In this document: one piece after another, positions 1 through 64,000 of the stretch | Numbering within the stretch: the stretch's first letter is position 1 | How the letters are laid out: each line of letters starts with the position of its first letter | NCBI GenBank assembly: GCA_021799485.1 | Contig: JAJZAK010000001.1 | Coordinates: 34,458 to 98,457 of the forward strand | Source: a bacterium | GTDB lineage: Bacteria > Elusimicrobiota > Elusimicrobia > UBA1565 > UBA9628 | Reading direction: 5' to 3' | DNA: 64,000 nucleotides | The notes under the pieces: generated by a model | Database searches by the model: none | What the model was told of the DNA's origin: nothing | The model's input: the letters and a program-made list of their open reading frames with translations, nothing else | Translations under genes and position numbers: made by a program

Positions 1-1036
1 TGGCGCGCTCGACGAGATTCTCCTCCATCATGATCAAAATCGCGGCGTGGGCGGCCGCCGCCGCTAGGGGATTGCCTCCATAGCTCGAAGAGGAGCCGGA
101 AGGAGCCGCGAAGGGCTCCGAGGAGGCGACGTCGTCTCCCGCCACGATTCCCGAGACCGGAAAGCCTCCCCCCATCCCCTTGCCGATCGTCATCACGTCG
201 GGCACGACGCCCTCATGCTCGACGGCAAACCATCGCCCCGTGCGCCCGAAGCCCGTGATCATCTCATCAGCGATCAGCAGAGCCCCCAGCTCGTCGGCGA
301 TCTCCCGAAGGCCCCGGAGGAATCCCGGAGGAGGGATGATGTTCCCAGCGGTCCCCTGGATGGGCTCGACGATAAGGGCCGCGACGGCCCCGGAGGTCGA
401 GCGACGGATAAGCTCTCGCAGGAACTCGAGGGAATGGGCCGCGCAGTCGTGCGTTGCCTTCGCGCCGAAGGGACAGCGCCTGGGGTCCGGGAAAGGAGAA
501 AGATAGAGGCCGGGAGACAAGGGGCCGTACCCGTGCTTGAACTTGTCGCCCGACACCCCCAGCACTCCTCCCGTTTTCCCGTGAAAGCCTCCCCAGAAGC
601 CGACGATCTCGTACTTTTTCGTCCGGCTCTTGGCGAGCCGGACGGCGGCCTCGACCGCCTCGGCTCCCGAGGAATAGAGCTGGGTCCTCGTGAGGCCCTC
701 GGGCGCCACGCGGCTCAGCTTTTTGAGGAAGTCGAGGCGGTGGCGGGAGGTGAAGCTGCCCGCGGAAACCTTCGCGACCTGCTCCGCGACCATGCGCGCG
801 TATCGAGGGTGGCCGTGGCCGACGGAGGCCACGCCGACGCCAGCCATAAAATCCAGGTACTTGCGGCCGTCGACGTCGTAGAGCCAGGCCCCCTCCCCGC
901 GGTCCATCGCGAGGCGCGAAAAAAGCGCGATCGACTGGAGCCCGGGCGCGATATAACGCTGCTCTTCCTCAAAAAGGGCTCCCGAGCGGATTCCGGGAGG
1001 CGCCACGGCCTCGCCGTCCTTCGTCGACGCACTCAT
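1..1036 (-). CDS. PLP-dependent class III aminotransferase (acetylornithine/GSA-aminotransferase-like); N-terminus at 1036, C-terminus runs off window start
   Basis: Manual translation of minus strand from ATG (cat 1034-1036). Starts MSASTKDGEAVAPPGIRSGALFEEEQRYIAPG and contains the class III hallmarks DVDGRKYLDF, GHGHP, IVEPIQG and the lysine motif TIGKGMGGGFP. Not in ORF track because it is truncated by the window edge. Confidence 0.8.
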   Translation of the reverse strand, partial: MSASTKDGEAVAPPGIRSGALFEEEQRYIAPGLQSIALFSRLAMDRGEGAWLYDVDGRKYLDFMAGVGVASVGHGHPRYARMVAEQVAKVSAGSFTSRHRLDFLKKLSRVAPEGLTRTQLYSSGAEAVEAAVRLAKSRTKKYEIVGFWGGFHGKTGGVLGVSGDKFKHGYGPLSPGLYLSPFPDPRRCPFGAKATHDCAAHSLEFLRELIRRSTSGAVAALIVEPIQGTAGNIIPPPGFLRGLREIADELGALLIADEMITGFGRTGRWFAVEHEGVVPDVMTIGKGMGGGFPVSGIVAGDDVASSEPFAAPSGSSSSYGGNPLAAAAAHAAILIMMEENLVERA

Positions 1037-1881
1037 GATTTTCTCCTCCTCGCGTCGGGTTGGGACACTTGAGAAACGACGTGTCGGGCGATCTCTCGCG
1101 CGGCCACGCGCCGCACCCTCGCGAAGCTCGGCCATGAATTGATGTCGATGATCCGAAGCGAGCCGCCCTCTTCCACCACGACGTCGCCCCCGAAGATTTC
1201 CAAGCCCAGGGAGCCCGCAGCCGCCGCCGCCATCCCCGCGAGCTCCGGGACGGAGAAGGGATGATGTCGCGCGGAACGCGAGTCGTGGTAAAACCACTCG
1301 AACCAGCGCCCAGGCCCGACGCCGTAGAATTTGACGAGGTCGCCCTCCACATGCTCCTGAAGGATAATCTCCCGTATCTCCCGCGCGGCGAAAGCGTCGC
1401 GCGCGAACTCCGCCTCCTCCAACGTGCGCACGAAAACGACGTCGCGCCCCCCCACGGCGTTGTGGACATCGCCGCGCTTGACCCAAAAGCCGTCCGGAGC
1501 GGGAAAACACGGAGGCGCCAGCGGCGAGCGCCCGGTCGGCCGGACCTCGCCGGCGGGACCGCGCACGCCGGCGGCCGCGGCCAAGCTCGCGAGCATTCGC
1601 GATCGGTAGGTTCCAAGGACGGTGTCGGGACGGTTGATCACCACGGCGCCGGGAGTTTCGTTCTTGAGCCTGACGAGCCTCGGATAGGCTTCGCACATGG
1701 GCAGAATGAGGTCCCATCCATCGAGGCTCATACCATCCGCCTCTTGAGCGGAGGCAAGCGCCATGGGAAGGCCCAGCCGCGCCAACTCTTCGGCGACAGC
1801 TCCCAAGATCCGGGCGTCGTCGGCTTCCCTATTGGGGGAATTTTCGATCTCGCGAAAAATCCCCAAGGACTTCAGGCCCAC
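1033..1881 (-). CDS. ATP-grasp family ligase (RimK / D-Ala-D-Ala-ligase-like fold)
   Basis: ORF track 282 aa. C-terminal GGDVVVEEGGSLRIIDINSWPSF resembles the ATP-grasp Mg/ATP-binding segment. Stop overlaps downstream aminotransferase start (ATGA). Confidence 0.55.
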   Translation of the reverse strand: MGLKSLGIFREIENSPNREADDARILGAVAEELARLGLPMALASAQEADGMSLDGWDLILPMCEAYPRLVRLKNETPGAVVINRPDTVLGTYRSRMLASLAAAAGVRGPAGEVRPTGRSPLAPPCFPAPDGFWVKRGDVHNAVGGRDVVFVRTLEEAEFARDAFAAREIREIILQEHVEGDLVKFYGVGPGRWFEWFYHDSRSARHHPFSVPELAGMAAAAAGSLGLEIFGGDVVVEEGGSLRIIDINSWPSFARVRRVAAREIARHVVSQVSQPDARRRKS

Positions 1882-2606
1882 GCGCCCCCCTTCAGAAGCG
1901 CATTGGCCCGGGCCAGATCCTCGGGTTCGTCAACATCGAGCGAAGATCGAATAGGAACTCCCAGAAGAGGCGTGCCTGCCTTGGAAAGCGCGTGCCAAAA
2001 TTCCCGCAATGCCCCGAAGGCGAACGGCGGCGGCATGGCGGAAACCAATTCCCTGCGCAGATAATAAAGGCCGGCGGTCGCGAGCCGCGGCTCGGGGGAA
2101 GGAGGCTCTTCGCCGAAGCTCGCGATGCGGCGGCTTTCGCCGAGTCTCGCCCAAAAAGGGCGGGCGTCGTGCCCCGGCGCCGAGAGAGCCAGGGCTCCCG
2201 AGCAAGGCGAGGCCGCTGCTTCAACGGCGAAGCGCTCGGCCTCGCGGGGATCCAAGAGGGTGTCGACCGTGCTCATAACGAACTCCCGGGCCTCTCCGGC
2301 CAGCACCTTCGCGACAAGGCGAAAGCTCTCCCATGAGGAATCCGTGTCTGCCTCGAGAAAAATCCACCGGATGTCGGGAAACCGCGCCCTGAGCCCGTCG
2401 CGCGCCACGCGGCTTCTGGAATTGAGCAGAATGAAAATCGTCCGCGCCCCAGCCGCCCGCAAAGAACTCGCCGCCCAATGGCATAGAGGCCTGCCCGCCA
2501 CCATGACGAGAGGCTTTGGAGTCCCCTCCTCTCCGCGCAAGCGGCGGCCCTTCCCGCCGGCAATGATGCCGGCGAAGGAAATCGGCGGCCGCGCCGCATC
2601 CGTCAT
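1872..2606 (-). CDS. nucleotidyltransferase family protein (sugar-phosphate or LicC/MobA-like NTP transferase)
   Basis: Internal start MTDAARPPISFAGIIAGGKGRRLRGEEGTPKPLVMVAGRPL carries the G-x-G-x-R-L...KPL NTP-transferase signature. The upstream extension of the 350 aa ORF overlaps the HAD gene and is discarded. ATG (cat 2604-2606) overlaps HAD stop (tca 2603-2605). Confidence 0.6.
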   Translation of the reverse strand: MTDAARPPISFAGIIAGGKGRRLRGEEGTPKPLVMVAGRPLCHWAASSLRAAGARTIFILLNSRSRVARDGLRARFPDIRWIFLEADTDSSWESFRLVAKVLAGEAREFVMSTVDTLLDPREAERFAVEAAASPCSGALALSAPGHDARPFWARLGESRRIASFGEEPPSPEPRLATAGLYYLRRELVSAMPPPFAFGALREFWHALSKAGTPLLGVPIRSSLDVDEPEDLARANALLKGGAWA

Positions 2607-3265
2607 AGAAGAGCCTCCAAATCGATAACGCTGCGGGCGCGCAATCCCCGGCCGCAGCAAGCCGCGCGGCCGGAGCCAAGCAGCACATGCCTCAAACCCA
2701 GCGCCTCCGCCCCCTTCATGTCGCGCTCGACGGAATCGCCGATCATGGTGGCCGAGCCCGGCTCGCCGCCCAGCGTCGAGAGAGCCTCGATGAAAATAGC
2801 CGACTCGGGCTTCTTCACCCCGAGCGCTCCTGAGTCGGCGACTGTCTTGAAAAATCCAAGCATGCCCTCGGAGGCGAGAGCCGATCGGAGATTCCCGTAA
2901 AAATTGGACACGACGCCCAAGCACCTCCGGGAGGCGAGTCTTGAAAGCGCGGGTTTGAGCGCCTCGAAATGCCTCCGGCTCTGCCGCAGGAAGCCGCCCG
3001 CGACTTGGTCACGGATAGCCCGAATTCCCTGGCGGCCAAGATTCCCCCCTAAGCGCTCCAGCACTCCGCCCACCTGCAGGCGGACAGTTTCCTCCATGGA
3101 CGCGTCACGCAAGGAAAGAGAATCGTCCGAGGCGTAGAAGGCCTTGCGGAAATCGTCGCGGGAAACCTGGATGCCCGCATCCAGATAAAGGGGATAAAAT
3201 CGTTCCTGCCAAGTGATGCCGTCCGCATCCAGGGTGCCGCCGAAATCAAAAAGCAACACATCCAT
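2603..3265 (-). CDS. HAD-superfamily hydrolase (phosphatase-like)
   Basis: ORF 220 aa begins MDVLLFDFGGTLDAD (HAD motif I DxDGT-like) and has GDSVERDMKGAEALGLRHVLL (motif IV). First gene of a four-gene minus-strand operon. Confidence 0.65.
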   Translation of the reverse strand: MDVLLFDFGGTLDADGITWQERFYPLYLDAGIQVSRDDFRKAFYASDDSLSLRDASMEETVRLQVGGVLERLGGNLGRQGIRAIRDQVAGGFLRQSRRHFEALKPALSRLASRRCLGVVSNFYGNLRSALASEGMLGFFKTVADSGALGVKKPESAIFIEALSTLGGEPGSATMIGDSVERDMKGAEALGLRHVLLGSGRAACCGRGLRARSVIDLEALL

Positions 3266-3365
3266 TGGGAGATCTCTTCATGGTCATTATATCACGAGCC
3301 AATCTCTCGAAAATCTATATGCTATCTTTTACGACATTGTCTCTCTTGACACGGACACCTTGACC

Positions 3366-4946
3366 ATGGATCGTCCCCGGGCTCAAGCCTCTTACGAATG
3401 GTTCGCCTCTGGCGACCTCAACGGCTTCTTCGGGCTTATGTTCGACAATCTGACGGTCTTGTCCTTTCTCGCCGGCATCTTGATATTCGCCTTTCATTTC
3501 CCCGCCGAAATCGTTTACCGGAAGATGTTTCCCGGCACCGCGCTTGGAGTCATGGCCGGAGACCTAGCCTACACCGTCATGGCGTTCCGCCTTGCGTGGA
3601 AAACGGGAAAACGCAACATCACGGCCATGCCTTTGGGCCTCGACACTCCGTCCACCCTGGGCATCGCGCTCACAGTTCTGGGTCCGGCCTTTCTCGCCAT
3701 GAAGGCACGCGGCCTGCCGGAAGGCCAGGCGGCCCTCATGACCTGGTATATCGGAATGTCCACGATGGTCACGATCGGCCTCATTAAATTCGTCTTTTCT
3801 TTCTTTGGCGCTTGGATCCAGAAACTCGTCCCGGAAGCGGGGCTCCTTGGCTCCCTGGCGGGAATCGGCCTGGCGCTCATCGGGCTCATTCCCCTGGTTG
3901 ACATTTTCAGCATGCCGCTGATAGGCATTCTCGCCTTGGGAATCGTCCTTTACAATCTCGTCGCCAAGCTTTCCCTGCCGCGCAATTTCCCCGGCGTGCT
4001 CGCGGCCGTCCTCGCCGGCACCACGCTCTATTATCTCTCCGGCGCGACATACGCGCCTCCCGCGGATCCGATGGGACTTTCCGTTCCCCTGCCAAGCCTC
4101 CATTTCCTCCAGGGCTTCAAGGAGTCGCTCACCTACCTCCCGATCGCCCTTCCCTTCGCGATCCTCACGATCGTAGGCGGCATCAATGTGACCGAGAGCG
4201 CGCGGGTCGCGGGAGACGACTTCAAGACCCGCCACATTCTTTTGACGGACGCCTTTGCGACGCTCTTGGCCGGGCTTTCGGGCGGCGTCGCCCAGTCGAC
4301 TCCCTACATCGGCCAGCCGGCCTACAAGCACATGGGCTGCCGGGCGGGATACACGCTCCTCACGGGCCTCGCCGTCGGCTTGGGCGGCATGCTGGGCGCC
4401 GTGGGCTTCATCGTCAATCTCATACCGCGGGCGGTGCTGGCGCCGATCCTGCTCTTTGTCGCCATTGAGATCATGTGCCAGGCCTTTGATGCCTCCCCGA
4501 AGCGTCACGCTCCAGCCGTGGCCTTGGCCTATTTCCCGGCGGCCGCTCGCCTCCTTCAAATCAAGCTGTCCAACCCCGCTTTCGTTTCGCCGCAGAACTT
4601 CCAGGCTCTGATCTCCGAGCCGGGCAAGAGTCTCCCCGAGCTCTTAGTCACGATCGCGCTGGGAAACGGCTTCATCCTCACCGCCATGCTTTGGGGCGCG
4701 GCGCTCGCCATGCTTATCGACCGGAGGCTGCGCGCCGCCGGAACGTATCTAGCGGTGCTCGCGGGCCTGAGCTTCTTTGGCTTCATCCATTCGGCCAAGC
4801 CCGACGGGAGCCTCTATCTCCCCTGGACCCTGGCTCTTCCCGCCCGGCAAATTCCCTATCAATTCGGCGCCGCCTACGCGATCATGGCCGCGACTCTGCT
4901 TGCCGTCGCCTCGCGGCGCCCGCCAAGCGCGGAAGTCCCGTCATGA
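3366..4946 (+). CDS. NCS2/AzgA-like nucleobase (purine) permease, putative
   Basis: About 526 aa polytopic membrane protein with Gly-rich TM segments (GIALTVLGPAFLAMKARGL, YIGQPAYKHMGCRAGYTLLTGLAVGLGGMLGAVG) resembling xanthine/uracil/vitamin-C permease family. Start at ATG 3366 chosen to clear the divergent HAD gene; start uncertain. Confidence 0.5.
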   Translation: MDRPRAQASYEWFASGDLNGFFGLMFDNLTVLSFLAGILIFAFHFPAEIVYRKMFPGTALGVMAGDLAYTVMAFRLAWKTGKRNITAMPLGLDTPSTLGIALTVLGPAFLAMKARGLPEGQAALMTWYIGMSTMVTIGLIKFVFSFFGAWIQKLVPEAGLLGSLAGIGLALIGLIPLVDIFSMPLIGILALGIVLYNLVAKLSLPRNFPGVLAAVLAGTTLYYLSGATYAPPADPMGLSVPLPSLHFLQGFKESLTYLPIALPFAILTIVGGINVTESARVAGDDFKTRHILLTDAFATLLAGLSGGVAQSTPYIGQPAYKHMGCRAGYTLLTGLAVGLGGMLGAVGFIVNLIPRAVLAPILLFVAIEIMCQAFDASPKRHAPAVALAYFPAAARLLQIKLSNPAFVSPQNFQALISEPGKSLPELLVTIALGNGFILTAMLWGAALAMLIDRRLRAAGTYLAVLAGLSFFGFIHSAKPDGSLYLPWTLALPARQIPYQFGAAYAIMAATLLAVASRRPPSAEVPS

Positions 4947-6208
4947 ACAGATACCAGCTGACGAGCTTGGCGGGGACCTTTGTTCTGGCGGGGGTGGCCT
5001 GGGCCTTCTCGAAAAAACGGTCGAGGGTCAAGCCGCAGACGATCCTCTGGTCTCTTCTCCTGCAGTTCGCCTTCGCCTTCCTCATCATGAAAACCTCCGC
5101 CGGGGAGCGCTCCTTCTCGGCGGTCAACAAGGCCTGCGCGCACCTGCTCGCCTTCGAGGAGGAGGGGGCGCGATTCGTCTTCGGGACGCTCGCTCTCTCC
5201 CCGGGCGAATCCGGCTCCACGGGCTTTTACTTCGCCTTCCAGGTTCTCCCCACCATCATCTTCCTATCGAGCCTCATGTCGCTCCTCTATTATCTGGGCG
5301 TCATGCAGAAGATCGTCCAGGGCTTCGCCTGGATCATGGCGCGAACCTGCAGGACCTCGGGGGCCGAGTCCCTGTCCATTTCGGCCAATATCTTCATGGG
5401 CCAGACCGAGGCGCCGCTCCTCATCCGTCCCTACATCGAATCCTTGACCGAATCCGAGCTTTTCTGCGTCATGGTGGGCGGCATGGCCCACATCGCGGCC
5501 GGCATCATGATCGCCTACGTCGGGATGCTCTCCTCTTATTTCCCGGACATCGCGGGCCATCTCCTCGCCGCCCAGGTGATGGCGACGCCGGCGACCATCC
5601 TCATCGCCAAGCTCCTCATCCCCGAGGCCGGGGCCCCCAAGACGATGGGAAGCGTGAGGATCGGATATCATGAGGAAAGCACGAACGCCATCGAAGCCGC
5701 CGCGGCCGGTGGCTCCCTGGGCATGACCTTGGCCCTCAACGTCGCGGCCATGCTGGTGGCCTTCATGTCGATCATCGCGCTGATTAACTGGGGACTCCAT
5801 CATCTCCTCGGTCTTTTCGGACACGGCGAGATCGGCCTCGAAACGCTGCTCGGCTGGATTTTCGCGCCGGTCGCCTGGGTCCTGGGCGTACCGTGGTCCG
5901 ACTGTCTCCAAGTCGGACAATGGATGGGCGAGAAGACGGCCTTTAATGAGTTCATCGCGTATTCTGAAATGGCCCGCTACGCGGCGACCCACGGCGCCCA
6001 AGCCATCTCCCACCGGGCCTACGTGATCGCCGCCCACGCCCTTTGCGGCTTTTCCAACTTCCTTTCGATCGGCATCCAAATCGGCGGCATCGGCCCGATG
6101 GCGCCCACCCGGCGCAAGGACCTGGCGAGGCTCGGGCTCCTGGCTCTTCTCGGGGGATCGCTCGCTTGCTTCATGACGGCAAGCATCACCGGAATTCTCA
6201 TCCCCTAG
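4943..6208 (+). CDS. nupC: concentrative nucleoside transporter, NupC/CNT family
   Basis: Start MNRYQLTSLAGTFVLAG at ATG 4943 (ATGA overlap with permease stop). NupC-like segments LLQFAFAFLIMKTSAGERSF and SISANIFMGQTEAPLLIRPYI. Confidence 0.75.
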   Translation: MNRYQLTSLAGTFVLAGVAWAFSKKRSRVKPQTILWSLLLQFAFAFLIMKTSAGERSFSAVNKACAHLLAFEEEGARFVFGTLALSPGESGSTGFYFAFQVLPTIIFLSSLMSLLYYLGVMQKIVQGFAWIMARTCRTSGAESLSISANIFMGQTEAPLLIRPYIESLTESELFCVMVGGMAHIAAGIMIAYVGMLSSYFPDIAGHLLAAQVMATPATILIAKLLIPEAGAPKTMGSVRIGYHEESTNAIEAAAAGGSLGMTLALNVAAMLVAFMSIIALINWGLHHLLGLFGHGEIGLETLLGWIFAPVAWVLGVPWSDCLQVGQWMGEKTAFNEFIAYSEMARYAATHGAQAISHRAYVIAAHALCGFSNFLSIGIQIGGIGPMAPTRRKDLARLGLLALLGGSLACFMTASITGILIP

Positions 6209-6210
6209 CG

Positions 6211-6852
6211 ATGCACGCCTTCATCGTCTTCGCCCATTCGTTGGTTCATCAGGTCTACAACGTGCGCCCGCTCATCGAGTGGGGAGGCATCGTCCTCATC
6301 GCGGGATTTCTCTTCGCGGAAACGGGGCTCTTCGCTGGATTTTTCCTGCCGGGGGATTCCCTGCTCGTGACGGCGGGCATCCTCGCCAAAGCAGGCGCTT
6401 TCCCGATCCTCAATCTCCTCCTTTGGGGCGCGGCCGCCGCCATCGTCGGCAATCAGCTGGGCTACGCCATCGGCTTCCGCGCCGGCCGGCCGCTCTTTCA
6501 CAAAGAAGATTCCCTTTTTTTCAAGAAAGCCCATTTGCTGCGGGCGCAAGAATTCTACGCCCGGCATGGCGCCAAAACCGTGGTCATCGCCCGCTTCATG
6601 CCGATCGTGCGAACCTTCGTCCCCCTCGTGGCGGGAATAGCGGCCATGGATTTCCCCCGTTACGTCCTCTATAACGTGATCGGCGGCGTTCTTTGGGTCT
6701 TCGGCCTCTGCCTTTCCGGCTTTGCCCTGGCCGCCGCGATCCCCGATATCGAGCGGCGCCTCCACTGGGTGATCCTGGCCGTCATTATCCTCTCCTTTGT
6801 TCCCGGACTCATCGAGTGGCGCCGCAGCCGGCGCGCCGAATCCGTGAGTTGA
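6211..6852 (+). CDS. DedA/SNARE-associated family membrane protein
   Basis: MHAFIVFAHSLVHQVYNV...GFLFAETGLFAGFFLPGDSLLVTAG...VIARFMPIVRTFVPLVAGIAAM is the DedA signature. Confidence 0.75.
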   Translation: MHAFIVFAHSLVHQVYNVRPLIEWGGIVLIAGFLFAETGLFAGFFLPGDSLLVTAGILAKAGAFPILNLLLWGAAAAIVGNQLGYAIGFRAGRPLFHKEDSLFFKKAHLLRAQEFYARHGAKTVVIARFMPIVRTFVPLVAGIAAMDFPRYVLYNVIGGVLWVFGLCLSGFALAAAIPDIERRLHWVILAVIILSFVPGLIEWRRSRRAESVS

Positions 6853-6889
6853 CATCGAGGGGCCATTCCGGTAACATCTTAAAAATTCC

Positions 6890-7885
6890 ATGCCGAACGC
6901 GGGACTCTGGACGGACACGGTTTTTTATGTCGCGGCCGCGGCTTTTTTGGTCGCCCTGGCCGCGGCGGCCTACATCTGGGGACAGCGACGGGCCTCCATC
7001 GAGGCCCAGCAGGCTTCCCCGCCCGAACGCCCTCACGACAAGAATAAAAACCCGGCTATCCCCGGGACTGTCGCCGGCAACGCCTCCGATCCGCCAAAGA
7101 CAGCGGCTATGATCAAAACGCCGGCTGAAGCGCCGCAGGCCCGTCCCGTGCCCTTGGCGAAAACGCCCGCCGCCCCGGCCCCGGGGCAAAAGAGCTCGGC
7201 AAGAGCCGCGGTCCCGGATCACTCAGCGGAACCTCCGGCGCATCTACCCTCCTTCTCTTGGGGAGGCCTTCTCGAAAAGATGGAGCGATTTGAATCCGAG
7301 ATTGCCTCCATCAAATCCTTGGTCTCCGAAAAATCCGTTTCCGGGCAAGATGTCGCCAAGATTCTGGAGAAGCTCCAAAGCCAACTCCAGCCCTCCCAGC
7401 CGTCCGAGGAAATCCAGGCCATCGCGAGCCGTCTTGAGCGATTTGAGGGAGAGTTTTCGTCCTTGCGAGGCCTTTTTGAGGCCGCCGCCAAGGATAACGC
7501 GGCTCTTCGCGAAATGGTCTCAAAGCTCAAGGAAGAAACCGTCGCCCAGACCGCCCCCCAAGCCGTCCAGCCGACGCCGGACGCGGGACGCGCCGTGGCC
7601 TTCATCCAGAGCCTGCTTGAAAAGATGGAGCATTTTGAGACGGAAATCTCGTCGGTCAAGTCGCTGCTTTCCTCGACGCCCGGCCCCCGGAACGCCCAGC
7701 ATCGAGGCGGCTCCGCCCCGGACGCTCCGTCCTCGCGCTCCGCGGAATCATCCCCGAAGCTCGTTGAAACCTCGGAGACTCCCCGCGAAACTTCCAAGCC
7801 TCCTCGCGGCTCCGCGGCCTCGAGCGCGGAGGGCCTTGATTCCGGCGGCCCAGCGACGCAACGCAAACCGGTCTGGCCCGTTTAA
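6890..7885 (+). CDS. hypothetical membrane-anchored Pro/Ala-rich coiled-coil protein with internal repeat
   Basis: N-terminal TM (VFYVAAAAFLVALAAAAYIW) and Pro/Ala-rich linker. Two about 20-aa near-identical repeats: LLEKMERFESEIASIKSL and LLEKMEHFETEISSVKSL. Confidence 0.45.
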   Translation: MPNAGLWTDTVFYVAAAAFLVALAAAAYIWGQRRASIEAQQASPPERPHDKNKNPAIPGTVAGNASDPPKTAAMIKTPAEAPQARPVPLAKTPAAPAPGQKSSARAAVPDHSAEPPAHLPSFSWGGLLEKMERFESEIASIKSLVSEKSVSGQDVAKILEKLQSQLQPSQPSEEIQAIASRLERFEGEFSSLRGLFEAAAKDNAALREMVSKLKEETVAQTAPQAVQPTPDAGRAVAFIQSLLEKMEHFETEISSVKSLLSSTPGPRNAQHRGGSAPDAPSSRSAESSPKLVETSETPRETSKPPRGSAASSAEGLDSGGPATQRKPVWPV

Positions 7886-7962
7886 CACATCGGCGACAGA
7901 AGACGACAGAAGGCAAAGGAAAGCAACGGAAGGCGAGCTTCTCGCCCATTTTTCGTTTCCTT

Positions 7963-8946
7963 TTGGAACCTTCGGTGATCTTCCGTGGCCTTTCCTTGCC
8001 TTCCACGGCTTTCATTGGATTTCTATGGCTTTCCCTTGCTCCCGCTGAATCGCGCGCCCAGGCCTTCTCAAACGCGGCGGTGGGGACGACGGCCGCCCAA
8101 TTCCTGAATTTGATTCCGACGGCGAGAGAAACCGCGCTGGGGGGCACGTCGGCGGCGCTCACGTCGGGATCGAACGCCATCTTCTGGAATCCCGCGGGCT
8201 TGGCCCGCATCGAGCCCCAGTCTCCCTCGGAGGCGGGCCTCAGTTACGCTCCTCTTCTGGAGACCACCTATGCCGGAGCCGCTTCCTACGCCGCTCCGTT
8301 TCCCGGCGGCGGCGTTCTTGGCGCCGGCGCCCTCTATTTCTCCCAGGCCGCCCAAACCGCCTACTCGGATGTCGGAAACGCCATCGGCTCGTTTACGCCC
8401 TACGACCTCGACCTCGCCGTCGCCTACGCCAGGCGTTTTGGCGACTATCTGGTAGGCGGCGACGCGAAGTTCATCCGCTCGGTGATCGCGGACGCGCACG
8501 GCCAGACGGCAGCCGTCGACGCGGGCTTCCAGGCGCCGAAGGCCGCCATGCTGGGCGACGGACCCGTTGATTTCGGCGCCGACATCACCAACCTCGGCGG
8601 CCCGCTCACCGTGGGCACGGTCGGCTCCCCGCTTCCCCTCAAGCTCGCGGGAGGAGCGTGCTGGCATGCGACGCCCGAGACGGGTTTCGCGATGGACCTC
8701 AATATGCCCGAGGGCGACTCTCCCTACGTCACGCTGGGATTCGAGGGGACGCTCAAGACGGGGAATCTCTCATCGTCCTTGCGCCTGGGCTTCAACCAGG
8801 AAAACCTCCAAAGCCAGGCGGGCGCCCTCTCCGGCTTTTCCCTGGGCGCCGGCCTCGACTTCCGGCGCATGACGATCGACTACGCCTGGGTCCCCCTGGG
8901 CATGCTGGGCGCCTTGAATCAGATATCGATTCTGTATCGCTTTTAA
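7963..8946 (+). CDS. outer-membrane beta-barrel protein, PorV/UPF0164-like (putative)
   Basis: N-terminal signal-like segment, motif GGTSAALTSGSNAIFWNPAGLA resembling the G-x-G-x-A...WNPAGL motif of PorV/LptO-type barrels, Gly/Ala-rich alternating pattern, C-terminal ...ILYRF (terminal Phe typical of OMP barrels). Confidence 0.45.
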   Translation: MEPSVIFRGLSLPSTAFIGFLWLSLAPAESRAQAFSNAAVGTTAAQFLNLIPTARETALGGTSAALTSGSNAIFWNPAGLARIEPQSPSEAGLSYAPLLETTYAGAASYAAPFPGGGVLGAGALYFSQAAQTAYSDVGNAIGSFTPYDLDLAVAYARRFGDYLVGGDAKFIRSVIADAHGQTAAVDAGFQAPKAAMLGDGPVDFGADITNLGGPLTVGTVGSPLPLKLAGGACWHATPETGFAMDLNMPEGDSPYVTLGFEGTLKTGNLSSSLRLGFNQENLQSQAGALSGFSLGAGLDFRRMTIDYAWVPLGMLGALNQISILYRF

Positions 8947-9704
8947 GAGCCGCTGCGATTTCGCTTGTCGCCCCACGTCACGGCCCGAGCCCCGAAGCGG
9001 CGCAGTTCCCGGGCCGTCGTCGGGCCGATCGCGATAGCCAAGGCCTTCTCGAAGAATTTCCTCGTCCGCGCAAGCCCGAGCGCCGCGGCGAAGGCCTTCG
9101 CCGCGGAAGGTGACGCGAAAAAAGCGGCGTCCGCGCGCGACAGAAGACCCGGCGTTAAGAGATGGAGCCCCCCCCGGTCTGGAATCGTCCGATAGGCCGT
9201 CGCGGCCTCCACCCGGCAACCGCGCGCGCGAAGGAGGCGCGGGAGCTCCTCTCGCGCCGACTCGCCCTTCACGAAAAGGATTTTTTCGCCCTTCCTCGCT
9301 CGCATGAATCGCGCCAGGCCCGCCGCCGTTTGAAGCTTTGGCGTCGCCGCCTTTTTTCCTCCCAGCTCCCGCAAGACGTCCCTTGTCGCCGTCCCCACCG
9401 CAAAAAGACTCCGGGGCAGTTCCGGTTTGGCGCGGAGGCGGCGCGCGCGGTCGAAAAAAGCCTTGACGGCGTTCGCGCTCGTGAACACCGCCGCTCCGTA
9501 GTCGCGAGAATGCCGTATCGCATTGTCGAGAGAAACAAGGGAGCGCGGATTTTCGATCCGGATCGCCGGCGCCAGGACGACGCGGGCGCCGAGCCGCCGC
9601 AGCTTCGCGGCAAGCTCCGCCGACTGCGCTCTCGGACGCGTGACGATCACCGTTTTTCCGGCCAGCTTGAGAGGCACGGCAGATATATTAGGTTTATTTG
9701 ACAC
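8943..9704 (-). CDS. hemD: uroporphyrinogen-III synthase
   Basis: KTVIVTRPRAQSAELAAKLRRLGARVVLAPAI... HemD-like two-lobe pattern, 253 aa. Confidence 0.7.
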   Translation of the reverse strand: MSNKPNISAVPLKLAGKTVIVTRPRAQSAELAAKLRRLGARVVLAPAIRIENPRSLVSLDNAIRHSRDYGAAVFTSANAVKAFFDRARRLRAKPELPRSLFAVGTATRDVLRELGGKKAATPKLQTAAGLARFMRARKGEKILFVKGESAREELPRLLRARGCRVEAATAYRTIPDRGGLHLLTPGLLSRADAAFFASPSAAKAFAAALGLARTRKFFEKALAIAIGPTTARELRRFGARAVTWGDKRNRSGS

Positions 9705-9742
9705 CCACGGACACTTTTGCCAGAATTGCCGAAGAACGGTCC

Positions 9743-10270
9743 ATGAGCCCGAACTCCATGGCTGAGCCCATCAAGCCGTCGTGGCCTTCCGCCTCCCGTC
9801 CTAATGCGCCGCTCAAGGTTTCGGGGGTGCTCGACGCGTCCTGCATCAAACGCTTCGACGCCGATCAGGGGAAGGATGAAATTCTCAAGAGCCTCGTCTC
9901 CCTCCTCTGCGGCAGAGAGCATCTCGCTCCTGTTGCCGAGGTCCTGAGCAGGGTCCTCGAACGCGAGCGGGGCATCTCGACGACGCTGGACTCCGGCCTC
10001 AGCCTTCCGCACGCGAGGCTCCCCGCTCTCTCGCGGATCTCGCTCGCGCTTGCCGTCTTCTCCCATCCCATCGATGACTCCAAAACGCCGGGCGTCCCTG
10101 TCAAGGCCATGCTCCTTGTCCTCGTCCCGGATAGCGCGGAATCAGCCGCGGCGTATCTCAAGCTCCTGCGCTCGATCGCAAACCTCTTTCAAGGCTCTCT
10201 CCTCGAGGAAATCGGCCGCGCCGCCGATTCGGAGGAAGTCCTCGAACAGATCCGGCGGGCGGAACGATAG
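9743..10270 (+). CDS. PTS EIIA type-2 (nitrogen-regulatory PtsN-like) domain protein
   Basis: Contains the phospho-histidine motif region LDSGLSLPHARL (G-x-A-x-PHAR). ORF track starts at 9698; the ATG at 9743 (MSPNSMAEP) is the preferred start. Confidence 0.55.
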   Translation: MSPNSMAEPIKPSWPSASRPNAPLKVSGVLDASCIKRFDADQGKDEILKSLVSLLCGREHLAPVAEVLSRVLERERGISTTLDSGLSLPHARLPALSRISLALAVFSHPIDDSKTPGVPVKAMLLVLVPDSAESAAAYLKLLRSIANLFQGSLLEEIGRAADSEEVLEQIRRAER

Positions 10271-10281
10271 GGCGCTCTCCG

Positions 10282-10797
10282 ATGCCCGTTCTGCCGATCA
10301 TGCGGCACGGCGAGCCGTGCCTGAAGAAGGTCTCCCTTCCCGTCGACTTCGCGACCTTCAAGAAAAGGGACATCGCCAAGCTCTTAAAGAATATGTGGTC
10401 GACCATGTACGCCGCCAAGGGCGTGGGGTTGGCCGCGCCCCAGATCGGGCTCAACCTCCGGCTTGCCGTCATCGACGTGCGCCCCGACGGCAAGCGCCAG
10501 AAACTTGTTCTCGCCAATCCGGAGATCATCTCCCGGGAGGGCGACCTCCATGAGGAAGAGGGCTGCCTCTCGATTCCCGGGCTTTATGCGAAGCTCACGC
10601 GCTCGGCCAAGGTCACGATCCGCGCCTTCGACGAGAAAGGGGAGCCCTATGAGATGACGGGAACGGACCTTCTCGCGCGGGCCTTCCAGCATGAGATCGA
10701 CCATCTCGATGGAAAGCTCTTCGTCGACCGCCTCGACTTCCCCGAGAAGATGAAAGCCATGCAGGCCATCCGAGAACTCAAAAAAAGCTGGATTTAA
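10282..10797 (+). CDS. def: peptide deformylase
   Basis: All three Def motifs present: GVGLAAPQIG, EGCLSIPG, HEIDHLDG. Confidence 0.92.
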   Translation: MPVLPIMRHGEPCLKKVSLPVDFATFKKRDIAKLLKNMWSTMYAAKGVGLAAPQIGLNLRLAVIDVRPDGKRQKLVLANPEIISREGDLHEEEGCLSIPGLYAKLTRSAKVTIRAFDEKGEPYEMTGTDLLARAFQHEIDHLDGKLFVDRLDFPEKMKAMQAIRELKKSWI

Positions 10798-10806
10798 GAG
10801 CTCGGC

Positions 10807-11772
10807 TTGAGGATTCTTTTTTACGGCTCGCCGGCCCAAGCCCTGCCGTTTCTGCGGAGCCTCGCACGGGAGGAGGAGTGCGCGGCCGTCGTCACGAGAC
10901 CCGACAAGCCCCGAAGCCGGGGGCTCTCCTCTTTTCCCACGGCGGTCAAGCGCGAGGCGGCATCCCTTGGCCTCAAGGTCCTCGATCCCCCCAACCCCAT
11001 GGCCGCTATCGAGGAACTCTCGGCGCTCAAGCCCGATCTAGGGGTGGCCGTGGCTTATGGCCGCCTCCTCAGGCCGGAACTCTTCCGCCTCCCCCGCCTG
11101 GGCACGCTCAACGTCCACTTCTCCCTTCTGCCGCGTTACCGAGGCGCGGCGCCCGTCGCCTGGAGCCTCATCAACGGAGAGACGCGCTCCGGCGTCACCG
11201 TCTTCTGGATCGATGAAGGGCTCGACACTGGCCCGATTCTTCTGACACGTGAAACCGCGATTTCTCCCGACGAGGACGCCACGTCCCTCCAAAACCGCCT
11301 CATCGATCTCGGCGTCGGCGCGCTCCGGGAAGCCCTGGCGCTTCTCAAGTCCGGAGCCGCCCAGCCCCGCCCCCAGGTAGGCCCGCCCTGCCTCGCTCCG
11401 CCGCTGACGAATTCCATGGGGCTCGTTTCGTTTGAAAAGCCCGCCGACGCCATTCACAATCTCGTCCGGGGGCTCGCGGGAGGTCCCAAGGCCTACGTCA
11501 ACCTCTCGTCTTCCGAGGGTCCCCGGCGCCTGATCCTCCTTAGGACGAAGCTGCCCGAACACGGCTCCCTGGAGGCGCCGAGCGCCGCGCCGGGCTCCAT
11601 CGCGCGCGTTGATGCCGAAAAAGGCTTTTTGATAGAATGCGGGAAATCAAGCTTTCTCTGGATCGTCGAGGTCCAGATGGAAGGCCGTAGGGCCCTCCCC
11701 GCCGCGAGCTTCTTGAACGGCCTGCGTCTCGGCGCGGGGAAAACATTGCCCTTGATAAATTTGAACGCTTAA
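10807..11772 (+). CDS. fmt: methionyl-tRNA formyltransferase
   Basis: TTG start. Formyltransferase N-domain (LNVHFSLLPRYRGAAPVAWSLINGE) and C-terminal Fmt domain. Canonical def-fmt pair. Confidence 0.9.
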   Translation: MRILFYGSPAQALPFLRSLAREEECAAVVTRPDKPRSRGLSSFPTAVKREAASLGLKVLDPPNPMAAIEELSALKPDLGVAVAYGRLLRPELFRLPRLGTLNVHFSLLPRYRGAAPVAWSLINGETRSGVTVFWIDEGLDTGPILLTRETAISPDEDATSLQNRLIDLGVGALREALALLKSGAAQPRPQVGPPCLAPPLTNSMGLVSFEKPADAIHNLVRGLAGGPKAYVNLSSSEGPRRLILLRTKLPEHGSLEAPSAAPGSIARVDAEKGFLIECGKSSFLWIVEVQMEGRRALPAASFLNGLRLGAGKTLPLINLNA

Positions 11773-12792
11773 ATGCCTCCCAACGAGCCTCTTTCAACGC
11801 CGCCCGCGCAGGCCCGAACGCCCCCGGGGGTCGTCCCCCCGCGCGTATCCCGGCTGGAGATGGCGGTCGGCGCGGCCGCCCTGCTCCTATTCTCCTATTG
11901 GGCTTTCAATACCGCCATGAAGGCGGCCGTCCACAGCCGTAAGACCGCCGTCGTCCCTGACCTCAAAGGGAAGTCGTTATCAGCGGCCCTGGACTCCTTT
12001 AGTCCTCTGGGGCTGGGACTCAGCAAGGAAGGGACGGAGTTCGATGCCTCGGTTCCCATAGGGTCGATTCTGCGCCAGTACCCCGCCCCGGGCACGGTTG
12101 TGCGGGAGGGCCGCACGATCAGGGTCGTGGTCAGCGAGGGCGGCCGCACCGCCCTTACCCCGTCGTTGATCGGCCTCCAGCTGCGAAACGCCGAGATGCT
12201 GCTGCGCCAAAACGACCTGCTGCTCGGCGAAGCCTCAAGCGCCTACTCGCTGCGCCAGGAAAAAGGGACGGTGCTCGCCCAAGATCCCAAGCCTGAATCG
12301 AGCGTCGAACAGAAAAGCCTGGTCAACGTGGTTGTCTCCGCGGGCCCGCCCCCCGAAGGCGTGCGGCTCATGCCCGATTTCGCCCGCAAGAGCGTCGACG
12401 AGGTTCGCCGCTGGCTCTCCGATACGGGGATCAAGGCGACGATCACGAATGATTCGAGTTCGCTTTTCCCCTATGGCATCGTCCTCTCCCAAACCCCGGA
12501 ACCCGACTCCGTCCTCTCCCCCGCCACGTCTGTTTCCTTCGTCGTGAGCGGAAAGCTCAGCGCCTCCGACCTTAAATCCTCCGAGGTGAGAACCTTTCAT
12601 TACGAGGTCCCCCAGAACGGCTCCGAGGCCCTTCAAGTGCGGATCGTCGCGGTCGACCGCTACGGCGAGCACGAGCTCTTCAATGGGACGCGGCCGGGAG
12701 GCTCCCAGCTCTCCCTACCCATCGAGACCGTCGGCGACGCCAAGATCAAGATCTACTTGAACGGGACTCTCATCGAGGAGAGGTCCCCGTGA
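11773..12792 (+). CDS. PASTA-domain protein (three PASTA repeats, TM anchor, no kinase domain)
   Basis: Pro-rich N-terminus, TM helix AVGAAALLLFSYWAF, then three about 65-aa PASTA-like units (VPDLKGKS..., PSLIGLQL..., MPDFARKSVDEV...). Confidence 0.6.
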   Translation: MPPNEPLSTPPAQARTPPGVVPPRVSRLEMAVGAAALLLFSYWAFNTAMKAAVHSRKTAVVPDLKGKSLSAALDSFSPLGLGLSKEGTEFDASVPIGSILRQYPAPGTVVREGRTIRVVVSEGGRTALTPSLIGLQLRNAEMLLRQNDLLLGEASSAYSLRQEKGTVLAQDPKPESSVEQKSLVNVVVSAGPPPEGVRLMPDFARKSVDEVRRWLSDTGIKATITNDSSSLFPYGIVLSQTPEPDSVLSPATSVSFVVSGKLSASDLKSSEVRTFHYEVPQNGSEALQVRIVAVDRYGEHELFNGTRPGGSQLSLPIETVGDAKIKIYLNGTLIEERSP

Positions 12793-13502
12793 CCGAAGCT
12801 CCCGTGGTCGAGGTGATCCCCTCCCTTCTCGCGGCCGATTTCTCGCGCCTCGGGGATTCGGCGCGGCTTGCGGCCTCCGCGGGCGCGGACGGCATTTCCG
12901 TCGACGTGATGGACGGTCGATTCGTCCCCAATCTTTCCTTCGGACCGGATCACGTGCGCATGCTCAAGCGAGAGACGACTCTCCCCGTCGATTCGCACCT
13001 CATGGTCGAAAACCCGGAGACCGTCGCCCCTTGGTTCATCGACGCCGGCGTGGACACCGTGATCGCCCACGTCGAGGCCTGCCGCGACGCCCGCGCGCTC
13101 GCCGGCCGCATACGCGCCGCAGGGAGACGCTTCGGGCTCGCGGTCAAGCCCAAGACGAGCGAGACCATCCTGACGGGCCTTCTTGGCGATCTCGACCTCG
13201 TCCTCGTCATGACCGTGGAGCCCGGCTTTGGAGGAGCCCTCTTTCTCAAGGACATGCTCCCCAAAATCACGACCCTGCGCCGCGCGATCGACCGGGCGGG
13301 CCTGCGCTGCCGCCTCCAAGTCGACGGAGGCGTCACCGTCGAAACCGCGAAGCTCGCGGCCGCCGCGGGCGCGGACAGCTTCGTCGCCGGGAGCTCCGTC
13401 TTCCGCTCTTCCGACCCGGGGCGCGCCGTGCGCGAGATTCGGGCCGCGGCCGCGGCCGAATTCGCCTCCAAATTTTCGAAGCAGATCCCGACACGAGATT
13501 AA
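12789..13502 (+). CDS. rpe: ribulose-phosphate 3-epimerase
   Basis: GTG start. SLLAADFSRLG, VDVMDGRFVPNLSFG, DSHLMVENP, LVMTVEPGFGG are Rpe signatures. Confidence 0.9.
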   Translation: MTEAPVVEVIPSLLAADFSRLGDSARLAASAGADGISVDVMDGRFVPNLSFGPDHVRMLKRETTLPVDSHLMVENPETVAPWFIDAGVDTVIAHVEACRDARALAGRIRAAGRRFGLAVKPKTSETILTGLLGDLDLVLVMTVEPGFGGALFLKDMLPKITTLRRAIDRAGLRCRLQVDGGVTVETAKLAAAAGADSFVAGSSVFRSSDPGRAVREIRAAAAAEFASKFSKQIPTRD

Positions 13503-13514
13503 AGGAGACTACTT

Positions 13515-13832
13515 ATGGCCCTCGTCATTCGCCTTCAGAGAGTCGGCAAGCACAAACAGCCGTATTTTCGCATGGTCGCCATCGAGAAATCCCGCGGATC
13601 GCGCGGCAAACCCGTCGAGATCCTCGGTTCCTACAACCCGCGCATGGAGAAGCCGGCCCAAAAAATCCAGGTCAAGAAGGACCGCGTCGACTACTGGGTG
13701 AGCCAAGGCGCCAAGCCCTCGGAGACGGTGGACACCCTCCTCAAGGCCGCCGGCGTCTCGGCGCCTGCGCCCGCCGCCAAGCCACAGCCCTCCGCGAAAT
13801 CTCCGGCGAAGCACGCCGCCAAGAAGGCCTAG
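13515..13832 (+). CDS. rpsP: 30S ribosomal protein S16
   Basis: MALVIRLQRVGKHKQPYFRMVAIEKSRGSRGKPVEILGSYNP, with AGGAG-type SD upstream. Confidence 0.9.
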   Translation: MALVIRLQRVGKHKQPYFRMVAIEKSRGSRGKPVEILGSYNPRMEKPAQKIQVKKDRVDYWVSQGAKPSETVDTLLKAAGVSAPAPAAKPQPSAKSPAKHAAKKA

Positions 13833-13835
13833 CCC

Positions 13836-14063
13836 GTGCGGGATCTTCTTCTCTATTTCCTGCGCGCGATCGCCGAGAAGCCCGAGGCGATCCAGATCGA
13901 GGAGTCCGAGCAGGGCGGAATCTTGACCCTCCTCGTCAAGGTCGCGGACGAGGACAAAGGACGCGTGATCGGCAAGCAAGGCCGCGTTATCAAGGCCCTT
14001 CGCACCGTCCTCGCGGCCGCCTCGACGCCCAACGGCCAGAAAGTCGCGGTCGACGTCGAATAG
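13836..14063 (+). CDS. KH-domain RNA-binding protein (UPF0109/YlqC-like)
   Basis: GTG start 3 nt after rpsP stop. VIGKQGRVIKALR is a KH GXXG loop. Conserved position after rpsP. Confidence 0.7.
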   Translation: MRDLLLYFLRAIAEKPEAIQIEESEQGGILTLLVKVADEDKGRVIGKQGRVIKALRTVLAAASTPNGQKVAVDVE

Positions 14064-14079
14064 CGGGGAGCCGCCCGCG

Positions 14080-14793
14080 ATGAGGCGCGCGCCGGCGAGA
14101 CCGTCGCTGCGCATCGGGATCGTGACCCTTGCTCCCGAGATGTTCGGGAGCGTGCTCAAGGCGGGGCTTATCGGTCGGGCAATCCGCGCGGGACTCCTGG
14201 AAGTGGCCTTCGCCAATCCCCGGGACCACTCCCGCGATGCCCACCGTCGCGTCGACGCTCGTCCCTACGGCGGCGGCCCGGGAATGGTCCTCATGCCCGG
14301 TCCCGTCGATGCGGCGATCCGACAGTTCGCCAAGAGAGGCTCTTGGATCGTCGGGCTTTCCCCACGGGGCCGTCCCTTCAGCGGCCGCGCCGCCTCGCGG
14401 CTATCTAGGAAGAAGCAATTCGTCCTCGTCTGCGGGCGCTACGAGGGCCTCGACGAGCGCGTCTGCGCCAGTTTTGACGAGGAGATTTCCATCGGCGACT
14501 ACGTTCTCTCCGGAGGCGAGATCGCGGCGATGGCCGTCCTCGACGCCGTCGCGAGGCTCGTGCCGGGCGCCATGGGAAACGCCTCTTCCTCCGATGAGGA
14601 ATCCTTCGCCGGCGGCCTCCTGGAATATCCCCAATACACGCGCCCAAGGGTCTGGAGCGGGAAACGCGTGCCCGCCGTCCTGCTCTCCGGAAACCATGCG
14701 CGGATCGAGGCTTGGAGGCGGCGCAGGAGCCTCGAACTCACGCGGCGCCTGCGCCCTGATTTGCTTCTTGCGCGCAAAAGTTCTAAAGTATAA
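14080..14793 (+). CDS. trmD: tRNA (guanine37-N1)-methyltransferase
   Basis: RIGIVTLAPEMF..., YGGGPGMVLMPGP, GRYEGLDERV, DYVLSGGEIAAMAVLDAV are TrmD SPOUT motifs. Confidence 0.9.
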   Translation: MRRAPARPSLRIGIVTLAPEMFGSVLKAGLIGRAIRAGLLEVAFANPRDHSRDAHRRVDARPYGGGPGMVLMPGPVDAAIRQFAKRGSWIVGLSPRGRPFSGRAASRLSRKKQFVLVCGRYEGLDERVCASFDEEISIGDYVLSGGEIAAMAVLDAVARLVPGAMGNASSSDEESFAGGLLEYPQYTRPRVWSGKRVPAVLLSGNHARIEAWRRRRSLELTRRLRPDLLLARKSSKV

Positions 14794-14828
14794 CACCTTA
14801 ATTCGAGATTCCAGGGGCACATGTTCAT

Positions 14829-15287
14829 ATGGCGCAAGATATCCATCAAAAAACAGCCGCGCCCAACTTCCGGCCCGGCGACGCCGTCCGGGTTCACGTC
14901 AAGGTCGTCGAGGGGGACTCCGAGCGCGTCCAGCCCTTTGAAGGCGTCGTTTTGCTGCGGCGCGGACGAGGGGACAGCCAATCCTTCACGGTCCGCAAGA
15001 TATCCTTCGGCGTCGGCGTCGAAAGGACTTTTCCCCTCCAATCGCCGTTCATCGAAAAAATAGAGATCCTCAAGTCCAACCATGTCCGGCGCGCGCGTCT
15101 CTACTACCTGCGCGGCCTGACGGGCAAGGCAGCCAAGATCGGCACCGAGGAGAGGGCCGAAAAAGAGCCCTCTCCGAAAGCGCCGGATGCCGCCGCTCCG
15201 GCCGTCGCCGATCACGCGGCCCTCGCCGCCCCCCCCAAGACTCCAGCCAAGGAAGCCGCGGCCCAGCCGATCGCCAAGGGCACCTGA
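14829..15287 (+). CDS. rplS: 50S ribosomal protein L19 with Ala/Pro-rich C-terminal extension
   Basis: [29 protein letters not shown]...[19 protein letters not shown] is L19. Extra about 40 aa low-complexity tail. Confidence 0.9.
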
Positions 15288-15937
15288 ACCACGGCAGGAT
15301 CGGAGGCCTCACGGGCTCCTCGCTCGCTCAGTTCGACGATTCCTATCGCGCTGCCAGCGGAGAACCTTTCCTCATCGGCGTTGACGAAGCCGGCCGAGGC
15401 CCCTTGGCGGGACCCGTCGTCGCCGCGGCCGTGCGGCTCTCCAAGGATCAGATCGGTCCCTTGGCGTGGGCCCGGGACTCCAAGAAACTCTCCGCGGCCC
15501 GACGCGAACGACTCTATGCGCTGATCCGCGAGCACGCCGACGCGGTGAGCGTCGCCTGGGCCCATCCCGACCGCATCGACCGAGACAACATCCTGCAGGC
15601 CTCCTTGGCCGCCATGGCCCGCGCCGCGCGGCGCGCGTCGGGAAAAGGCCCCGCCCTCCTCCTCGTGGACGGCCCCTTTCCCGTCCCCGGCCTTCCCCAC
15701 GGGCTGCGCCAGAAACCTCTTATTAAAGGAGACGACCGCTCTCTTGCCGTCGCCTGCGCAAGCATCGTCGCCAAGGTCGTTCGCGACCGTTGGATGCGGC
15801 GGCTCTCCCGGCGCTATCCCGGTTTCGGCTTCGAACGTCATAAGGGCTATCCGACGGCGGACCATTTGACGGCCCTGCGCGCGCTGGGCCCCAGCAAGGC
15901 CCACCGCCGAAGCTTCGCGCCCGTCCGAGAGGCCTAG
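15284..15937 (+). CDS. rnhB: ribonuclease HII; start codon uncertain (catalytic motif lies upstream of first ATG/GTG/TTG)
   Basis: ORF track begins at TTG 15404, but the in-frame upstream sequence encodes ...[24 protein letters not shown], the catalytic RNase HII N-terminal motif. The only in-frame candidate start found is CTG 15284, overlapping the rplS stop as CTGA. Confidence 0.8.
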
Positions 15938-16201
15938 TGTAGTGAGTCCATGATATCTTTACAATTGCTGGGCCTATTTGGACCGGATTCAAGGCGCGAG
16001 GAGCGAGCATACTGAATGTATATGAGCGACGAGCAACGCGGAAGCCGGGCGAAAGAGGCCCAGCCCGCAGCGGGAAGGCCCATTTCGGGGCCATCGCGGC
16101 GTTGCTCCTCGGTTACAGGCCTCGGCCTGCGCCCTCGTCGCGTCTTGCGCTGGCTCCCAACCTGGGCCTTCAATTGTAAAGATATCATGGACTCACTACA
16201 C
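15937..16201. repeat. structured intergenic element copy A: 31-bp perfect terminal inverted repeat closing an about 200-bp GC-rich core; paralog of element at 46000-46221
   Basis: Left arm gtgtagtgagtccatgatatctttacaattg (15937-15967) is the exact reverse complement of caattgtaaagatatcatggactcactacac (16171-16201). Core ccggattcaaggcgcgaggagcgagcatac...gagcgacgagcaacgc...cccgcagcggg is about 80 % identical to the core of copy B. Fills exactly the rnhB-stop to yraN-start gap. Confidence 0.7.
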
Positions 16202-16204
16202 TAG

Positions 16205-16570
16205 ATGCCGGAAACCCGCGCCGATCGGGGGCGCGAAGCCGAGGATCGCGCGGCCGCCCACCTGCGAACCCTGGGCTGCGAGATCCTCGCGCGCAATTTC
16301 CGCACGAAATGGGGCGAGATCGACATCGTCGCGCTCTCCCCCGGACGCGACATCCTCATCTTCGCCGAGGTCCGCTACCGCAGCCGCGACGACTTCGGCG
16401 CGCCGGAGGAAACCGTCGTCATCTCCAAGCAGCGCAAACTCGTGCGGGCGGCGCAAATCTTTCTGAAAACCGCGCCGGCCGCGCTTCGCGGCGCCGCCGC
16501 GCGCTTCGACGTCGTCGCCCTCTCGCCCGCTGGCCTCCGGCACATTGAGAACGCCTTCGAGGCGTCGTAA
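16205..16570 (+). CDS. yraN: YraN/UPF0102 family endonuclease
   Basis: GEIDIVALSPGRDILIFAEVRYRS...RFDVVAL is the YraN PD-(D/E)xK-like pattern. Conserved location after rnhB. Confidence 0.8.
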   Translation: MPETRADRGREAEDRAAAHLRTLGCEILARNFRTKWGEIDIVALSPGRDILIFAEVRYRSRDDFGAPEETVVISKQRKLVRAAQIFLKTAPAALRGAAARFDVVALSPAGLRHIENAFEAS

Positions 16571-16658
16571 TCGGCTTCGGCTTTCGTCGGTTTTTTACCT
16601 GAATTTACTCATTTTTACTTGAAAAATGCGGCGGCACGGCCTACCCTCCAATCGTGCC

Positions 16659-17261
16659 ATGAAAGCCTCACCGAGAAACTGGCTCAGGCTCATCCTCCAA
16701 GGCGCTTTTCTCCTATGTCTTGGCGTCCAGGGCGCCACGGCGGACCCGGCCTCCGGAGAAGCCGCCGCTCCCGCGACAATGACCCTCCATCCATTAAGTC
16801 GGAATGACCGCCTGCGGATCGAGGAAAGACAGCTTCAAAAACGAGCGGTAGCCCTGGAGTTAGAGAAAAAAAGCTTGGCCAAGCTCGAGGCCGCCCTTCT
16901 CAAAAGCAAAGGCCGCGCCCTTTCCTCTCGCGCCGTCGCGCGCTCCCAAGGCAAGCGCGCGGGCTCTCGACGCCGCGCCCGCCCCGCCAAACCGGCGCAG
17001 TCCATTCCCTGGCAAATCCCTCAATTGCCGCGATGGGTGCAGGCGTGGGGCCTCGCCGTCCAGGCGAGAAGCCTCGATATGCCCTTCGACCAAGTCTGGC
17101 CGCCGGGCGCGTCCTCCTTTTGCGCCGGGAGAAAGCACTGCCCGTTGGCCGGCGGCAACTGGAAGGCCGTGCCAAGGGCATCCAGCGGATTCCGCGACGG
17201 GGTCACCCCCTGTCCCAGCCGCTACTATTGGCCGATCCCCATGCCGCTCGCCCGCCGCTAA
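16659..17261 (+). CDS. hypothetical secreted low-complexity protein
   Basis: Signal-peptide-like start MKASPRNWLRLILQGAFLLCLGVQGATA. Lys/Arg/Ala-rich middle, Cys/Trp/Pro-containing C-terminus. No recognised domain. Confidence 0.35.
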   Translation: MKASPRNWLRLILQGAFLLCLGVQGATADPASGEAAAPATMTLHPLSRNDRLRIEERQLQKRAVALELEKKSLAKLEAALLKSKGRALSSRAVARSQGKRAGSRRRARPAKPAQSIPWQIPQLPRWVQAWGLAVQARSLDMPFDQVWPPGASSFCAGRKHCPLAGGNWKAVPRASSGFRDGVTPCPSRYYWPIPMPLARR

Positions 17262-17308
17262 GGGCTCGTTGCTTCTTACTTGTCGCTTCTTAGTACAATG
17301 TCGCCGCC

Positions 17309-18379
17309 ATGGCGACTCTTTTTACCCCGCTTAAGCTGCGCGGGACGGAATTTAAGAACCGAATCTTCGTCTCTCCCATGTGCCAATATTCAAGCCGGGA
17401 CGGGCTGCCGACCGAATGGCATCTTGTCCACCTGGGTTCTCGCGCGGTGGGAGGAGCGGCGCTTGTGATGGCGGAGGCCACTGCCGTGAGCCCCGAGGGA
17501 CGAATCTCCCCGCGGGATTCCGGCCTGTGGTCCGACGCCCACGCGGAAGCCTTCGCCCCCATCACGCGTTTCGTGAAGGAGCAGGGCTCGATCCCGGGCA
17601 TCCAGCTCGCGCACGCGGGACGCAAGGCCTCGACGCCGCCGCCTTGGGAGAAAGCTTCCGGCCGGTTCGTGCGCCCGGAGGACGGCGGCTGGACGCCCCT
17701 CGCCCCCTCCAGCATCCCCTTCGACGCAGGCTATCCCGATCCGCGGGAGATGACGTCGCGGGATATCCGCCTCGTCGCCCAGCAGTTCAGCGAGGCGGCG
17801 GCGCGCGCGCTCAACGCCGGTTTTGAAGTCATCGAGCTCCATTTTGCCCACGGTTATCTCGTCCACGAGTTTCTCTCGCCCCTTTCCAACCGGCGCGAGG
17901 ACGCCTACGGAGGGAGCTTCGAGAACCGCGCGCGTCTCTCCATCGAGATCGTGCGCGCCGTCCGCAAGACATGGCCCGAGCGTCTCCCTCTTTTCGTGCG
18001 TCTCTCGGCGACGGATTGGGTCGGGGGGGGCTGGGACCTCGATGAGTCCGTCGTGCTCGCGCTCAGCCTCAAGACCCTGGGCGCCGATCTCATCGACTGC
18101 TCAAGCGGAGCGCTTGTTCCCCATGCCAAGATTCCGGCCGGTCCCGGCTATCAAGTCCCCTTCGCGGAGGCCATTCGCGAGCGCGCGGGCATCCCCACTG
18201 CGGCAGTAGGCTTCATCACCGACCCGGTCCAGGCCGAGACGATCCTCGCGACGGGGCAGGCGGACGCGGTGTTTTTGGCCCGCGAAATGCTGAGAAACCC
18301 TTATTGGCCGCTCGAAGCCGCGAAAACGCTGGGCGTCGACGTCCCTTGGCCCCGGCAGTACGAACGCGCTAAGCTTTAA
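17309..18379 (+). CDS. namA: Old Yellow Enzyme family NADH:flavin oxidoreductase (NamA/YqjM-like)
   Basis: LFTPLKLRGTEFKNRIFVSPMCQY, HLGSRAVGGAALVMAEATAV, IQLAHAGRKAS, IELHFAHGYLVHEFLSPLSNRR are OYE signatures. Confidence 0.85.
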   Translation: MATLFTPLKLRGTEFKNRIFVSPMCQYSSRDGLPTEWHLVHLGSRAVGGAALVMAEATAVSPEGRISPRDSGLWSDAHAEAFAPITRFVKEQGSIPGIQLAHAGRKASTPPPWEKASGRFVRPEDGGWTPLAPSSIPFDAGYPDPREMTSRDIRLVAQQFSEAAARALNAGFEVIELHFAHGYLVHEFLSPLSNRREDAYGGSFENRARLSIEIVRAVRKTWPERLPLFVRLSATDWVGGGWDLDESVVLALSLKTLGADLIDCSSGALVPHAKIPAGPGYQVPFAEAIRERAGIPTAAVGFITDPVQAETILATGQADAVFLAREMLRNPYWPLEAAKTLGVDVPWPRQYERAKL

Positions 18380-19353
18380 TTTTCCGGCAGGTCGAGGTTC
18401 CGCAAGCAGGCGTCGACGATGTGGCCGGAGGAGATGCCGAACTTCTCGTAAAGCTCGGCGGGCAGGCCCGACTCTCCAAAAGCCCGGGCGCCGAGCGCCA
18501 CGACGGGCACCCCGAGAGCGTCCTTGGCGGCGCACTCCGAGACGGCGGAGCCAAGACCGCCCACGACGTTATGATCCTCGACCGTGACGATGCGCTGGCT
18601 TGTCTTCGCGGCCCGGACGACGGCCTCGCCATCGAAGGGATGAAGTGTCCCGGCGTTCATGACCCGAACCTTAAAACCGCGGCTCTCGAGCTCCCGCCCG
18701 GCCCGGATCGCCTCGGGAACCGTCCCGCCGCTCGCGAAAATCGTCGCCTGAAGGCGGCTCCGCCCGTCCGGCGGGCGGGCGACGCCTCCCGGGGGGCCGA
18801 AAACCTCGTCCGCGCGTCCCATGCAAAATTGATAGTCGGCGCCGTGGCAGTCGTCAAGTTTTTGGCGGGTCAGCCTCAAATAAACGGGGCCCTCATGCTC
18901 GAGCATCCAACGGACGGCCTGCCGGGTCTCCGCGGCGTCCGCCGGCTGAAGAATGATCATGCCCGGCAAGGCCCTCAGGGCCGAGACGTCCTCGAGGCCC
19001 ATCTGGGAGGCGCCGTCCTCGCCGATCCCCAACCCCGCATGGGTTCCGACGAGCTTGACGTTCGTGCGGTTGTAGCCGACGGCGACGCGGATCGTCTCCA
19101 AACGGCCGGCGAGAAAGCAGGCGAAGCTCGTCATGACCGGAATTTTCCCGCAAAGCGCCAGCCCCGCGCCCACGCCTACCATGTTCTGCTCGGCGATGCC
19201 CAGCTCAAGATGGCGCGCGGGAAACTTCTTCGCGAAGGCCTGCGTCATGGTGGACTTCGAAAGATCGGCGTCCATCACCACCATGTGGGGGAATTGGTCC
19301 GCCAGTTCGACGATCGCCTCGCCGAAGGCCTCGCGCGTCGCGGCGCCCGCCAT
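18376..19353 (-). CDS. transketolase, C-terminal (pyrimidine-binding) subunit of split enzyme
   Basis: HLELGIAEQNMVGVGAGLALCGKIPV...GLGIGEDGASQMGLEDV are the transketolase Pyr-domain and C-domain. Confidence 0.9.
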   Translation of the reverse strand: MAGAATREAFGEAIVELADQFPHMVVMDADLSKSTMTQAFAKKFPARHLELGIAEQNMVGVGAGLALCGKIPVMTSFACFLAGRLETIRVAVGYNRTNVKLVGTHAGLGIGEDGASQMGLEDVSALRALPGMIILQPADAAETRQAVRWMLEHEGPVYLRLTRQKLDDCHGADYQFCMGRADEVFGPPGGVARPPDGRSRLQATIFASGGTVPEAIRAGRELESRGFKVRVMNAGTLHPFDGEAVVRAAKTSQRIVTVEDHNVVGGLGSAVSECAAKDALGVPVVALGARAFGESGLPAELYEKFGISSGHIVDACLRNLDLPEN

Positions 19354-20210
19354 CAGGCGAGCTCCTTCAAGGCCTTCTCCAACTCGTCTTTCTTGGGCGC
19401 CTTGCCGTGCCAGGCGGGATCGTTTTCCATGAAGGACACCCCCTTGCCCTTGACGGTCCTCGCGACGATCATGTGGGGCCGTCCCGTGGCGCTTTTCAAG
19501 GCCGCATCGAAGGCGCGCTCCACCGCGGCGAAATCATGGCCGTCGATTTCAACGACATCCCAACCGAAGCTGCGGAATTTTTCCGGGAGCGGCTCGACGT
19601 TCATGACATCGCGGACGTGGCCGTCGATCTGGCCGCCGTTGGAGTCCACGATCGCGATGAGGCGGTCGAGCCCGAACTTGGGCGCCGCCATGAAGGCCTC
19701 CCAGCATTGGCCTTCCTGGAGCTCGCCGTCGCCCAGGATGGCGAAGACGCGGCAGCTCTTCCTGTCCATCCTCCCGGCCAGGGCCATCCCGATCGCGATG
19801 GAAAGTCCTTGGCCCAAGGAACCCGTCGAGGCCTCGATGCCGGGCAGGCGGAGGCGGTCGGGATGGCCTTGAACGGGACTTCCCAGCTTGCGCAGGGTCC
19901 AGAGCTCTTCCCTGGAGAAATAACCCGCGCGGGAGAGAACGGCGTAGAGAGCGGGACAGGCGTGCCCTTTCGATAGGACAAGACGGTCGCGATCCGGCCA
20001 ATCGGGGCGCTCGGGGTCGTGGCGCATGACACGCCAGTAAAGGACCGTCAATATATCGATGATGGAGAGGGATCCGCCGGGATGGCCGGAGCCCGCCTCA
20101 TAGATCATCGTCAGGATATCCCGCCGCATCTCGCGGGCCAGCGTCTTCAAATCCTGGCGCGCGGGCGATTTTCCGGCGGCAGGCGCCACGGCCGTTCTCT
20201 CGCGGCTCAC
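19353..20210 (-). CDS. transketolase, N-terminal (TPP-binding) subunit of split enzyme
   Basis: GSGHPGGSLSIIDILTVLY, LSKGHACPALYAVL, ILGDGELQEGQCWEA are the transketolase TPP-binding motifs. 1-nt junction with the C-terminal subunit gene. Confidence 0.9.
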   Translation of the reverse strand: MSRERTAVAPAAGKSPARQDLKTLAREMRRDILTMIYEAGSGHPGGSLSIIDILTVLYWRVMRHDPERPDWPDRDRLVLSKGHACPALYAVLSRAGYFSREELWTLRKLGSPVQGHPDRLRLPGIEASTGSLGQGLSIAIGMALAGRMDRKSCRVFAILGDGELQEGQCWEAFMAAPKFGLDRLIAIVDSNGGQIDGHVRDVMNVEPLPEKFRSFGWDVVEIDGHDFAAVERAFDAALKSATGRPHMIVARTVKGKGVSFMENDPAWHGKAPKKDELEKALKELA

Positions 20211-20229
20211 AAGACGATTTTAGTAAATT

Positions 20230-20238
20230 TGATAGAAT
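20230..20238 (+). promoter_or_regulatory. extended -10 promoter element TGATAGAAT about 10 nt upstream of punA ATG (short or leaderless 5' UTR)
   Basis: AT-rich TGnTAnAAT motif in GC-rich context. Same motif recurs at 32574, 40181 and 51926, and in a weaker form at 11753, each just upstream of a gene start. Confidence 0.4.
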
Positions 20239-20247
20239 TCGCGCGCG

Positions 20248-21072
20248 ATGAGCTATGCGGACGCCGTGCGCCGAGCGGCCGGCTTCATCGCCGCCAGAGC
20301 GCGGAACGCCTCCCCCCGTCTGGGCCTCATTCTCGGAAGCGGGCTCTCGAGCGCCGCGCCCGAGCTTGAAGATCCGATCTCCATTTCTTACGGCGAGATT
20401 CCGGGCTTTCCCACGACCGGGGTGCCGGGACATGAGGGCGTCTTGATGATCGGCCGTCTGGGACGAGCCTCCGTCGCCATTCTCAAGGGACGCCTCCATT
20501 ATTACGAAGGCCACTCCATGGACGCCATCGCCTTTCCGACGCGCGTTCTGGGGAGTCTCGGGATCGAAACTCTCATCATCACGGCGGCCGTCGGCGCCGC
20601 GAAACCGAAGATGCGCCCCGGCCATCTGGTGATCCTCAAGGATCACGTCAACCTGATGGGCGTCAACCCCCTGCGCGGCTCCGACTCCGAAGTCTTCGGC
20701 CCCCTTTTCCCCGATCTGTCGGCGGTCTACGACCCGCAGCTCCGGAGCCTGGCGCTCAAGGCGGCCCGACGCAACCGCTTTCCCGTTCACGAAGGCGTCT
20801 ACGCGGCCTTGAGCGGACCCAGCTACGAGACCCCGGCCGAAGTCCGGGCCTACCGCCTATTGGGCGGGGACGTCGTGGGGATGTCCGTCGTCCCCGAGGC
20901 CGTCTGCGCCAAGCAAATGGGGCTCAAGGTCGCCGCCGTCGCCTGGGTCTCCAACATGGCGGCCGGGCTCTCCCGCGTCCCTCCCCGCCACGAGGAAGTC
21001 CTTGAAATCGGCCTGCGAATATCGGCGCGCCTCAAAAAGCTCCTCGAGGATTTCCTCCCCCAGTGCGCTTAA
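20248..21072 (+). CDS. punA: purine nucleoside phosphorylase (PNP/MTAP family I, trimeric type)
   Basis: LGLILGSGLS, GFPTTGVPGHEG, GRLHYYEGH, GMSVVPEA are PNP family motifs. Confidence 0.85.
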   Translation: MSYADAVRRAAGFIAARARNASPRLGLILGSGLSSAAPELEDPISISYGEIPGFPTTGVPGHEGVLMIGRLGRASVAILKGRLHYYEGHSMDAIAFPTRVLGSLGIETLIITAAVGAAKPKMRPGHLVILKDHVNLMGVNPLRGSDSEVFGPLFPDLSAVYDPQLRSLALKAARRNRFPVHEGVYAALSGPSYETPAEVRAYRLLGGDVVGMSVVPEAVCAKQMGLKVAAVAWVSNMAAGLSRVPPRHEEVLEIGLRISARLKKLLEDFLPQCA

Positions 21073-22370
21073 TCGACCTCATCGAGAAAAAAGCTCGCGG
21101 CGGCGGCCATACGATCGAAGAGCTCCGCTACATCGCGGACGCGGCGGCGACGGGCTCGGCGCCCGACTACCAACTGGCCTCCTGGCTGATGGCGGTGCGG
21201 CTGCGCGGGATGAGCGTCCCGGAGACGGCCGATCTGACCCTCGCCATGGCGGAGTCGGGCGACAGGCTTGATTTTTCCTCCCTTCCCGCTCCCAAGATCG
21301 ACAAGCATTCGACGGGCGGCGTCGGGGACGGGGTCTCGCTTTTGCTGGCGCCTCTCGCCGGCGCGGCGGGCCTCGCCGTTCCCATGATGAGCGGCCGCGG
21401 GCTGGGCCACACGGGCGGCACCTTGGACAAGCTCGAGTCCATACCGGGGCTGCGCGTCAAGCTTTCCGCCGCGGAAATCACGTCCCAAATGGCGCGCCTT
21501 GGAGTCTGCCTCTTCGGGCAGACGGAGACGCTCGCCCCCGCCGACCGGAAGCTCTACGCCCTGCGCGACGCGAGCGCGACGGTCGCCTCTCTTCCTCTCA
21601 TCGTCTCGAGCATCCTCTCGAAAAAGCTCGCCGAGGGCCTGGACGCCCTGGTTCTCGACGTCAAGGCAGGCTCCGGGGCGATTTTCGAGAGCTCCCGGCA
21701 GGGCCTCGAACTCGCGGCGTCCCTGATCCGCATCGCCAAGAGACTTCGCCTTAAGTGCGCGGCGCTCGTCACCGCGATGGACGAGCCGCTCGGCCTCGCG
21801 GTCGGCAACGCCATCGAGATGCGCCAGACGATCGAGATCTTGAACGGCCGCGAGGAGCCCAAGGATTTCATCGACTGCGCCCTGTCCCTGGGCGGCTGGA
21901 TGTCGTATCTCGGAGGCAGGACCAAAACACCCGCCGCGGGGCGCGCGCTCATGGCGGAGCGCCTCAAAAGCGGCGCGGCCCTCGACACCTTCAAGAAGAC
22001 CGTCGAGGCCCAAGGAGGAGACGCCGCCGTCCTCTCCTCCCCGGACAAATTGCCGCTTGCGCCGCTCACGCTCGATATCGTTTCGCCCCGCTCGGGCTTC
22101 ATCGCCCGTCTCGATGCCCGCGGGCTCGGCTTGGCGGGCGTGGCGCTCGGCGCCGGCCGCAACCGCCAGGAGGACCCCGTCGACCATGGCGCCGGCATCC
22201 GACTCTTGCGCAAGGTCGGAGCTTCGGTCAAGAAGGGAGAGCCCATCGCCCGTCTCCACGCGTCGACGCCCGGGAAGCTCGAGGAAGGCGCGCGGATCGT
22301 GGAAAAGGCCGTCGCCGTCCAGACGGCCAAGCCCCGCCCGCGGCCGCTCATACTCAGGATACTAAGGTAA
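21063..22370 (+). CDS. pdp: pyrimidine-nucleoside (thymidine) phosphorylase
   Basis: GTG start. MRLIDLIEKKARGG..., KHSTGGVGD, MSGRGLGHTGGTLDKLESIPG are diagnostic of thymidine/pyrimidine-nucleoside phosphorylase. Confidence 0.9.
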   Translation: MRLIDLIEKKARGGGHTIEELRYIADAAATGSAPDYQLASWLMAVRLRGMSVPETADLTLAMAESGDRLDFSSLPAPKIDKHSTGGVGDGVSLLLAPLAGAAGLAVPMMSGRGLGHTGGTLDKLESIPGLRVKLSAAEITSQMARLGVCLFGQTETLAPADRKLYALRDASATVASLPLIVSSILSKKLAEGLDALVLDVKAGSGAIFESSRQGLELAASLIRIAKRLRLKCAALVTAMDEPLGLAVGNAIEMRQTIEILNGREEPKDFIDCALSLGGWMSYLGGRTKTPAAGRALMAERLKSGAALDTFKKTVEAQGGDAAVLSSPDKLPLAPLTLDIVSPRSGFIARLDARGLGLAGVALGAGRNRQEDPVDHGAGIRLLRKVGASVKKGEPIARLHASTPGKLEEGARIVEKAVAVQTAKPRPRPLILRILR

Positions 22371-22380
22371 GGAATAGAAC

Positions 22381-23016
22381 ATGCCCCGCCAACTCACCGT
22401 CTGCGACCATCCGCTGCTTCAAGACAAGCTCGCCCGGCTGCGCGACCGCTCGACCTCGCCCAAGGCCTTCCGCCGGCTCATGACCGAGTCGGGGACCATC
22501 CTGGGGCTCGAGGCTCTGCGCTCCATGAAGACCCGCAAGGCCTCCGTGCGCACGCCGCTCGCGAGCGCGCCCGGAAGGGTCGAGGACGAGCCCGTGGCGG
22601 TGGTCGCCGTCCTGCGCGCGGGGCTGGGCCTCGTGCCCGGCCTCCTGCGCCTTGTCCCCCACGCCGCGATCGGGCATATCGGGCTCTACCGCAACGAGGA
22701 GACCTTGAATCCCGTGCGCTACTACGTGCGGCTCCCCAAAAATCTGCGCGCCTACAACGTGCTGCTCTGCGACCCGATGCTGGCGACCGGCGGCTCGGCC
22801 TGCGAGGCGCTCTCCATCCTCAAGAATTCCGGAGCGCGCAAGATTTCGCTTCTCTCCGTCATCGCCGCGAAGGCGGGGGCCGCGCGCGTGGCCTCCCATC
22901 ATCCCGACGTCCGGGTCTACACCGCCGGCCTTGATCCCAAGCTCAACGAGGCGGGCTTCATCGTGCCGGGGCTTGGAGACGCGGGGGACCGTCTCTTCGG
23001 GACGCTGGAGGATTAG
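22381..23016 (+). CDS. upp: uracil phosphoribosyltransferase
   Basis: VCDHPLLQDKLARLRD..., VLCDPMLATGGSA, GFIVPGLGDAGDRLFGT are Upp signatures. Confidence 0.9.
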   Translation: MPRQLTVCDHPLLQDKLARLRDRSTSPKAFRRLMTESGTILGLEALRSMKTRKASVRTPLASAPGRVEDEPVAVVAVLRAGLGLVPGLLRLVPHAAIGHIGLYRNEETLNPVRYYVRLPKNLRAYNVLLCDPMLATGGSACEALSILKNSGARKISLLSVIAAKAGAARVASHHPDVRVYTAGLDPKLNEAGFIVPGLGDAGDRLFGTLED

Positions 23017-23040
23017 CGGAAGGCGTCTTTCTCCGCTTTT
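23016..23040. terminator. weak putative bidirectional terminator between convergent upp and crp/fnr genes
   Basis: GCGGA..(11-nt loop)..TCCGC followed by TTTTGG. Only a 5-bp stem, so low confidence. Confidence 0.25.
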
Positions 23041-23050
23041 GGCGGCTTGC

Positions 23051-23794
23051 CTAAGCCCTGAGCCCCGCGAGGCGCTTGAGACCCTCGGGATCGAGGACGA
23101 GGATGTCCTTCTCTTTTTTACGGACCAAGCCCTTCTCCTCGAAGGACTTGATGGCGCGCACGACCGTCTCGACCGTCAGCCCCGACATGTCGGCCAGGTC
23201 CCGGCGCTTGGCGCCCGAGACCACGGGATGGGACTTGCCCGGCCGCATGAGACGCAGGAGCGTGTCCGCGAGCCTCCCGCGGGCGGGCTTATAGGCGATG
23301 TCGCGAGCCTTATTCTCGCCGCGCCGCACGTCCTGGGCGAGGGCGCGGAGAAGCCCCAGCGAAGCATAGGGAAACTTCATGAGGAAGTTAAAGAACGTGC
23401 GTTCGTCGACCATGGAAACGATGCTCGGCTGCATGGCGGCCGCGGTCGAGCTGTAGGGCCCTTCCTTCGCGAGCAGCGTGACATGGCCCAAGAGATCGCC
23501 CGGCGATTCGATGCGGGTGATGAGCTCCTGGCCTTGGCGGCTTGATTTCGCGATCTTGACCTTGCCCGTGCAGACGACGTAGACCCCGAGGGGCTGGGTG
23601 CCCTCATGAAAGACGACCTCGCCGGCGCCGAAGGAATTGGCGACGCGCATCTGGCGCCAGATCCTTTTCGCCTGCTTGGTTCCCAGCAGATTGTAAAGGC
23701 AGTTCTTCTGGTAGGGGCACCACTCGCAGTTGGGAGCCTCGCGCTTGGAGAAAGCCATGGCTGTTTTTATTCTCGCATTTTCGGGACCGGCCAA
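23051..23794 (-). CDS. Crp/Fnr-family transcriptional regulator with N-terminal Cys cluster (FNR-like)
   Basis: N-terminal CEWCPYQKNC, cNMP-binding-like beta-roll (GEVVFHEGTQPLGVYVVCTGKVKI) and C-terminal HTH (RRDLADMSGLTVETVVRAIK). Confidence 0.8.
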   Translation of the reverse strand: MAGPENARIKTAMAFSKREAPNCEWCPYQKNCLYNLLGTKQAKRIWRQMRVANSFGAGEVVFHEGTQPLGVYVVCTGKVKIAKSSRQGQELITRIESPGDLLGHVTLLAKEGPYSSTAAAMQPSIVSMVDERTFFNFLMKFPYASLGLLRALAQDVRRGENKARDIAYKPARGRLADTLLRLMRPGKSHPVVSGAKRRDLADMSGLTVETVVRAIKSFEEKGLVRKKEKDILVLDPEGLKRLAGLRA

Positions 23795-23821
23795 GGCAAC
23801 TTGGTATAATTTCGCGCGTTT

Positions 23822-23900
23822 GGTGGCTGTAGCTCAGCCCGGTTAGAGCGTTCGGCTGTGAACCGAAAGGCCGCGGGTTCAAATCCCGTCAGCCACCCCA
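23822..23900 (+). tRNA. tRNA-His (anticodon GTG) with encoded G-1 and CCA
   Basis: gGTGGCTGTAGCTCAGCCCGGTTAGAGCGTTCGGCTGTGAACCGAAAGGCCGCGGGTTCAAATCCCGTCAGCCACCCCA. 7-bp acceptor GTGGCTG/CAGCCAC, anticodon loop CTGTGAA, T-loop GGTTCAAATCC, extra 5' G typical of tRNA-His, discriminator C. Confidence 0.9.
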
Positions 23901-24168
23901 TTTTCGGTTTCGGGCGTAGAGAACCTCGCAATCCCCTTGAGATTTAAGGGTTTTGCGGGGTTCTAACCGTTTCATGGAGGGCCTGGACCTCGGGCGCGAA
24001 CTCGGGAAAGAGGGCCAGCGGCTTTTGCATTTGGATTTCAAGCGTTCTATCGCGCAATACAATGTTCGAACCGAGACAGGAAAGGATTTCCCGTTTGACG
24101 GCCAAATCGCCCGTCTCAAAGCGTTTTCGGGCCGTTTCCGCGAAGGATAGGAGCTTGTCGGCAGCCTG

Positions 24169-24903
24169 TTAGCGGAAGCCCGCGGCGAGCCGTTTGACGA
24201 GATCCGGCGGGTAGCCGATATCCAAGACTTTGAGCTCCCCCACGTAGCGCTTCGCATGCGCCGCGAGAAGGCCTTTCTTGGCGAGGCCGATCGTCAGCGT
24301 GAGGGACGCCGTGATGAAGACCCCGCTGTGGTAGCCCGTGTCGGGATCGAGGCCCGAGGGAATGTCCAGGGCGACCACCGGTTTTTTCGATTGCGCGATC
24401 GCCTGGATCATGCGGCGAGCGGGACCGGCAGGCTTTCCCGTCGTGCCCGTCCCGAGAAGGGCGTCGAGCACCGCCGTCGAGCGATCGAGGGCCTGGGCCA
24501 AGGCCTCGAAGCCGTTCGAGACATGCTCGACCTGGACGCCCGATTCCTTCGCGAGCGCCAGCGCCCGCTCGACCGGCGCGGGATAGCCGCCGTCCGCCTT
24601 GGGCGGGATCATGAAAACGGGTGCGTCCACTCCGTTTTCCTTGAGATATCGGGCCGCCACGAGGCCATCGCCGCCGTTGGACCCTCTTCCCGCGGCAACG
24701 GCCACCGTCGCTCCCGCGGGCGAGATCCCCAGCGTCCCCTTGAGGAAATCGAGAACTCCCAGGGCGACGGCCTTTCCCGCCTTGTCCATGAGCGCGGCAG
24801 CATCGAGCCCCTTCTCCGCCGCCAAGCGGTCCAACTCGCGCATGAAGGCCGACGTCGCGACGGGAAGGCCTTCGTGCTCCGTCGGGATCGCGGCCTTGGG
24901 CAT
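24169..24903 (-). CDS. nnrE: NAD(P)H-hydrate epimerase (YjeF N-terminal domain protein)
   Basis: AAGRGSNGGDGLVAARYL is the YjeF-N GNNGGDG motif. Stand-alone N-terminal domain, 244 aa. Confidence 0.75.
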   Translation of the reverse strand: MPKAAIPTEHEGLPVATSAFMRELDRLAAEKGLDAAALMDKAGKAVALGVLDFLKGTLGISPAGATVAVAAGRGSNGGDGLVAARYLKENGVDAPVFMIPPKADGGYPAPVERALALAKESGVQVEHVSNGFEALAQALDRSTAVLDALLGTGTTGKPAGPARRMIQAIAQSKKPVVALDIPSGLDPDTGYHSGVFITASLTLTIGLAKKGLLAAHAKRYVGELKVLDIGYPPDLVKRLAAGFR

Positions 24904-24915
24904 CCTGCGTCGACG

Positions 24916-25488
24916 CTAAAAATGCCGCGTCAGGGCGATGACCGCCGCGCCGACGAGCGCTCCGACGGCAATCAAAAGAAGAAGGAAGAGGATGATGACG
25001 GGCGAGAGGAGGGCGAAAAGCGATTTTCCCCAGCTCACCCGATAGCCCTCCTTGACGAACTTGGCCTGGAGGATGAACCGCGTCACCCAAACGGCGCCGA
25101 TGGCGACCAGGGCCTCGACGCTTCCCAACGGCCACAGCAGACGAGCGCACAGCGACAACGGGAGCGCCAACGCCCATACGCAGTCCGCCGCGCCGAGAAG
25201 ATTAAAGAGGTCGAGCGCCCTTCCGCCGCCGCCCAGGACTTCGAGGATCATGTTGAGCCAGGCGCTCAGGAAAAAACCGGCCGCCACGTGCAGAAGTCCC
25301 GACGCGATGAACCCCGCAACGGAGAAATGCCCGGCGCCGGCCAAAGCCGCCGCGACGTAGTAATTGGCCCCGCCGAAGAAAAATCCGGCCAAGCCCAACC
25401 AAGCCGGCGGCGACTGGAAGAAAAGGCCCGCGCCCTCCCCTGGATTCTCCAGGTAGACCGACAAGGTCCGCGAGGCGCCGCTCGTCAA
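24916..25488 (-). CDS. hypothetical polytopic membrane protein (Yip1-like)
   Basis: Four to five predicted TM segments, Gly-rich. No catalytic motif recognised. Confidence 0.45.
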   Translation of the reverse strand: MTSGASRTLSVYLENPGEGAGLFFQSPPAWLGLAGFFFGGANYYVAAALAGAGHFSVAGFIASGLLHVAAGFFLSAWLNMILEVLGGGGRALDLFNLLGAADCVWALALPLSLCARLLWPLGSVEALVAIGAVWVTRFILQAKFVKEGYRVSWGKSLFALLSPVIILFLLLLIAVGALVGAAVIALTRHF

Positions 25489-25504
25489 GACGACCTTGCC
25501 TCGC

Positions 25505-26554
25505 TCAATCGACGCCGAAGCCCGGCCACCTGTATTCGAGGCCGCGGACGCTCGCGGAAGACGGGGCCTCGCCCTTGGCGAGACGGGAAAGCAGCCGCAC
25601 GAAACCGTTGTCGCTCCCCTCGTTGATTCCGATAAGATCGAGGATCTGGGAATATTTCTCGGGGATCACATGCGGCTTCCCGGGAATGCCCGCCAGCTGC
25701 CCGGCAAGACGGATGGCCTCCTCGGAGTCGCCCAGCTTGTCGACGAGCCCCACCTTCAAGGCCTGCTGTCCGGTGAAGATGCGGCCGTCGGCCAGAGGCT
25801 TGAGGGCCGGGATCGCGATCTTGCGGCCCAGCGACACGGCTTGCAGGAACTGGCCGTAGGCGTCGTCGATCATGGCCTGCAGGATCCGCCTTTCGCCGGG
25901 AGTCATCGCGCGCGCGGGAGATCCGATGTCCTTATATTTGCCGGACTTGATGGCGACCAGCTTGAAGCCGATCTTGTTGAAGAGCCCCGCGAGGTCGGCC
26001 GCGTCGAAGATGACCCCGATCGAGCCGGTCAAGCTCCCTGGATGCGCGACGATCTTGTCGCAGGCGGAGGCTATATAGTACCCGCCCGAAGCCGCGACGT
26101 CGTCGAACATCGCGATGAAGGGAATTTTTTTCTTGCGGCGGATTCGCATGATTTCGCCGTAAATCTCCTGCACCGCGCCGACCGAGCCGCCGGGCGAGTT
26201 GATGTCGAGGATGATCGCCTTGACTCCCTTCGTCTTGGAAAGAACCTCGATGCGGCGGCGCCAATCGGACGTCCCGCTCTCCCAAAAGCGCCCGCCCTCC
26301 GAGGTGGTGATCACGCCGTGAATCGTCACCCACCCGACGGAGTTGGGCGCGGCCGAAAAGGGAAGGAAGGCCCCTCCCCCGTCTCCGTCGCTCGCCGCGG
26401 GCCGCGAGCGCAGAAGGATCGCGACGGCCGCTATCAGGGAAAATCCGTAGAGGGAAGCGAGAATCCAGAAGGCGCGCCGGAGCGGCGGCGGCATCCCCCG
26501 CTGCCGCGGCGCGGATGTCTCGGTCGGTTGGGTCTGCGGGGGCGTTTCGTCCAT
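25505..26554 (-). CDS. sppA: signal peptide peptidase SppA (S49, 36K type)
   Basis: TM anchor, ILDINSPGGSVGA, AASGGYYIASACDKIVAHP (catalytic Ser region), SIGVI are S49 signatures. Confidence 0.85.
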   Translation of the reverse strand: MDETPPQTQPTETSAPRQRGMPPPLRRAFWILASLYGFSLIAAVAILLRSRPAASDGDGGGAFLPFSAAPNSVGWVTIHGVITTSEGGRFWESGTSDWRRRIEVLSKTKGVKAIILDINSPGGSVGAVQEIYGEIMRIRRKKKIPFIAMFDDVAASGGYYIASACDKIVAHPGSLTGSIGVIFDAADLAGLFNKIGFKLVAIKSGKYKDIGSPARAMTPGERRILQAMIDDAYGQFLQAVSLGRKIAIPALKPLADGRIFTGQQALKVGLVDKLGDSEEAIRLAGQLAGIPGKPHVIPEKYSQILDLIGINEGSDNGFVRLLSRLAKGEAPSSASVRGLEYRWPGFGVD

Positions 26555-26628
26555 GTTCCTCGTCTTTTAAGGCTTTTAACGGCGAGCCATGCGATTATAA
26601 CTTTTTACGGCTCTCGGCGACGCAAGTC

Positions 26629-27909
26629 CTAAATTTTCGCGGCGTCGACCACGCGGTTGCGGCCAGACGACTTGGCGCGGTAAAGCGCGGAGTCGGCCCG
26701 CGCGACGAGATCCTCGGGGGTAGACGCGTCCCGCGGGAAAAAGGCGAGGCCGATCGACGCCGTGACCTCGACGGCATCGAGGCCGACCGCCAGGCGCTCC
26801 GCCTCGATCGTCCGGCGAACCGCCTCCGCTTTGCGCGCGACGCCCTCGGCGTCCGCGCGGGGCAGGATCACCGCGAACTCCTCGCCTCCATAGCGCGCCA
26901 CGTAGTCCGTCTCGTAGAAGGAGCCGTTCAATATTTCGCCGATGCGCTTGAGAACCCGGTCGCCGAAAGGATGGCCGTAGCGGTCGTTAAGTTGCTTGAA
27001 ATGGTCGATATCGAGAATCATGAGCGCGCAGGGGGCTTTGAACGTCCGCGCGCGGGCGACTTCATAGCGGATCCTTTCCTCGAAGTCACCCCTCCGGTGG
27101 ACCCCCGTCAGGCCGTCCAGGCGAGAGAGGTTCTCCACCTCCTGGAATAGTCTGATGCGGCGGAAGGCGAAAGAGACTTCGGAAACGAAGGTTCCCGCCT
27201 TCGAAAGAAGCCCCGCGGGATCTCCGCCTCGCGGGATCCGAGCGTAAAAATACCCCAGCGTCTCCTCTCCTTCGGCGATAGGAAGCCCCATCGCCAGCTC
27301 GGGCTTGCGAAGAACCTGGGGCCGGGCCAAGTCCAATCCCTGCTCTTGAAGGCAGCGAGAGAGAGTGGCCCACGACCCTCCGGGAGACCCCTCCAGGCGC
27401 CGCAGGGACACAAGGCGGGGCAGGCGGCCATCCTCGGAGGCGGCGTAGAGGGCGAACTCCTCGACGCCTAGATACCCGGCGGCGGCGCCCTCCAGCTTGG
27501 GGCGGATTTCAGCCCAGCTCAAGGCTTCCGGAAGGGTCTTGGCGAGGTCATAGAGAACAAGGGTCTCCTTCTCTTCCTGGTCCGTCTTCAGGCCCAGGGC
27601 CTTGGCCTCGGCCAGGGCCGCCTTCGCCTGTTCGACCCTCTCGCCGACGGCGCCGCGCTCGCCGCGCAGGGCCGAGGAGCGGCCCGCGGCGCGCATCACG
27701 CTCGCGAGCGCGGCGGCGGCCAAAAGGGAATCCGCCGTCCCGGCCGCGAGCCCCGACGGGCCGGCGGCGAGAAACGCGGCCGCGAAGGCCGCCCCGGCCG
27801 CGAGCGCGAAACCCAGGACTCCGGCCCAAGGCTTGCGCCCAAGTCCCATGAAGATGATCATCGCCGCGAGAAAGGGCGCGAGCGCCGAGAGCAAGAGGCC
27901 GGCCGTCAT
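26629..27909 (-). CDS. diguanylate cyclase (GGDEF domain) with N-terminal TM/sensor region
   Basis: RLDGLTGVHRRGDFEERI, ILDIDHFKQLNDRYGHPFGD, YVARYGGEEFAVILP (GGEEF active site). Confidence 0.85.
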   Translation of the reverse strand: MTAGLLLSALAPFLAAMIIFMGLGRKPWAGVLGFALAAGAAFAAAFLAAGPSGLAAGTADSLLAAAALASVMRAAGRSSALRGERGAVGERVEQAKAALAEAKALGLKTDQEEKETLVLYDLAKTLPEALSWAEIRPKLEGAAAGYLGVEEFALYAASEDGRLPRLVSLRRLEGSPGGSWATLSRCLQEQGLDLARPQVLRKPELAMGLPIAEGEETLGYFYARIPRGGDPAGLLSKAGTFVSEVSFAFRRIRLFQEVENLSRLDGLTGVHRRGDFEERIRYEVARARTFKAPCALMILDIDHFKQLNDRYGHPFGDRVLKRIGEILNGSFYETDYVARYGGEEFAVILPRADAEGVARKAEAVRRTIEAERLAVGLDAVEVTASIGLAFFPRDASTPEDLVARADSALYRAKSSGRNRVVDAAKI

Positions 27910-29234
27910 CGTCCCTGGGTCCTGTTGCGGCCGGCGTGCTTGGCCCGGTAGAGGCGCTCATCCGCCGCGCGCACGAATTGGCTCTCGATCGCCGCGTCCT
28001 CCGGGAAGACGGCGACGCCGAGGCTCACCGTGACGCGGCTCGCTTCCCCCTTGAAGACAAAGACCTCGCGGGAGATCGCCTGGCGCGCGCTCTCCGCGAG
28101 CGCGTAGGCCTCCGCGTAGGGCAGTTGAGGCAGGAGCAGGCAGAACTCCTCCCCTCCGTACCGCGCCGCCATATCCACGTCCCGAATATGCTTGAAAAGG
28201 ACCGATGACACGCGCTTCAAGAGCTCGTCGCCGGCCTGGTGGCCGTAGCGGTCGTTGTAGGACTTGAAGTGGTCGATGTCGATCATGACGAGGGAAAGCG
28301 GCAAGCGCGTCCGCCCCGCGCGCAGGACCTCCTCATGAAGCCTCTCGTCGAAGGCTTTCCGGCTGTAGAGCTGGGTGAGGGCGTCGTGCACGGCCTGAGA
28401 GCGGATGCGCTCGTAAAGAATGATGTTCTCGAGGCTCAGGCCCGCGAGAGTCGCGAGGAGATCGGCGCCCTTGAGTTCGGGTTCCGAGAAAGCCGCCGGC
28501 TTCGGCGACGAAATCTTGACGTAGCCCGCCGGCTCCCGGCTCACGCGAAGCGGAAGGACCATCGCGGAACGGACGCCCCCCTCCGCGCCGCGCAGGCGCT
28601 CGTCCGCCGCGGCGTCGGAGACGAGGAGGGGCCGCCGGCTCGCGGCCGAAAGGCGCAGGAACGGGTCCGCCCCCTCCTCTCCTTTAAACTCGACCGCGGC
28701 TCCGGGGAAGCGATCGCCCAGAATCTCCCCCAGCTTGCGAAAGACCTCCTCCCGGCTCAAGCTCCGGCCGAGGATCTTCGCGCTCTGGGCCATATCGCGC
28801 CTTAATTGAATGCGCGCGGCGGCCTCCCGATGCCGGCTCCGATAGTAGTCGAGGCCGCGTTCGGCCTCCTTGATTTCCCTTAAATCCGCGTCCGCCTCGG
28901 CGGCGAGCCTGGCCTCCTCGCGCCCGAGAGCCCCCCGCGATTCCGAGAGGGCCCAGCTCAAAATCCAGAGCCCGGCGGTGTCCAGGCCCACCGCGATCGC
29001 CGCCGGCCCTTCCAGGGAGCGCGCGAGGGATATCCCGGCACCTGTCGACAGGACGAGGAACAAAACGACCAGCTCCGACTGCCCCGCGCCGTCGCACCAG
29101 AAAAAAAGAAGCCCATAGGCAGGGAAGACGGCCGCGGCGAGATCGCGGCGAGCGAAGAGAAGCCAGGAGAGGCCCACGAAAAAGAGACCCGCGACGAGGA
29201 AGTTCGCGGCTTTTTTCTGTGGCATGAGCGGCAC
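27906..29234 (-). CDS. diguanylate cyclase (GGDEF domain) with N-terminal TM/sensor region
   Basis: HDALTQLYSRKAFDERL, MIDIDHFKSYNDRYGHQAGD, MAARYGGEEFCLLLP. ATGA overlap with the downstream paralog. Confidence 0.85.
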   Translation of the reverse strand: MPLMPQKKAANFLVAGLFFVGLSWLLFARRDLAAAVFPAYGLLFFWCDGAGQSELVVLFLVLSTGAGISLARSLEGPAAIAVGLDTAGLWILSWALSESRGALGREEARLAAEADADLREIKEAERGLDYYRSRHREAAARIQLRRDMAQSAKILGRSLSREEVFRKLGEILGDRFPGAAVEFKGEEGADPFLRLSAASRRPLLVSDAAADERLRGAEGGVRSAMVLPLRVSREPAGYVKISSPKPAAFSEPELKGADLLATLAGLSLENIILYERIRSQAVHDALTQLYSRKAFDERLHEEVLRAGRTRLPLSLVMIDIDHFKSYNDRYGHQAGDELLKRVSSVLFKHIRDVDMAARYGGEEFCLLLPQLPYAEAYALAESARQAISREVFVFKGEASRVTVSLGVAVFPEDAAIESQFVRAADERLYRAKHAGRNRTQGR

Positions 29235-29241
29235 GTTAAAT

Positions 29242-29600
29242 TGGTGGAGGTGGCGGGAATTGCACCCGCGTCCAAACGCTTCGAACCTCGGTCCCTACAG
29301 GCTTAGCCCGCCGTTCAAGATTCGCCCGGGGAAAGCCGGCGGACGGGTTGCCCCCGAACTATCCGCGGATGGTCTTAAGGGCCGGACGCCGCGGAGCCGC
29401 CCGGACCCAGCATCCTGCTTCATGACGGTCCGGCCCCCTAGCAGGAGTCCGGGCGGACCGTGAGCTTACCGCTGTTTAGGCGGTGGCCCAGGCCAACGAT
29501 GAGTTGGCGTTTGTGTTTTGGCCTGATTTTATCCTGGCTCTGGCCAACCAGGGCCTGCGACCGGGGGCCCGAGAACGCCTGTCGAGCCTAATTCACCCCC
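29242..29600 (-). ncRNA. ssrA: tmRNA (SsrA), about 359 nt
   Basis: Minus-strand RNA 5'-GGGGGUGAAUUAGGCUCGACAGG...GGACGCGGGUGCAAUUCCCGCCACCUCCACCA-3'. 3' tRNA-like end nearly identical to the E. coli tmRNA 3' end (GGACGCGGGUUCAACUCCCGCCAGCUCCACCA). 5' GGGGGUG pairs with CACCUCC including the G3:U wobble. Putative tag ORF ...GCC AAC UCA UCG UUG GCC UGG GCC ACC GCC UAA giving (A)NSSLAWATA. Confidence 0.8.
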
Positions 29601-29605
29601 GTTCA

Positions 29606-29620
29606 TTCATTATATACAAT
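29606..29620 (-). promoter_or_regulatory. putative tmRNA promoter -10 region (TGTATATAAT on minus strand) about 8 nt upstream of ssrA 5' end; same AT-rich block precedes the divergent radical-SAM gene
   Basis: Reverse complement of 29609-29618 reads TGTATATAAT. Only AT-rich block in the 26-bp divergent intergenic region. Confidence 0.4.
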
Positions 29621-29626
29621 CGGCGC

Positions 29627-30868
29627 ATGCCGCCGTCGGTCTCGGCCCGGGAAAAAAGGCTCGACCGTTCCCGGAGCTTCTGCATGGTTCCTTGGGTCCA
29701 CATTAACGTCCGGACCAACGGCCAAGCTTTCCCCTGTTGCAACGCCGACCACAACCTCCCGTTGGGATCGCTCCGGGACTCGGCGCTGGCAGGGATTTGG
29801 AACAGCGAACCCTTGCGCCAGATGCGACTCAACATGCTGTCCGACAAGGACAATTCCCAATGCGCGCGCTGCTACGAACTGGAGAAGTTCAAGTTTCCCA
29901 GTCCCCGCCGCGACCTCAATAAGGCTTTCGCGCATCATTATCCCTTCGTCGAGAAGACGGAGGAAGACGGCTCCCTGCCGCGGATCAATCTTCCTTATCT
30001 GGACATCCGCTTTTCAAACGTCTGCAACTTCAAATGCCGCTATTGCGATCCGCACCAGAGCAGCGCCTGGCACGCGGACCGGGGCCTTCTGGGTTGGGAC
30101 GAGCGCGCTCCCGCCATCCTGACGCCGACCGCGGATCCCGACGACCTGTGGAGGCAGATCGAACCCCATATCCCGCGCCTGGAGGCCATCTATTTTTCCG
30201 GCGGAGAACCGCTCTTAGCGCACGAACACTATCGGATCCTCGACGCCCTGGCCAAGCTGGAAAAATTCGATGTCGCGCTTCGCTACAACACCAACTTTTC
30301 CTTTCCGCCGTTTCCGGGGGCGGATGTGATGGCGCTTTGGAGCCGATTTAAGAGGGTCGATGTCAGCGCGAGCCTCGACGGCATGGGGCGACGGGGCGAA
30401 TACATCCGTAAAAACCAACATTGGGACGATGTCATCCGCAACCGCGAACGAATGATGCAGGTGTGCTCAAAAGTCAAATTCTCCATCGCCCCGACGCTCT
30501 CCGTCATGAACGTCCTCCATCTTCCGGATTTCCACAGGGATTGGCTTGAAAAGGGATACATCGGCCCCGGCGACATTCAGATCGGGATGCTCCGCGATCC
30601 CGAGGAATATCGCATCCAAATCCTGCCGGAACCGCTCAAGAAGAAAGTGGCGGAGGCCTACGAATCCCATATGGGCTATCTCTCAAGCCGCTACGGCGAG
30701 GGGGCCTCCCACGCCCTAGGCCAATTCCAAGCTGCGATCAACCTGCTCGATTCGCAAGATATGACGCATCTCCTGGGCAAATTCAGGGAGCGCACCCGGC
30801 GGATCGACCAAGGAAGAGGAGAGTCCTTCAAGAAAACCTTCCCGGAACTCGCGGAGCTCTCCGTTTGA
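29627..30868 (+). CDS. radical SAM enzyme with additional N- and C-terminal Cys clusters (SPASM/twitch-like)
   Basis: Canonical CxxxCxxC: FSNVCNFKCRYCDP, plus GGEPLL (SAM-binding). N-terminal extra cysteines CMVPW...FPCCNADHN...SQCARCYELE. Start taken at ATG 29627 because the ORF-track start at 29483 would overlap ssrA. Confidence 0.75.
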   Translation: MPPSVSAREKRLDRSRSFCMVPWVHINVRTNGQAFPCCNADHNLPLGSLRDSALAGIWNSEPLRQMRLNMLSDKDNSQCARCYELEKFKFPSPRRDLNKAFAHHYPFVEKTEEDGSLPRINLPYLDIRFSNVCNFKCRYCDPHQSSAWHADRGLLGWDERAPAILTPTADPDDLWRQIEPHIPRLEAIYFSGGEPLLAHEHYRILDALAKLEKFDVALRYNTNFSFPPFPGADVMALWSRFKRVDVSASLDGMGRRGEYIRKNQHWDDVIRNRERMMQVCSKVKFSIAPTLSVMNVLHLPDFHRDWLEKGYIGPGDIQIGMLRDPEEYRIQILPEPLKKKVAEAYESHMGYLSSRYGEGASHALGQFQAAINLLDSQDMTHLLGKFRERTRRIDQGRGESFKKTFPELAELSV

Positions 30869-31455
30869 GACGAATCGCGCTTCTGCTGCTGCCGCTCTCC
30901 GCTCTCGCCGCGCCCGCAGAGCCCCTGGTCGACTTCGCCAAGCTCCACCCGCGCGCCATCCTGGACATACGCTACGCGACGAAGAACAATTTCACGCACG
31001 AGGCGGTCTATCCGGCGGCGAAATGCCTGCTGCGGGAAAGCGCGGCGAAAGCCCTCGCCGCGGCCGCTTCGGATTTCGAGTCGATGGGGCTGAGGCTGGT
31101 CGTCTTTGATTGCTACCGCCCCCTCTCGGTCCAAAAAAAATTCTGGGCCATCCTTCCGGACGAGCGCTACGTGGCGAATCCCGCCGAGGGCTCCAACCAC
31201 AACCGCGGCGCGGCGGTGGACGTGACGCTGGCGGACGTTCAAGGCCGCGAGCTTCCCATGCCGAGCGCCTACGACGATTCCAGCCCGCGATCGCACCGGG
31301 ACTGGAAGGGGTCAAGCCCCGCCGAGCGCAAGAACATGCGTCTCCTCGAGGCCGTCATGCTCCGCCACGGCTTCATCGGCTTGCCGACGGAATGGTGGCA
31401 CTTCGACGCGAAGAATTGCGGAGATTATCCCGTCCTGGACGTGCCGCTGCGATGA
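30865..31455 (+). CDS. D-alanyl-D-alanine dipeptidase-like M15 peptidase (VanX/DdpX family), secreted
   Basis: Signal peptide MRRIALLLLPLSALAAPA. VFDCYRP, SNHNRGAAVDVTL, EWWHFD match the VanX zinc-ligand and catalytic motifs (H-x6-D, E, H). TTG start overlapping rSAM stop. Confidence 0.7.
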   Translation: MRRIALLLLPLSALAAPAEPLVDFAKLHPRAILDIRYATKNNFTHEAVYPAAKCLLRESAAKALAAAASDFESMGLRLVVFDCYRPLSVQKKFWAILPDERYVANPAEGSNHNRGAAVDVTLADVQGRELPMPSAYDDSSPRSHRDWKGSSPAERKNMRLLEAVMLRHGFIGLPTEWWHFDAKNCGDYPVLDVPLR

Positions 31456-31491
31456 ATTCGATGGAACGGAGAAATTGATAAACTTCCCGCC

Positions 31492-32544
31492 ATGAAGCTC
31501 GTCACCTTCGCGGTCGATACGCCCCTAGGGTCCTTTGAGCGGCTGGGAGCCGTGGCCGAAAAGCCGCGATCGTGCATCGTCGATCTCAACGCCGCCTGCG
31601 GCGCCTGGTTCGAGCGCAAGGGCCGATCCCGAGCCGTCGCCGACGCCCTCGTCCCGGCCGACATCCTCCGCTTTCTGGAAAACGGAGAGGAAGCCCTCGA
31701 CGCCGCCAGGGAGTCGGCGCTCTTCGCCGGAAATGAAGACCGCGGCGATGGGGCCAAGCTCATCGATCCGATGGGCCGGCGCGTCCTTTACGCCGAAAAC
31801 GAGATCCGCCTCCTTCCCCCCGTTCCAAGGCCGCCCGCGTTCCGGGATTTCTTCGCGTTCGAGGACCACGCCTTGAAGGGCGCGGCCCGCCGCGGGGAGC
31901 CCCTGTCTCCCGCCTGGTATGACCAGCCCGTCTACTACAAGGGGAATCACCGCGAATTCTACGGGCCCGGCGCGACGGTGCCATGGCCCCGCTATACGCG
32001 AAAGCTCGACTTCGAGGCCGAGATCGCCTGCATCGTGGGCCGGCGAGGACGCGATCTCTCCCCGGAGAAGGCGGAAGGCCACATCGCGGGCTACGCGATC
32101 TTAAACGACTTTTCCGCCCGCGACATCCAGAAAAACGAGATGCTCTGCCGCATGGGGCCCGCGAAGGGAAAGGACTTCGCCAACGCCCTCGGCCCTTGGC
32201 TTGTGACGGCCGACGAGCTAAAAAACCCGGACGAACTCAATATCTCCGTGTGGGTCAACGGCGAGAAGTGGAGCTCGGGCCATTCCAGCGGGCGCTATTG
32301 GAGCTTTCCCACCATGCTCTCGCACGTTTCCCAGGAAGAAACCGTCTACCCCGGCGACATCCTCGGCTCCGGGACTTACGCCGGCGGCTGCGGGCTCGAC
32401 CTGGACCGCTGGATCAAGCCCGGGGACACGATCGAGATCAAGGCTGACAAGCTCGGCGTCCTCAAAAGCGTCGTCGGCGCGCCCCAAGCCGCCGTCCACT
32501 TGAAGTACGCCGGCAAAAATACCGGCGCCCGCGCCGCGGCCTAA
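31492..32544 (+). CDS. fumarylacetoacetate hydrolase (FAH) family protein
   Basis: FEAEIACIVGRRGRDL, GYAILNDFSARDIQ, GSGTYAGGCGLD are FAH-fold motifs. Confidence 0.85.
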   Translation: MKLVTFAVDTPLGSFERLGAVAEKPRSCIVDLNAACGAWFERKGRSRAVADALVPADILRFLENGEEALDAARESALFAGNEDRGDGAKLIDPMGRRVLYAENEIRLLPPVPRPPAFRDFFAFEDHALKGAARRGEPLSPAWYDQPVYYKGNHREFYGPGATVPWPRYTRKLDFEAEIACIVGRRGRDLSPEKAEGHIAGYAILNDFSARDIQKNEMLCRMGPAKGKDFANALGPWLVTADELKNPDELNISVWVNGEKWSSGHSSGRYWSFPTMLSHVSQEETVYPGDILGSGTYAGGCGLDLDRWIKPGDTIEIKADKLGVLKSVVGAPQAAVHLKYAGKNTGARAAA

Positions 32545-32573
32545 TTCATCCAGAAGCATGGTTTTCCTTGTTT

Positions 32574-32582
32574 TGATAGAAT
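32574..32582 (+). promoter_or_regulatory. extended -10 element TGATAGAAT about 10 nt upstream of HGD-like gene ATG
   Basis: Same AT-rich motif as at 20230. Confidence 0.35.
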
Positions 32583-32591
32583 AAATTCGTC

Positions 32592-33824
32592 ATGGCGCTT
32601 ATCGTTAAACAGGGGGAAGTGCCGCGCACCCCGCACACGGAATTCTACGGCCAAGACGGGAGCCTGGCCCTGGAGGAAATCCACGGATCGAAAGGTTTTT
32701 CCGGCGCCTTCTCGCGCAAGATGCATCTTCGCCGCTACCCGACGGTCCAGTCTCGCCCTCCGAAACTCCTCAAATGGTCCCTGGCGCCCAGGCCCGCTTT
32801 GCGCCTCCCTCTCCAGCCTTTTCATCTGAGGACGGGCGCCCTGCCGTACCGCGGCGACTATCCGCGCTCCCGCCGAGTCCTCCTTCACGGCCGCACGACC
32901 GCGATCTCCGTGGCCAAGTTCGACAGGTCCTCCCCGGCGCGGGAGTTCTTCCGCAACGGCGAGGCTCACGAACTCCTCTTCGTCCAAGAGGGGCGCGGCG
33001 TCCTCGAGACGGAGTATGGGGAACTCCCCTTTGAACCGAGGCTCTATCTCGTCGTCCCGAAGGGGACCACCCTGCGCCTCAAGCTCGAGACGCCGCGGGC
33101 CTTCTTTCTCGTGATCGAGTCCTCCTACCCCATCGAGTTCCCCCCCCACTACTTCAACCCGGACGGCCAGGCCACGCTCATGTCCCCCGTAGTCGAGACC
33201 GAAATCGGCCTGCCCAAGCTCCAGAGGCCCCAGGACGTCCGCGGAGACTACGCCGTCCTCGTCAAGCACGGGGGAGGACGCCTCACTCAGATCACGCTCG
33301 GCCACCATCCCTTCGACCTCGTCGGCTGGGAGGGGGCGCTTTATCCCTTCAGCTTCGAATGCTCTCGCCACCATTCGATCGCCCGGGAGATTCACACGGC
33401 TCCACCCGCGCGGCAAACATTCCAGTCGGGCTCCGCTCCCCACAACGGCTTCTCGATCTGCACTTTCCGCGGCCAGATCGAGGGGTGGCATCCCGAGGAT
33501 GTCCCGGCGCCCTACGCGCATTTCAACGCCGACTCCGACGAAATGATGTTTTTCTCCGACACGAGCTACGGCGCCCGGCAAGGCGTCATCGAGCCGGGAT
33601 CGATCACGTTTCATCCGGGGGCGCTCCCCCACAGCCCGCACGGCGACGCCGCGAGGCGCTCCTTCGCGCAGCGCGGCAAGCTGTCCCATTATCTGGCCGT
33701 CATGCTCGACACCTTCTTCGAGCCCCTCGAGATCACGCGGGAAGGCTGGGCCTGCGCGCAGAAGGACTATCCCTTGAGCTGGGCGAAGGCGGAGGGAGCC
33801 TCGGGAGCCGTCCTCTCCGCGTAG
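32592..33824 (+). CDS. homogentisate 1,2-dioxygenase-like cupin protein (putative)
   Basis: About 410 aa with His-containing cupin-like segments (HELLFVQEGRGVLETEYG..., HHPFDLVGWEG, HSPHG). Adjacent to a FAH-family gene as in the homogentisate pathway. Assignment by overall resemblance only. Confidence 0.6.
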   Translation: MALIVKQGEVPRTPHTEFYGQDGSLALEEIHGSKGFSGAFSRKMHLRRYPTVQSRPPKLLKWSLAPRPALRLPLQPFHLRTGALPYRGDYPRSRRVLLHGRTTAISVAKFDRSSPAREFFRNGEAHELLFVQEGRGVLETEYGELPFEPRLYLVVPKGTTLRLKLETPRAFFLVIESSYPIEFPPHYFNPDGQATLMSPVVETEIGLPKLQRPQDVRGDYAVLVKHGGGRLTQITLGHHPFDLVGWEGALYPFSFECSRHHSIAREIHTAPPARQTFQSGSAPHNGFSICTFRGQIEGWHPEDVPAPYAHFNADSDEMMFFSDTSYGARQGVIEPGSITFHPGALPHSPHGDAARRSFAQRGKLSHYLAVMLDTFFEPLEITREGWACAQKDYPLSWAKAEGASGAVLSA

Positions 33825-33847
33825 GCCGGCCGGCGGCGCCATCCATC

Positions 33848-34453
33848 ATGGAATTCGACGTCGAAACCCTCTCCCCGCGCGAGCGCTACGCGCTCCTCAT
33901 CGCAAGCATCCTCCCCCGCCCGATCGCCTGGGTCTCGACGGTCAGCCAAGCGGGCGTCACGAACCTGGCCCCTTTCAGCTTCTTTACGGGGATTACCGGA
34001 AATCCCATGTCCCTGTGCTTCGCTCCCGTGAACTCGCGCGACGGCATCGCCAAGGACACCCTCGTCAACGTCCGCGAGACGGGAGAGTTCGTGGTGAACG
34101 TCGTCACGGAAGACAACGTCGAGAAGGCGAATCTCACGTCGGCGACGTATCCCTATGGCGTCAGCGAATTCGAGAAGGCGGGCCTGACCCCCGTCCCGAG
34201 CGTCCTCGTCAAGCCCCCCCGCGTCAAGGAATCCCCCATTCACATGGAGTGCCGCGTGCTCCAAATCGTCGCCGTGAGCGGCGGCGCTCTCGGCGGAAAC
34301 CTCGTCATCGGGAAAGTCGTCCAATTCCACGCCGAGGACTCGATCCTCCAAGACGGCGCCATCCCGCATGACCGCCTCCGGGCCGTCGGGCGCATGGAGG
34401 GCGCCTGGTATTCGAAGACCCGGGAGGCCTTCGAACTCGCGCGCCCCAAGTGA
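33848..34453 (+). CDS. flavin reductase-like FMN-binding split-barrel protein
   Basis: RERYALLIASILPRPIAWVSTVSQAGVTNLAPFSFF... is the flavin-reductase-like domain signature. The upstream part of the 364-aa ORF-track entry (from 33359) overlaps the previous gene and is discarded. Confidence 0.7.
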   Translation: MEFDVETLSPRERYALLIASILPRPIAWVSTVSQAGVTNLAPFSFFTGITGNPMSLCFAPVNSRDGIAKDTLVNVRETGEFVVNVVTEDNVEKANLTSATYPYGVSEFEKAGLTPVPSVLVKPPRVKESPIHMECRVLQIVAVSGGALGGNLVIGKVVQFHAEDSILQDGAIPHDRLRAVGRMEGAWYSKTREAFELARPK

Positions 34454-35502
34454 CCGGCTCCCCGCGCCGAATCCTCGCGATCCAGACCGCCTACCTGGGC
34501 GACTGCGTCTTGACGCTGCCGCTTTTGCGCGAGGCGAAGGCCCTTTATCCCCGATCAAGGCTCTCCGTTCTGGCGCTGCCGAAGACGGCCGCCCTGTTCG
34601 AGGAATTCCCGGCGGTGGATGAGGTTCTCGCGGACGACAAACGCGGCGAAGATTCCGGTCTTCTCGGCATGCTGCGGCTTGCGGGGCGCCTCAGGAGCCG
34701 CGCCTTCGACTTGGCGATCATCCCCCACCGCTCGCTGCGCAGCGCGCTCATCGCCAGGCTCGCCGGCATTCCGCGGCGCGTCGGCTTTGCGAGCAGCGCG
34801 GGATGGTTCCTGATGACTCGGCGCGCGCCCTTCGACTGGGCGACGCACGATCTCGATCGGAATTTGAGCCTGCTCAAGGCCATCGACCCCTCGTTTTACC
34901 CTTCGAAGGACGTTTGGCGGGACGTCGCGGCCTCGGACCATGCCCGGGCCTCGCTCGCCGCCCGATGGGAGAGCCTCCGCCTGGCGCCCGGCGCTCCCGT
35001 CGTCGGCCTCCATGCCGGCTCGGCGTGGGGGACGAAACGCTGGCCCGAAGACCGATGGGCCGAGCTGTGCCGCCGGCTCAAGTCGCAAGGATTTAAGCCC
35101 CTTCTCGTCGGGGGGCCCGACGACGCGGAGCTATCCAAGCGGGTGGCGGCCGCCTCGGGAGCGGAGAGCTTGGCGGGCACGACGAGCCTTGGAGAGCTCA
35201 AGGCCCTCATGGAAAAATTCTCCCTCTTCGTCACCAACGACTCGGGCCCCATGCACGTCGCTTGCGCGATGGGCGTCCCGGTGCTCGCGATTTTCGGGCC
35301 CACCGTCCGCGGCCTCGGCTTTTTCCCCTACGGCATCCGAAACGAGGTCGCCGAGGCGGACCTCGCCTGCCGTCCCTGCCCGGGCTCGCTTCACGGCCCG
35401 ATGAAATGCCCTCACGGGCACTTTCTCTGCATGAAACTCGTCACGGTCGACGAGGTCTTCTCACGGGCGATGAGGATGCTCGCCTGCGGTGTCAGACTTT
35501 GA
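34450..35502 (+). CDS. ADP-heptose:LPS heptosyltransferase (GT9)
   Basis: RILAIQTAYLGDCVLTLPLL, VVGLHAGSAWGTKRWP, NDSGPMHVACAMGVPVLAIFGPT are GT9 (RfaF/RfaC-like) motifs. GTG start. Confidence 0.8.
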   Translation: MTGSPRRILAIQTAYLGDCVLTLPLLREAKALYPRSRLSVLALPKTAALFEEFPAVDEVLADDKRGEDSGLLGMLRLAGRLRSRAFDLAIIPHRSLRSALIARLAGIPRRVGFASSAGWFLMTRRAPFDWATHDLDRNLSLLKAIDPSFYPSKDVWRDVAASDHARASLAARWESLRLAPGAPVVGLHAGSAWGTKRWPEDRWAELCRRLKSQGFKPLLVGGPDDAELSKRVAAASGAESLAGTTSLGELKALMEKFSLFVTNDSGPMHVACAMGVPVLAIFGPTVRGLGFFPYGIRNEVAEADLACRPCPGSLHGPMKCPHGHFLCMKLVTVDEVFSRAMRMLACGVRL

Positions 35503-35559
35503 CTTTTTGACTTATGGACGCCGATCAACAAGTCAAAAAGTCAAAGTCTGACACCGCAG
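35484..35559. repeat. 30-bp perfect inverted repeat (ctgcggtgtcagactttgactttttgactt / aagtcaaaaagtcaaagtctgacaccgcag) with 16-nt spacer; spans stop of GT9 gene and start codon of GT2 gene
   Basis: Arms 35484-35513 and 35530-35559 are exact reverse complements. Spacer atggacgccgatcaac begins with the GT2 ATG. Arm contains a GACTT(T) triple direct repeat. Confidence 0.85.
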
Positions 35560-36359
35560 GCATTCCCGGAGGCCTGAGCGCCGTCATCATCGCCAAGGAC
35601 GAGGAGAAAAACCTCCCCGCGGCGCTCGAAAGCTTAAAGGGCATCGCCGACGAGATCATCGTCGTCGTGGACGATAGGACGAAGGATCGGACGGCCGAGA
35701 TCGCGCGCGCGGCGGGGGCGAGGGCCGTCCTGCGCCGTTTCGACGGCTTCGGGACCCAGAAACAGGCGGCGCTCGACCTCGCGACGAAGGAATGGGTGCT
35801 CTCCCTCGACGCCGACGAGCGCGTCGATCCGGCTTTGGCGTCCGAGATCGTCGAAAAACTCGCCCGCGCGCCCCAAGACTCCGGGCCGTCCGGTTTCGAC
35901 GTGCCGCGCCGCGTGATCTTCTTGGGGCGCGAGATGCGCCACGGCGGACTCGGCCGCGAGAAGATGCTGCGTCTCTTTCGCAGGTCTCGCGGCCGATTCG
36001 ACGGCGCCAGCATCCACGAACGCGTCGCCGTCGACGGAGCCGTCGAAAAACTCGCCCACCCGATCGCGCACGAGACCTACGCCAGCATCTCCGACTATTT
36101 GCGCAAAATGGAGTCCTACTCCACGTTGGAGGCCCGCAAGAAGTTCGACCGCGGCCGCCGCTTCCACTGGTGGCAGCACGCGCTCCCGGCCTGGGAATTT
36201 CTAAGGCGCTGGCTCCTCAAGGGCGGTTTTCTCGACGGCCGGGAAGGGTATGTCTGGGCGCGGCTCTCGGCTTTCCATTATTGGGTCAAATGCCTCAAGC
36301 TTCGCGAACTGGAGCTTCAGCGGGACCGCGCCCTCCCCGGACGCCCGGGGCTCCGATGA
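35514..36359 (+). CDS. family 2 glycosyltransferase, LPS-core type (KdtX/WaaE-like)
   Basis: LSAVIIAKDEEKNLPAALESL...DEIIVVVDDRTKDRT...LSLDADERV are GT2 DxD-type motifs, resembling LPS core beta-glycosyltransferases. Confidence 0.75.
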   Translation: MDADQQVKKSKSDTAGIPGGLSAVIIAKDEEKNLPAALESLKGIADEIIVVVDDRTKDRTAEIARAAGARAVLRRFDGFGTQKQAALDLATKEWVLSLDADERVDPALASEIVEKLARAPQDSGPSGFDVPRRVIFLGREMRHGGLGREKMLRLFRRSRGRFDGASIHERVAVDGAVEKLAHPIAHETYASISDYLRKMESYSTLEARKKFDRGRRFHWWQHALPAWEFLRRWLLKGGFLDGREGYVWARLSAFHYWVKCLKLRELELQRDRALPGRPGLR

Positions 36360-37090
36360 CCTCCCTTCCCGTCCTCATGTATCACCGCGTCGGGACCCCG
36401 CCGGCCGGATCGAAGCTCGCGGATCTTTGGGTCTCACCGAGCAAGCTTCGGGCCCAGCTGGACTATGTGAAGGCCGGCGGATGGTCCCCGATGCTTTTTT
36501 CCGAACTCCGGAAGGCCTTGACGGGCGGCGCCCATCTCCCGCGCAAGCCCCTCCTTGTCACCTTCGACGACGGCTACGCCAACAATTACGAGAGCGGCTT
36601 TCCCATTCTTAAGGAGTTGGGCGTCAAAGCCGGCATTTTTCTCGTCCATGAGACGCTGGGCCGACACAACGCCTGGCACGATCCCTCGGGAGAGCCCTGG
36701 ATCCCGATGATGAACCTGGCTCAGGCGCGGGAGATGCAGGAATCGGGGCTCGTCGAGTTCGGCTCGCACACCATGCGCCATCCGCGGCTGACGAAGGTTT
36801 CCGCGGAGGAGGCGCGCTGGGAGATTGCGGAATCGAAGCGTCGGCTGGAGGCGGATCTGGGCCGCGAGGTCCGCGCCTTCGCCTATCCCTACGGCGCGGG
36901 CGCCCGCCGCGAGGACTTGCGCCGGATGGTGGAGGAGGCCGGCTACTCCTTCGACTTCGGAACGCGGCCGGGGGCATCCCGCCTTCCTTGGGTTTTCGCA
37001 TCGGAAGCCTTCCGTCGCATCTTCGTTCCGGGAGGGGCGCCGTTGTGGCGTTTTAAGCTTTCCTTGGCTTTGGCACCCTGGCGCCGATGA
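36356..37090 (+). CDS. polysaccharide deacetylase (CE4 / NodB homology domain)
   Basis: LMYHRVG..., LLVTFDDGYANNY, FGSHTMRHPRLT, AFAYPYG are NodB motifs. ATGA overlap with GT2 stop. Confidence 0.75.
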   Translation: MTSLPVLMYHRVGTPPAGSKLADLWVSPSKLRAQLDYVKAGGWSPMLFSELRKALTGGAHLPRKPLLVTFDDGYANNYESGFPILKELGVKAGIFLVHETLGRHNAWHDPSGEPWIPMMNLAQAREMQESGLVEFGSHTMRHPRLTKVSAEEARWEIAESKRRLEADLGREVRAFAYPYGAGARREDLRRMVEEAGYSFDFGTRPGASRLPWVFASEAFRRIFVPGGAPLWRFKLSLALAPWRR

Positions 37091-37143
37091 CCAAGCAGGG
37101 GCGCGGGCCAGCGAGGACATGGTCGGAGCTGGAGGCGAAGCCA

Positions 37144-38174
37144 TGAAAAAGATCCTCGTCATGCAGCTGCGCCACTCCGGGGACGTCCTTTTGACGCTCC
37201 CGGCCGTGAAGATCCTGCGCCGCGGCTTCCCCGACGCCATGATCGACTTTCTCGTCGACGCCCCCCACGACCAGGCGCTTCTCGGCTCGCCCGACATCGA
37301 CAACATCGTCGTCTATGATCGGACAAGCACGCTCGGAATGCTGGCCGCCGCCAGACGCAAGCGCTACGACTGCACGATCGACTATTTGGGAACTCCCCGC
37401 ACCGCCATCTTGGGAGCCGCCTCCGGGGCGGCCGTGCGCGTGGGCTACGCGCGAGTCTTTCATCGCTGGGCTTATAATAGGCTCTACGCCGTTCCCCCGG
37501 GATCCCGCTACGTCGCGTTGGAGAAGATGGATCTCGTCTCCCGGATGTTCGGGCTCCCCGAGGGGAAAATCGAGTTCAACGTCCGCATCCCCGAGGCCGC
37601 GCGCGAACGGGCGAACAATTTCCTGGCGTCGTTCCTGGAAGACGGCCGCCCTCTCATCACCATCGCCCCCGGCTCCCAGCGCCATTTCAACCGATGGTTT
37701 CCGGATCGCTACGCCCCCATCATCGATTGGCTTGAGGAGGCGTTCGGGGCCGCGGTACTCCTCCTCTGGGCTCCGAAGGAAAAGCCGATGGCGGAGGAGA
37801 TCGCTTCTCTCTGCCGCCGCCCCCCCCTCCTGAGCCCCGGGACGGCCGGCCTCGCGGACCTGGCGGCGTTTCTCGAGCGGGCCGATCTCCACATCGGCGC
37901 CGACAACGGCGGCAAGCACGTCGCGACGGCCGTCGGCGCCGCCACCTTCACCATCTACGGCCCGCATGATCCCGTCAGCTGGACCCACCCGGATCGTTCC
38001 CGGCACCGCTATATCAAGACGGACGCCTGCCTCTGCGAGCACGATGTGCGCCGCAAGCACGCCTGCCGCGAGCTCGCCTGCCTGCGGGCGGTGGCCGTCC
38101 CGGATGTCGAACGGGCCATTGGGGCTTTCCTGCCGGAAATCCTCGCGCGAAAAACCGCGAGGAAAACAGCATGA
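37144..38174 (+). CDS. ADP-heptose:LPS heptosyltransferase (GT9), second copy
   Basis: MKKILVMQLRHSGDVLLTLPAV, ITIAPGSQRHFNRWFP, DNGGKHVATAVGAATFTIYGP. The ORF-track entry starts at 36825, but ATG 37144 gives a canonical GT9 N-terminus. Confidence 0.8.
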
Positions 38175-39265
38175 CGGACGCCGCGGCGACAAGGGAACGG
38201 CTTCTCAAAAAATCCTGGGGGAGGCTCCTTCTCGGCCTCTTGTCCATATTCTACGGAGGGGCGGTGTCCCTGCGGAGCCTCCTCTATCGCGCCGGGATCC
38301 TGCGCTCGCGCAGGATCGGGGCGCGGGTCGTCTCGATCGGGAATCTCACCGCCGGCGGCACGGGGAAAACCCCGGCGGTGCTTCTGGCGGCCGCGACGCT
38401 CAAGAAACATGGGGTCTCCATCGCGATTCTCAGCCGAGGCTACGGCGGGAAAGGCTCCGGACGGGATGTCACGACCCTGCTCGACGATAGGGACATCCCC
38501 TCCGCCGAAGAATGCGGCGACGAGCCCTGGATGATGCATCGGACCCTGATGGGCCAAGGCATTCCCATCCTGGTCGCCAAGAACCGCTCCAAAGCCGGGG
38601 ATCTCGCCGTCACGTTCTACCACTCCGAGGCCATCATCCTCGACGACGGCTTCCAGCACCTCGCGCTTGACCGCGATCTCGACATCGTCTTGGTCAACGC
38701 CATGCAGCCCTTCGGCGACGGCCATCTTCTTCCCCTCGGCTTTCTCAGGGAGCCGCGCCGGGCGCTCAATCGGGCCGACCTGATCGTGCTGACGCACTCC
38801 GACCGCGCCCACAAGAGCCGGCTCGAATCGATCGAAGCCGAAATCAAGGCGATCAACCCGCGGGCGCCGATCGTCCACGCGAGCCATAAGGCGGATTTCC
38901 TCATGGACTTAAAAACCGGGGAAAAAAGCCCCCCCACGAAGCTCGCGGGGCGCAAGATCGTTTCTTTTTGCGGCATCGCCGAGCCGGAATCATTCGAGGC
39001 TTCGCTCCTCGAGCTCGATGCGAAGATCGCGCAGAAATGGCGCTATCCGGACCATCACCCCTACGTCCCCCGGGAGATCACATCGCTCCAGCGCATCCGC
39101 GACGGCATACCGGTCGTCACGACGATGAAGGATTTCACGCGATTCCCGGCGGGCTGGGCGGACACTCTCGACGGCGAGGTTTACGCCCTCGCGATCAAGC
39201 TTCATCTTTCAAAAGGCCGCGAGGCCTGGATGTCGGCGATCGAGTCCCTGGTCTCGACCCGATGA
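38171..39265 (+). CDS. lpxK: tetraacyldisaccharide 4'-kinase
   Basis: VVSIGNLTAGGTGKTP (P-loop) and ILSRGYGG..., DDGFQH are LpxK motifs. Confidence 0.85.
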   Translation: MTDAAATRERLLKKSWGRLLLGLLSIFYGGAVSLRSLLYRAGILRSRRIGARVVSIGNLTAGGTGKTPAVLLAAATLKKHGVSIAILSRGYGGKGSGRDVTTLLDDRDIPSAEECGDEPWMMHRTLMGQGIPILVAKNRSKAGDLAVTFYHSEAIILDDGFQHLALDRDLDIVLVNAMQPFGDGHLLPLGFLREPRRALNRADLIVLTHSDRAHKSRLESIEAEIKAINPRAPIVHASHKADFLMDLKTGEKSPPTKLAGRKIVSFCGIAEPESFEASLLELDAKIAQKWRYPDHHPYVPREITSLQRIRDGIPVVTTMKDFTRFPAGWADTLDGEVYALAIKLHLSKGREAWMSAIESLVSTR

Positions 39266-40176
39266 GCCGCGCCTTGAAGGCCTTCTTGCTCGCGGCCGCG
39301 GCGGCGAGAACGGCCCTTGGCCTCGATCTTTTCGGCGGCGCCGCGCCGCCGGAAGACATCGACGTCCTCATGACGGGACCTGCGGCGCCCTCCCAGTCCT
39401 ACAAGCGCCTGCCGGTCTTTCCGGAGAAACTCCGCTATCAAATCTTTTTGGGCGTGGTTCCCGTGGGCCAAGCGGCCCTGGAGGCCGAACATGTCGTTGA
39501 ATTCAACGGACGTCCCGCCTATCACATCGTCTCCCGGGCCGAATCGAACCGGTTCTGCGACGCCTTCTACAAGGTCCGCGACTTCAACGAATCCTGGATG
39601 GACGCCCGGCGGCTCGCGTCCCTCGGCTATTCGAAAATCCTCAGCGAAGGCCGTTTTTATCGCCGCGAATGGGCCGTCTACGACGCGGCGAACCGCCGAT
39701 TCGTGGCCCGGCTCACGAACCGCGACGGCAGCTACAAGATTTTCCGCGGGACCGTGCCGGCGTCCATCCAGGACATCTTATCGAGCCTTTTTTACATCCG
39801 TTCCCAGAAGCTCGTGCCGGGCCGCGACATCGTCCTCGACGTCAATACGAAAACCAACTGGCCGCTCATCGTCCGGGTGCTCAAGCGCGAGAAGATCAGG
39901 ACTCCGTCCGGGACCTGGCGCACCGTCGTGGTTGAGCCGGGGCTTCGCAAAAGGGAGGGGATTTTCGTCCAGAAAGGGCGAAACCTCCGGGTGTGGCTCA
40001 CCGACGACGAGAAAAAGATCCCCGTCCGCATGTCCGTCCAGCTCTTTTTCGGCCATGTATCGGCGCTTTTGATTCCGCCCGGAACCGCGAATCTCGCCGC
40101 CCCGGCTAAGGGCGCCAATTATTCCGTAACGAGCCCTAAGAAAACTGGGCAATTTCGGGCCGAATTGTCCCCCTAA
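39262..40176 (+). CDS. DUF3108-like secreted protein (lipid-A-cluster associated)
   Basis: Signal peptide, about 300 aa beta-rich protein at the position typically occupied by DUF3108 next to lpxK. ATGA overlap with lpxK. Confidence 0.5.
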   Translation: MSRALKAFLLAAAAARTALGLDLFGGAAPPEDIDVLMTGPAAPSQSYKRLPVFPEKLRYQIFLGVVPVGQAALEAEHVVEFNGRPAYHIVSRAESNRFCDAFYKVRDFNESWMDARRLASLGYSKILSEGRFYRREWAVYDAANRRFVARLTNRDGSYKIFRGTVPASIQDILSSLFYIRSQKLVPGRDIVLDVNTKTNWPLIVRVLKREKIRTPSGTWRTVVVEPGLRKREGIFVQKGRNLRVWLTDDEKKIPVRMSVQLFFGHVSALLIPPGTANLAAPAKGANYSVTSPKKTGQFRAELSP

Positions 40177-40180
40177 ACTC

Positions 40181-40188
40181 TGTATAAT
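40181..40188 (+). promoter_or_regulatory. extended -10 element TGTATAAT about 10 nt upstream of heptose-kinase ATG
   Basis: ctcTGTATAATcacctaagcgATG; perfect TGnTATAAT. Confidence 0.4.
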
Positions 40189-40198
40189 CACCTAAGCG

Positions 40199-41185
40199 AT
40201 GGCCAAGCCTGAGAGGCTTTTGCAGCTCCTAAGCGCCTTCAAGGGAAAGCGCATCGTCGTGGCCGGCGACTTCATGCTCGACCTCTATCTGAGGGGCAGC
40301 GCGAGCCGCCTCTCCCCCGAGGCTCCCGTCCCGGTGGTGCATGTCGCCAGCGAATCCGTCGTTCCGGGCGGCGCCGGCAACGTGGCCGTCAATCTCGCGG
40401 TCCTGGGCGCCGACGTCCGCGCGATCGGCATCCTGGGCCGCGACGAGGCCGCTCGAAGGCTGCTGGGCGCTCTCGAAGAGCGGGGGGTGGACGCGAACGG
40501 GCTTGTCGAGGACGGCGCCCGCCCCACATCGCAAAAATGCCGCATCCTGGCCGAGCACCAGCAGGTCGTCCGATTCGACCGGGAGTCGTCGGATCCTCTC
40601 GGCGCCAAGGCCGAGCGGCGGATCTTGGAAAACCTTCTGCGGGAGCTTTCGGACGGCGCCCAAGCGCTGGTCCTCTCCGATTACGGCAAGGGCGTGATCG
40701 GTCCGCGCCTCCTGCGCGAGGCCATCTCCCGCGCCAACAAGCGGGGCATCCCCGTCACGGCCGACCCGAAGGTCGAGCATTTCAAGCGCTATCGCGGGGT
40801 CACGTGCATCACTCCCAATCTCCAGGAGGCCTGGGGAGGCATGAACCGCCATCCGAAGGCCTCTCTCGGCGATTTGGAGCGGCTTGGCCGCGACATCCTC
40901 AAGACCTTGCGGGCCCGCTCGGTTCTCATCACGCGGGGCGCCCAGGGCATGAGCCTTTTCAAGAGCGACGCGCCCCCCGTCCACATTCCCACCGTGGCCA
41001 AGGAAGTTTTCGACGTCACGGGCGCCGGAGACACCGTCATTTCCGTCCTGACCCTGGCCCTGGCCTCCAAGGCGACCCTCGAGGAGGCCTCCCTCCTCTC
41101 CAACATCGCGGCCGGAATCGTCGTCGGCAAGCTCGGAACGGCCGCCCCGGAAGTCTCGGAGATCGCGGCCGCCATTCGCGCATGA
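40199..41185 (+). CDS. hldA: D-glycero-beta-D-manno-heptose-7-phosphate kinase (PfkB family; kinase domain of HldE)
   Basis: IVVAGDFMLDLYLRGSASRLSPEAPVPVV, DVTGAGDTV are PfkB/RfaE-domain-I motifs. Confidence 0.75.
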   Translation: MAKPERLLQLLSAFKGKRIVVAGDFMLDLYLRGSASRLSPEAPVPVVHVASESVVPGGAGNVAVNLAVLGADVRAIGILGRDEAARRLLGALEERGVDANGLVEDGARPTSQKCRILAEHQQVVRFDRESSDPLGAKAERRILENLLRELSDGAQALVLSDYGKGVIGPRLLREAISRANKRGIPVTADPKVEHFKRYRGVTCITPNLQEAWGGMNRHPKASLGDLERLGRDILKTLRARSVLITRGAQGMSLFKSDAPPVHIPTVAKEVFDVTGAGDTVISVLTLALASKATLEEASLLSNIAAGIVVGKLGTAAPEVSEIAAAIRA

Positions 41186-42813
41186 GCCGCTATCTCTTCG
41201 TGACGGGCGGCGTGGTCAGCTCTCTTGGAAAGGGCATCTCCGCCGCCTCCATCGGCCGCATCCTCGAGGCCCGGGGCCTCTCCGTCTCCATGCTCAAATG
41301 CGACCCTTACATCAACGTCGACCCCGGAACCATGAACCCCTTCCAACATGGGGAGGTCTTCGTCACGGAGGACGGAGCGGAGACGGATCTTGACCTTGGG
41401 CACTACGAGCGATTCCTCAATAAGGACATGCACCGCGCCAACAACGTCACGGCGGGCCAGATCTACGAGACGGTCATCTCCCGCGAGAGGCGCGGCGACT
41501 TCCTCGGCGCCACGGTCCAGGTCATCCCCCACGTCACGGAGGAGATCAAAAGCCGTTTCCGGCGGGCCGCCAAGGGCTCGGATGTGGCGATCATCGAGCT
41601 TGGGGGCACCGTGGGCGACATCGAGGGCCTTCCCTTCCTGGAGGCGGCCCGCCAGATGGCGATTGAAACCGGGGACTCGCGCGTGGCCTACGTCCATGTG
41701 ACGCTCGTCCCCTATATCGGCGCCGCCCAGGAGCTCAAGACCAAGCCCACCCAGCATTCCGTCGGGAAGCTCCGGGAGATCGGCATCTCGCCCGACGTCA
41801 TCATCTGCCGCTCGGAAAAGCCTCTCTCCGCCGACATCAAGGGAAAAATCGCCCTCTTCGCGAACCTTCCCAGGGAGTCGGTCTTCGAGGCTCCGGATGT
41901 GGGGTCGATCTACGAGGTCCCGATTCTCTTCGAACGTCAAGGGCTTGGGGACGCCTTGGGGCGCCTCTTGGATCTCAAGACGCGCCCGGCGGACCTCGCG
42001 GAGTGGGGCAAGTTGATCGGGCGGATCAAGCGCCCCAAGCGCCGCGTCTCAATCGCGATCGCCGGCAAATATACCGATTGCCGCGACGCCTATAAGTCCG
42101 TGCACGAGGCTCTCGTTCACGCGGCTCTCCACCACGACGCCGCCTTGGACGCGCGCTATCTTGACGTGACGCGGCTTGACTCGGGACCGGCCTTCGACGG
42201 CGCGCACGGCATCCTCGTCCCGGGAGGCTTCGGCGAGCGCGGGATCGAAGGAAAGATCAAGGCCGCCGAGGTCGCCCGCCGCGGCGGCATCCCCTATCTG
42301 GGGCTCTGCCTGGGCCTCCAGACGGCCGCCATCGAGTTCGCGAGAAACGTCCTGAAGATGCGGGGCGCCCACTCAACGGAGTTCGACCCCAAGACCCGCT
42401 ACCCCATCATTCATCTCCTGCCGGAACAAAAGGGCGTCGAGGACCTCGGGGGCTCGATGCGCCTGGGCGTTTATCCGTGCCGGCTCGCGGAGGGAAGCCT
42501 CGCTTACAAGGCCTATCAGGCAACGGCCATCTCGGAGCGCCATCGCCATCGCTACGAGTTCAACAACAAATACCGGGAACTCTTCGAGGACGCGGGTCTG
42601 CGGATCACCGGCGTCTACCCCAAGAAAAACCTTGTCGAGATCCTCGAGCTGAAGGGCCATCCCTGGTTCGTCGCCGTCCAGTTCCACCCCGAATTTAAGA
42701 GCCGGCCGGAATCTCCGCACCCCCTCTTCAAGGATTTCGTCGGAGCGGCCCTGGCCCATCCCCGCGCTCGCCGGGGCGAAGAACCGGATCAATCCCAGAC
42801 GCTTTATGCCTAA
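41182..42813 (+). CDS. pyrG: CTP synthase
   Basis: MSRYLFVTGGVVSSLGKGI, full synthetase and GATase domains (GLCLGLQ, HPEF). Start ATG 41182 in ATGA overlap. Confidence 0.95.
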   Translation: MSRYLFVTGGVVSSLGKGISAASIGRILEARGLSVSMLKCDPYINVDPGTMNPFQHGEVFVTEDGAETDLDLGHYERFLNKDMHRANNVTAGQIYETVISRERRGDFLGATVQVIPHVTEEIKSRFRRAAKGSDVAIIELGGTVGDIEGLPFLEAARQMAIETGDSRVAYVHVTLVPYIGAAQELKTKPTQHSVGKLREIGISPDVIICRSEKPLSADIKGKIALFANLPRESVFEAPDVGSIYEVPILFERQGLGDALGRLLDLKTRPADLAEWGKLIGRIKRPKRRVSIAIAGKYTDCRDAYKSVHEALVHAALHHDAALDARYLDVTRLDSGPAFDGAHGILVPGGFGERGIEGKIKAAEVARRGGIPYLGLCLGLQTAAIEFARNVLKMRGAHSTEFDPKTRYPIIHLLPEQKGVEDLGGSMRLGVYPCRLAEGSLAYKAYQATAISERHRHRYEFNNKYRELFEDAGLRITGVYPKKNLVEILELKGHPWFVAVQFHPEFKSRPESPHPLFKDFVGAALAHPRARRGEEPDQSQTLYA

Positions 42814-43636
42814 GGTCAAGGTCGGTCACGTCGTTTTCGACAACGAGAGCCCCCTCTCCTACATCGCGGGACCCTGCGCGCTCGAGTCCGAGGAACTGCT
42901 CCTCGATGTCGGACGCCGGCTCAAGGAATTCTTCGCCCGCGCCAAAAAACCGTTCATCCTCAAATGCTCCTTCGACAAGGCGAACCGCACCTCCGCCGCC
43001 GCCTTCCGCGGACCGGGGCTCAAGAAGGGCTTGGCCGCCCTCGCTCGCGTCCGGGCGAAGCTCGGCGTTCCCCTGCTCACCGACGTTCACGAGCCGGCCC
43101 AGGCGCGGCTGGCCGCGAAGGTCGTCGACGTGATCCAAATTCCGGCCTTCCTCTGCCGGCAGACCGACCTTCTCGTCGCCTGCGCCCGGACGGGAAAGCC
43201 CGTCAACATCAAGAAGGGGCAGTTCCTAGCGCCGTGGGACATCAAGAACGCCATCCGCAAGATCGAGGCCGCCGGCAACCGCCAAATACTCGTGACCGAG
43301 CGCGGGACGAGCTTCGGCTACGGCAATCTCGTCGTCGACATGAGGGGCCTGCGCATCATGCAGGCCTTCGGATATCCCGTCATCTACGACGCCACCCACT
43401 CCGTCCAGCTCCCGGGCGCCCGCGGGGAATCCACCGGCGGCGAGCGGGAGTTCGCGGCGGTCCTCGCTCGGGCGGCGGCCGCGGTCGGCGTGGCCGGCAT
43501 TTTTTTCGAGACCCATCCCGATCCCGAGCGCGCCCTCTCCGACGGCCCTAATTCGATTTATCTCAAGGACGTCCCGGCGCTCGTGCGCCAGACGAGCGCC
43601 ATCGATCGCCTCATCAAGGAAGGGGAGAGGCCATGA
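42806..43636 (+). CDS. kdsA: 2-dehydro-3-deoxyphosphooctonate aldolase (KDO-8-phosphate synthase)
   Basis: FILKCSFDKANRTS, IQIPAFLCRQTDLL, ERGTSFGYGNLVVDMR are KdsA motifs. Confidence 0.9.
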   Translation: MPKVKVGHVVFDNESPLSYIAGPCALESEELLLDVGRRLKEFFARAKKPFILKCSFDKANRTSAAAFRGPGLKKGLAALARVRAKLGVPLLTDVHEPAQARLAAKVVDVIQIPAFLCRQTDLLVACARTGKPVNIKKGQFLAPWDIKNAIRKIEAAGNRQILVTERGTSFGYGNLVVDMRGLRIMQAFGYPVIYDATHSVQLPGARGESTGGEREFAAVLARAAAAVGVAGIFFETHPDPERALSDGPNSIYLKDVPALVRQTSAIDRLIKEGERP

Positions 43637-43950
43637 AATGCCCGGATTGCGGCTACGAAAACAAGGAGGGGGCGCGGGCCTGCAAGCGCTGCTCCAGGGA
43701 TCTCACGCTCTCCCCCCCCTGGTTTCCGGACATCAAGTGGCACCTGAAAACCTTGGGCATCATCTACGCCGCGACGGCCGCCCTCTACTTCGCCGTCTCG
43801 GGCTTCCTCAAGACTCTCCCCAAGCCCTACGACATCCGCAACGTCCCCATCGAGTTGACGCCGTGGCTTAACAGCCGCATCATGAAAGGCGGCGTTCCAG
43901 GAGAGCCGCCGGCGCCGCCGGAGACGCACGCTCCGGTCGCGGAGCCGTGA
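43633..43950 (+). CDS. zinc-ribbon membrane protein, hypothetical
   Basis: MKCPDCGYENKEGARACKRC (CxxC..CxxC) followed by one TM helix. Confidence 0.5.
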   Translation: MKCPDCGYENKEGARACKRCSRDLTLSPPWFPDIKWHLKTLGIIYAATAALYFAVSGFLKTLPKPYDIRNVPIELTPWLNSRIMKGGVPGEPPAPPETHAPVAEP

Positions 43951-44525
43951 GGCGCCGGCACACGGGATGTTTCCTGTTTCTCCTTGCCTTCGCGGCCTGC
44001 CGCAAAGCCCTCCCCCCTCCTCGCGCCTACCCGCGCCAGACTCTGACGAATCTATCCCTTTCCCAGTCCTACCTCGGAGCCTCTGTGTGGAAACTGCGGA
44101 GCCCGTCGGCTGTCATCGAGGAGGCGACGCAGGAGGCGAATCTCGACGCCCCCCGCATGCGTTTCTACAAGGAAGGCCGGCTCTCGAGCCGGGTCTCGTC
44201 TTTGACGGGGCGGGTGAACCTGGCGACCCGGGACGTGATTCTCTCCACGGACGTCGTCCTGGCCTCCCTGGCGGACCAATCCGTGCTTAAGACCGATCTG
44301 CTGAATTATTCGTCCAAGGAAGACAAGCTCTGGACCGAGTCGGAGGTCGAGCTGAGAAAACCAGCGGGCGTGATGCGCGGCCGCGGCATGCGCGCGAGCC
44401 CCGACCTCTCCGACATCCGAATCTTCCATCAGGAGTCGCATCTTAAGGGCGCCGAAAAAAAACGAAAAGCCTCGGAAGGCCGCGAAAGGCCCGGAACGGC
44501 GACGAAGGGCCCCAGAAGCCCATGA
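43947..44525 (+). CDS. lptC: LptC-like LPS-export periplasmic protein (putative)
   Basis: Signal/anchor segment, OstA-like beta-rich region (GRVNLATRDVILSTDVVLAS). Canonical position between kdsA and lptA/lptB. Confidence 0.45.
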   Translation: MRRRHTGCFLFLLAFAACRKALPPPRAYPRQTLTNLSLSQSYLGASVWKLRSPSAVIEEATQEANLDAPRMRFYKEGRLSSRVSSLTGRVNLATRDVILSTDVVLASLADQSVLKTDLLNYSSKEDKLWTESEVELRKPAGVMRGRGMRASPDLSDIRIFHQESHLKGAEKKRKASEGRERPGTATKGPRSP

Positions 44526-45277
44526 AGCTTTCCGCGCCCCTCCGCGGCCTCCTGTGGATTCCCATCGTCTTCGGCGGCCGGCCCTCCTGGGCCGCGGAGC
44601 CGGCGGCGGGCGCCGTCGTCCATTCCGAGGTCTGGAGGGTTTCCCGGAAAAAGGGGCGCGAGATCGAATACTTCAAGGGCCATGTGCGCTACGAGGGAGC
44701 GGACGCGAAGCTCTCCGCGGACGAAGCGAGCTATGACCACGCGGACCAGCGATGGAAAGCCGCGGGCCGCGTGCGCCTCCGGCGCGTCCTTTCCTCGGGC
44801 GACATCGTCGACGCCCGGGGCGACCGCGGTTCCTACAGCCAGGAAACCGGCTCCGGCCGCCTCAACTCCCAAAGCGAGGTCATCATCAAGCGCACGCCGC
44901 GAGACGGAACCGCCCCTGATTTCGCCTCGGGGAAGGCTCTTTCGTGGAGAAAAATGGGGCAGGAGGGAACGCTTTCCGGCGGAGTCCGCGCCTGGGGCCC
45001 TCGGCTCAAGGCCTGGGCCCATTCGGCCGACTACGACCGCGCCAAAGGCTCGCTGACGCTCAACGGCGGAAGGCCCGTCGCCGAGAAGACGCCCTGGAAG
45101 CCCGGCGACTGGCGCGGGGCGGTCAAGGCGGACCGGATCGTGGCGACCCAACCGCCCGAGGCCGGAAGCGCCGACCGGCAGCCGCAAGGAGCGTCCTGGA
45201 AGCGCCTCGACGCCGACGGCCGGGCCGTCGGATGGATCTTTTTCCCGAGCACGAAGGAGCTGGCCCCGCGGCGATGA
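44522..45277 (+). CDS. lptA: LptA/OstA-like LPS-export periplasmic protein (putative)
   Basis: Signal peptide, OstA-like repeats (EYFKGHVRYEGADAKLSADEASYD...). Directly precedes lptB. Confidence 0.5.
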   Translation: MKLSAPLRGLLWIPIVFGGRPSWAAEPAAGAVVHSEVWRVSRKKGREIEYFKGHVRYEGADAKLSADEASYDHADQRWKAAGRVRLRRVLSSGDIVDARGDRGSYSQETGSGRLNSQSEVIIKRTPRDGTAPDFASGKALSWRKMGQEGTLSGGVRAWGPRLKAWAHSADYDRAKGSLTLNGGRPVAEKTPWKPGDWRGAVKADRIVATQPPEAGSADRQPQGASWKRLDADGRAVGWIFFPSTKELAPRR

Positions 45278-45993
45278 AGCTCGAGGCGAAGGGGCTGCGC
45301 AAGTTCTACGGCAAGCGCGAGGTGGTCAAGGGCATCAGCCTCTCCGTCTCCTCGGGCGAGATCGTGGGGCTTCTCGGACCCAACGGCGCCGGGAAGACGA
45401 CGACGTTCTACAGCTTGGCGGGCTTCATTCGCCCCGACGGCGGCGCGATCCTCATGGACGCCGACGAGGTGACCGCGCTCCCCATGTATGAACGGGCACG
45501 CCGGGGGCTTGGGTACCTGGCGCAGGAGCCGACCGTCTTTAGGGGATTGACGGTCGAGGAGAACCTCCGCGCGATTCTCGAGCGGACGGTCAAGAACCGC
45601 TTCGAGCGGATGCGCCGCGTCAAGGCGCTGCTCGACGAGTTCGGGCTCTGGAAGCTGAGGCGGCAGATCGCGCTGAGGCTGTCCGGCGGCGAGAAAAGGC
45701 GCCTCGAATGCGCCCGCGCCATGATCAACGAGCCCAAGCTGATCATGCTCGACGAGCCTTTCGTCGGGATCGATCCCATCACCGTCTCCGATCTGAAGGG
45801 CTTGATCCAAAAGCTCCGCGATCAGGGGATCGGGGTCCTCATCACCGACCACAACGTCCGGGAAGCCCTTCCGATCTTGGACCGCGCCTATCTGATCTAC
45901 GACGGGCAGATCCTCATCGCGGGAACGGCGAAGCAGCTCTTGGATGATCCGAAAGCCCGGGAACTCTACCTTGGGAAGGACTTCACCATTTAG
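45274..45993 (+). CDS. lptB: LPS export ABC transporter ATP-binding protein
   Basis: Walker A GPNGAGKTT, signature LSGGEKRRLE, Walker B IMLDEPF, and LptB-type C-terminus. Confidence 0.85.
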   Translation: MKLEAKGLRKFYGKREVVKGISLSVSSGEIVGLLGPNGAGKTTTFYSLAGFIRPDGGAILMDADEVTALPMYERARRGLGYLAQEPTVFRGLTVEENLRAILERTVKNRFERMRRVKALLDEFGLWKLRRQIALRLSGGEKRRLECARAMINEPKLIMLDEPFVGIDPITVSDLKGLIQKLRDQGIGVLITDHNVREALPILDRAYLIYDGQILIAGTAKQLLDDPKARELYLGKDFTI

Positions 45994-45999
45994 GCGTTA

Positions 46000-46221
46000 G
46001 GCTCCGTGACAGAATAATATGGACATTTGGAGGCCCCTATCCGAGCCGGATGCAAGGCGCGAGAAGCGAGCATACCGAGCGTATGGGAGCGATCGAGCAA
46101 CGCCGCAGGCGACCGGAGAGGGGCCTCCCGCAGCGGGCCGTCCGCTTTCGGTCTGCGACGTCGTTGCGCTCGCCTCGAAACTCGGATGGCCAAATCGTCC
46201 ATATTATTCTGTCACGGAGCC
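46000..46221. repeat. structured intergenic element copy B: 25-bp perfect terminal inverted repeat closing a GC-rich core homologous to copy A (15937-16201)
   Basis: ggctccgtgacagaataatatggac (46000-46024) is the exact reverse complement of gtccatattattctgtcacggagcc (46197-46221). Core ccggatgcaaggcgcgagaagcgagcatac...gagcgatcgagcaacgc...cccgcagcggg. Lies exactly between lptB stop (45993) and the convergent TPR gene stop (46222). Confidence 0.7.
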
Positions 46222-47199
46222 TTACGTGAACGACTCGATCGGCGTCAGGATGCCGGCCTTCCTTGAAACGCGAACCGCTCGTTCGTAGCGGGCCAATCCC
46301 TCGACCCTTCTTCCAGCCAAGTACCTCAAGGACGCCAGCGCCATGAGCGCGAGGACCTCCCCGCGGGTTTCCCGCGCTTTTTTGAACGCCGCCAAAGCTC
46401 TCAAGAAAAGCGGCTCGGCCAGCGCGGGGCGTCCCGAACGCCATTCGACCTGGCCAAGCCCCCAATTCACGTAGGCGCCGTCGACTTCGTCGCCAAGCTT
46501 CCGATAGAGGCGACCGGAAGACCGGTAATGGCGCCGTGCCTCGCCAAGCCGCCCCATCTGCCTGAGGGCGTTGGCCAGACCGCAATGGGAGTAAGCAAGG
46601 CCGAAAAGGTCCCCGTCCGCCCGCGCTTGGGAGAGCACGGACGCATAAAGGCGCCTCGATCCCTCCACGTCGCCGCGGATGCGCTTGAGCCCCGCGAGTC
46701 CCAAAACGGAATAACGCGCGCCGGAGGAATCGCGAGCTCGACGAAAAGACGCGAGAGACCTCTCAAAAGCCTCTTCCGCGGCCGCGAGCTTTCCGGAGAA
46801 CCGAAGAGCGCCTCCCATCGCCCACCAAACGAAGCCGACTCCCTCCCAGTCCTCGCGCCGTTGAAAAAGAGCGAGAAAAGCCTTGAGCCGGCGGAGGCTC
46901 TCGGCGTAGCGCCCCTCGGCCCGAAGGAGCATCGCCTCCTCGAGGCGGAGGAGCTCGATCTCCTCGGCGGCGCCCAAGCTCCGCGCCAGACGCAGCCCTC
47001 GTCGGATGTGGGCGCGCGAACGCGAGGCGAAACCGAGGCTTCTATTGATAGCGGCCAGGGCGCCATGCGCCTTGAGCCTGTCTTCCGCAACCGCGGCGCG
47101 CCGCCTCAAGACACGATTAAAGACGACCGCCGCCCGGGCCAGACGCCCCTCGCTCCTCAAGGCCTCCGCCCTTTCCAATAGGGATTCCATGCCAGCCAA
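46222..47199 (-). CDS. tetratricopeptide-repeat (TPR) protein
   Basis: Multiple 34-aa TPR-like units (…AEALRSEGRLARAAVVFNRVL…, …YAESLRRLKAFLALF…). Confidence 0.6.
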   Translation of the reverse strand: MAGMESLLERAEALRSEGRLARAAVVFNRVLRRRAAVAEDRLKAHGALAAINRSLGFASRSRAHIRRGLRLARSLGAAEEIELLRLEEAMLLRAEGRYAESLRRLKAFLALFQRREDWEGVGFVWWAMGGALRFSGKLAAAEEAFERSLASFRRARDSSGARYSVLGLAGLKRIRGDVEGSRRLYASVLSQARADGDLFGLAYSHCGLANALRQMGRLGEARRHYRSSGRLYRKLGDEVDGAYVNWGLGQVEWRSGRPALAEPLFLRALAAFKKARETRGEVLALMALASLRYLAGRRVEGLARYERAVRVSRKAGILTPIESFT

Positions 47200-47243
47200 G
47201 GGAAACGATACTAAATGTTGGAAGTTGGGACCCGACCGCCATT

Positions 47244-47262
47244 ATTGAAATTCTATTTCAAT
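47244..47262 (+). promoter_or_regulatory. AT-rich palindrome ATTGAAAT-tct-ATTTCAAT upstream of ZIP metal transporter gene: candidate metalloregulator (Zur/Fur-type) operator overlapping promoter
   Basis: 8-3-8 perfect inverted repeat 19-37 nt upstream of ATG 47281. TATGAT -10-like hexamer at 47269-47274. Confidence 0.4.
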
Positions 47263-47280
47263 TAAAGCTATGATCAGCGC

Positions 47281-48069
47281 ATGCCACTTCCCTATTTGCT
47301 GGGCATCGTCGCGGGGGGGACCATCTTCCTTGGGTTCCCCATTGTCGCCTGGTCCGGAACCGGCCCCAAGCTCCGGGGCTTCTTCAACGCCGTCTCGACG
47401 GGCATCCTTCTCTTCATCCTGGTCGAAATCGTCGAGAAGGTCATCGATCCCATCGAGGATCTCTTCGCGGCCCATGCGGGCGGCTTCAACAAGCTTCCCG
47501 ACGCCTTCTTCTATAGCGGGACCTTCCTCGGGGGCCTGGCGATCGGCCTTCTCGGCATGGCGCTCTTCGAAAAGTTCTTCCTCGAACGGAGCGCCGCGTC
47601 CGGAGAACCTCGGGCCTCGGGTCCGACCCATATCGCCCTCATGATCGCCTCGGGCATCGGCCTCCATAACCTGACGGAGGGCTTGGCGATCGCGCAGTCT
47701 TATGGCTGGGGCGACCGGGAACTCGCCTGGACGCTCGCGATCGGATTCGCCCTGCACAACGCGACGGAGGGCTTCGGCATCGCCGCCCCCCTCGACAGGG
47801 AACGCCGGCGCGACTGGAAGCTCCTTTTCGGGCTGGGACTTCTCGGGGGAGGACCCACTCTCGTGGGGGCGGTTCTAGGTAGTTTCTGGCAGTCCCACTT
47901 CTTCAACACGCTCTCGATGGCGCTCGCCGCCGGCGCCATTCTTTACGTCGTGGGAGAGCTCATCCATATCGGCCGCAACTTGAAGGGCCACATGGTCGTC
48001 GAGGCGGGGCTCATCACGGGTTTCACGGTCGCCTTCCTGACCGAGATGTTCATCGCCTGGGCCTCTTAA
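47281..48069 (+). CDS. zupT: ZIP-family divalent metal (zinc) transporter (ZupT-like)
   Basis: Two His-containing TM motifs, HNLTEGLAIA and HNATEGFGIA, typical of ZIP transporters. Confidence 0.8.
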   Translation: MPLPYLLGIVAGGTIFLGFPIVAWSGTGPKLRGFFNAVSTGILLFILVEIVEKVIDPIEDLFAAHAGGFNKLPDAFFYSGTFLGGLAIGLLGMALFEKFFLERSAASGEPRASGPTHIALMIASGIGLHNLTEGLAIAQSYGWGDRELAWTLAIGFALHNATEGFGIAAPLDRERRRDWKLLFGLGLLGGGPTLVGAVLGSFWQSHFFNTLSMALAAGAILYVVGELIHIGRNLKGHMVVEAGLITGFTVAFLTEMFIAWAS

Positions 48070-49519
48070 ACAATTCCCGGGCCGCGTCCAAGATGGCGCC
48101 GGTCGCGGACGGTCCGATCGAGTTCGTTTCCTCATAATGCCCGGGAAGGCGCGGCAGCATCAGGGCGTTCGACCGGATCTTAAAATCGTAGCCGGGTATG
48201 ATGTAGCCGATCTCGTCGTTGGCGAGACCGACGACCATGGTCACGGGAACCCCCAAAAAGCTCTGGAGATAGGGAGGCTTCGGCGCCCGGCTCAAGTCCG
48301 GCGGATTAAGGTTTCCGGGCGCGATCAGCGGATGGCCGAACGCATAGCGGCCGTCATAGCCCCCGATCACGAGCTCCGGAAATATCTCGCCCGGGATGCC
48401 GAGGATCGCGGCCTTTCCAATGGACAGTTCGGCGACTTCCGTCCGCACCCAAGGCAGGGAACTCTCGCTCAAGAGCCCCAACAGCCTCTCCAGGGGAATA
48501 GCCCAGCGCCTCCAAGGGGCAAGCGGCGCCCCCGAGCCGTCCAAAATCCGGTGGCCAAAGACAAGATGGGAAAGCATCAAAAGATAGCGGGAGTTCTCGA
48601 CGGGAAGAGAAACGACCTTTGACGCGGCCGAGAGGCGCGCGGAGGAAACGGCGAAGTCCGGCTTTTTGAGGAGCCTCCGGGCTTTCCGAGCGACGGCCCC
48701 GCCGATCCGAGCGGCCTCCGACCAGTCGTCGGCGCCCTTTTTCTTATCGGGAGTGAGCAGGCCTCCGATCGCCCCCGAAAGGTAGACGCAAGTCCCCCCC
48801 ATCCAGGCCTCCAAGTCGCGGCAAACATAGGCCGGGTAATCAGCCGTCAGCTCGAGATTATGCGGCCCGAGGACTTCGGGGTGGCAGGACCAGTTGACGA
48901 CGGTCGCGACGCTCTTGCCGGTCCTCGTCCGCAATCCCAGGACGGCTATCCGCGGGTCGATCACCACGGGATCCCGGCTGTCCCGGCAAAGCCCCCGGGG
49001 ATCGAGCGCCCCTTGGGCCCCGACCACGCCCACCACGACCATGCGCTTCTCAAGCCTCGCGAGCTCCGCCGCGATCGCTTTCTCTATGCGCGCGAGATAC
49101 CGGCCGTCGACGCCGGAAACGCCGGGCCACGGCCCCCAAAGCCCGAGCGTGTCGGGACCCGAGTGCGTGTGGGTCGCCGCGACGAAGAGAAAGGCTCCGG
49201 GCTTGTCGAAGCCCGAAAGCCGCCGAAGCTCCTGGACTTGACGGCGGAAAAACCCGATGAGATCCAAGGAGACGATTCCGACCTTGAGCCGTCCGTCGGA
49301 CAAAAGGAGAATCCGAGCCTCCAGAGGGTCGTGGACGCCCGTGGGGCGACGGCCCATGGAGCCGAAACCGGCCATATAGACATGTTCGACTCCCAGAATG
49401 GGGGTGATGTCCACCTTCCCGGCGGCCGCTTGCAACGCGCCGGCGGGACGAGCCGCCAAGAGACCAATCAGCGCGATGATTAGGAACATCAAGCTCGAAG
49501 GGATCGTCCGAGACGGCAT
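48050..49519 (-). CDS. neutral/alkaline ceramidase-like hydrolase, secreted (putative)
   Basis: Signal peptide, then AATHTHSGPDTLG and overall resemblance to the N-terminal catalytic domain of neutral ceramidases. Start set at internal Met (MPSRTIPSSLMFLIIALIGLL); assignment tentative. Confidence 0.5.
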   Translation of the reverse strand: MPSRTIPSSLMFLIIALIGLLAARPAGALQAAAGKVDITPILGVEHVYMAGFGSMGRRPTGVHDPLEARILLLSDGRLKVGIVSLDLIGFFRRQVQELRRLSGFDKPGAFLFVAATHTHSGPDTLGLWGPWPGVSGVDGRYLARIEKAIAAELARLEKRMVVVGVVGAQGALDPRGLCRDSRDPVVIDPRIAVLGLRTRTGKSVATVVNWSCHPEVLGPHNLELTADYPAYVCRDLEAWMGGTCVYLSGAIGGLLTPDKKKGADDWSEAARIGGAVARKARRLLKKPDFAVSSARLSAASKVVSLPVENSRYLLMLSHLVFGHRILDGSGAPLAPWRRWAIPLERLLGLLSESSLPWVRTEVAELSIGKAAILGIPGEIFPELVIGGYDGRYAFGHPLIAPGNLNPPDLSRAPKPPYLQSFLGVPVTMVVGLANDEIGYIIPGYDFKIRSNALMLPRLPGHYEETNSIGPSATGAILDAARELFKRPRR

Positions 49520-50172
49520 GACGTCAGGAGCGGGCAGCCTAGGCATCGGGGGGACGCTCGGCAATGACGCTTGGCGTGGGCGACCAGGAGGGCATGAAAC
49601 TCATTATATATCTCATGGCGCCGCGGCAGTTGCGATGCGCAAAATTTCTGCGCGTCGCTGTAGGACGCCTCCCTAAAGTAGCCCATACGGCTCATGATCC
49701 TCTTGGTGTAGGCGTCGATGACGAATACCGGGCGTCGGGCGGCGAAGAGGATGATCGAATCGGCCGTCTCGGGACCAATCCCCCAAATCCCGAGCAAATC
49801 CGGACGCAATCTCCGCGTCGGCTGCTCCAGATAATCGGAGAGCTTGGAAGATTTTCCAAGGATATGCTCCGCGAAGATGCGGAGCTTTTGGGCCTTCTGG
49901 CGGAAATACCCCGACGGCCGCACGAGATGCGCCAGCTTGGCCAAGGGGGCGCGACGAATATCCGACAGCCGCACAAGCCCGGAACGCCTAAGATTCGCCA
50001 AGGCCTTGGTGACATTCGTCCAAGCGGTGTTCTGAGTCAGGATCGCGCCCAGCGCAATCTCGGTTTGGCGGGCCTCGTCCAAAGGTCCGAAGAAGAGCGG
50101 GCGATACGTCGGCGTCGCGTCTCCCTCCGATGTGACGGGCCACCATCCCTGGGGGCCGTAGGCGGCCAACAA
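49489..50172 (-). CDS. HhH-GPD DNA glycosylase (endonuclease III-like) with 4Fe-4S cluster loop
   Basis: HhH-GPD region (LGIWGIGPETADSIILFA) and C-terminal CRASPRCLGCPLLTSC (C-x6-C-x2-C-x5-C). The upstream part of the ORF-track entry overlaps the response-regulator gene on the same strand, so the start is placed near TTG at about 50172; start uncertain. Confidence 0.55.
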   Translation of the reverse strand: MLAAYGPQGWWPVTSEGDATPTYRPLFFGPLDEARQTEIALGAILTQNTAWTNVTKALANLRRSGLVRLSDIRRAPLAKLAHLVRPSGYFRQKAQKLRIFAEHILGKSSKLSDYLEQPTRRLRPDLLGIWGIGPETADSIILFAARRPVFVIDAYTKRIMSRMGYFREASYSDAQKFCASQLPRRHEIYNEFHALLVAHAKRHCRASPRCLGCPLLTSCRLGRSLRA

Positions 50173-50212
50173 CGCGCGGTAGACGAGCCTCAGCGGGGGC
50201 GGAACAAACTGG

Positions 50213-50587
50213 TCAGCTCGGGCTTTGGAGGACTTTCTCGATTTTTTTGAAAAGACGGTCCGAGTCGAACGGCTTGATGATGTAATCGGTCGCTCCACTG
50301 GCGAATGCGGTCTCGACATCGCCCATGCGTCCCAATCCCGTCACGACGATGATTTTGACCTTCTGGGTCGCCGGGTCCGCCCTCAGGAGGCGGCAGACAT
50401 CAAAGCCGTCCATCTTGGGCAGCATGATGTCGAGAAGCATGACGTCGGGGCGATCCCGCTTCGCGGCCGCGACGGCCTGGGCGCCGTCCGCCACCCACTT
50501 CGTCTCGTAGCCCTTGGCCCGGAGAAGCGCCTCCAGGTTTTCGGCGACGGCCGGCTCGTCCTCGGCTATCAGAACCTTAACCGCCAT
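50213..50587 (-). CDS. single-domain response regulator (CheY-like receiver)
   Basis: KVLIAEDEPAV..., LLDIMLPKMDG (phospho-acceptor Asp), IIVVTGLG..., DYIIKPF. Confidence 0.85.
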   Translation of the reverse strand: MAVKVLIAEDEPAVAENLEALLRAKGYETKWVADGAQAVAAAKRDRPDVMLLDIMLPKMDGFDVCRLLRADPATQKVKIIVVTGLGRMGDVETAFASGATDYIIKPFDSDRLFKKIEKVLQSPS

Positions 50588-51368
50588 GAGTTTTCATCGT
50601 ATCATTTCGTCCCGACAGAGGCAAACGCAGGGCCAGAACGGCCGGACCGGTTCCCGGCGGAGCCACCGTCAGTTCTCCGCCCTGAAGACAAACGAGCCGG
50701 CGCACAAGCCCCAAGCCCCACCCGGACGTCATTTGGCCGCCCTTTCGCGCCGGGAAAAAAACGGAGGAGGCCTCCTTGATCGCCCTGTGTCCGTCGGGTT
50801 GGCTCTGGAAGGAGACTTTGATTTCCGCGTGAGAAATCCCCCAGGGATCGGCGGAGAGGAGAATGTCGCCCTCGGACCTATTTTTGCGTGCGTAAAAGAG
50901 AAGGCTCGACAGGAATCGGGCGGCCCTGTCCCGGTCCACTTTGACTTTCAAATCGGGGAGAGCTCCCGCCACGACGATGCGCATGCCCAACCGCGCGGCG
51001 CCGGGACTCTGGGCCGCCACGGCGTCGTCCACGAGCTCCTTGAGGGGAACGTCCTCGGAAAACGGATGGAGATCTCGAAGGAGAAAAAAATGGTTGAAGT
51101 CGCGGAACCCGCCCAGAAGCTCGGAGAGCCGAAGCGTTTGGTCGCGCAGAAGATCGAGCCATTCGCGCTGGGCCTTCGGGACCTCTCCGAAGAGGCCATC
51201 CACGAAATTGACGACGGTCATTTGGATCGCGGTCATGGGGGTGTTCATCTCGTGGATGCCATGAGAAAAAAACTTTCCCAGACGGCGGTAACGCCAAGCC
51301 CATAGGGCGCTCGCCGCGGCGGCGCCGACGGCGGCGCCGGCCAGAAGCCCCCAGGCAAAGCCGCTCAT
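50577..51368 (-). CDS. sensor histidine kinase (membrane-anchored)
   Basis: Start MSGFAWGLLAGAAV (ATGA overlap with upstream gene), H-box HGIHEMNTPMTAIQ and C-terminal ATPase G-boxes (GWGLGL). The N-terminal part of the 391-aa ORF-track entry is out-of-frame overlap and discarded. Confidence 0.75.
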   Translation of the reverse strand: MSGFAWGLLAGAAVGAAAASALWAWRYRRLGKFFSHGIHEMNTPMTAIQMTVVNFVDGLFGEVPKAQREWLDLLRDQTLRLSELLGGFRDFNHFFLLRDLHPFSEDVPLKELVDDAVAAQSPGAARLGMRIVVAGALPDLKVKVDRDRAARFLSSLLFYARKNRSEGDILLSADPWGISHAEIKVSFQSQPDGHRAIKEASSVFFPARKGGQMTSGWGLGLVRRLVCLQGGELTVAPPGTGPAVLALRLPLSGRNDTMKTHGG

Positions 51369-51889
51369 CTCTCGAAGACGACCCTGGATCGGGACGCGTG
51401 GCGCCGCGCGAGCTTGACGTAGGATTCGGCGCTGCGCTTGAGGACGTCCCTTTCCTTGGCCGTGAGAACCCGCGCCACCCGCGCCGGAGAGCCGAGGACA
51501 AGGCTGCGCGGCGGGATTTTCATGCCCGCAAGCACCAAGGCGCCGGCCGCGACGAGGCTCTCGGCCCCCACGTCCGCCTCCATGACGATCGCGCCCATGC
51601 CGATAAGGCAGCCGTTCCCTACCCGAGCCCCGTGAATGATAGCGCCGTGCCCCACCGTGACGCCCCGCCCCAGCGACGCCGGGAAGCCCTCCCTCCCATG
51701 AAGCACGGCCCCGTCCTGGATGTTGGTGCGCTCCCCGATCGTGATGCGGCACACATCCGCCCTCAGAACCGCGCCCGGCCAGACGGAAGCATCCCGGCCG
51801 ATCGACACCCGTCCCACGATCTCGGAGGCGTCGTGGACGAACGCCGAGGGATGGACGGACGGCTTGGCGGCTCCGAGAGCCCTAATCAT
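51365..51889 (-). CDS. gamma-class carbonic anhydrase / hexapeptide-repeat protein (YrdA/PaaY-like)
   Basis: Left-handed beta-helix hexapeptide repeats and His triad region (RITIGERTNIQDGAVLHG...GHGAIIHGARVG). Confidence 0.8.
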   Translation of the reverse strand: MIRALGAAKPSVHPSAFVHDASEIVGRVSIGRDASVWPGAVLRADVCRITIGERTNIQDGAVLHGREGFPASLGRGVTVGHGAIIHGARVGNGCLIGMGAIVMEADVGAESLVAAGALVLAGMKIPPRSLVLGSPARVARVLTAKERDVLKRSAESYVKLARRHASRSRVVFER

Positions 51890-51925
51890 TGTCCCGGCGT
51901 CCCGGCCTGCGACTCATAAAGTGTT

Positions 51926-51934
51926 TGATACAAT
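51926..51934 (+). promoter_or_regulatory. extended -10 element TGATACAAT about 45 nt upstream of uvrA
   Basis: AT-rich TGnTAnAAT motif. No LexA-like palindrome recognised nearby. Confidence 0.3.
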
Positions 51935-51978
51935 AGCAAAAGTAGGCCTTCGGCAATCAGCCGCCGGCATTTCCTCGC

Positions 51979-54840
51979 ATGGAAAAAATCATCATCCGCG
52001 GCGCGCGCCAGCACAACCTCAAGAACATCAGCCTCGATCTGCCGCGGGGCAAGCTCATCGTCGTGACGGGCCTCTCCGGCTCCGGGAAATCCTCCCTCGC
52101 CTTCGACACTCTTTACGCCGAGGGCCAGCGCCGCTATGTCGAGAGCCTCTCGGCCTACGCCCGCCAGTTCCTGGAGATGAGGGAGAAGCCGGACGTGGAC
52201 TCGATCGAGGGCCTTTCCCCGGCGATCGCGATCGAACAGAGAAGCCCCTCGCACAACCCCCGCTCGACCGTCGCGACAACGACGGAAGTCTACGACCACC
52301 TGCGCCTTCTCTATGCCCGCGTCGGGCGACCTCACTGCCCCCGATGCGGACGCCTTATCATGGCGCAGTCGCCGCAGGCGATTGCCGCCGACGCTCTAAA
52401 AAGCTGGGCAGGCCAGCCCATCGTCCTCTACGCCCCGCTTGTCCAAGGCCGCCAGGGGACCTACGAGGATCTTTTCAAGCGCCTGAAGCGCTCCGGATAT
52501 ACCGCCGTGCGGGTTGACGGCAAGAGTTTTGACCTGGACGCCCCTCCCAAGCTCTCGCGCTACCAGCGGCACACGATCGAGCTTTTCATCGACCGCCTGC
52601 GCGCGGATCCAGAGGAGAAATCCCGCCTCGCGGAGGCGGTGGAGCTCGCCCTCAAGGAGTCGCGGGGCTTGGTCCGCGTCGAATCCTCCAAGGCTCCCTC
52701 CACGGGCAAGCTCATGAGCGAACATCACGCCTGCCCCGAATGCCAGACGAGCATCCCGGAGCTCGAGCCGAGGCTTTTCTCGTTCAATTCCCCCTACGGC
52801 GCCTGCCCGGCGTGCGGCGGGCTGGGCGTTAAGATCGAGGTCGATCCGGCCCTCGTGGTGCCCAACCCTTCCCTCTCCGTGCGAGAGGGCGCGATCACCG
52901 CATGGTCCGATCCCGTCACGACCAGGACCAACCGATGGAAACGATCCTGGTCGGGCTATTACTCGGAAATCCTCGAGGGGGTCTGCGGCCGCCACGGCAT
53001 CGATCCGACGGCGCCCTGGAAGGACCTGGGGCCGAAGGCCCGCCATCTTCTCCTCTATGGCGATCCCGAGCGCAACGGGGAGGAAGGGCGCTCGGGGCGA
53101 TTCGAGGGCGTCTTGCGCAACCTCGAGCGCAGGCTCGCCGAAAGCGAGTCCGACTTCGTCAAGGCGGCGATCACGGAGCGTTTCATGCGCCGCAAGATCT
53201 GCCCGGAATGCCGCGGCGCGCGCTTGAAGCCCGAGGCGCGCGCCGTGACGATCGGGGGGCTTGGGATCCATGATCTCTCCCACCTGTCCGTCTCCAGGGC
53301 CTCCGAGTTTTTATCCGGCCTCTCTTGGACGGAAAACGAGCGCGCGATCGCCAGGCTCCCTCTCAAGGAAATCCTCGCGCGCCTGCAATTCCTCAAGGAC
53401 GTCGGCCTCGACTATCTGACGCTCGACCGCGCGTCGGAGACCCTCGCGGGGGGAGAGGCTCAAAGGATTTACCTCGCGACCCAGATCGGCTCGGGGCTCA
53501 CCGGCGTCCTTTACGTCCTCGACGAGCCATCGATCGGCCTCCACCCCCGCGACAACACAAGGCTTCTGGCGACCTTGAGGCGGCTTCGCGACCTGGGGAA
53601 CACCCTGGTGGTGGTCGAGCACGACGAGGAGACGATTCGCAGCGCGGATTGGATCGTGGACTTGGGGCCCGGAGCGGGCATCCACGGAGGACAGATCGTC
53701 GCCCAAGGGCCGCTCGATCGCATCCTCGCGTCGCCGAAATCGCTCACGGGACGCAGGCTGCGCGGAGAGGATCCGCCGATCCTCCCGGGGGCCAAGCGCG
53801 AAATCAAGGGCTACCTCACCGTCTTGGGCGCCAAGCAATTCAACCTCAAATCGATCGACGTCAAAATCCCCCTCGGCCTCTTCGTATGCGTCACGGGCGT
53901 TTCCGGCTCCGGCAAGTCGACCCTCGTCTTCGATGTGCTCCATAAAGCCCTCGCCCGCAAATTCGGCGCGACGCGGGAAATTCCCGGGGAGCACCGGGCG
54001 ATCCGGGGCGCCGAGCTCATCGACAAGGCGATCGTCATCGACCAGTCGCCGATCGGGCGAACCCCGCGCTCCAATCCCGCGACCTACACCGGCCTTTGGA
54101 CCCCTATTCGCGAGCTCTTCGCCGAGCTTCCAACGGCCAAAGCCCGCGGCTACAAGCCCGGGCGGTTCTCGTTCAACGTGAAGGGCGGCCGCTGCGAGAA
54201 CTGCGAGGGAGACGGGACGCTCCGCATCTCGATGCAGTTCCTCCCCGACGTCCACGTCGTCTGCGACGAATGCCGCGGGGCGCGCTTCAACGAGGAGACC
54301 CTGGCCGTTCGCTACAAGGGGAAATCCATCGCGGACGCGCTGCGCATGACCGTGGAGGAAGCCGCGGAGTTTTTCTCGGCCCATCCCTTCATCGTGCGCA
54401 CCCTCAAAACGCTCGCGGACGTGGGACTGGGCTACATCGCCCTGGGTCAAAGCGCCACCACGCTGTCCGGAGGCGAGGCCCAGCGAGTCAAGCTCGCCTC
54501 GGAACTTTCAAGGCGCGGGACGGGGCGGACCCTCTATATTCTCGACGAGCCCACGACCGGACTTCATTTCGCAGACGTCGCGATGCTCCTCAAGGTGCTC
54601 CATCGGCTCGTCGACGCCGGCAACACCGTCCTCGTCATCGAGCACAACCTGGACGTCGTCAAGACCTCCGACTGGGTGATCGATCTCGGCCCCGAGGGCG
54701 GAGAGCGCGGCGGAGAGCTCGTCGCGGAGGGGACTCCGGCCGAACTCGCCCGGAACCCCGCTTCCTATACGGGGCGCTACCTCAAGAAAGAATTCAGCGA
54801 TCAACCCCAGCCGTCCGCGAAACTGATCGCCGAGCGCTGA
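51979..54840 (+). CDS. uvrA: excinuclease ABC subunit A
   Basis: 953 aa, two ABC ATPase modules ([10 protein letters not shown] / [10 protein letters not shown]), zinc fingers (CPECQ..., CENCEGDG). Confidence 0.95.
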
Positions 54841-54855
54841 CGGCTGCAAACCGTT

Positions 54856-55707
54856 CTACAGGCCGAAGTCCATGTAGGGATCGAAGGCCCGTCCCGAGCT
54901 TGAAAAACGAGGCGGGACTCGAGAGACGCGATCGGCCATCCAGCGCCGCCATTTCCTCTCCATTTGCTGAAGCGACGTATAGCGGTAGGCATCCCAGATC
55001 GCGTCTTGAACGCCCATGCCCTTTCGGAGGTCGGAGCACAGGGTGCTGAAGCGAAAACTGCCGCCGTTGGAGCGCAGAAACTGGACCAAGGCATACGCCT
55101 CCGCGTACCATTCCCCCACTCCCTCGGCGCCCCCGCCGACATCCGTGATTGGATTGAGCTTGACGAAAGTCGCCGTTGGAAACGGCAGATAGCCGCGCTG
55201 CGCGAACCCCGCCATCGCCCAATACCATTGCGACGTCGACTGGTCCGCGCTCTCCTCGGACATGGCGACGCCCTCATTGATCCAAGGCGGGGGCATGGCC
55301 CGGCCCCAATACTGCTCAAAGCGCAAATGCGTCATCTCGTGAGCCAGGATCCGCTCGATGCCCCTCTGCCGGGCGGAGGCGCAGACAAGGACCGTCTTCG
55401 GCTTGATCGCAAGCCCCTGCGACCACGCTGGCGGGCGAAAGGAGCTCGCGAGATAGCTCCCGCGGTTTCGAAAGAGATTCAACTCGATGAGGCGCTCCCG
55501 GCCCGCATAACCCAGGAACCCCAGGCCGAAATCGATCCGGCTTAATATCGAGTCGACGTTGAGGCTCCAAGCAGGCGGCAGCGTCTTGAACTCCGCGCAT
55601 GTGACGACCTTGCGCCCATGCCGGTCGGTCCAGCCCCGCGGACAAGCCGCAGAGACTCGGGCGGCGCAACTTGCCGCGAGGAGGATGCCGACGAGACGAT
55701 GGCGCAT
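54856..55707 (-). CDS. secreted zinc metallopeptidase-like protein (HExxH; peptidase MA-like), hypothetical
   Basis: Signal peptide MRHRLVGILLAASCAARVSAA, HEMTH plus downstream Glu (NEGVAMSEE). Confidence 0.45.
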   Translation of the reverse strand: MRHRLVGILLAASCAARVSAACPRGWTDRHGRKVVTCAEFKTLPPAWSLNVDSILSRIDFGLGFLGYAGRERLIELNLFRNRGSYLASSFRPPAWSQGLAIKPKTVLVCASARQRGIERILAHEMTHLRFEQYWGRAMPPPWINEGVAMSEESADQSTSQWYWAMAGFAQRGYLPFPTATFVKLNPITDVGGGAEGVGEWYAEAYALVQFLRSNGGSFRFSTLCSDLRKGMGVQDAIWDAYRYTSLQQMERKWRRWMADRVSRVPPRFSSSGRAFDPYMDFGL

Positions 55708-55783
55708 CGATGGGACGCCCCGGAGCCGTCTCCGGGATTTGCTATGATATCACTTCAATAATTCCCTGCGCGAGGTTTTATCC

Positions 55784-57238
55784 ATGGACACGATGAAGAC
55801 CCTGTTTCTCAACCCCCCTTCCTACGAAGGTTTTGACGGGGGCGCGGGCGCCCGATATCAGGCCCGGCGAGAGATCCGCTCTTTCTGGTACCCCACGTGG
55901 CTTGCCCAGCCGGCGGCGCTGATCCCCAATTCCAAGCTCATCGACGCCCCCGCGGATGACCTCACCGTCGAGGAAACCCTCCGGCGCGCCAAGGACTGCG
56001 AGCTCGCCATCCTCCACACCTCGACCCCCTCCTTCGACAACGACGTCCGCTTCGCCCAAGCGCTCAAGGATCAGAACCCGAGCATCAAGGTCGGCCTCGT
56101 GGGCGCCCACGTGGCGGTCCTGCCGGAAGAGTCCCTCAAGGCGAGCGCGGCGCTTGATTTCGTGGCCCGCGAGGAGTTCGATTTCACGATCCTCGACGTC
56201 GCCCGGGGCAAACCCCTGGCGGACATCCCGGGGCTGAGCTACCGCCAAAACGGCGCCGTCTCCCATAATCCCGACCGGGAGCTCATCGGCGACATGGACT
56301 CCCTGCCGAGCGTCATCGACGTCTACAAGAGGGATCTCACGATCGAGAATTACTATATCGGGTACTTGAAGCACCCCTATGTTTCCCTCTACACCGGCCG
56401 CGGATGCCCCGCGCGCTGCACCTTCTGCCTCTGGCCGCAGACGGTCGGCGGCCACGTCTACCGGACCAAAAGCGCCAAGAAGGTGATCTCCGAGATGGCG
56501 CGAGCCGCCGAGCTTTTCCCCCAAGTCAAGGAATTTTTCTTCGACGACGACACCTTCACGGCCGATCTCGCCCGCGCCGCGGAGATCGCCAAGGGCCTCG
56601 GCCGACTGGGCTTGACCTGGTCCTGCAACGCTCGCGCGAACGTGCCCTACGAGTATCTCAAGATATTCCGCGACAACGGCCTGCGCCTTCTCCTCGTCGG
56701 CTACGAATCGGGGAACCAACAGATTCTCAACAACATCAAGAAGGGCATCCGCATCGACATCGCCAGGGAATTCACCCGCAACTGCCGTTCGCTTGGCATC
56801 ACAATCCACGGAACCTTCATCCTGGGCTTGCCCGGCGAAAACCAAGAGACGATCGAGGAGTCGATCCGCTACGCCTGTGATCTGGACGTCGACACCATCC
56901 AAGTCTCCCTCGCGGCCCCCTATCCCGGAACGGAACTCTACCGCCAAGCCATGGCCAACAAATGGTTCGACGAGAACGCGCTCGTGCGCAACGACGGGAC
57001 CCAGGCCTGCACCCTCGAATATCCGCATTTGACGGGGGACGACATCGCGGCCGGCGTGAAGCGATTTTATTCCCGGTTTTACTTCAGGCCCCGCCCCATC
57101 GGGCGCATGATCCTGCAGATGGCGCGCGATCCCCACGAGCGTCGGCGGCGCCTTCGCGAAGGCATCGAGTTCTTGAGCTACCTAAAAAAACGGACGAAAG
57201 AACCCTCCGCGGCCGCTTCCCAGACGGTGCCAGCTTAG
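55784..57238 (+). CDS. B12-binding radical SAM protein, hopanoid-associated HpnJ-like
   Basis: N-terminal B12-binding-like domain, radical SAM CxxxCxxC in GRGCPARCTFCLWPQ. Start MKTLFLNPPSYEGFDGGAGARYQARREIRSFWYPTWLAQPAAL recalled as HpnJ-family N-terminus. Followed by HpnI-like and HpnK-like genes. Confidence 0.65.
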   Translation: MDTMKTLFLNPPSYEGFDGGAGARYQARREIRSFWYPTWLAQPAALIPNSKLIDAPADDLTVEETLRRAKDCELAILHTSTPSFDNDVRFAQALKDQNPSIKVGLVGAHVAVLPEESLKASAALDFVAREEFDFTILDVARGKPLADIPGLSYRQNGAVSHNPDRELIGDMDSLPSVIDVYKRDLTIENYYIGYLKHPYVSLYTGRGCPARCTFCLWPQTVGGHVYRTKSAKKVISEMARAAELFPQVKEFFFDDDTFTADLARAAEIAKGLGRLGLTWSCNARANVPYEYLKIFRDNGLRLLLVGYESGNQQILNNIKKGIRIDIAREFTRNCRSLGITIHGTFILGLPGENQETIEESIRYACDLDVDTIQVSLAAPYPGTELYRQAMANKWFDENALVRNDGTQACTLEYPHLTGDDIAAGVKRFYSRFYFRPRPIGRMILQMARDPHERRRRLREGIEFLSYLKKRTKEPSAAASQTVPA

Positions 57239-57253
57239 GGCTCATTCCGCCCC

Positions 57254-58543
57254 GTGGCTTGGCTCCTCAAGGCCGTCGCGGCGGCCACCGGGGTGTTCTC
57301 GGCTTTTTTCTTTCTCGCCTCGTTGGCCTTGCTCCGCCGCCGCTTCGCGAAAAGCAAAGGCAAGGGGGGTCCGGCTTTCGGTTTTTTCGAAACAGAATCC
57401 GCAAAATCCAAAAAAATCGAAAACCGGACCCCCCAAGACCTGCCTCCCGTCACAATCCTCAAACCCTTGCGCGGGACGGACCCGGACCTGGATGAAAATC
57501 TCGAGAGCTTCTGCCGCCAGGACTACCCCTCCTTCCAGATCGTCCTAACCGCGCAGGACCCCGACGACCCCGCCCTCCCCGCCGCGCGGCGGCTGCAAAA
57601 AAAATTCCCCGACATACCCATTGACGTCACGGTCGGCTCCAGGCCTCTCGGGAACAATCCCAAGATCAACAACTTGGCCGGCGGAGTTCCGCTCGCTCGC
57701 CACGATCTCTGGCTTATCTCGGACTCCGACGTCAAGGTGGACGAGGGCTTTTTAAAAAACGCCGTGATCAAGCTTCGCCGCGAAAAGCTCTCGTTGGTAT
57801 CGGCGTTTTATCTCTCGACGGGGGCCTCGACGGCGTGGGAGCGGCTCGAGGGCCTTCTCCTCAACGCCCATTTCACGCCCGCGGCGGTCGTCGGCGCGGC
57901 GCTCGGCAAGCCCTTCGCCATGGGGGCCGCGATGCTGGTCGACAGGCCCGCCCTGGAGCGCGTCGGCGGCTTGGGCGCCATCGCCGACTATCTCGCGGAC
58001 GACTACCGGCTCGCCCTGGAAATCGCGCGGGCGCGCGGGCGCGTTGGATTCGCGGACGAGCTCGTCAAAACCCGAAACGCCTGCCCGACCCTCGCGCATT
58101 ACTGGATCCGGGAGAGCCGGTATTTTGGCACCCTTCGAGTATGCGACCCGGCCGGGTACGCGGGATTGCTTTTTCTCCAGGGTTTTTCCATCCTCTCTCT
58201 GCGGATCGCCTTCTTCGGGCCCGACCCCGTCAGCCTCTGTCTCGCGGCCGCCATTCTCGCCTCAAGGGCGGCTTTTTTATCCGCCATCCTGGGCCTCGGC
58301 TCCGGCCGACGGCCTTCATGGAGAGACTACCTCCTTCTGCCCGTCGGCGAATGGTCGTCATTCGGGCTTTGGATTGCCGGCTTCTTCGCCCGCTCGGTCT
58401 CATGGCGCGGCCGGCGTTATAAGATCGTCCGGGGTGGGCGCCTGGAGCCAGTCAAGGAGGCGGCCGGAACGAAAACGGATGGAACGTTCGCGTCTTCCGG
58501 CTTCTCGCTTCCTCCTTCGAGCTCCAAGACAGCCGCCGCATGA
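57254..58543 (+). CDS. GT2/GT21-like glycosyltransferase, HpnI / ceramide-glucosyltransferase-like
   Basis: PPVTILKPLRGTDPDLDENLESFCRQDYP (the ILKPL-G-D motif of GT21/HpnI), DSD...D catalytic region, C-terminal TM helices. Confidence 0.6.
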   Translation: MAWLLKAVAAATGVFSAFFFLASLALLRRRFAKSKGKGGPAFGFFETESAKSKKIENRTPQDLPPVTILKPLRGTDPDLDENLESFCRQDYPSFQIVLTAQDPDDPALPAARRLQKKFPDIPIDVTVGSRPLGNNPKINNLAGGVPLARHDLWLISDSDVKVDEGFLKNAVIKLRREKLSLVSAFYLSTGASTAWERLEGLLLNAHFTPAAVVGAALGKPFAMGAAMLVDRPALERVGGLGAIADYLADDYRLALEIARARGRVGFADELVKTRNACPTLAHYWIRESRYFGTLRVCDPAGYAGLLFLQGFSILSLRIAFFGPDPVSLCLAAAILASRAAFLSAILGLGSGRRPSWRDYLLLPVGEWSSFGLWIAGFFARSVSWRGRRYKIVRGGRLEPVKEAAGTKTDGTFASSGFSLPPSSSKTAAA

Positions 58544-59532
58544 AGATTTTCGAGCGAATCGTCCTCATCGCAGGCTTCGCGACGCTGGCGGCTCTCGTCA
58601 TCAAGCTCAATCCATCGGTCGTCGCCCACGATATCATGACGGTCGGATGGGGTTTTCTCCTCATCCTCCCGTTCCCGGTCTTCGACAACATCTTCAATTC
58701 GATCGCCTGGCGTTTCTCGTTTTCAAGGCACGAGGCCAAAGGGCTTCCCTTTCTCGCGCTTTTTAGGGGCCGCGTGGCCGGAGACGGGGTGAATTACTTG
58801 ACCCCGAGCGGGACCATCGCCGGCGAATTCGTCCGTCCCGGCATGCTGGGCGACATCCGAACCGCCGAGGTCAAAAACGCGAGCGTCATCGTGGCGAAGC
58901 TCTCGCAGAGCCTCGCGCAGGCGCTATTCATCCTCATCGGCCTTTTTTTCGTCATCGACGGCCCGCTGCATTTCTTAAACGGCCGGTCGAGGCATCTGGC
59001 GACGGGGTGGGCCCTGCTCGTCGGGACGATCATCCTGGGCTCCGTCGCCTTCCTCGCCATGAAGCCGGCGCCCGGGAAACGCCCGTGGCAGGCGCAGGGG
59101 CGCTTCGCGGCCTTGCGCGCCGTCATCCGCGGATACCTTCTCGATCATCCCGTGCGCTTGACGGCGTCGATCCTCTTTTTCGGCTTGGGCTATCTCTGGG
59201 GCGCCGCCGAGGTCCTTCTCATCACCCGCTTCATGGGCCTGTCTCTTCCCCTTGAGACCGCCCTGGCCGTCGAGGTCCTCTCCAATATCCTCGACTCCCT
59301 CATGTTCATGGTCCCGGCGAAGGTGGGCACTCAGGAAGCCGGGAAAACGGCCATCTTCTATTGGCTGGGCTATCCCGCGAGCCAGGGCTTGGCCTTCGGG
59401 CTCATCCGGCACCTGCGGGAGATCCTCTGGGCCGCCGCGGGGTTTCTGCTCTACGCCGTCAACCGCCGCTCGCTCCCTTCGGCCGCGGCTCCTCCACGAG
59501 CTCTATCCGAGCTGTTGCGAGAGCCTCTTTGA
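58540..59532 (+). CDS. UPF0104 / lysylphosphatidylglycerol-synthase-TM-region-like (flippase-like) membrane protein
   Basis: About 8 TM helices. Resembles the LPG_synthase_TM / TIGR00374 family pattern (GDGVNYLTPSGTIAGEFVRP). Confidence 0.5.
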   Translation: MKIFERIVLIAGFATLAALVIKLNPSVVAHDIMTVGWGFLLILPFPVFDNIFNSIAWRFSFSRHEAKGLPFLALFRGRVAGDGVNYLTPSGTIAGEFVRPGMLGDIRTAEVKNASVIVAKLSQSLAQALFILIGLFFVIDGPLHFLNGRSRHLATGWALLVGTIILGSVAFLAMKPAPGKRPWQAQGRFAALRAVIRGYLLDHPVRLTASILFFGLGYLWGAAEVLLITRFMGLSLPLETALAVEVLSNILDSLMFMVPAKVGTQEAGKTAIFYWLGYPASQGLAFGLIRHLREILWAAAGFLLYAVNRRSLPSAAAPPRALSELLREPL

Positions 59533-60274
59533 CGCGGGGGCTGCGCAGGCACTGGAACTCCTCGTAAGAATGGTGGCTGCTCGTGGGCCGGCCGCGTCCG
59601 CTCGCATCCCTGTCCGAAGGCTCGGCGCTTGGGTGGAAGTACATCTCGGAGAGTCCCTGGGGAAGCCTCGAAAGAAGGTGAACGACGTAATCCTCGCTCA
59701 TGAGTCCCGAGCGCATCAGCCCCCACGTCCTTTCGGGGAGCAGGACTCCGTGCGTTTTCCTGCGCAGATAACGCCCCAAGGCCTCATAGGTCGCCGCCAA
59801 GGCCGCCCGTCCCGCGGCTCCCGTTTTTTCATACCCCCGCCAGGCACGCCACTCCCCGTTCGGCAGCCTCGTGCGCGGGATGCCGTACTCCCTCGCGAGC
59901 CTCGTGAGAACGGGAAAGATCGTGGGATGGGCGTGGAGATGGAAATGGCCGTCGATATGCGTGGGCTTGAGTCCCATCGCCAGGAACTTCTCGATCTGGG
60001 CTCTCATGAGCGGCTCGACGGCGCGACGGCCCGAGGGGAGGCCGAAATAACGGATTCCCCACAGGGCGGGATTCTCCCGGCACAGCTCGACGTGGATGCC
60101 GACGCCCAGGCCCGGGTTTTTCTTGGCGATCGCCGCCGCTTCGTCGGCGTAAGGGCCGTCGACCATCAGGCTCGCATAGCGGAGTATTCCCTCGCGGTAG
60201 CCTCGCAGGACCGCCTCGTTTAAGCCCCGGGTCAGGCCGAAATCATCCGCCGTGACGATGAGACGCTTGGCCAT
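59459..60274 (-). CDS. YdjC/ChbG-family carbohydrate deacetylase, HpnK-like
   Basis: Start MAKRLIVTADDFGLTRGLNEAVLRGY is the YdjC/HpnK N-terminal motif. The upstream ORF-track extension is discarded. Confidence 0.7.
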   Translation of the reverse strand: MAKRLIVTADDFGLTRGLNEAVLRGYREGILRYASLMVDGPYADEAAAIAKKNPGLGVGIHVELCRENPALWGIRYFGLPSGRRAVEPLMRAQIEKFLAMGLKPTHIDGHFHLHAHPTIFPVLTRLAREYGIPRTRLPNGEWRAWRGYEKTGAAGRAALAATYEALGRYLRRKTHGVLLPERTWGLMRSGLMSEDYVVHLLSRLPQGLSEMYFHPSAEPSDRDASGRGRPTSSHHSYEEFQCLRSPRVKEALATARIELVEEPRPKGASGG

Positions 60275-60291
60275 GGGCTCAGTCGCCGGGC

Positions 60292-60759
60292 TTAATCCGG
60301 CCTGCTGACAATTTGAAGCTCGCAACTCTGGCACGTTGAATTGGATGGGGAACACTTTTGTTGGACGGTCACCGGCGCCCCCAGCGGGTCCTCCGGATTA
60401 TTGCAGATCACCTGGCAAGCGCAATTAGGAGGCATGGCGCTTCCCGCGGCGCCGGCAGACACGGTCGCTTGCGGGGTGGTGCCGCATTGCGCGCACGGCC
60501 AGCCCTGGATATTGGGACAGGCATCGGCGCAGGAGGGCGACTGGGCATTCAACTGATAGGGGACCCAGGCCGTGTCCAAGACCGCGTAGATGCTTTCGCT
60601 CATCGTCCTGCCCGTCTCCGAGTTCTGCTGCCTCATGCCCAACGTGTAGCGGGCCAAAAAAAGCTGGGATAGAAAGGCCGCGATCACCGCGACAACGATG
60701 CTGACAACGAGGACGTAGAGGAGGACGGAACCATCGCGGTTCCTCAATTGGGATCGCAT
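60292..60759 (-). CDS. GspK-like minor pseudopilin-like protein, Cys-rich, hypothetical
   Basis: Start MRSQLRNRDGSVLLYVLVVSIVVAVIAAFL (pseudopilin-like hydrophobic N-terminus lacking Glu+5, as in GspK). About 10 Cys in the mature part. TAATG overlap with upstream gene. Confidence 0.4.
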   Translation of the reverse strand: MRSQLRNRDGSVLLYVLVVSIVVAVIAAFLSQLFLARYTLGMRQQNSETGRTMSESIYAVLDTAWVPYQLNAQSPSCADACPNIQGWPCAQCGTTPQATVSAGAAGSAMPPNCACQVICNNPEDPLGAPVTVQQKCSPSNSTCQSCELQIVSRPD

Positions 60760-61430
60760 TATCCGCCCCCCAGATTGATCGGGAAGGCCGTCGTCACCAT
60801 CAAGTCGCTCGGGATGACCCCCTCCGTGCCCGCTTTGGTGCCGACGCAAAAATTGGCCTCGATTTGGGCGAGCGGCATGTTGACGACGAAGTTGGGACGC
60901 CCCTCCCCGGTAGGATAGCATGTGAGAGCGGCCGACCCCACCGGCGGGGCGGCGAAAAAGCTGCCGGCGGACAGAATTTGAGTGGGATCGCTGCCAGTGC
61001 AAGGGCAGTGGCCGCCATTCCCGATGGTAGCGCTGTAGCGGGTGCCCCATAGATTATTATCCCCATCCACCCAGTAATGAAAACAAACGATCATATCGTT
61101 CGGGTTATTGCTCAACGGCCCCGCCACGTCGATGCCGTTGACGGAGAGCGAGTTCGGCGTATAGGAGCTCGGCGCGGACCAGTTATCGCAGCCGCCGATG
61201 CTGGTCGAATTGTTCGTCTGGCTGGCGTCGATGGAGGTGGCGTTTCGGAAATCGCTCAGCATCGTCTCGATGTTGAGCGCGGTCATTCCGCTGACTCTCG
61301 CCTGTCTAGATCCCTTGAGCTGATACTGCACCATCGTGCTCATGAGCATCAGAGCCGCCGACATGACGACGGTGACCAGGAGAATACCGACAATAAGCTC
61401 AATAAGGGTGAATCCACGTTGGCTTTTCAT
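60759..61430 (-). CDS. type IV pilin / T2SS pseudopilin-like protein (prepilin-type N-terminal methylation motif)
   Basis: Start MKSQRGFTLIELIVGILLV (G|FTLIEL cleavage/methylation motif). The upstream part of the 265-aa ORF-track entry is discarded. Confidence 0.6.
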   Translation of the reverse strand: MKSQRGFTLIELIVGILLVTVVMSAALMLMSTMVQYQLKGSRQARVSGMTALNIETMLSDFRNATSIDASQTNNSTSIGGCDNWSAPSSYTPNSLSVNGIDVAGPLSNNPNDMIVCFHYWVDGDNNLWGTRYSATIGNGGHCPCTGSDPTQILSAGSFFAAPPVGSAALTCYPTGEGRPNFVVNMPLAQIEANFCVGTKAGTEGVIPSDLMVTTAFPINLGGG

Positions 61431-61972
61431 GGACACATTTGCGAGCAAGACGGCACGACACAACCTGGCTGACCGGGAGGGCACCAGGACATAGTAATCG
61501 TGACGGAGCTGATTTGGGCTCCAGGGGGCCCAATAGCCGGGCCCACGCAATAGCACATGTTGGCGCGGCTCCCAGCGGAGGCCAATTGGGGCGGAAGATA
61601 GCTGTTGGCTTGATGATAGCCTTGGCTTAAAGCATACCCGCTATTGGGCCCCGTATCACCCGGAAACTGCCATCCCGAATTGCCGGGGGGACATAAGGGA
61701 TTCTGGGGATTCGACGCGTTGCAACCGCCGCAGCCGGGCGCGGCGAAATTCATGTTATTGACGAAAGAACAGTCCTGCGTCGGGGTCACGTATCTCCTCA
61801 GCTGATCCGCGAGGCCTCGCACCGCGTCGCTTCCGACAAGCGTATTATTGGCGATCGGGCCGCTCTGCTTGACCGACAAGACGACGCTGATGACCCCCAT
61901 GGCGATGATGCTGGTCAAGAGGATCGAGACCAGGATTTCCGCGAGCGAAAAGCCCCTTTCCCCGAGTTTCAT
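61427..61972 (-). CDS. type IV pilin / pseudopilin-like protein, Cys-rich
   Basis: MKLGERGFSLAEILVSILL (prepilin motif). About 11 Cys in mature region. Confidence 0.6.
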   Translation of the reverse strand: MKLGERGFSLAEILVSILLTSIIAMGVISVVLSVKQSGPIANNTLVGSDAVRGLADQLRRYVTPTQDCSFVNNMNFAAPGCGGCNASNPQNPLCPPGNSGWQFPGDTGPNSGYALSQGYHQANSYLPPQLASAGSRANMCYCVGPAIGPPGAQISSVTITMSWCPPGQPGCVVPSCSQMCP

Positions 61973-61973
61973 C

Positions 61974-62621
61974 TTATTCGCATCCCGCTCCCGCCTGGGC
62001 GCAGTAAGTCACGCCGCCGTTGAAGGACCCGCTCGCGGGCGCCCCGCCGAAAGGGCAGACGCAGCCCAGTTGGACGTATTCGTAGGCCCAACTCGCGAAA
62101 GGCTTGTCGTTGGTCCCCAGGTTCGTCATCAAGTCCGGGTCGGCGCAGTTCCCGGGCGGATTAGGCTGGCGCGCGGCATAGGCATAGCCGGGCCGCGGCG
62201 CTCCGTTCGGCGTGCTTGGAGCCCCCAGAGGGTCGCCGATGGAATAGAGATACGGCAGACAGTTGAAATCCTGGACGCTTAAATAGCCGCAGGCGACGAT
62301 CTGGCAGGGATCGGCCGCGCTGCCATTATTGAAGATGTAACGGGTGGAGCAACTTATGCCGCCGTCGTCGCAGCATTCCGTATTGCAGCTTGAAGTCAGA
62401 TTGCTGGCGGTAAAAGACGTCACGTTTGGATGATCCACCAAATACATCCTGACGGCGGCTCCGATCATGGCGGTCATGCTCGATGCGTGATCGGCCTTCG
62501 CCACCTCGACGTTCTTGTAATACTGGGCGACGCCCATGGAGGCCAGTATTCCCACGATCACGAGGACAACCAGGATTTCCACGAGGGTGAAACCTCTCCT
62601 CGACGCCGGGCTCGCGATCAT
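61974..62621 (-). CDS. type IV pilin-like protein, Cys-rich paralog
   Basis: MIASPASRRGFTLVEILVVLVIVGILA (prepilin motif), about 13 Cys. Shares DPCQIVACGYLSVQDFNCLPYLY motif with next gene. Confidence 0.65.
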   Translation of the reverse strand: MIASPASRRGFTLVEILVVLVIVGILASMGVAQYYKNVEVAKADHASSMTAMIGAAVRMYLVDHPNVTSFTASNLTSSCNTECCDDGGISCSTRYIFNNGSAADPCQIVACGYLSVQDFNCLPYLYSIGDPLGAPSTPNGAPRPGYAYAARQPNPPGNCADPDLMTNLGTNDKPFASWAYEYVQLGCVCPFGGAPASGSFNGGVTYCAQAGAGCE

Positions 62622-62624
62622 GGC

Positions 62625-63326
62625 TTATTGACAACCCGCCGGACAGCCGGCGTAATTATTCTGGCTCGCGTAGAGACCTTGGCCGCCCGCAACGATGCCG
62701 GGCGGCGGCGCTCCATTCGCCCCCCCATTGGGATTCGGGCATAGACAGCCGTCGCCGTTTGTGGGCGCGGCGGCCATCACATAATAGCCCCACCCTTTAT
62801 AGGGCGTCGAATTGCTTTCCGCGGAAGGCGATTGGCATACGCCCCCTCCTCCCGGGGTCTGCCTCTGGGCGCAGGCGTAGGCCGAAACCCCCGAACAAGG
62901 CAGGCTGCCGGCGCCGTTGCCGACATAGTACAGGTAAGGCTGGCAGTCGAAGTCGTGCATGGTGATGTAGCCGCAGGCGACCAACTGGCAAGGATCGGCG
63001 TTGGGGGGGGCCGTATTTCCGGGATTATGGCACAAGTTGTTGCCGTCGTAGCAGCATTGCGCGGCGCAGGCGTTGTTCAACGGGCCATTGCCTTGAAACC
63101 CGGTCATCATGGGGAAATCGGCTAAATAGGATCGCACCGCGCCGGCCAATATCGATGTGCGGGCCGCGGCGGCATTGGCCTTGGCTACCTCGACCGACTT
63201 CAAGTATTGGGGGATGGCAATGGCGACCAGGATCCCGAGAATGAGCACCGTGACCATAAGCTCGACCAAGGTAAAGCCGGCATGATTGCCTCCCGGCGGC
63301 TTCCCTTCCCCACCGAAGCATTTCAT
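62625..63326 (-). CDS. type IV pilin-like protein, Cys-rich paralog
   Basis: GFTLVELMVTVLILGILVAIAIPQY (prepilin motif), about 15 Cys. Motif DPCQLVACGYITMHDFDCQPYLY. Confidence 0.65.
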   Translation of the reverse strand: MKCFGGEGKPPGGNHAGFTLVELMVTVLILGILVAIAIPQYLKSVEVAKANAAAARTSILAGAVRSYLADFPMMTGFQGNGPLNNACAAQCCYDGNNLCHNPGNTAPPNADPCQLVACGYITMHDFDCQPYLYYVGNGAGSLPCSGVSAYACAQRQTPGGGGVCQSPSAESNSTPYKGWGYYVMAAAPTNGDGCLCPNPNGGANGAPPPGIVAGGQGLYASQNNYAGCPAGCQ

Positions 63327-63365
63327 GGCGTTCTAACGGCTTGCGCCTCCTTTCGGTTCATGACT

Positions 63366-64000
63366 TCAATGAGAGCTCATGGTCGCGAGCTTAAAGATCG
63401 GAAGATAGATGGCCAGCACGACGATCGCCACGAGGACGCCGATCGAAACGACGGCCAGCGGCTCGACGAGCGTTGTGAACCTCAAGATGAACTGAGTGAT
63501 GCGCCGCTGGAAGAACAGGGCGAGAGTCTTGAGCATCTCGGGCAACTTGCCGGATTCCTCCCCCATGAACATCATCTCGATCACGAGCGGCGGCAGAACG
63601 CCGCCGCGACGGAACGCTCCGGAGATGGATTTCCCACTGGCGACGTCTTCCTTGACGTTCTTGAGCATGCGGTGGAAGATGATGTTCTTGGCGAAGAGGC
63701 CCTCGAGGACTGCGAGGGCATTGAGGATGCTGACGCCGCTCTCGATGAGCGTCGACAGCGTCGAAAGGAGGCGCTCGACGAAGATGTTGGTGAAAAAGGC
63801 GCCGAACACCGGCATCTCGAGAATCATCCGCCATTTGGCGACTTGGCCCGCCTCGGTCACGGCATAGGCGCTCCAGCCGAGCCAGCCCGTGATCGCGGCG
63901 ATCACGATGAACATCCAGTCGTGAACGATGAACTCCGAAACGGCGATCACCATCTTCGTCAGGAGAGGCAGCTCCATGTGGAACTCTTTAAAAATCTCCG
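63366..64000 (-). CDS. type II secretion / type IV pilus platform protein GspF/PilC, C-terminal part (N-terminus beyond window end)
   Basis: GspF repeat-domain motifs (ESGVSILNALAVLEG, MMFMGEESGKLPEMLKTLALFF) and C-terminal TM helix. Confidence 0.75.
   Translation of the reverse strand, partial: EIFKEFHMELPLLTKMVIAVSEFIVHDWMFIVIAAITGWLGWSAYAVTEAGQVAKWRMILEMPVFGAFFTNIFVERLLSTLSTLIESGVSILNALAVLEGLFAKNIIFHRMLKNVKEDVASGKSISGAFRRGGVLPPLVIEMMFMGEESGKLPEMLKTLALFFQRRITQFILRFTTLVEPLAVVSIGVLVAIVVLAIYLPIFKLATMSSH

Follow-up and report, generated by a model that had tools for sequence, protein, structure and literature searches.

The DNA analysed here (the window) is a stretch of 64,000 nucleotides from an Elusimicrobiota genome assembly, GCA_021799485.1, and it carries two inverted-repeat elements, each of which fills its intergenic gap to the nucleotide. 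The first, copy A, lies between rnhB (ORF 15404-15937, which matches RNase_HII) and yraN, which matches UPF0102. The second, copy B, lies between the stop codons of lptB, which matches ABC_tran (LptB), and of a gene with TPR matches. A sequence-only reading of the window had described two intergenic elements in these gene contexts, and our searches recovered their positions, the neighbouring genes, the exact filling of both gaps, and perfect inverted repeats of 31 nt in copy A and 25 nt in copy B. The parts of copy A are listed here in window coordinates.

15934..15937, no strand: left CTAG of copy A, with TA at 15935-15936; the duplicated target is TA, or CTAG if it is 4 bp long
15937..16201, plus strand: copy A, a probable MITE of 265 bp, long type with two modules, from the rnhB stop codon to the yraN start codon
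15937..15967, plus strand: left terminal inverted repeat (TIR) of copy A, type A, GTGTAGTGAGTCCATGATATC...
15981..16050, plus strand: module M1 of copy A (covariance model, CM, R1: 75.6 bits, E = 1.1e-17)
16064..16074, plus strand: small central hairpin CCCGCAGCGGG of copy A, between M1 and M2
16088..16156, minus strand: module M2 of copy A, an inverted second core with its purine strand on minus (CM R1 48.0 bits, E = 2.7e-10)
16171..16201, minus strand: right TIR of copy A
16201..16204, no strand: right CTAG of copy A, with TA at 16202-16203; the yraN ATG (16205) follows directly

Copy B is shorter, and its parts are given in the same way.

45997..45999, no strand: left TTA duplication of copy B, preceded by the 7-nt duplicate TTAGGCG (45990-45996)
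46000..46221, plus strand: copy B, a probable MITE of 222 bp with one intact module and a remnant, between the stops of lptB (plus strand) and the TPR gene (minus strand)
46000..46024, plus strand: left TIR of copy B, type B, GGCTCCGTGACAGAATAATATGGAC
46044..46114, plus strand: module M1 of copy B (CM R1 61.2 bits, E = 8.2e-14)
46160..46177, minus strand: second-module remnant GTCGTTGCGCTCGCCTCG of copy B, degenerate and with the rest deleted, aligned with long elements
46197..46221, minus strand: right TIR of copy B
46222..46224, no strand: right TTA duplication of copy B; on the minus strand it is the TAA stop of the TPR gene

When extended beyond their perfect portions, the TIRs of copy A reach 48 nt at 88% complementarity and those of copy B reach 30 nt at 97%. 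The core that the two copies have in common, which had been noticed from the letters alone, is about 70 nt long and is non-random, as the window contains CAAGGCGCGAGnAGCGAGCATAC exactly two times while the expectation from 100 shuffles is 0, and M1 of both copies matches the same covariance model. The small hairpin CCCGCAGCGGG had likewise been assigned to both copies and is present in both, at 46127-46137 in copy B; other long elements have a CCC-loop-GGG at the place where copy A has CCCGCAGCGGG. The two modules of copy A are mutually inverted, each reading inward from its own end, and long MITEs including copy A follow the order TIR-M1-centre-M2(inverted)-TIR. The remnant at 46160-46177 of copy B gave no CM hit. 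A small ORF (16016-16204) lies inside copy A, and its ATG is not conserved, since the related locus L103 has GTG there.

Both copies are mobile elements with TIRs and target-site duplications. Copy A is flanked by CTAG on both sides and copy B by TTA on both sides; because CTAG is palindromic, the length of the duplication at copy A is ambiguous between TA and CTAG. The two orthologous sites are empty in GCA_027327915.1. There, rnhB continues through gcgTAAATGccg into yraN without an element, the genes abutting (L097; YraN 86% identical), and lptB continues through ccaTTTAGgtgaa into the TPR gene without an element, the genes overlapping (L228; LptB 95% identical). In a more distant relative (L099), rnhB and yraN overlap. 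Comparison with L228 shows 7 nt extra at the left junction of copy B, and the lptB stop TAG (45991-45993) falls within the TTAGGCG duplicate there, just as the TAG at 15935-15937 beside copy A is the rnhB stop codon. Each gap is filled exactly because there was no gap before insertion, and the duplicated target restores the stop codons. Insertion would occur at TA-containing targets (CTAG, TTA/TAA) with duplication of 2-4 bp, and movement would probably be by cut-and-paste with the transposase supplied in trans. The elements land on stop codons because a genome of about 65% G+C concentrates its TA sites there and because insertion at these sites does the least harm. The window holds one copy per subfamily (one type A and one type B), and contigs of the window species break inside copy A. 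No transposase had been seen near either copy, and tblastn with IS630 and IS1182 transposases found nothing in the window.

Further copies, which the sequence-only reading had suggested looking for, proved plentiful. More than 200 relatives were found; they come from MAGs of Vicinamibacterales/Acidobacteriota, Elusimicrobiota, Desulfobacterales, Myxococcales, Verrucomicrobiota, and Desantisbacteria and from JGI metagenome contigs. A scan of genome contigs with a 19-mer of the core gave 96 stretches, and a pattern that left the apex free was found in at least 120 metagenome contigs. The relatives measure 150-175 bp or 270-320 bp and have TIRs flanked by TTA/TAA/CTA or CTAG, the duplication being 3 bp (TTA/TAA/CTA) in several subfamilies. 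Copy numbers in related MAGs reach 6-12 or more per genome. Genomes with many copies of one TIR include Vicinamibacterales MFD04651, Desulfobacterales MFD10306, and Myxococcales CG_2015-01_69_45, and copies are frequently found at contig ends. Within a subfamily the TIRs of one genome are nearly identical, which the sequence-only reading had itself named as the sign of a mobile element as opposed to an RNA gene. The elements are enriched between convergent genes. No neighbouring protein family recurs around 183 loci, and no orientation bias relative to the flanking genes was seen (9 vs 8 among short elements). BLASTN of copy A and one short relative against PLSDB plasmids gave no match, nor did a scan of IMG/VR with the core 19-mer.

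The closing stems of A and B had been called completely different. They do differ, because the copies belong to different TIR subfamilies, but they are not unrelated: the subfamilies belong to one superfamily, and a TA-G.G..C.GT....AATAA-like pattern runs across all TIR classes seen. An autonomous relative is present at locus L176 (1073-2809). It is 1737 bp long and CTAG-flanked, with 38-nt TIRs, modules at 1121-1191 (plus strand) and 2692-2762 (minus strand), and a 460-aa ORF between them. The ORF (L176:1273-2655) matches the NCBIfam model NF033551 (IS1182 family) at 400.5 bits, the cutoff being 270, and also matches DUF772, DDE_Tnp_1, and DDE_Tnp_1_6. The resulting architecture, TIR-module-ORF-inverted module-TIR, is that of the long MITEs, and an element of the L176 type is reproduced in two independent assemblies (L242 and L243). 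Four F-type MITEs (L027, L045, L053, and L069) have the same TIR as the L176 element. An IS partner with the same TIR and modules was found for the F type (L176/L242), and none was found for the exact A or B TIR types.

We read copies A and B as MITEs, that is, gene-less non-autonomous derivatives of an IS1182-family (IS5-related, DDE) insertion sequence, and put the probability of this reading at roughly 0.88. The MITEs would have arisen from such an IS by internal deletion, and the core of about 70 nt would be a subterminal module inherited from the parent, which would have carried one module about 48 nt inside each end, the two inverted and with the purine-rich strand always facing inward. 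IS1182-type transposases probably mobilise both the type A and the type B subfamilies. The L176-type IS may be the source of the MITEs or may have acquired their ends. Four related IS1182 elements (L233, L234, L235, and L239; 63-82% amino acid identity), three of which have the same TIR type (CTAG|GAGCC), gave no module CM hit with filters off, and the module is therefore not generally required by this transposase clade. As in known IS1182 insertion sequences and their MITEs, the family described here has TIRs of 25-38 nt, duplications of 2-4 bp, many small gene-less copies, and an autonomous relative whose DDE transposase has DUF772 + DDE_Tnp_1 + DDE_Tnp_1_6. Among the known MITEs, those derived from ISMac2 in Methanosarcina acetivorans are 160 bp long with inverted repeats of 26 and direct repeats of 4 (PMC3852290). 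Unlike those systems, the elements here have a conserved GA-rich hairpin module inside each end, and their hosts are uncultivated Elusimicrobiota, Acidobacteriota, Desulfobacterales, Myxococcales, and Verrucomicrobiota.

The module is a strand-specific, structure-constrained hairpin. Its fold is a rod below a variable apical hairpin, with covarying Watson-Crick pairs set between three tandem G·A/A·G mismatches. M1 of copy A, which is GA-rich, shows the three tandem G·A/A·G pairs together with an AAC bulge, and its apical hairpin is CAUAC/GUAU(A). Across the alignment, 86.8% of cells are paired, compared with about 25-40% in slid controls, and double-change cells number 65 against 22 in shuffles, a value that 0 of 500 shuffles reached. 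At least 10 different apical stems occur, all of them complementary. Compensatory swaps are visible even within copy A, where M2 differs from M1 in having C-G at pair 20:50 and GG/CC at pairs 23-24:46-47. Among 28 modules that were not pattern-selected, the GA dinucleotides are kept in 21-28 (one of the six positions being G or A), pair 20:50 is G-C in 15 or C-G in 10, and both the AAC bulge and the G·U are conserved. That G·U, at 27:43, is present in 23 of 30 sequences (A2), and G and U are the commonest bases there in unbiased modules. The sequence-only reading had taken a conserved core with a variable closing stem for the covariation of a structured RNA. The core hairpin does show compensatory changes, but the variation of the stem reflects the TIR subfamilies.

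The strands of the module are also unequal in their mismatches. On the module strand, G·T outnumbers A·C in the inner stems by 26 to 2, many of these positions being inherited and not independent, and the two are at 20 and 13 in the outer 32 nt, which contain the TIRs. We considered this asymmetry as proof of RNA and rejected it as such, as it is suggestive but dominated by inherited positions. A k-turn was also considered. Like k-turns and loop E-like rods, which are built on tandem sheared G·A pairs, the module has 5'-GA/3'-AG doublets, covarying flanking pairs, and a 3-nt bulge. The AAC bulge here, however, has Watson-Crick pairs (GC and GCC) on both sides and does not stand beside a G·A doublet, three doublets occur in a row, and no Rfam family corresponds; the k-turn was rejected on its geometry.

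Since the compensatory changes are real, the transposon could carry a functional RNA or ssDNA module. We put forward the tentative proposal, placed a little short of even odds, that the GA-rod hairpin has a function in single-stranded form (RNA or ssDNA) at the transposon end and has not been described before; the proposal includes near base-for-base conservation of the module in IS1182-type elements and MITEs of at least five phyla while the TIRs diverge. No description of a GA-rich hairpin module was found in the literature on MITEs, IS630, IS1182, or tandem GA, and a full-text search for the core sequence returned unrelated matches only. We infer a cis role for the module in the transposon, with an RNA leader or insulator transcribed inward as its likeliest form, and not a role as an RNA that serves the host.

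The possibility that the module acts as RNA, that is, as a 5' leader or insulator through which transposase expression is controlled or the ends are protected against impinging transcription, is a conjecture that we hold with distinctly less than even confidence. In the IS and in the long MITEs the purine strand faces inward at either end, and the left module of L176, which is in the sense orientation, is followed after 82 nt by the transposase ATG. The transposase 5' UTR would contain the module in sense and the 3' end would contain it in antisense, and inward transcription could start from a promoter embedded in the TIR or come from read-through of a flanking gene, with the MITEs keeping the module as inherited baggage. 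Tandem sheared G·A pairs are typical of RNA motifs, and their presence along with the conserved G·U at 27:43 and the excess of G·T over A·C in the inner stems is consistent with RNA. The sequence-only reading had pointed to extended -10 motifs in the AT-rich arms, but a consensus scan of copy A found no sigma-70-like promoter, which leaves these motifs unsupported as canonical promoters, and this counts against the RNA, as do the lack of orientation preference of short MITEs relative to flanking genes and the close IS1182 relatives that do without the module.

Alternatively, the module may act as DNA in transposition, as a subterminal enhancer, an extruded ssDNA hairpin, or an array of GAGCGA-like direct repeats, which we regard as possible but somewhat unlikely. 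Binding of the transposase or a host factor to the module would help to bring the ends of very short elements into synapsis. Transposon ends often contain subterminal binding sites and sites for host factors. One such host-factor site is the IHF site of Correia elements (PMC2229807). The symmetric placement of the module about 48 nt inside both ends agrees with a role in DNA, as does its persistence in MITE subfamilies of at least five phyla whose TIRs and stems have diverged, and its orientation is independent of host transcription. The compensatory changes at the apex and the G-C to C-G swap, however, favour a folded single strand over recognition of a duplex, and a cruciform is disfavoured because the complementary strand would carry C·T mismatches. 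The sister IS1182 elements without a module speak against DNA as they do against RNA.

A separate question concerns the enzyme that moves copy A. About 30 nt of the copy A TIR can be aligned with the ends of an IS of the IS630 family at locus L054 (NF033545, 279.5 bits), so an IS630-type enzyme might mobilise the type A subfamily. The L054 element ends in CTAG|TGTAGTGTCCC, and the type A TIR of L058 is identical to this end over 15 of 15 nt. The classical IS630 signature is a CTAG target with a TA duplication, and copy A has CTAG flanks in which the duplication may be TA or CTAG. We nevertheless consider it unlikely that an IS630/Tc1-mariner-family transposase, and not an IS1182-type enzyme, mobilised copy A. 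The L054 element has no module, which led us to reject IS630 as the parent, and it comes from another phylum (Acidobacteriota); type A long MITEs have their full internal architecture in common with F-type MITEs and the IS1182 element, and a GTGTCC motif is common to both TIR types. Two other associations were set aside. The IS701-family IS that adjoin truncated MITEs (L010, L054) are unrelated insertion sequences inserted at the CTAG junction, and AGGCGGGATG, which short MITEs share with the IS630 5' region, is a 10-mer only and was taken as chance.

Resemblances to the IS630/Tc1-mariner MITEs (Correia of Neisseria, RUP, and Nezha) go beyond the type A TIR, which resembles an IS630 end. In those families, too, the target is TA within CTAG-like sites, the TIRs are about 26-30 nt long, and the whole element is one long hairpin that lies at gene ends and has a central functional motif. 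They differ from the present elements in that the module-bearing autonomous element here belongs to the IS1182 family and the duplication of several subfamilies is 3 bp long (TTA/TAA/CTA); Correia elements have a central IHF site where these have a structure-constrained hairpin.

The sequence-only reading had left the choice between an ncRNA and a MITE family open while leaning toward an RNA gene. The MITE has stood, on the target duplications, empty sites, many copies, and autonomous IS1182-family relative, and a novel family of stand-alone structured ncRNA genes, with a covarying closing stem and a functional core, is now very improbable. The predicted folds are very stable (z = -12.4 and -8.8), and the core has compensatory changes together with strand-specific non-Watson-Crick features, but compensatory changes fit an RNA gene and a folded transposon module alike. 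Against an RNA gene are the empty orthologous sites in a close relative, the random orientation and lack of a conserved gene neighbourhood, the target duplications of copies that are numerous and break contigs, and the transposase inside the autonomous version. The sequence-only reading had not matched the core to RNase P, SRP, 6S, or retron RNA, and a comparison with Rfam 15, at the gathering threshold for the whole window and 10 loci and at E <= 10 for copy A, agreed in giving nothing relevant; the only matches were tmRNA and tRNA elsewhere and a chance mir-207 hit. Neither a sigma-70-like promoter nor an intrinsic terminator was found in copy A by consensus scan. Least credible of all are REP/REPIN-like palindromes spread by a RAYT (HUH) transposase, or the RNA of a retron or other retroelement: like REP/BIME/REPIN sequences, the elements are long imperfect hairpins in intergenic sites at gene 3' ends, between convergent genes, with short conserved motifs and variable spacers, but REPs are tied to RAYT HUH transposases and do not have the anatomy of TIRs plus TA-type duplications that is present here, no RAYT or RT gene is associated, and the autonomous relative contains a DDE transposase.

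For annotation, these hairpins should be masked as MITEs and not entered as ncRNA genes. The MITEs account for places at which the contigs of Elusimicrobiota, Acidobacteriota, Myxococcales, and Desulfobacterales MAGs break. Where a genome is rich in G+C, transposons that target TA hit stop codons and can create new intergenic regions. Should the module prove to function as RNA or ssDNA in IS1182-type transposons, DDE transposition or its control would gain a new cis-acting component. Such a component could, for example, permit or regulate transposition or screen the element from transcription that enters from outside, and it would represent a new class of RNA or DNA motif.

Copy A (15937-16201) lies between the genes for RNase HII (rnhB) and UPF0102/YraN, and copy B (46000-46221) between those for an LptB-type ABC ATPase and a TPR protein. 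Each is closed by an inverted repeat (TIR):

15937-15967 / 16171-16201, copy A, perfect over 31 nt, extending to 48 nt at 88%
46000-46024 / 46197-46221, copy B, perfect over 25 nt, extending to 30 nt at 97%

The two elements described by the sequence-only reading are present where it placed them. Their common core, CAAGGCGCGAGnAGCGAGCATAC, has exactly two occurrences in the 64-kb window and none in 100 shuffles. Within the window each TIR was found in its own element only, and each copy folds as a long, very stable hairpin (z = -12.4 for copy A and -8.8 for copy B). By the best named homologues, the host belongs to Elusimicrobiota; G+C content is ~65%. The only Rfam gathering-threshold matches in the window are a tmRNA gene (29242-29600, minus strand, 122 bits) and a tRNA gene (23823-23897, plus strand).

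Both orthologous sites are empty in GCA_027327915.1, whose YraN and LptB are 86% and 95% identical to those of the window. There, rnhB ends in ...gcgTAA with the yraN ATG directly after it, and lptB and the TPR gene overlap within ccaTTTAGgtgaa; a more distant relative has a 4-nt overlap of rnhB and yraN. At the corresponding places the window has ggcCTAG[copy A]CTAGATG and catTTAGGCGTTA[copy B]TTAcgtgaa. Taken together, the empty sites and these junctions indicate that the intergenic regions arose through the insertions, and duplication of the TA-containing targets restores stop codons, which explains why each gap had appeared to be filled to the nucleotide. Same-species assemblies end inside copy A, as expected of a repeat. 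At the left junction of copy B (45990-46003) there is also a 7-nt tandem duplicate, TTAGGCG|TTAGGCT; set against the empty site, it resembles the footprint of an excision with later re-insertion, or else a product of slippage.

The exact 19-mer GGCGCGAGNAGCGAGCATAC, scanned against one genome per species, retrieved 96 stretches, about 90 of which are true elements, from MAGs labeled Vicinamibacterales/Acidobacteriota, Elusimicrobiota, Desulfobacterales, Myxococcales, Verrucomicrobiota/Opitutaceae, and Desantisbacteria. In several genomes there are 6-12 or more copies, with many of them at contig ends. By size there are short elements of 150-175 bp and long ones of 270-320 bp; all form long hairpins with TIRs and are bordered by short repeats that contain TA (direct TTA, TAA or CTA, or CTAG on both sides). 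TIRs are near-identical among same-subfamily copies of one genome, the pattern that the sequence-only reading had named as favoring a mobile element, and fall into at least nine classes between genomes, with a loose pattern still common to them. The closing stems of the window copies do differ, as claimed, but they appear unrelated because the copies belong to two TIR classes, types A and B. A divergent relative at L080 4177-4330, with a type B-like TIR, a strongly diverged core, a CGTAC/GTACG apical stem, and altered arms, indicates that the family reaches beyond what the exact patterns or the HMM retrieve.

Across 183 loci no recurrent neighboring protein family was found. The elements are preferentially located between convergent genes, and no orientation bias relative to co-directional flanking genes was seen (7 vs 7 in the first set; 9 vs 8 among the short elements of the larger one). 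These are non-autonomous cut-and-paste-type transposons that carry TIRs, have inserted at stop codons, and are flanked by TA-containing duplications of 2-4 bp. The novel RNA gene family toward which the sequence-only reading leaned finds no support, given MITE-type TIRs and duplications, empty sites, random orientation, and an Rfam comparison in which no family matched the elements.

In one Vicinamibacterales MAG, IS630-family and IS701-family ISs are nested exactly at MITE CTAG junctions, and the CTAG restored where a MITE ends looks like a shared hot spot for insertion:

L054, 47-1187 and 1190-2600
L010, 5365-6781
L091, L077, L096, and L016

Two half-MITEs (L010 ~5008-5093 and L054 ~2602-2684) are cut at the same apical-loop position (...GAGCGAGCATACCGGGC|), which may reflect breakage or deletion at the tip of the hairpin.

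When the fetched loci were searched for widely spaced inverted repeats, one autonomous element came up:

L176, 1073-2809, 1737 bp, CTAG flanks and 38-nt F-type TIRs
L176, 1121-1191, plus strand, left module
L176, 2692-2762, minus strand, right, inverted module

Between its modules lies a 460-aa ORF whose product is a transposase of the IS1182 family (400.5 bits on NCBIfam NF033551, cutoff 270; Pfam DUF772, DDE_Tnp_1, and DDE_Tnp_1_6). The arrangement is reproduced in two independent assemblies, one of which spans both flanks (gccgaCTAG...CTAGacgtc). The long MITEs are built in this way too, except that they lack the gene: copy A has the same part order, and the F-type MITEs L027, L045, L053, and L069 have their TIR in common with L176. 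With this transposase-bearing relative, the TIRs and duplications, the empty sites, and the multi-copy genomes, the MITE alternative is borne out; the elements are a MITE family of IS1182 type, an ordinary category already known (PMC3852290). IS1182-type DDE transposases would mobilize them in trans. A ~20-nt palindrome, CTCGTACGCGCGCGTACGAG (L176 1250-1272), overlaps a Shine-Dalgarno-like GAGGAG just upstream of the transposase ATG and is a candidate translational control hairpin; a near-identical, imperfect version occurs in module-less L233 (870-900).

In three IS1182 relatives (63-82% aa identity) with the same TIR, CTAG|GAGCC(C/T)GTCCGAG, no module was found even with covariance-model filters off. 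Within this clade the module is thus an accessory feature, and descent from L176-type ISs to MITEs or the reverse is possible. No autonomous partner was found whose TIRs match type A or type B exactly. Type A TIRs are also similar to the terminal sequences of an IS630-family IS from a Vicinamibacterales MAG (15/15 nt for L058, ~30 nt alignable for copy A; transposase NF033545, 279.5 bits). Since this IS has no module, it was rejected as the parent and is taken instead as a possible mobilizer of type A, judging from the resemblance of the ends. Inverted arrays of short tandem repeats, unrelated to the MITEs, flank 1.4-1.8 kb in L075 (6041-7485; 7-nt units GGAACTA/GGAACAC) and L051 (650-2452; CCAACTC-like units).

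The module is a ~70-nt hairpin with a variable closing helix, an AA bulge, GGC/GCC, and a 3'-strand AAC bulge, above which follow GC/GC, GA·GA, G-C, GA·GA, GC/GC, GA·GA, a G·U pair, and an apical hairpin of 5-8 bp. Long elements have a second, inverted module, of which copy B retains only a remnant:

16088-16156, minus strand, second module of copy A, 48 bits

A metagenome scan with the GA arms fixed and the apex free matched at least 120 contigs; among the matches listed were at least 10 different apical stems, always complementary, including CATAC/GTATG, CATAG/CTATG, AATAT/ATATT, TTTAG/CTAAA, GTTTGG/CCAAA, GATAGC/GCTATC, and GTGATC/GATCA. The apical stem of copy A is polymorphic between same-species samples (L103 ~25 vs window 16023), the canonical paired form being GTATGTGAGCG and that of the window GTATATGAGCG, with a C·A mismatch. 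When 30 sequences were aligned without gaps, 86.8% of cells were paired (24-41% in slid registers), and the compensatory substitutions anticipated from the sequence alone were found, with 65 double-change cells vs 22 in shuffles and the observed value reached by 0/500, counts that take in many copies related by descent, come mostly from sequences whose arms were set by search patterns, and are equally compatible with RNA and single-stranded DNA. Outside any search-pattern selection, 28 modules, mostly second modules, retained the GA dinucleotides in 21-28 cases (one of six positions being G or A) and conserved the G·U pair and AAC bulge. Pair 20:50 was G-C in 15 and C-G in 10 of these, and pairs 23-24:46-47 switched from GC/GC to GG/CC. 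Because the G-C to C-G swap keeps the local hairpin and disrupts inter-module pairing, the selected structure is the local purine-strand fold.

The module is strand-specific, running inward from either end of the element. In L176 the left module is on the sense strand and precedes the transposase start codon by 82 nt. These features weakly favor an RNA-level role in cis, in which the module would be a leader or insulator of inward transcripts. Action as DNA, in end synapsis or as a single-stranded hairpin, is nearly as likely, while service to the host in mRNAs is disfavored by the random orientation of the elements. Conservation of the module among MITE copies may be due largely to constraint on the autonomous parents and to the youth of MITE bursts. 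What remains of interest is an undescribed, structure-constrained GA-rich hairpin module common to these transposons across phyla.
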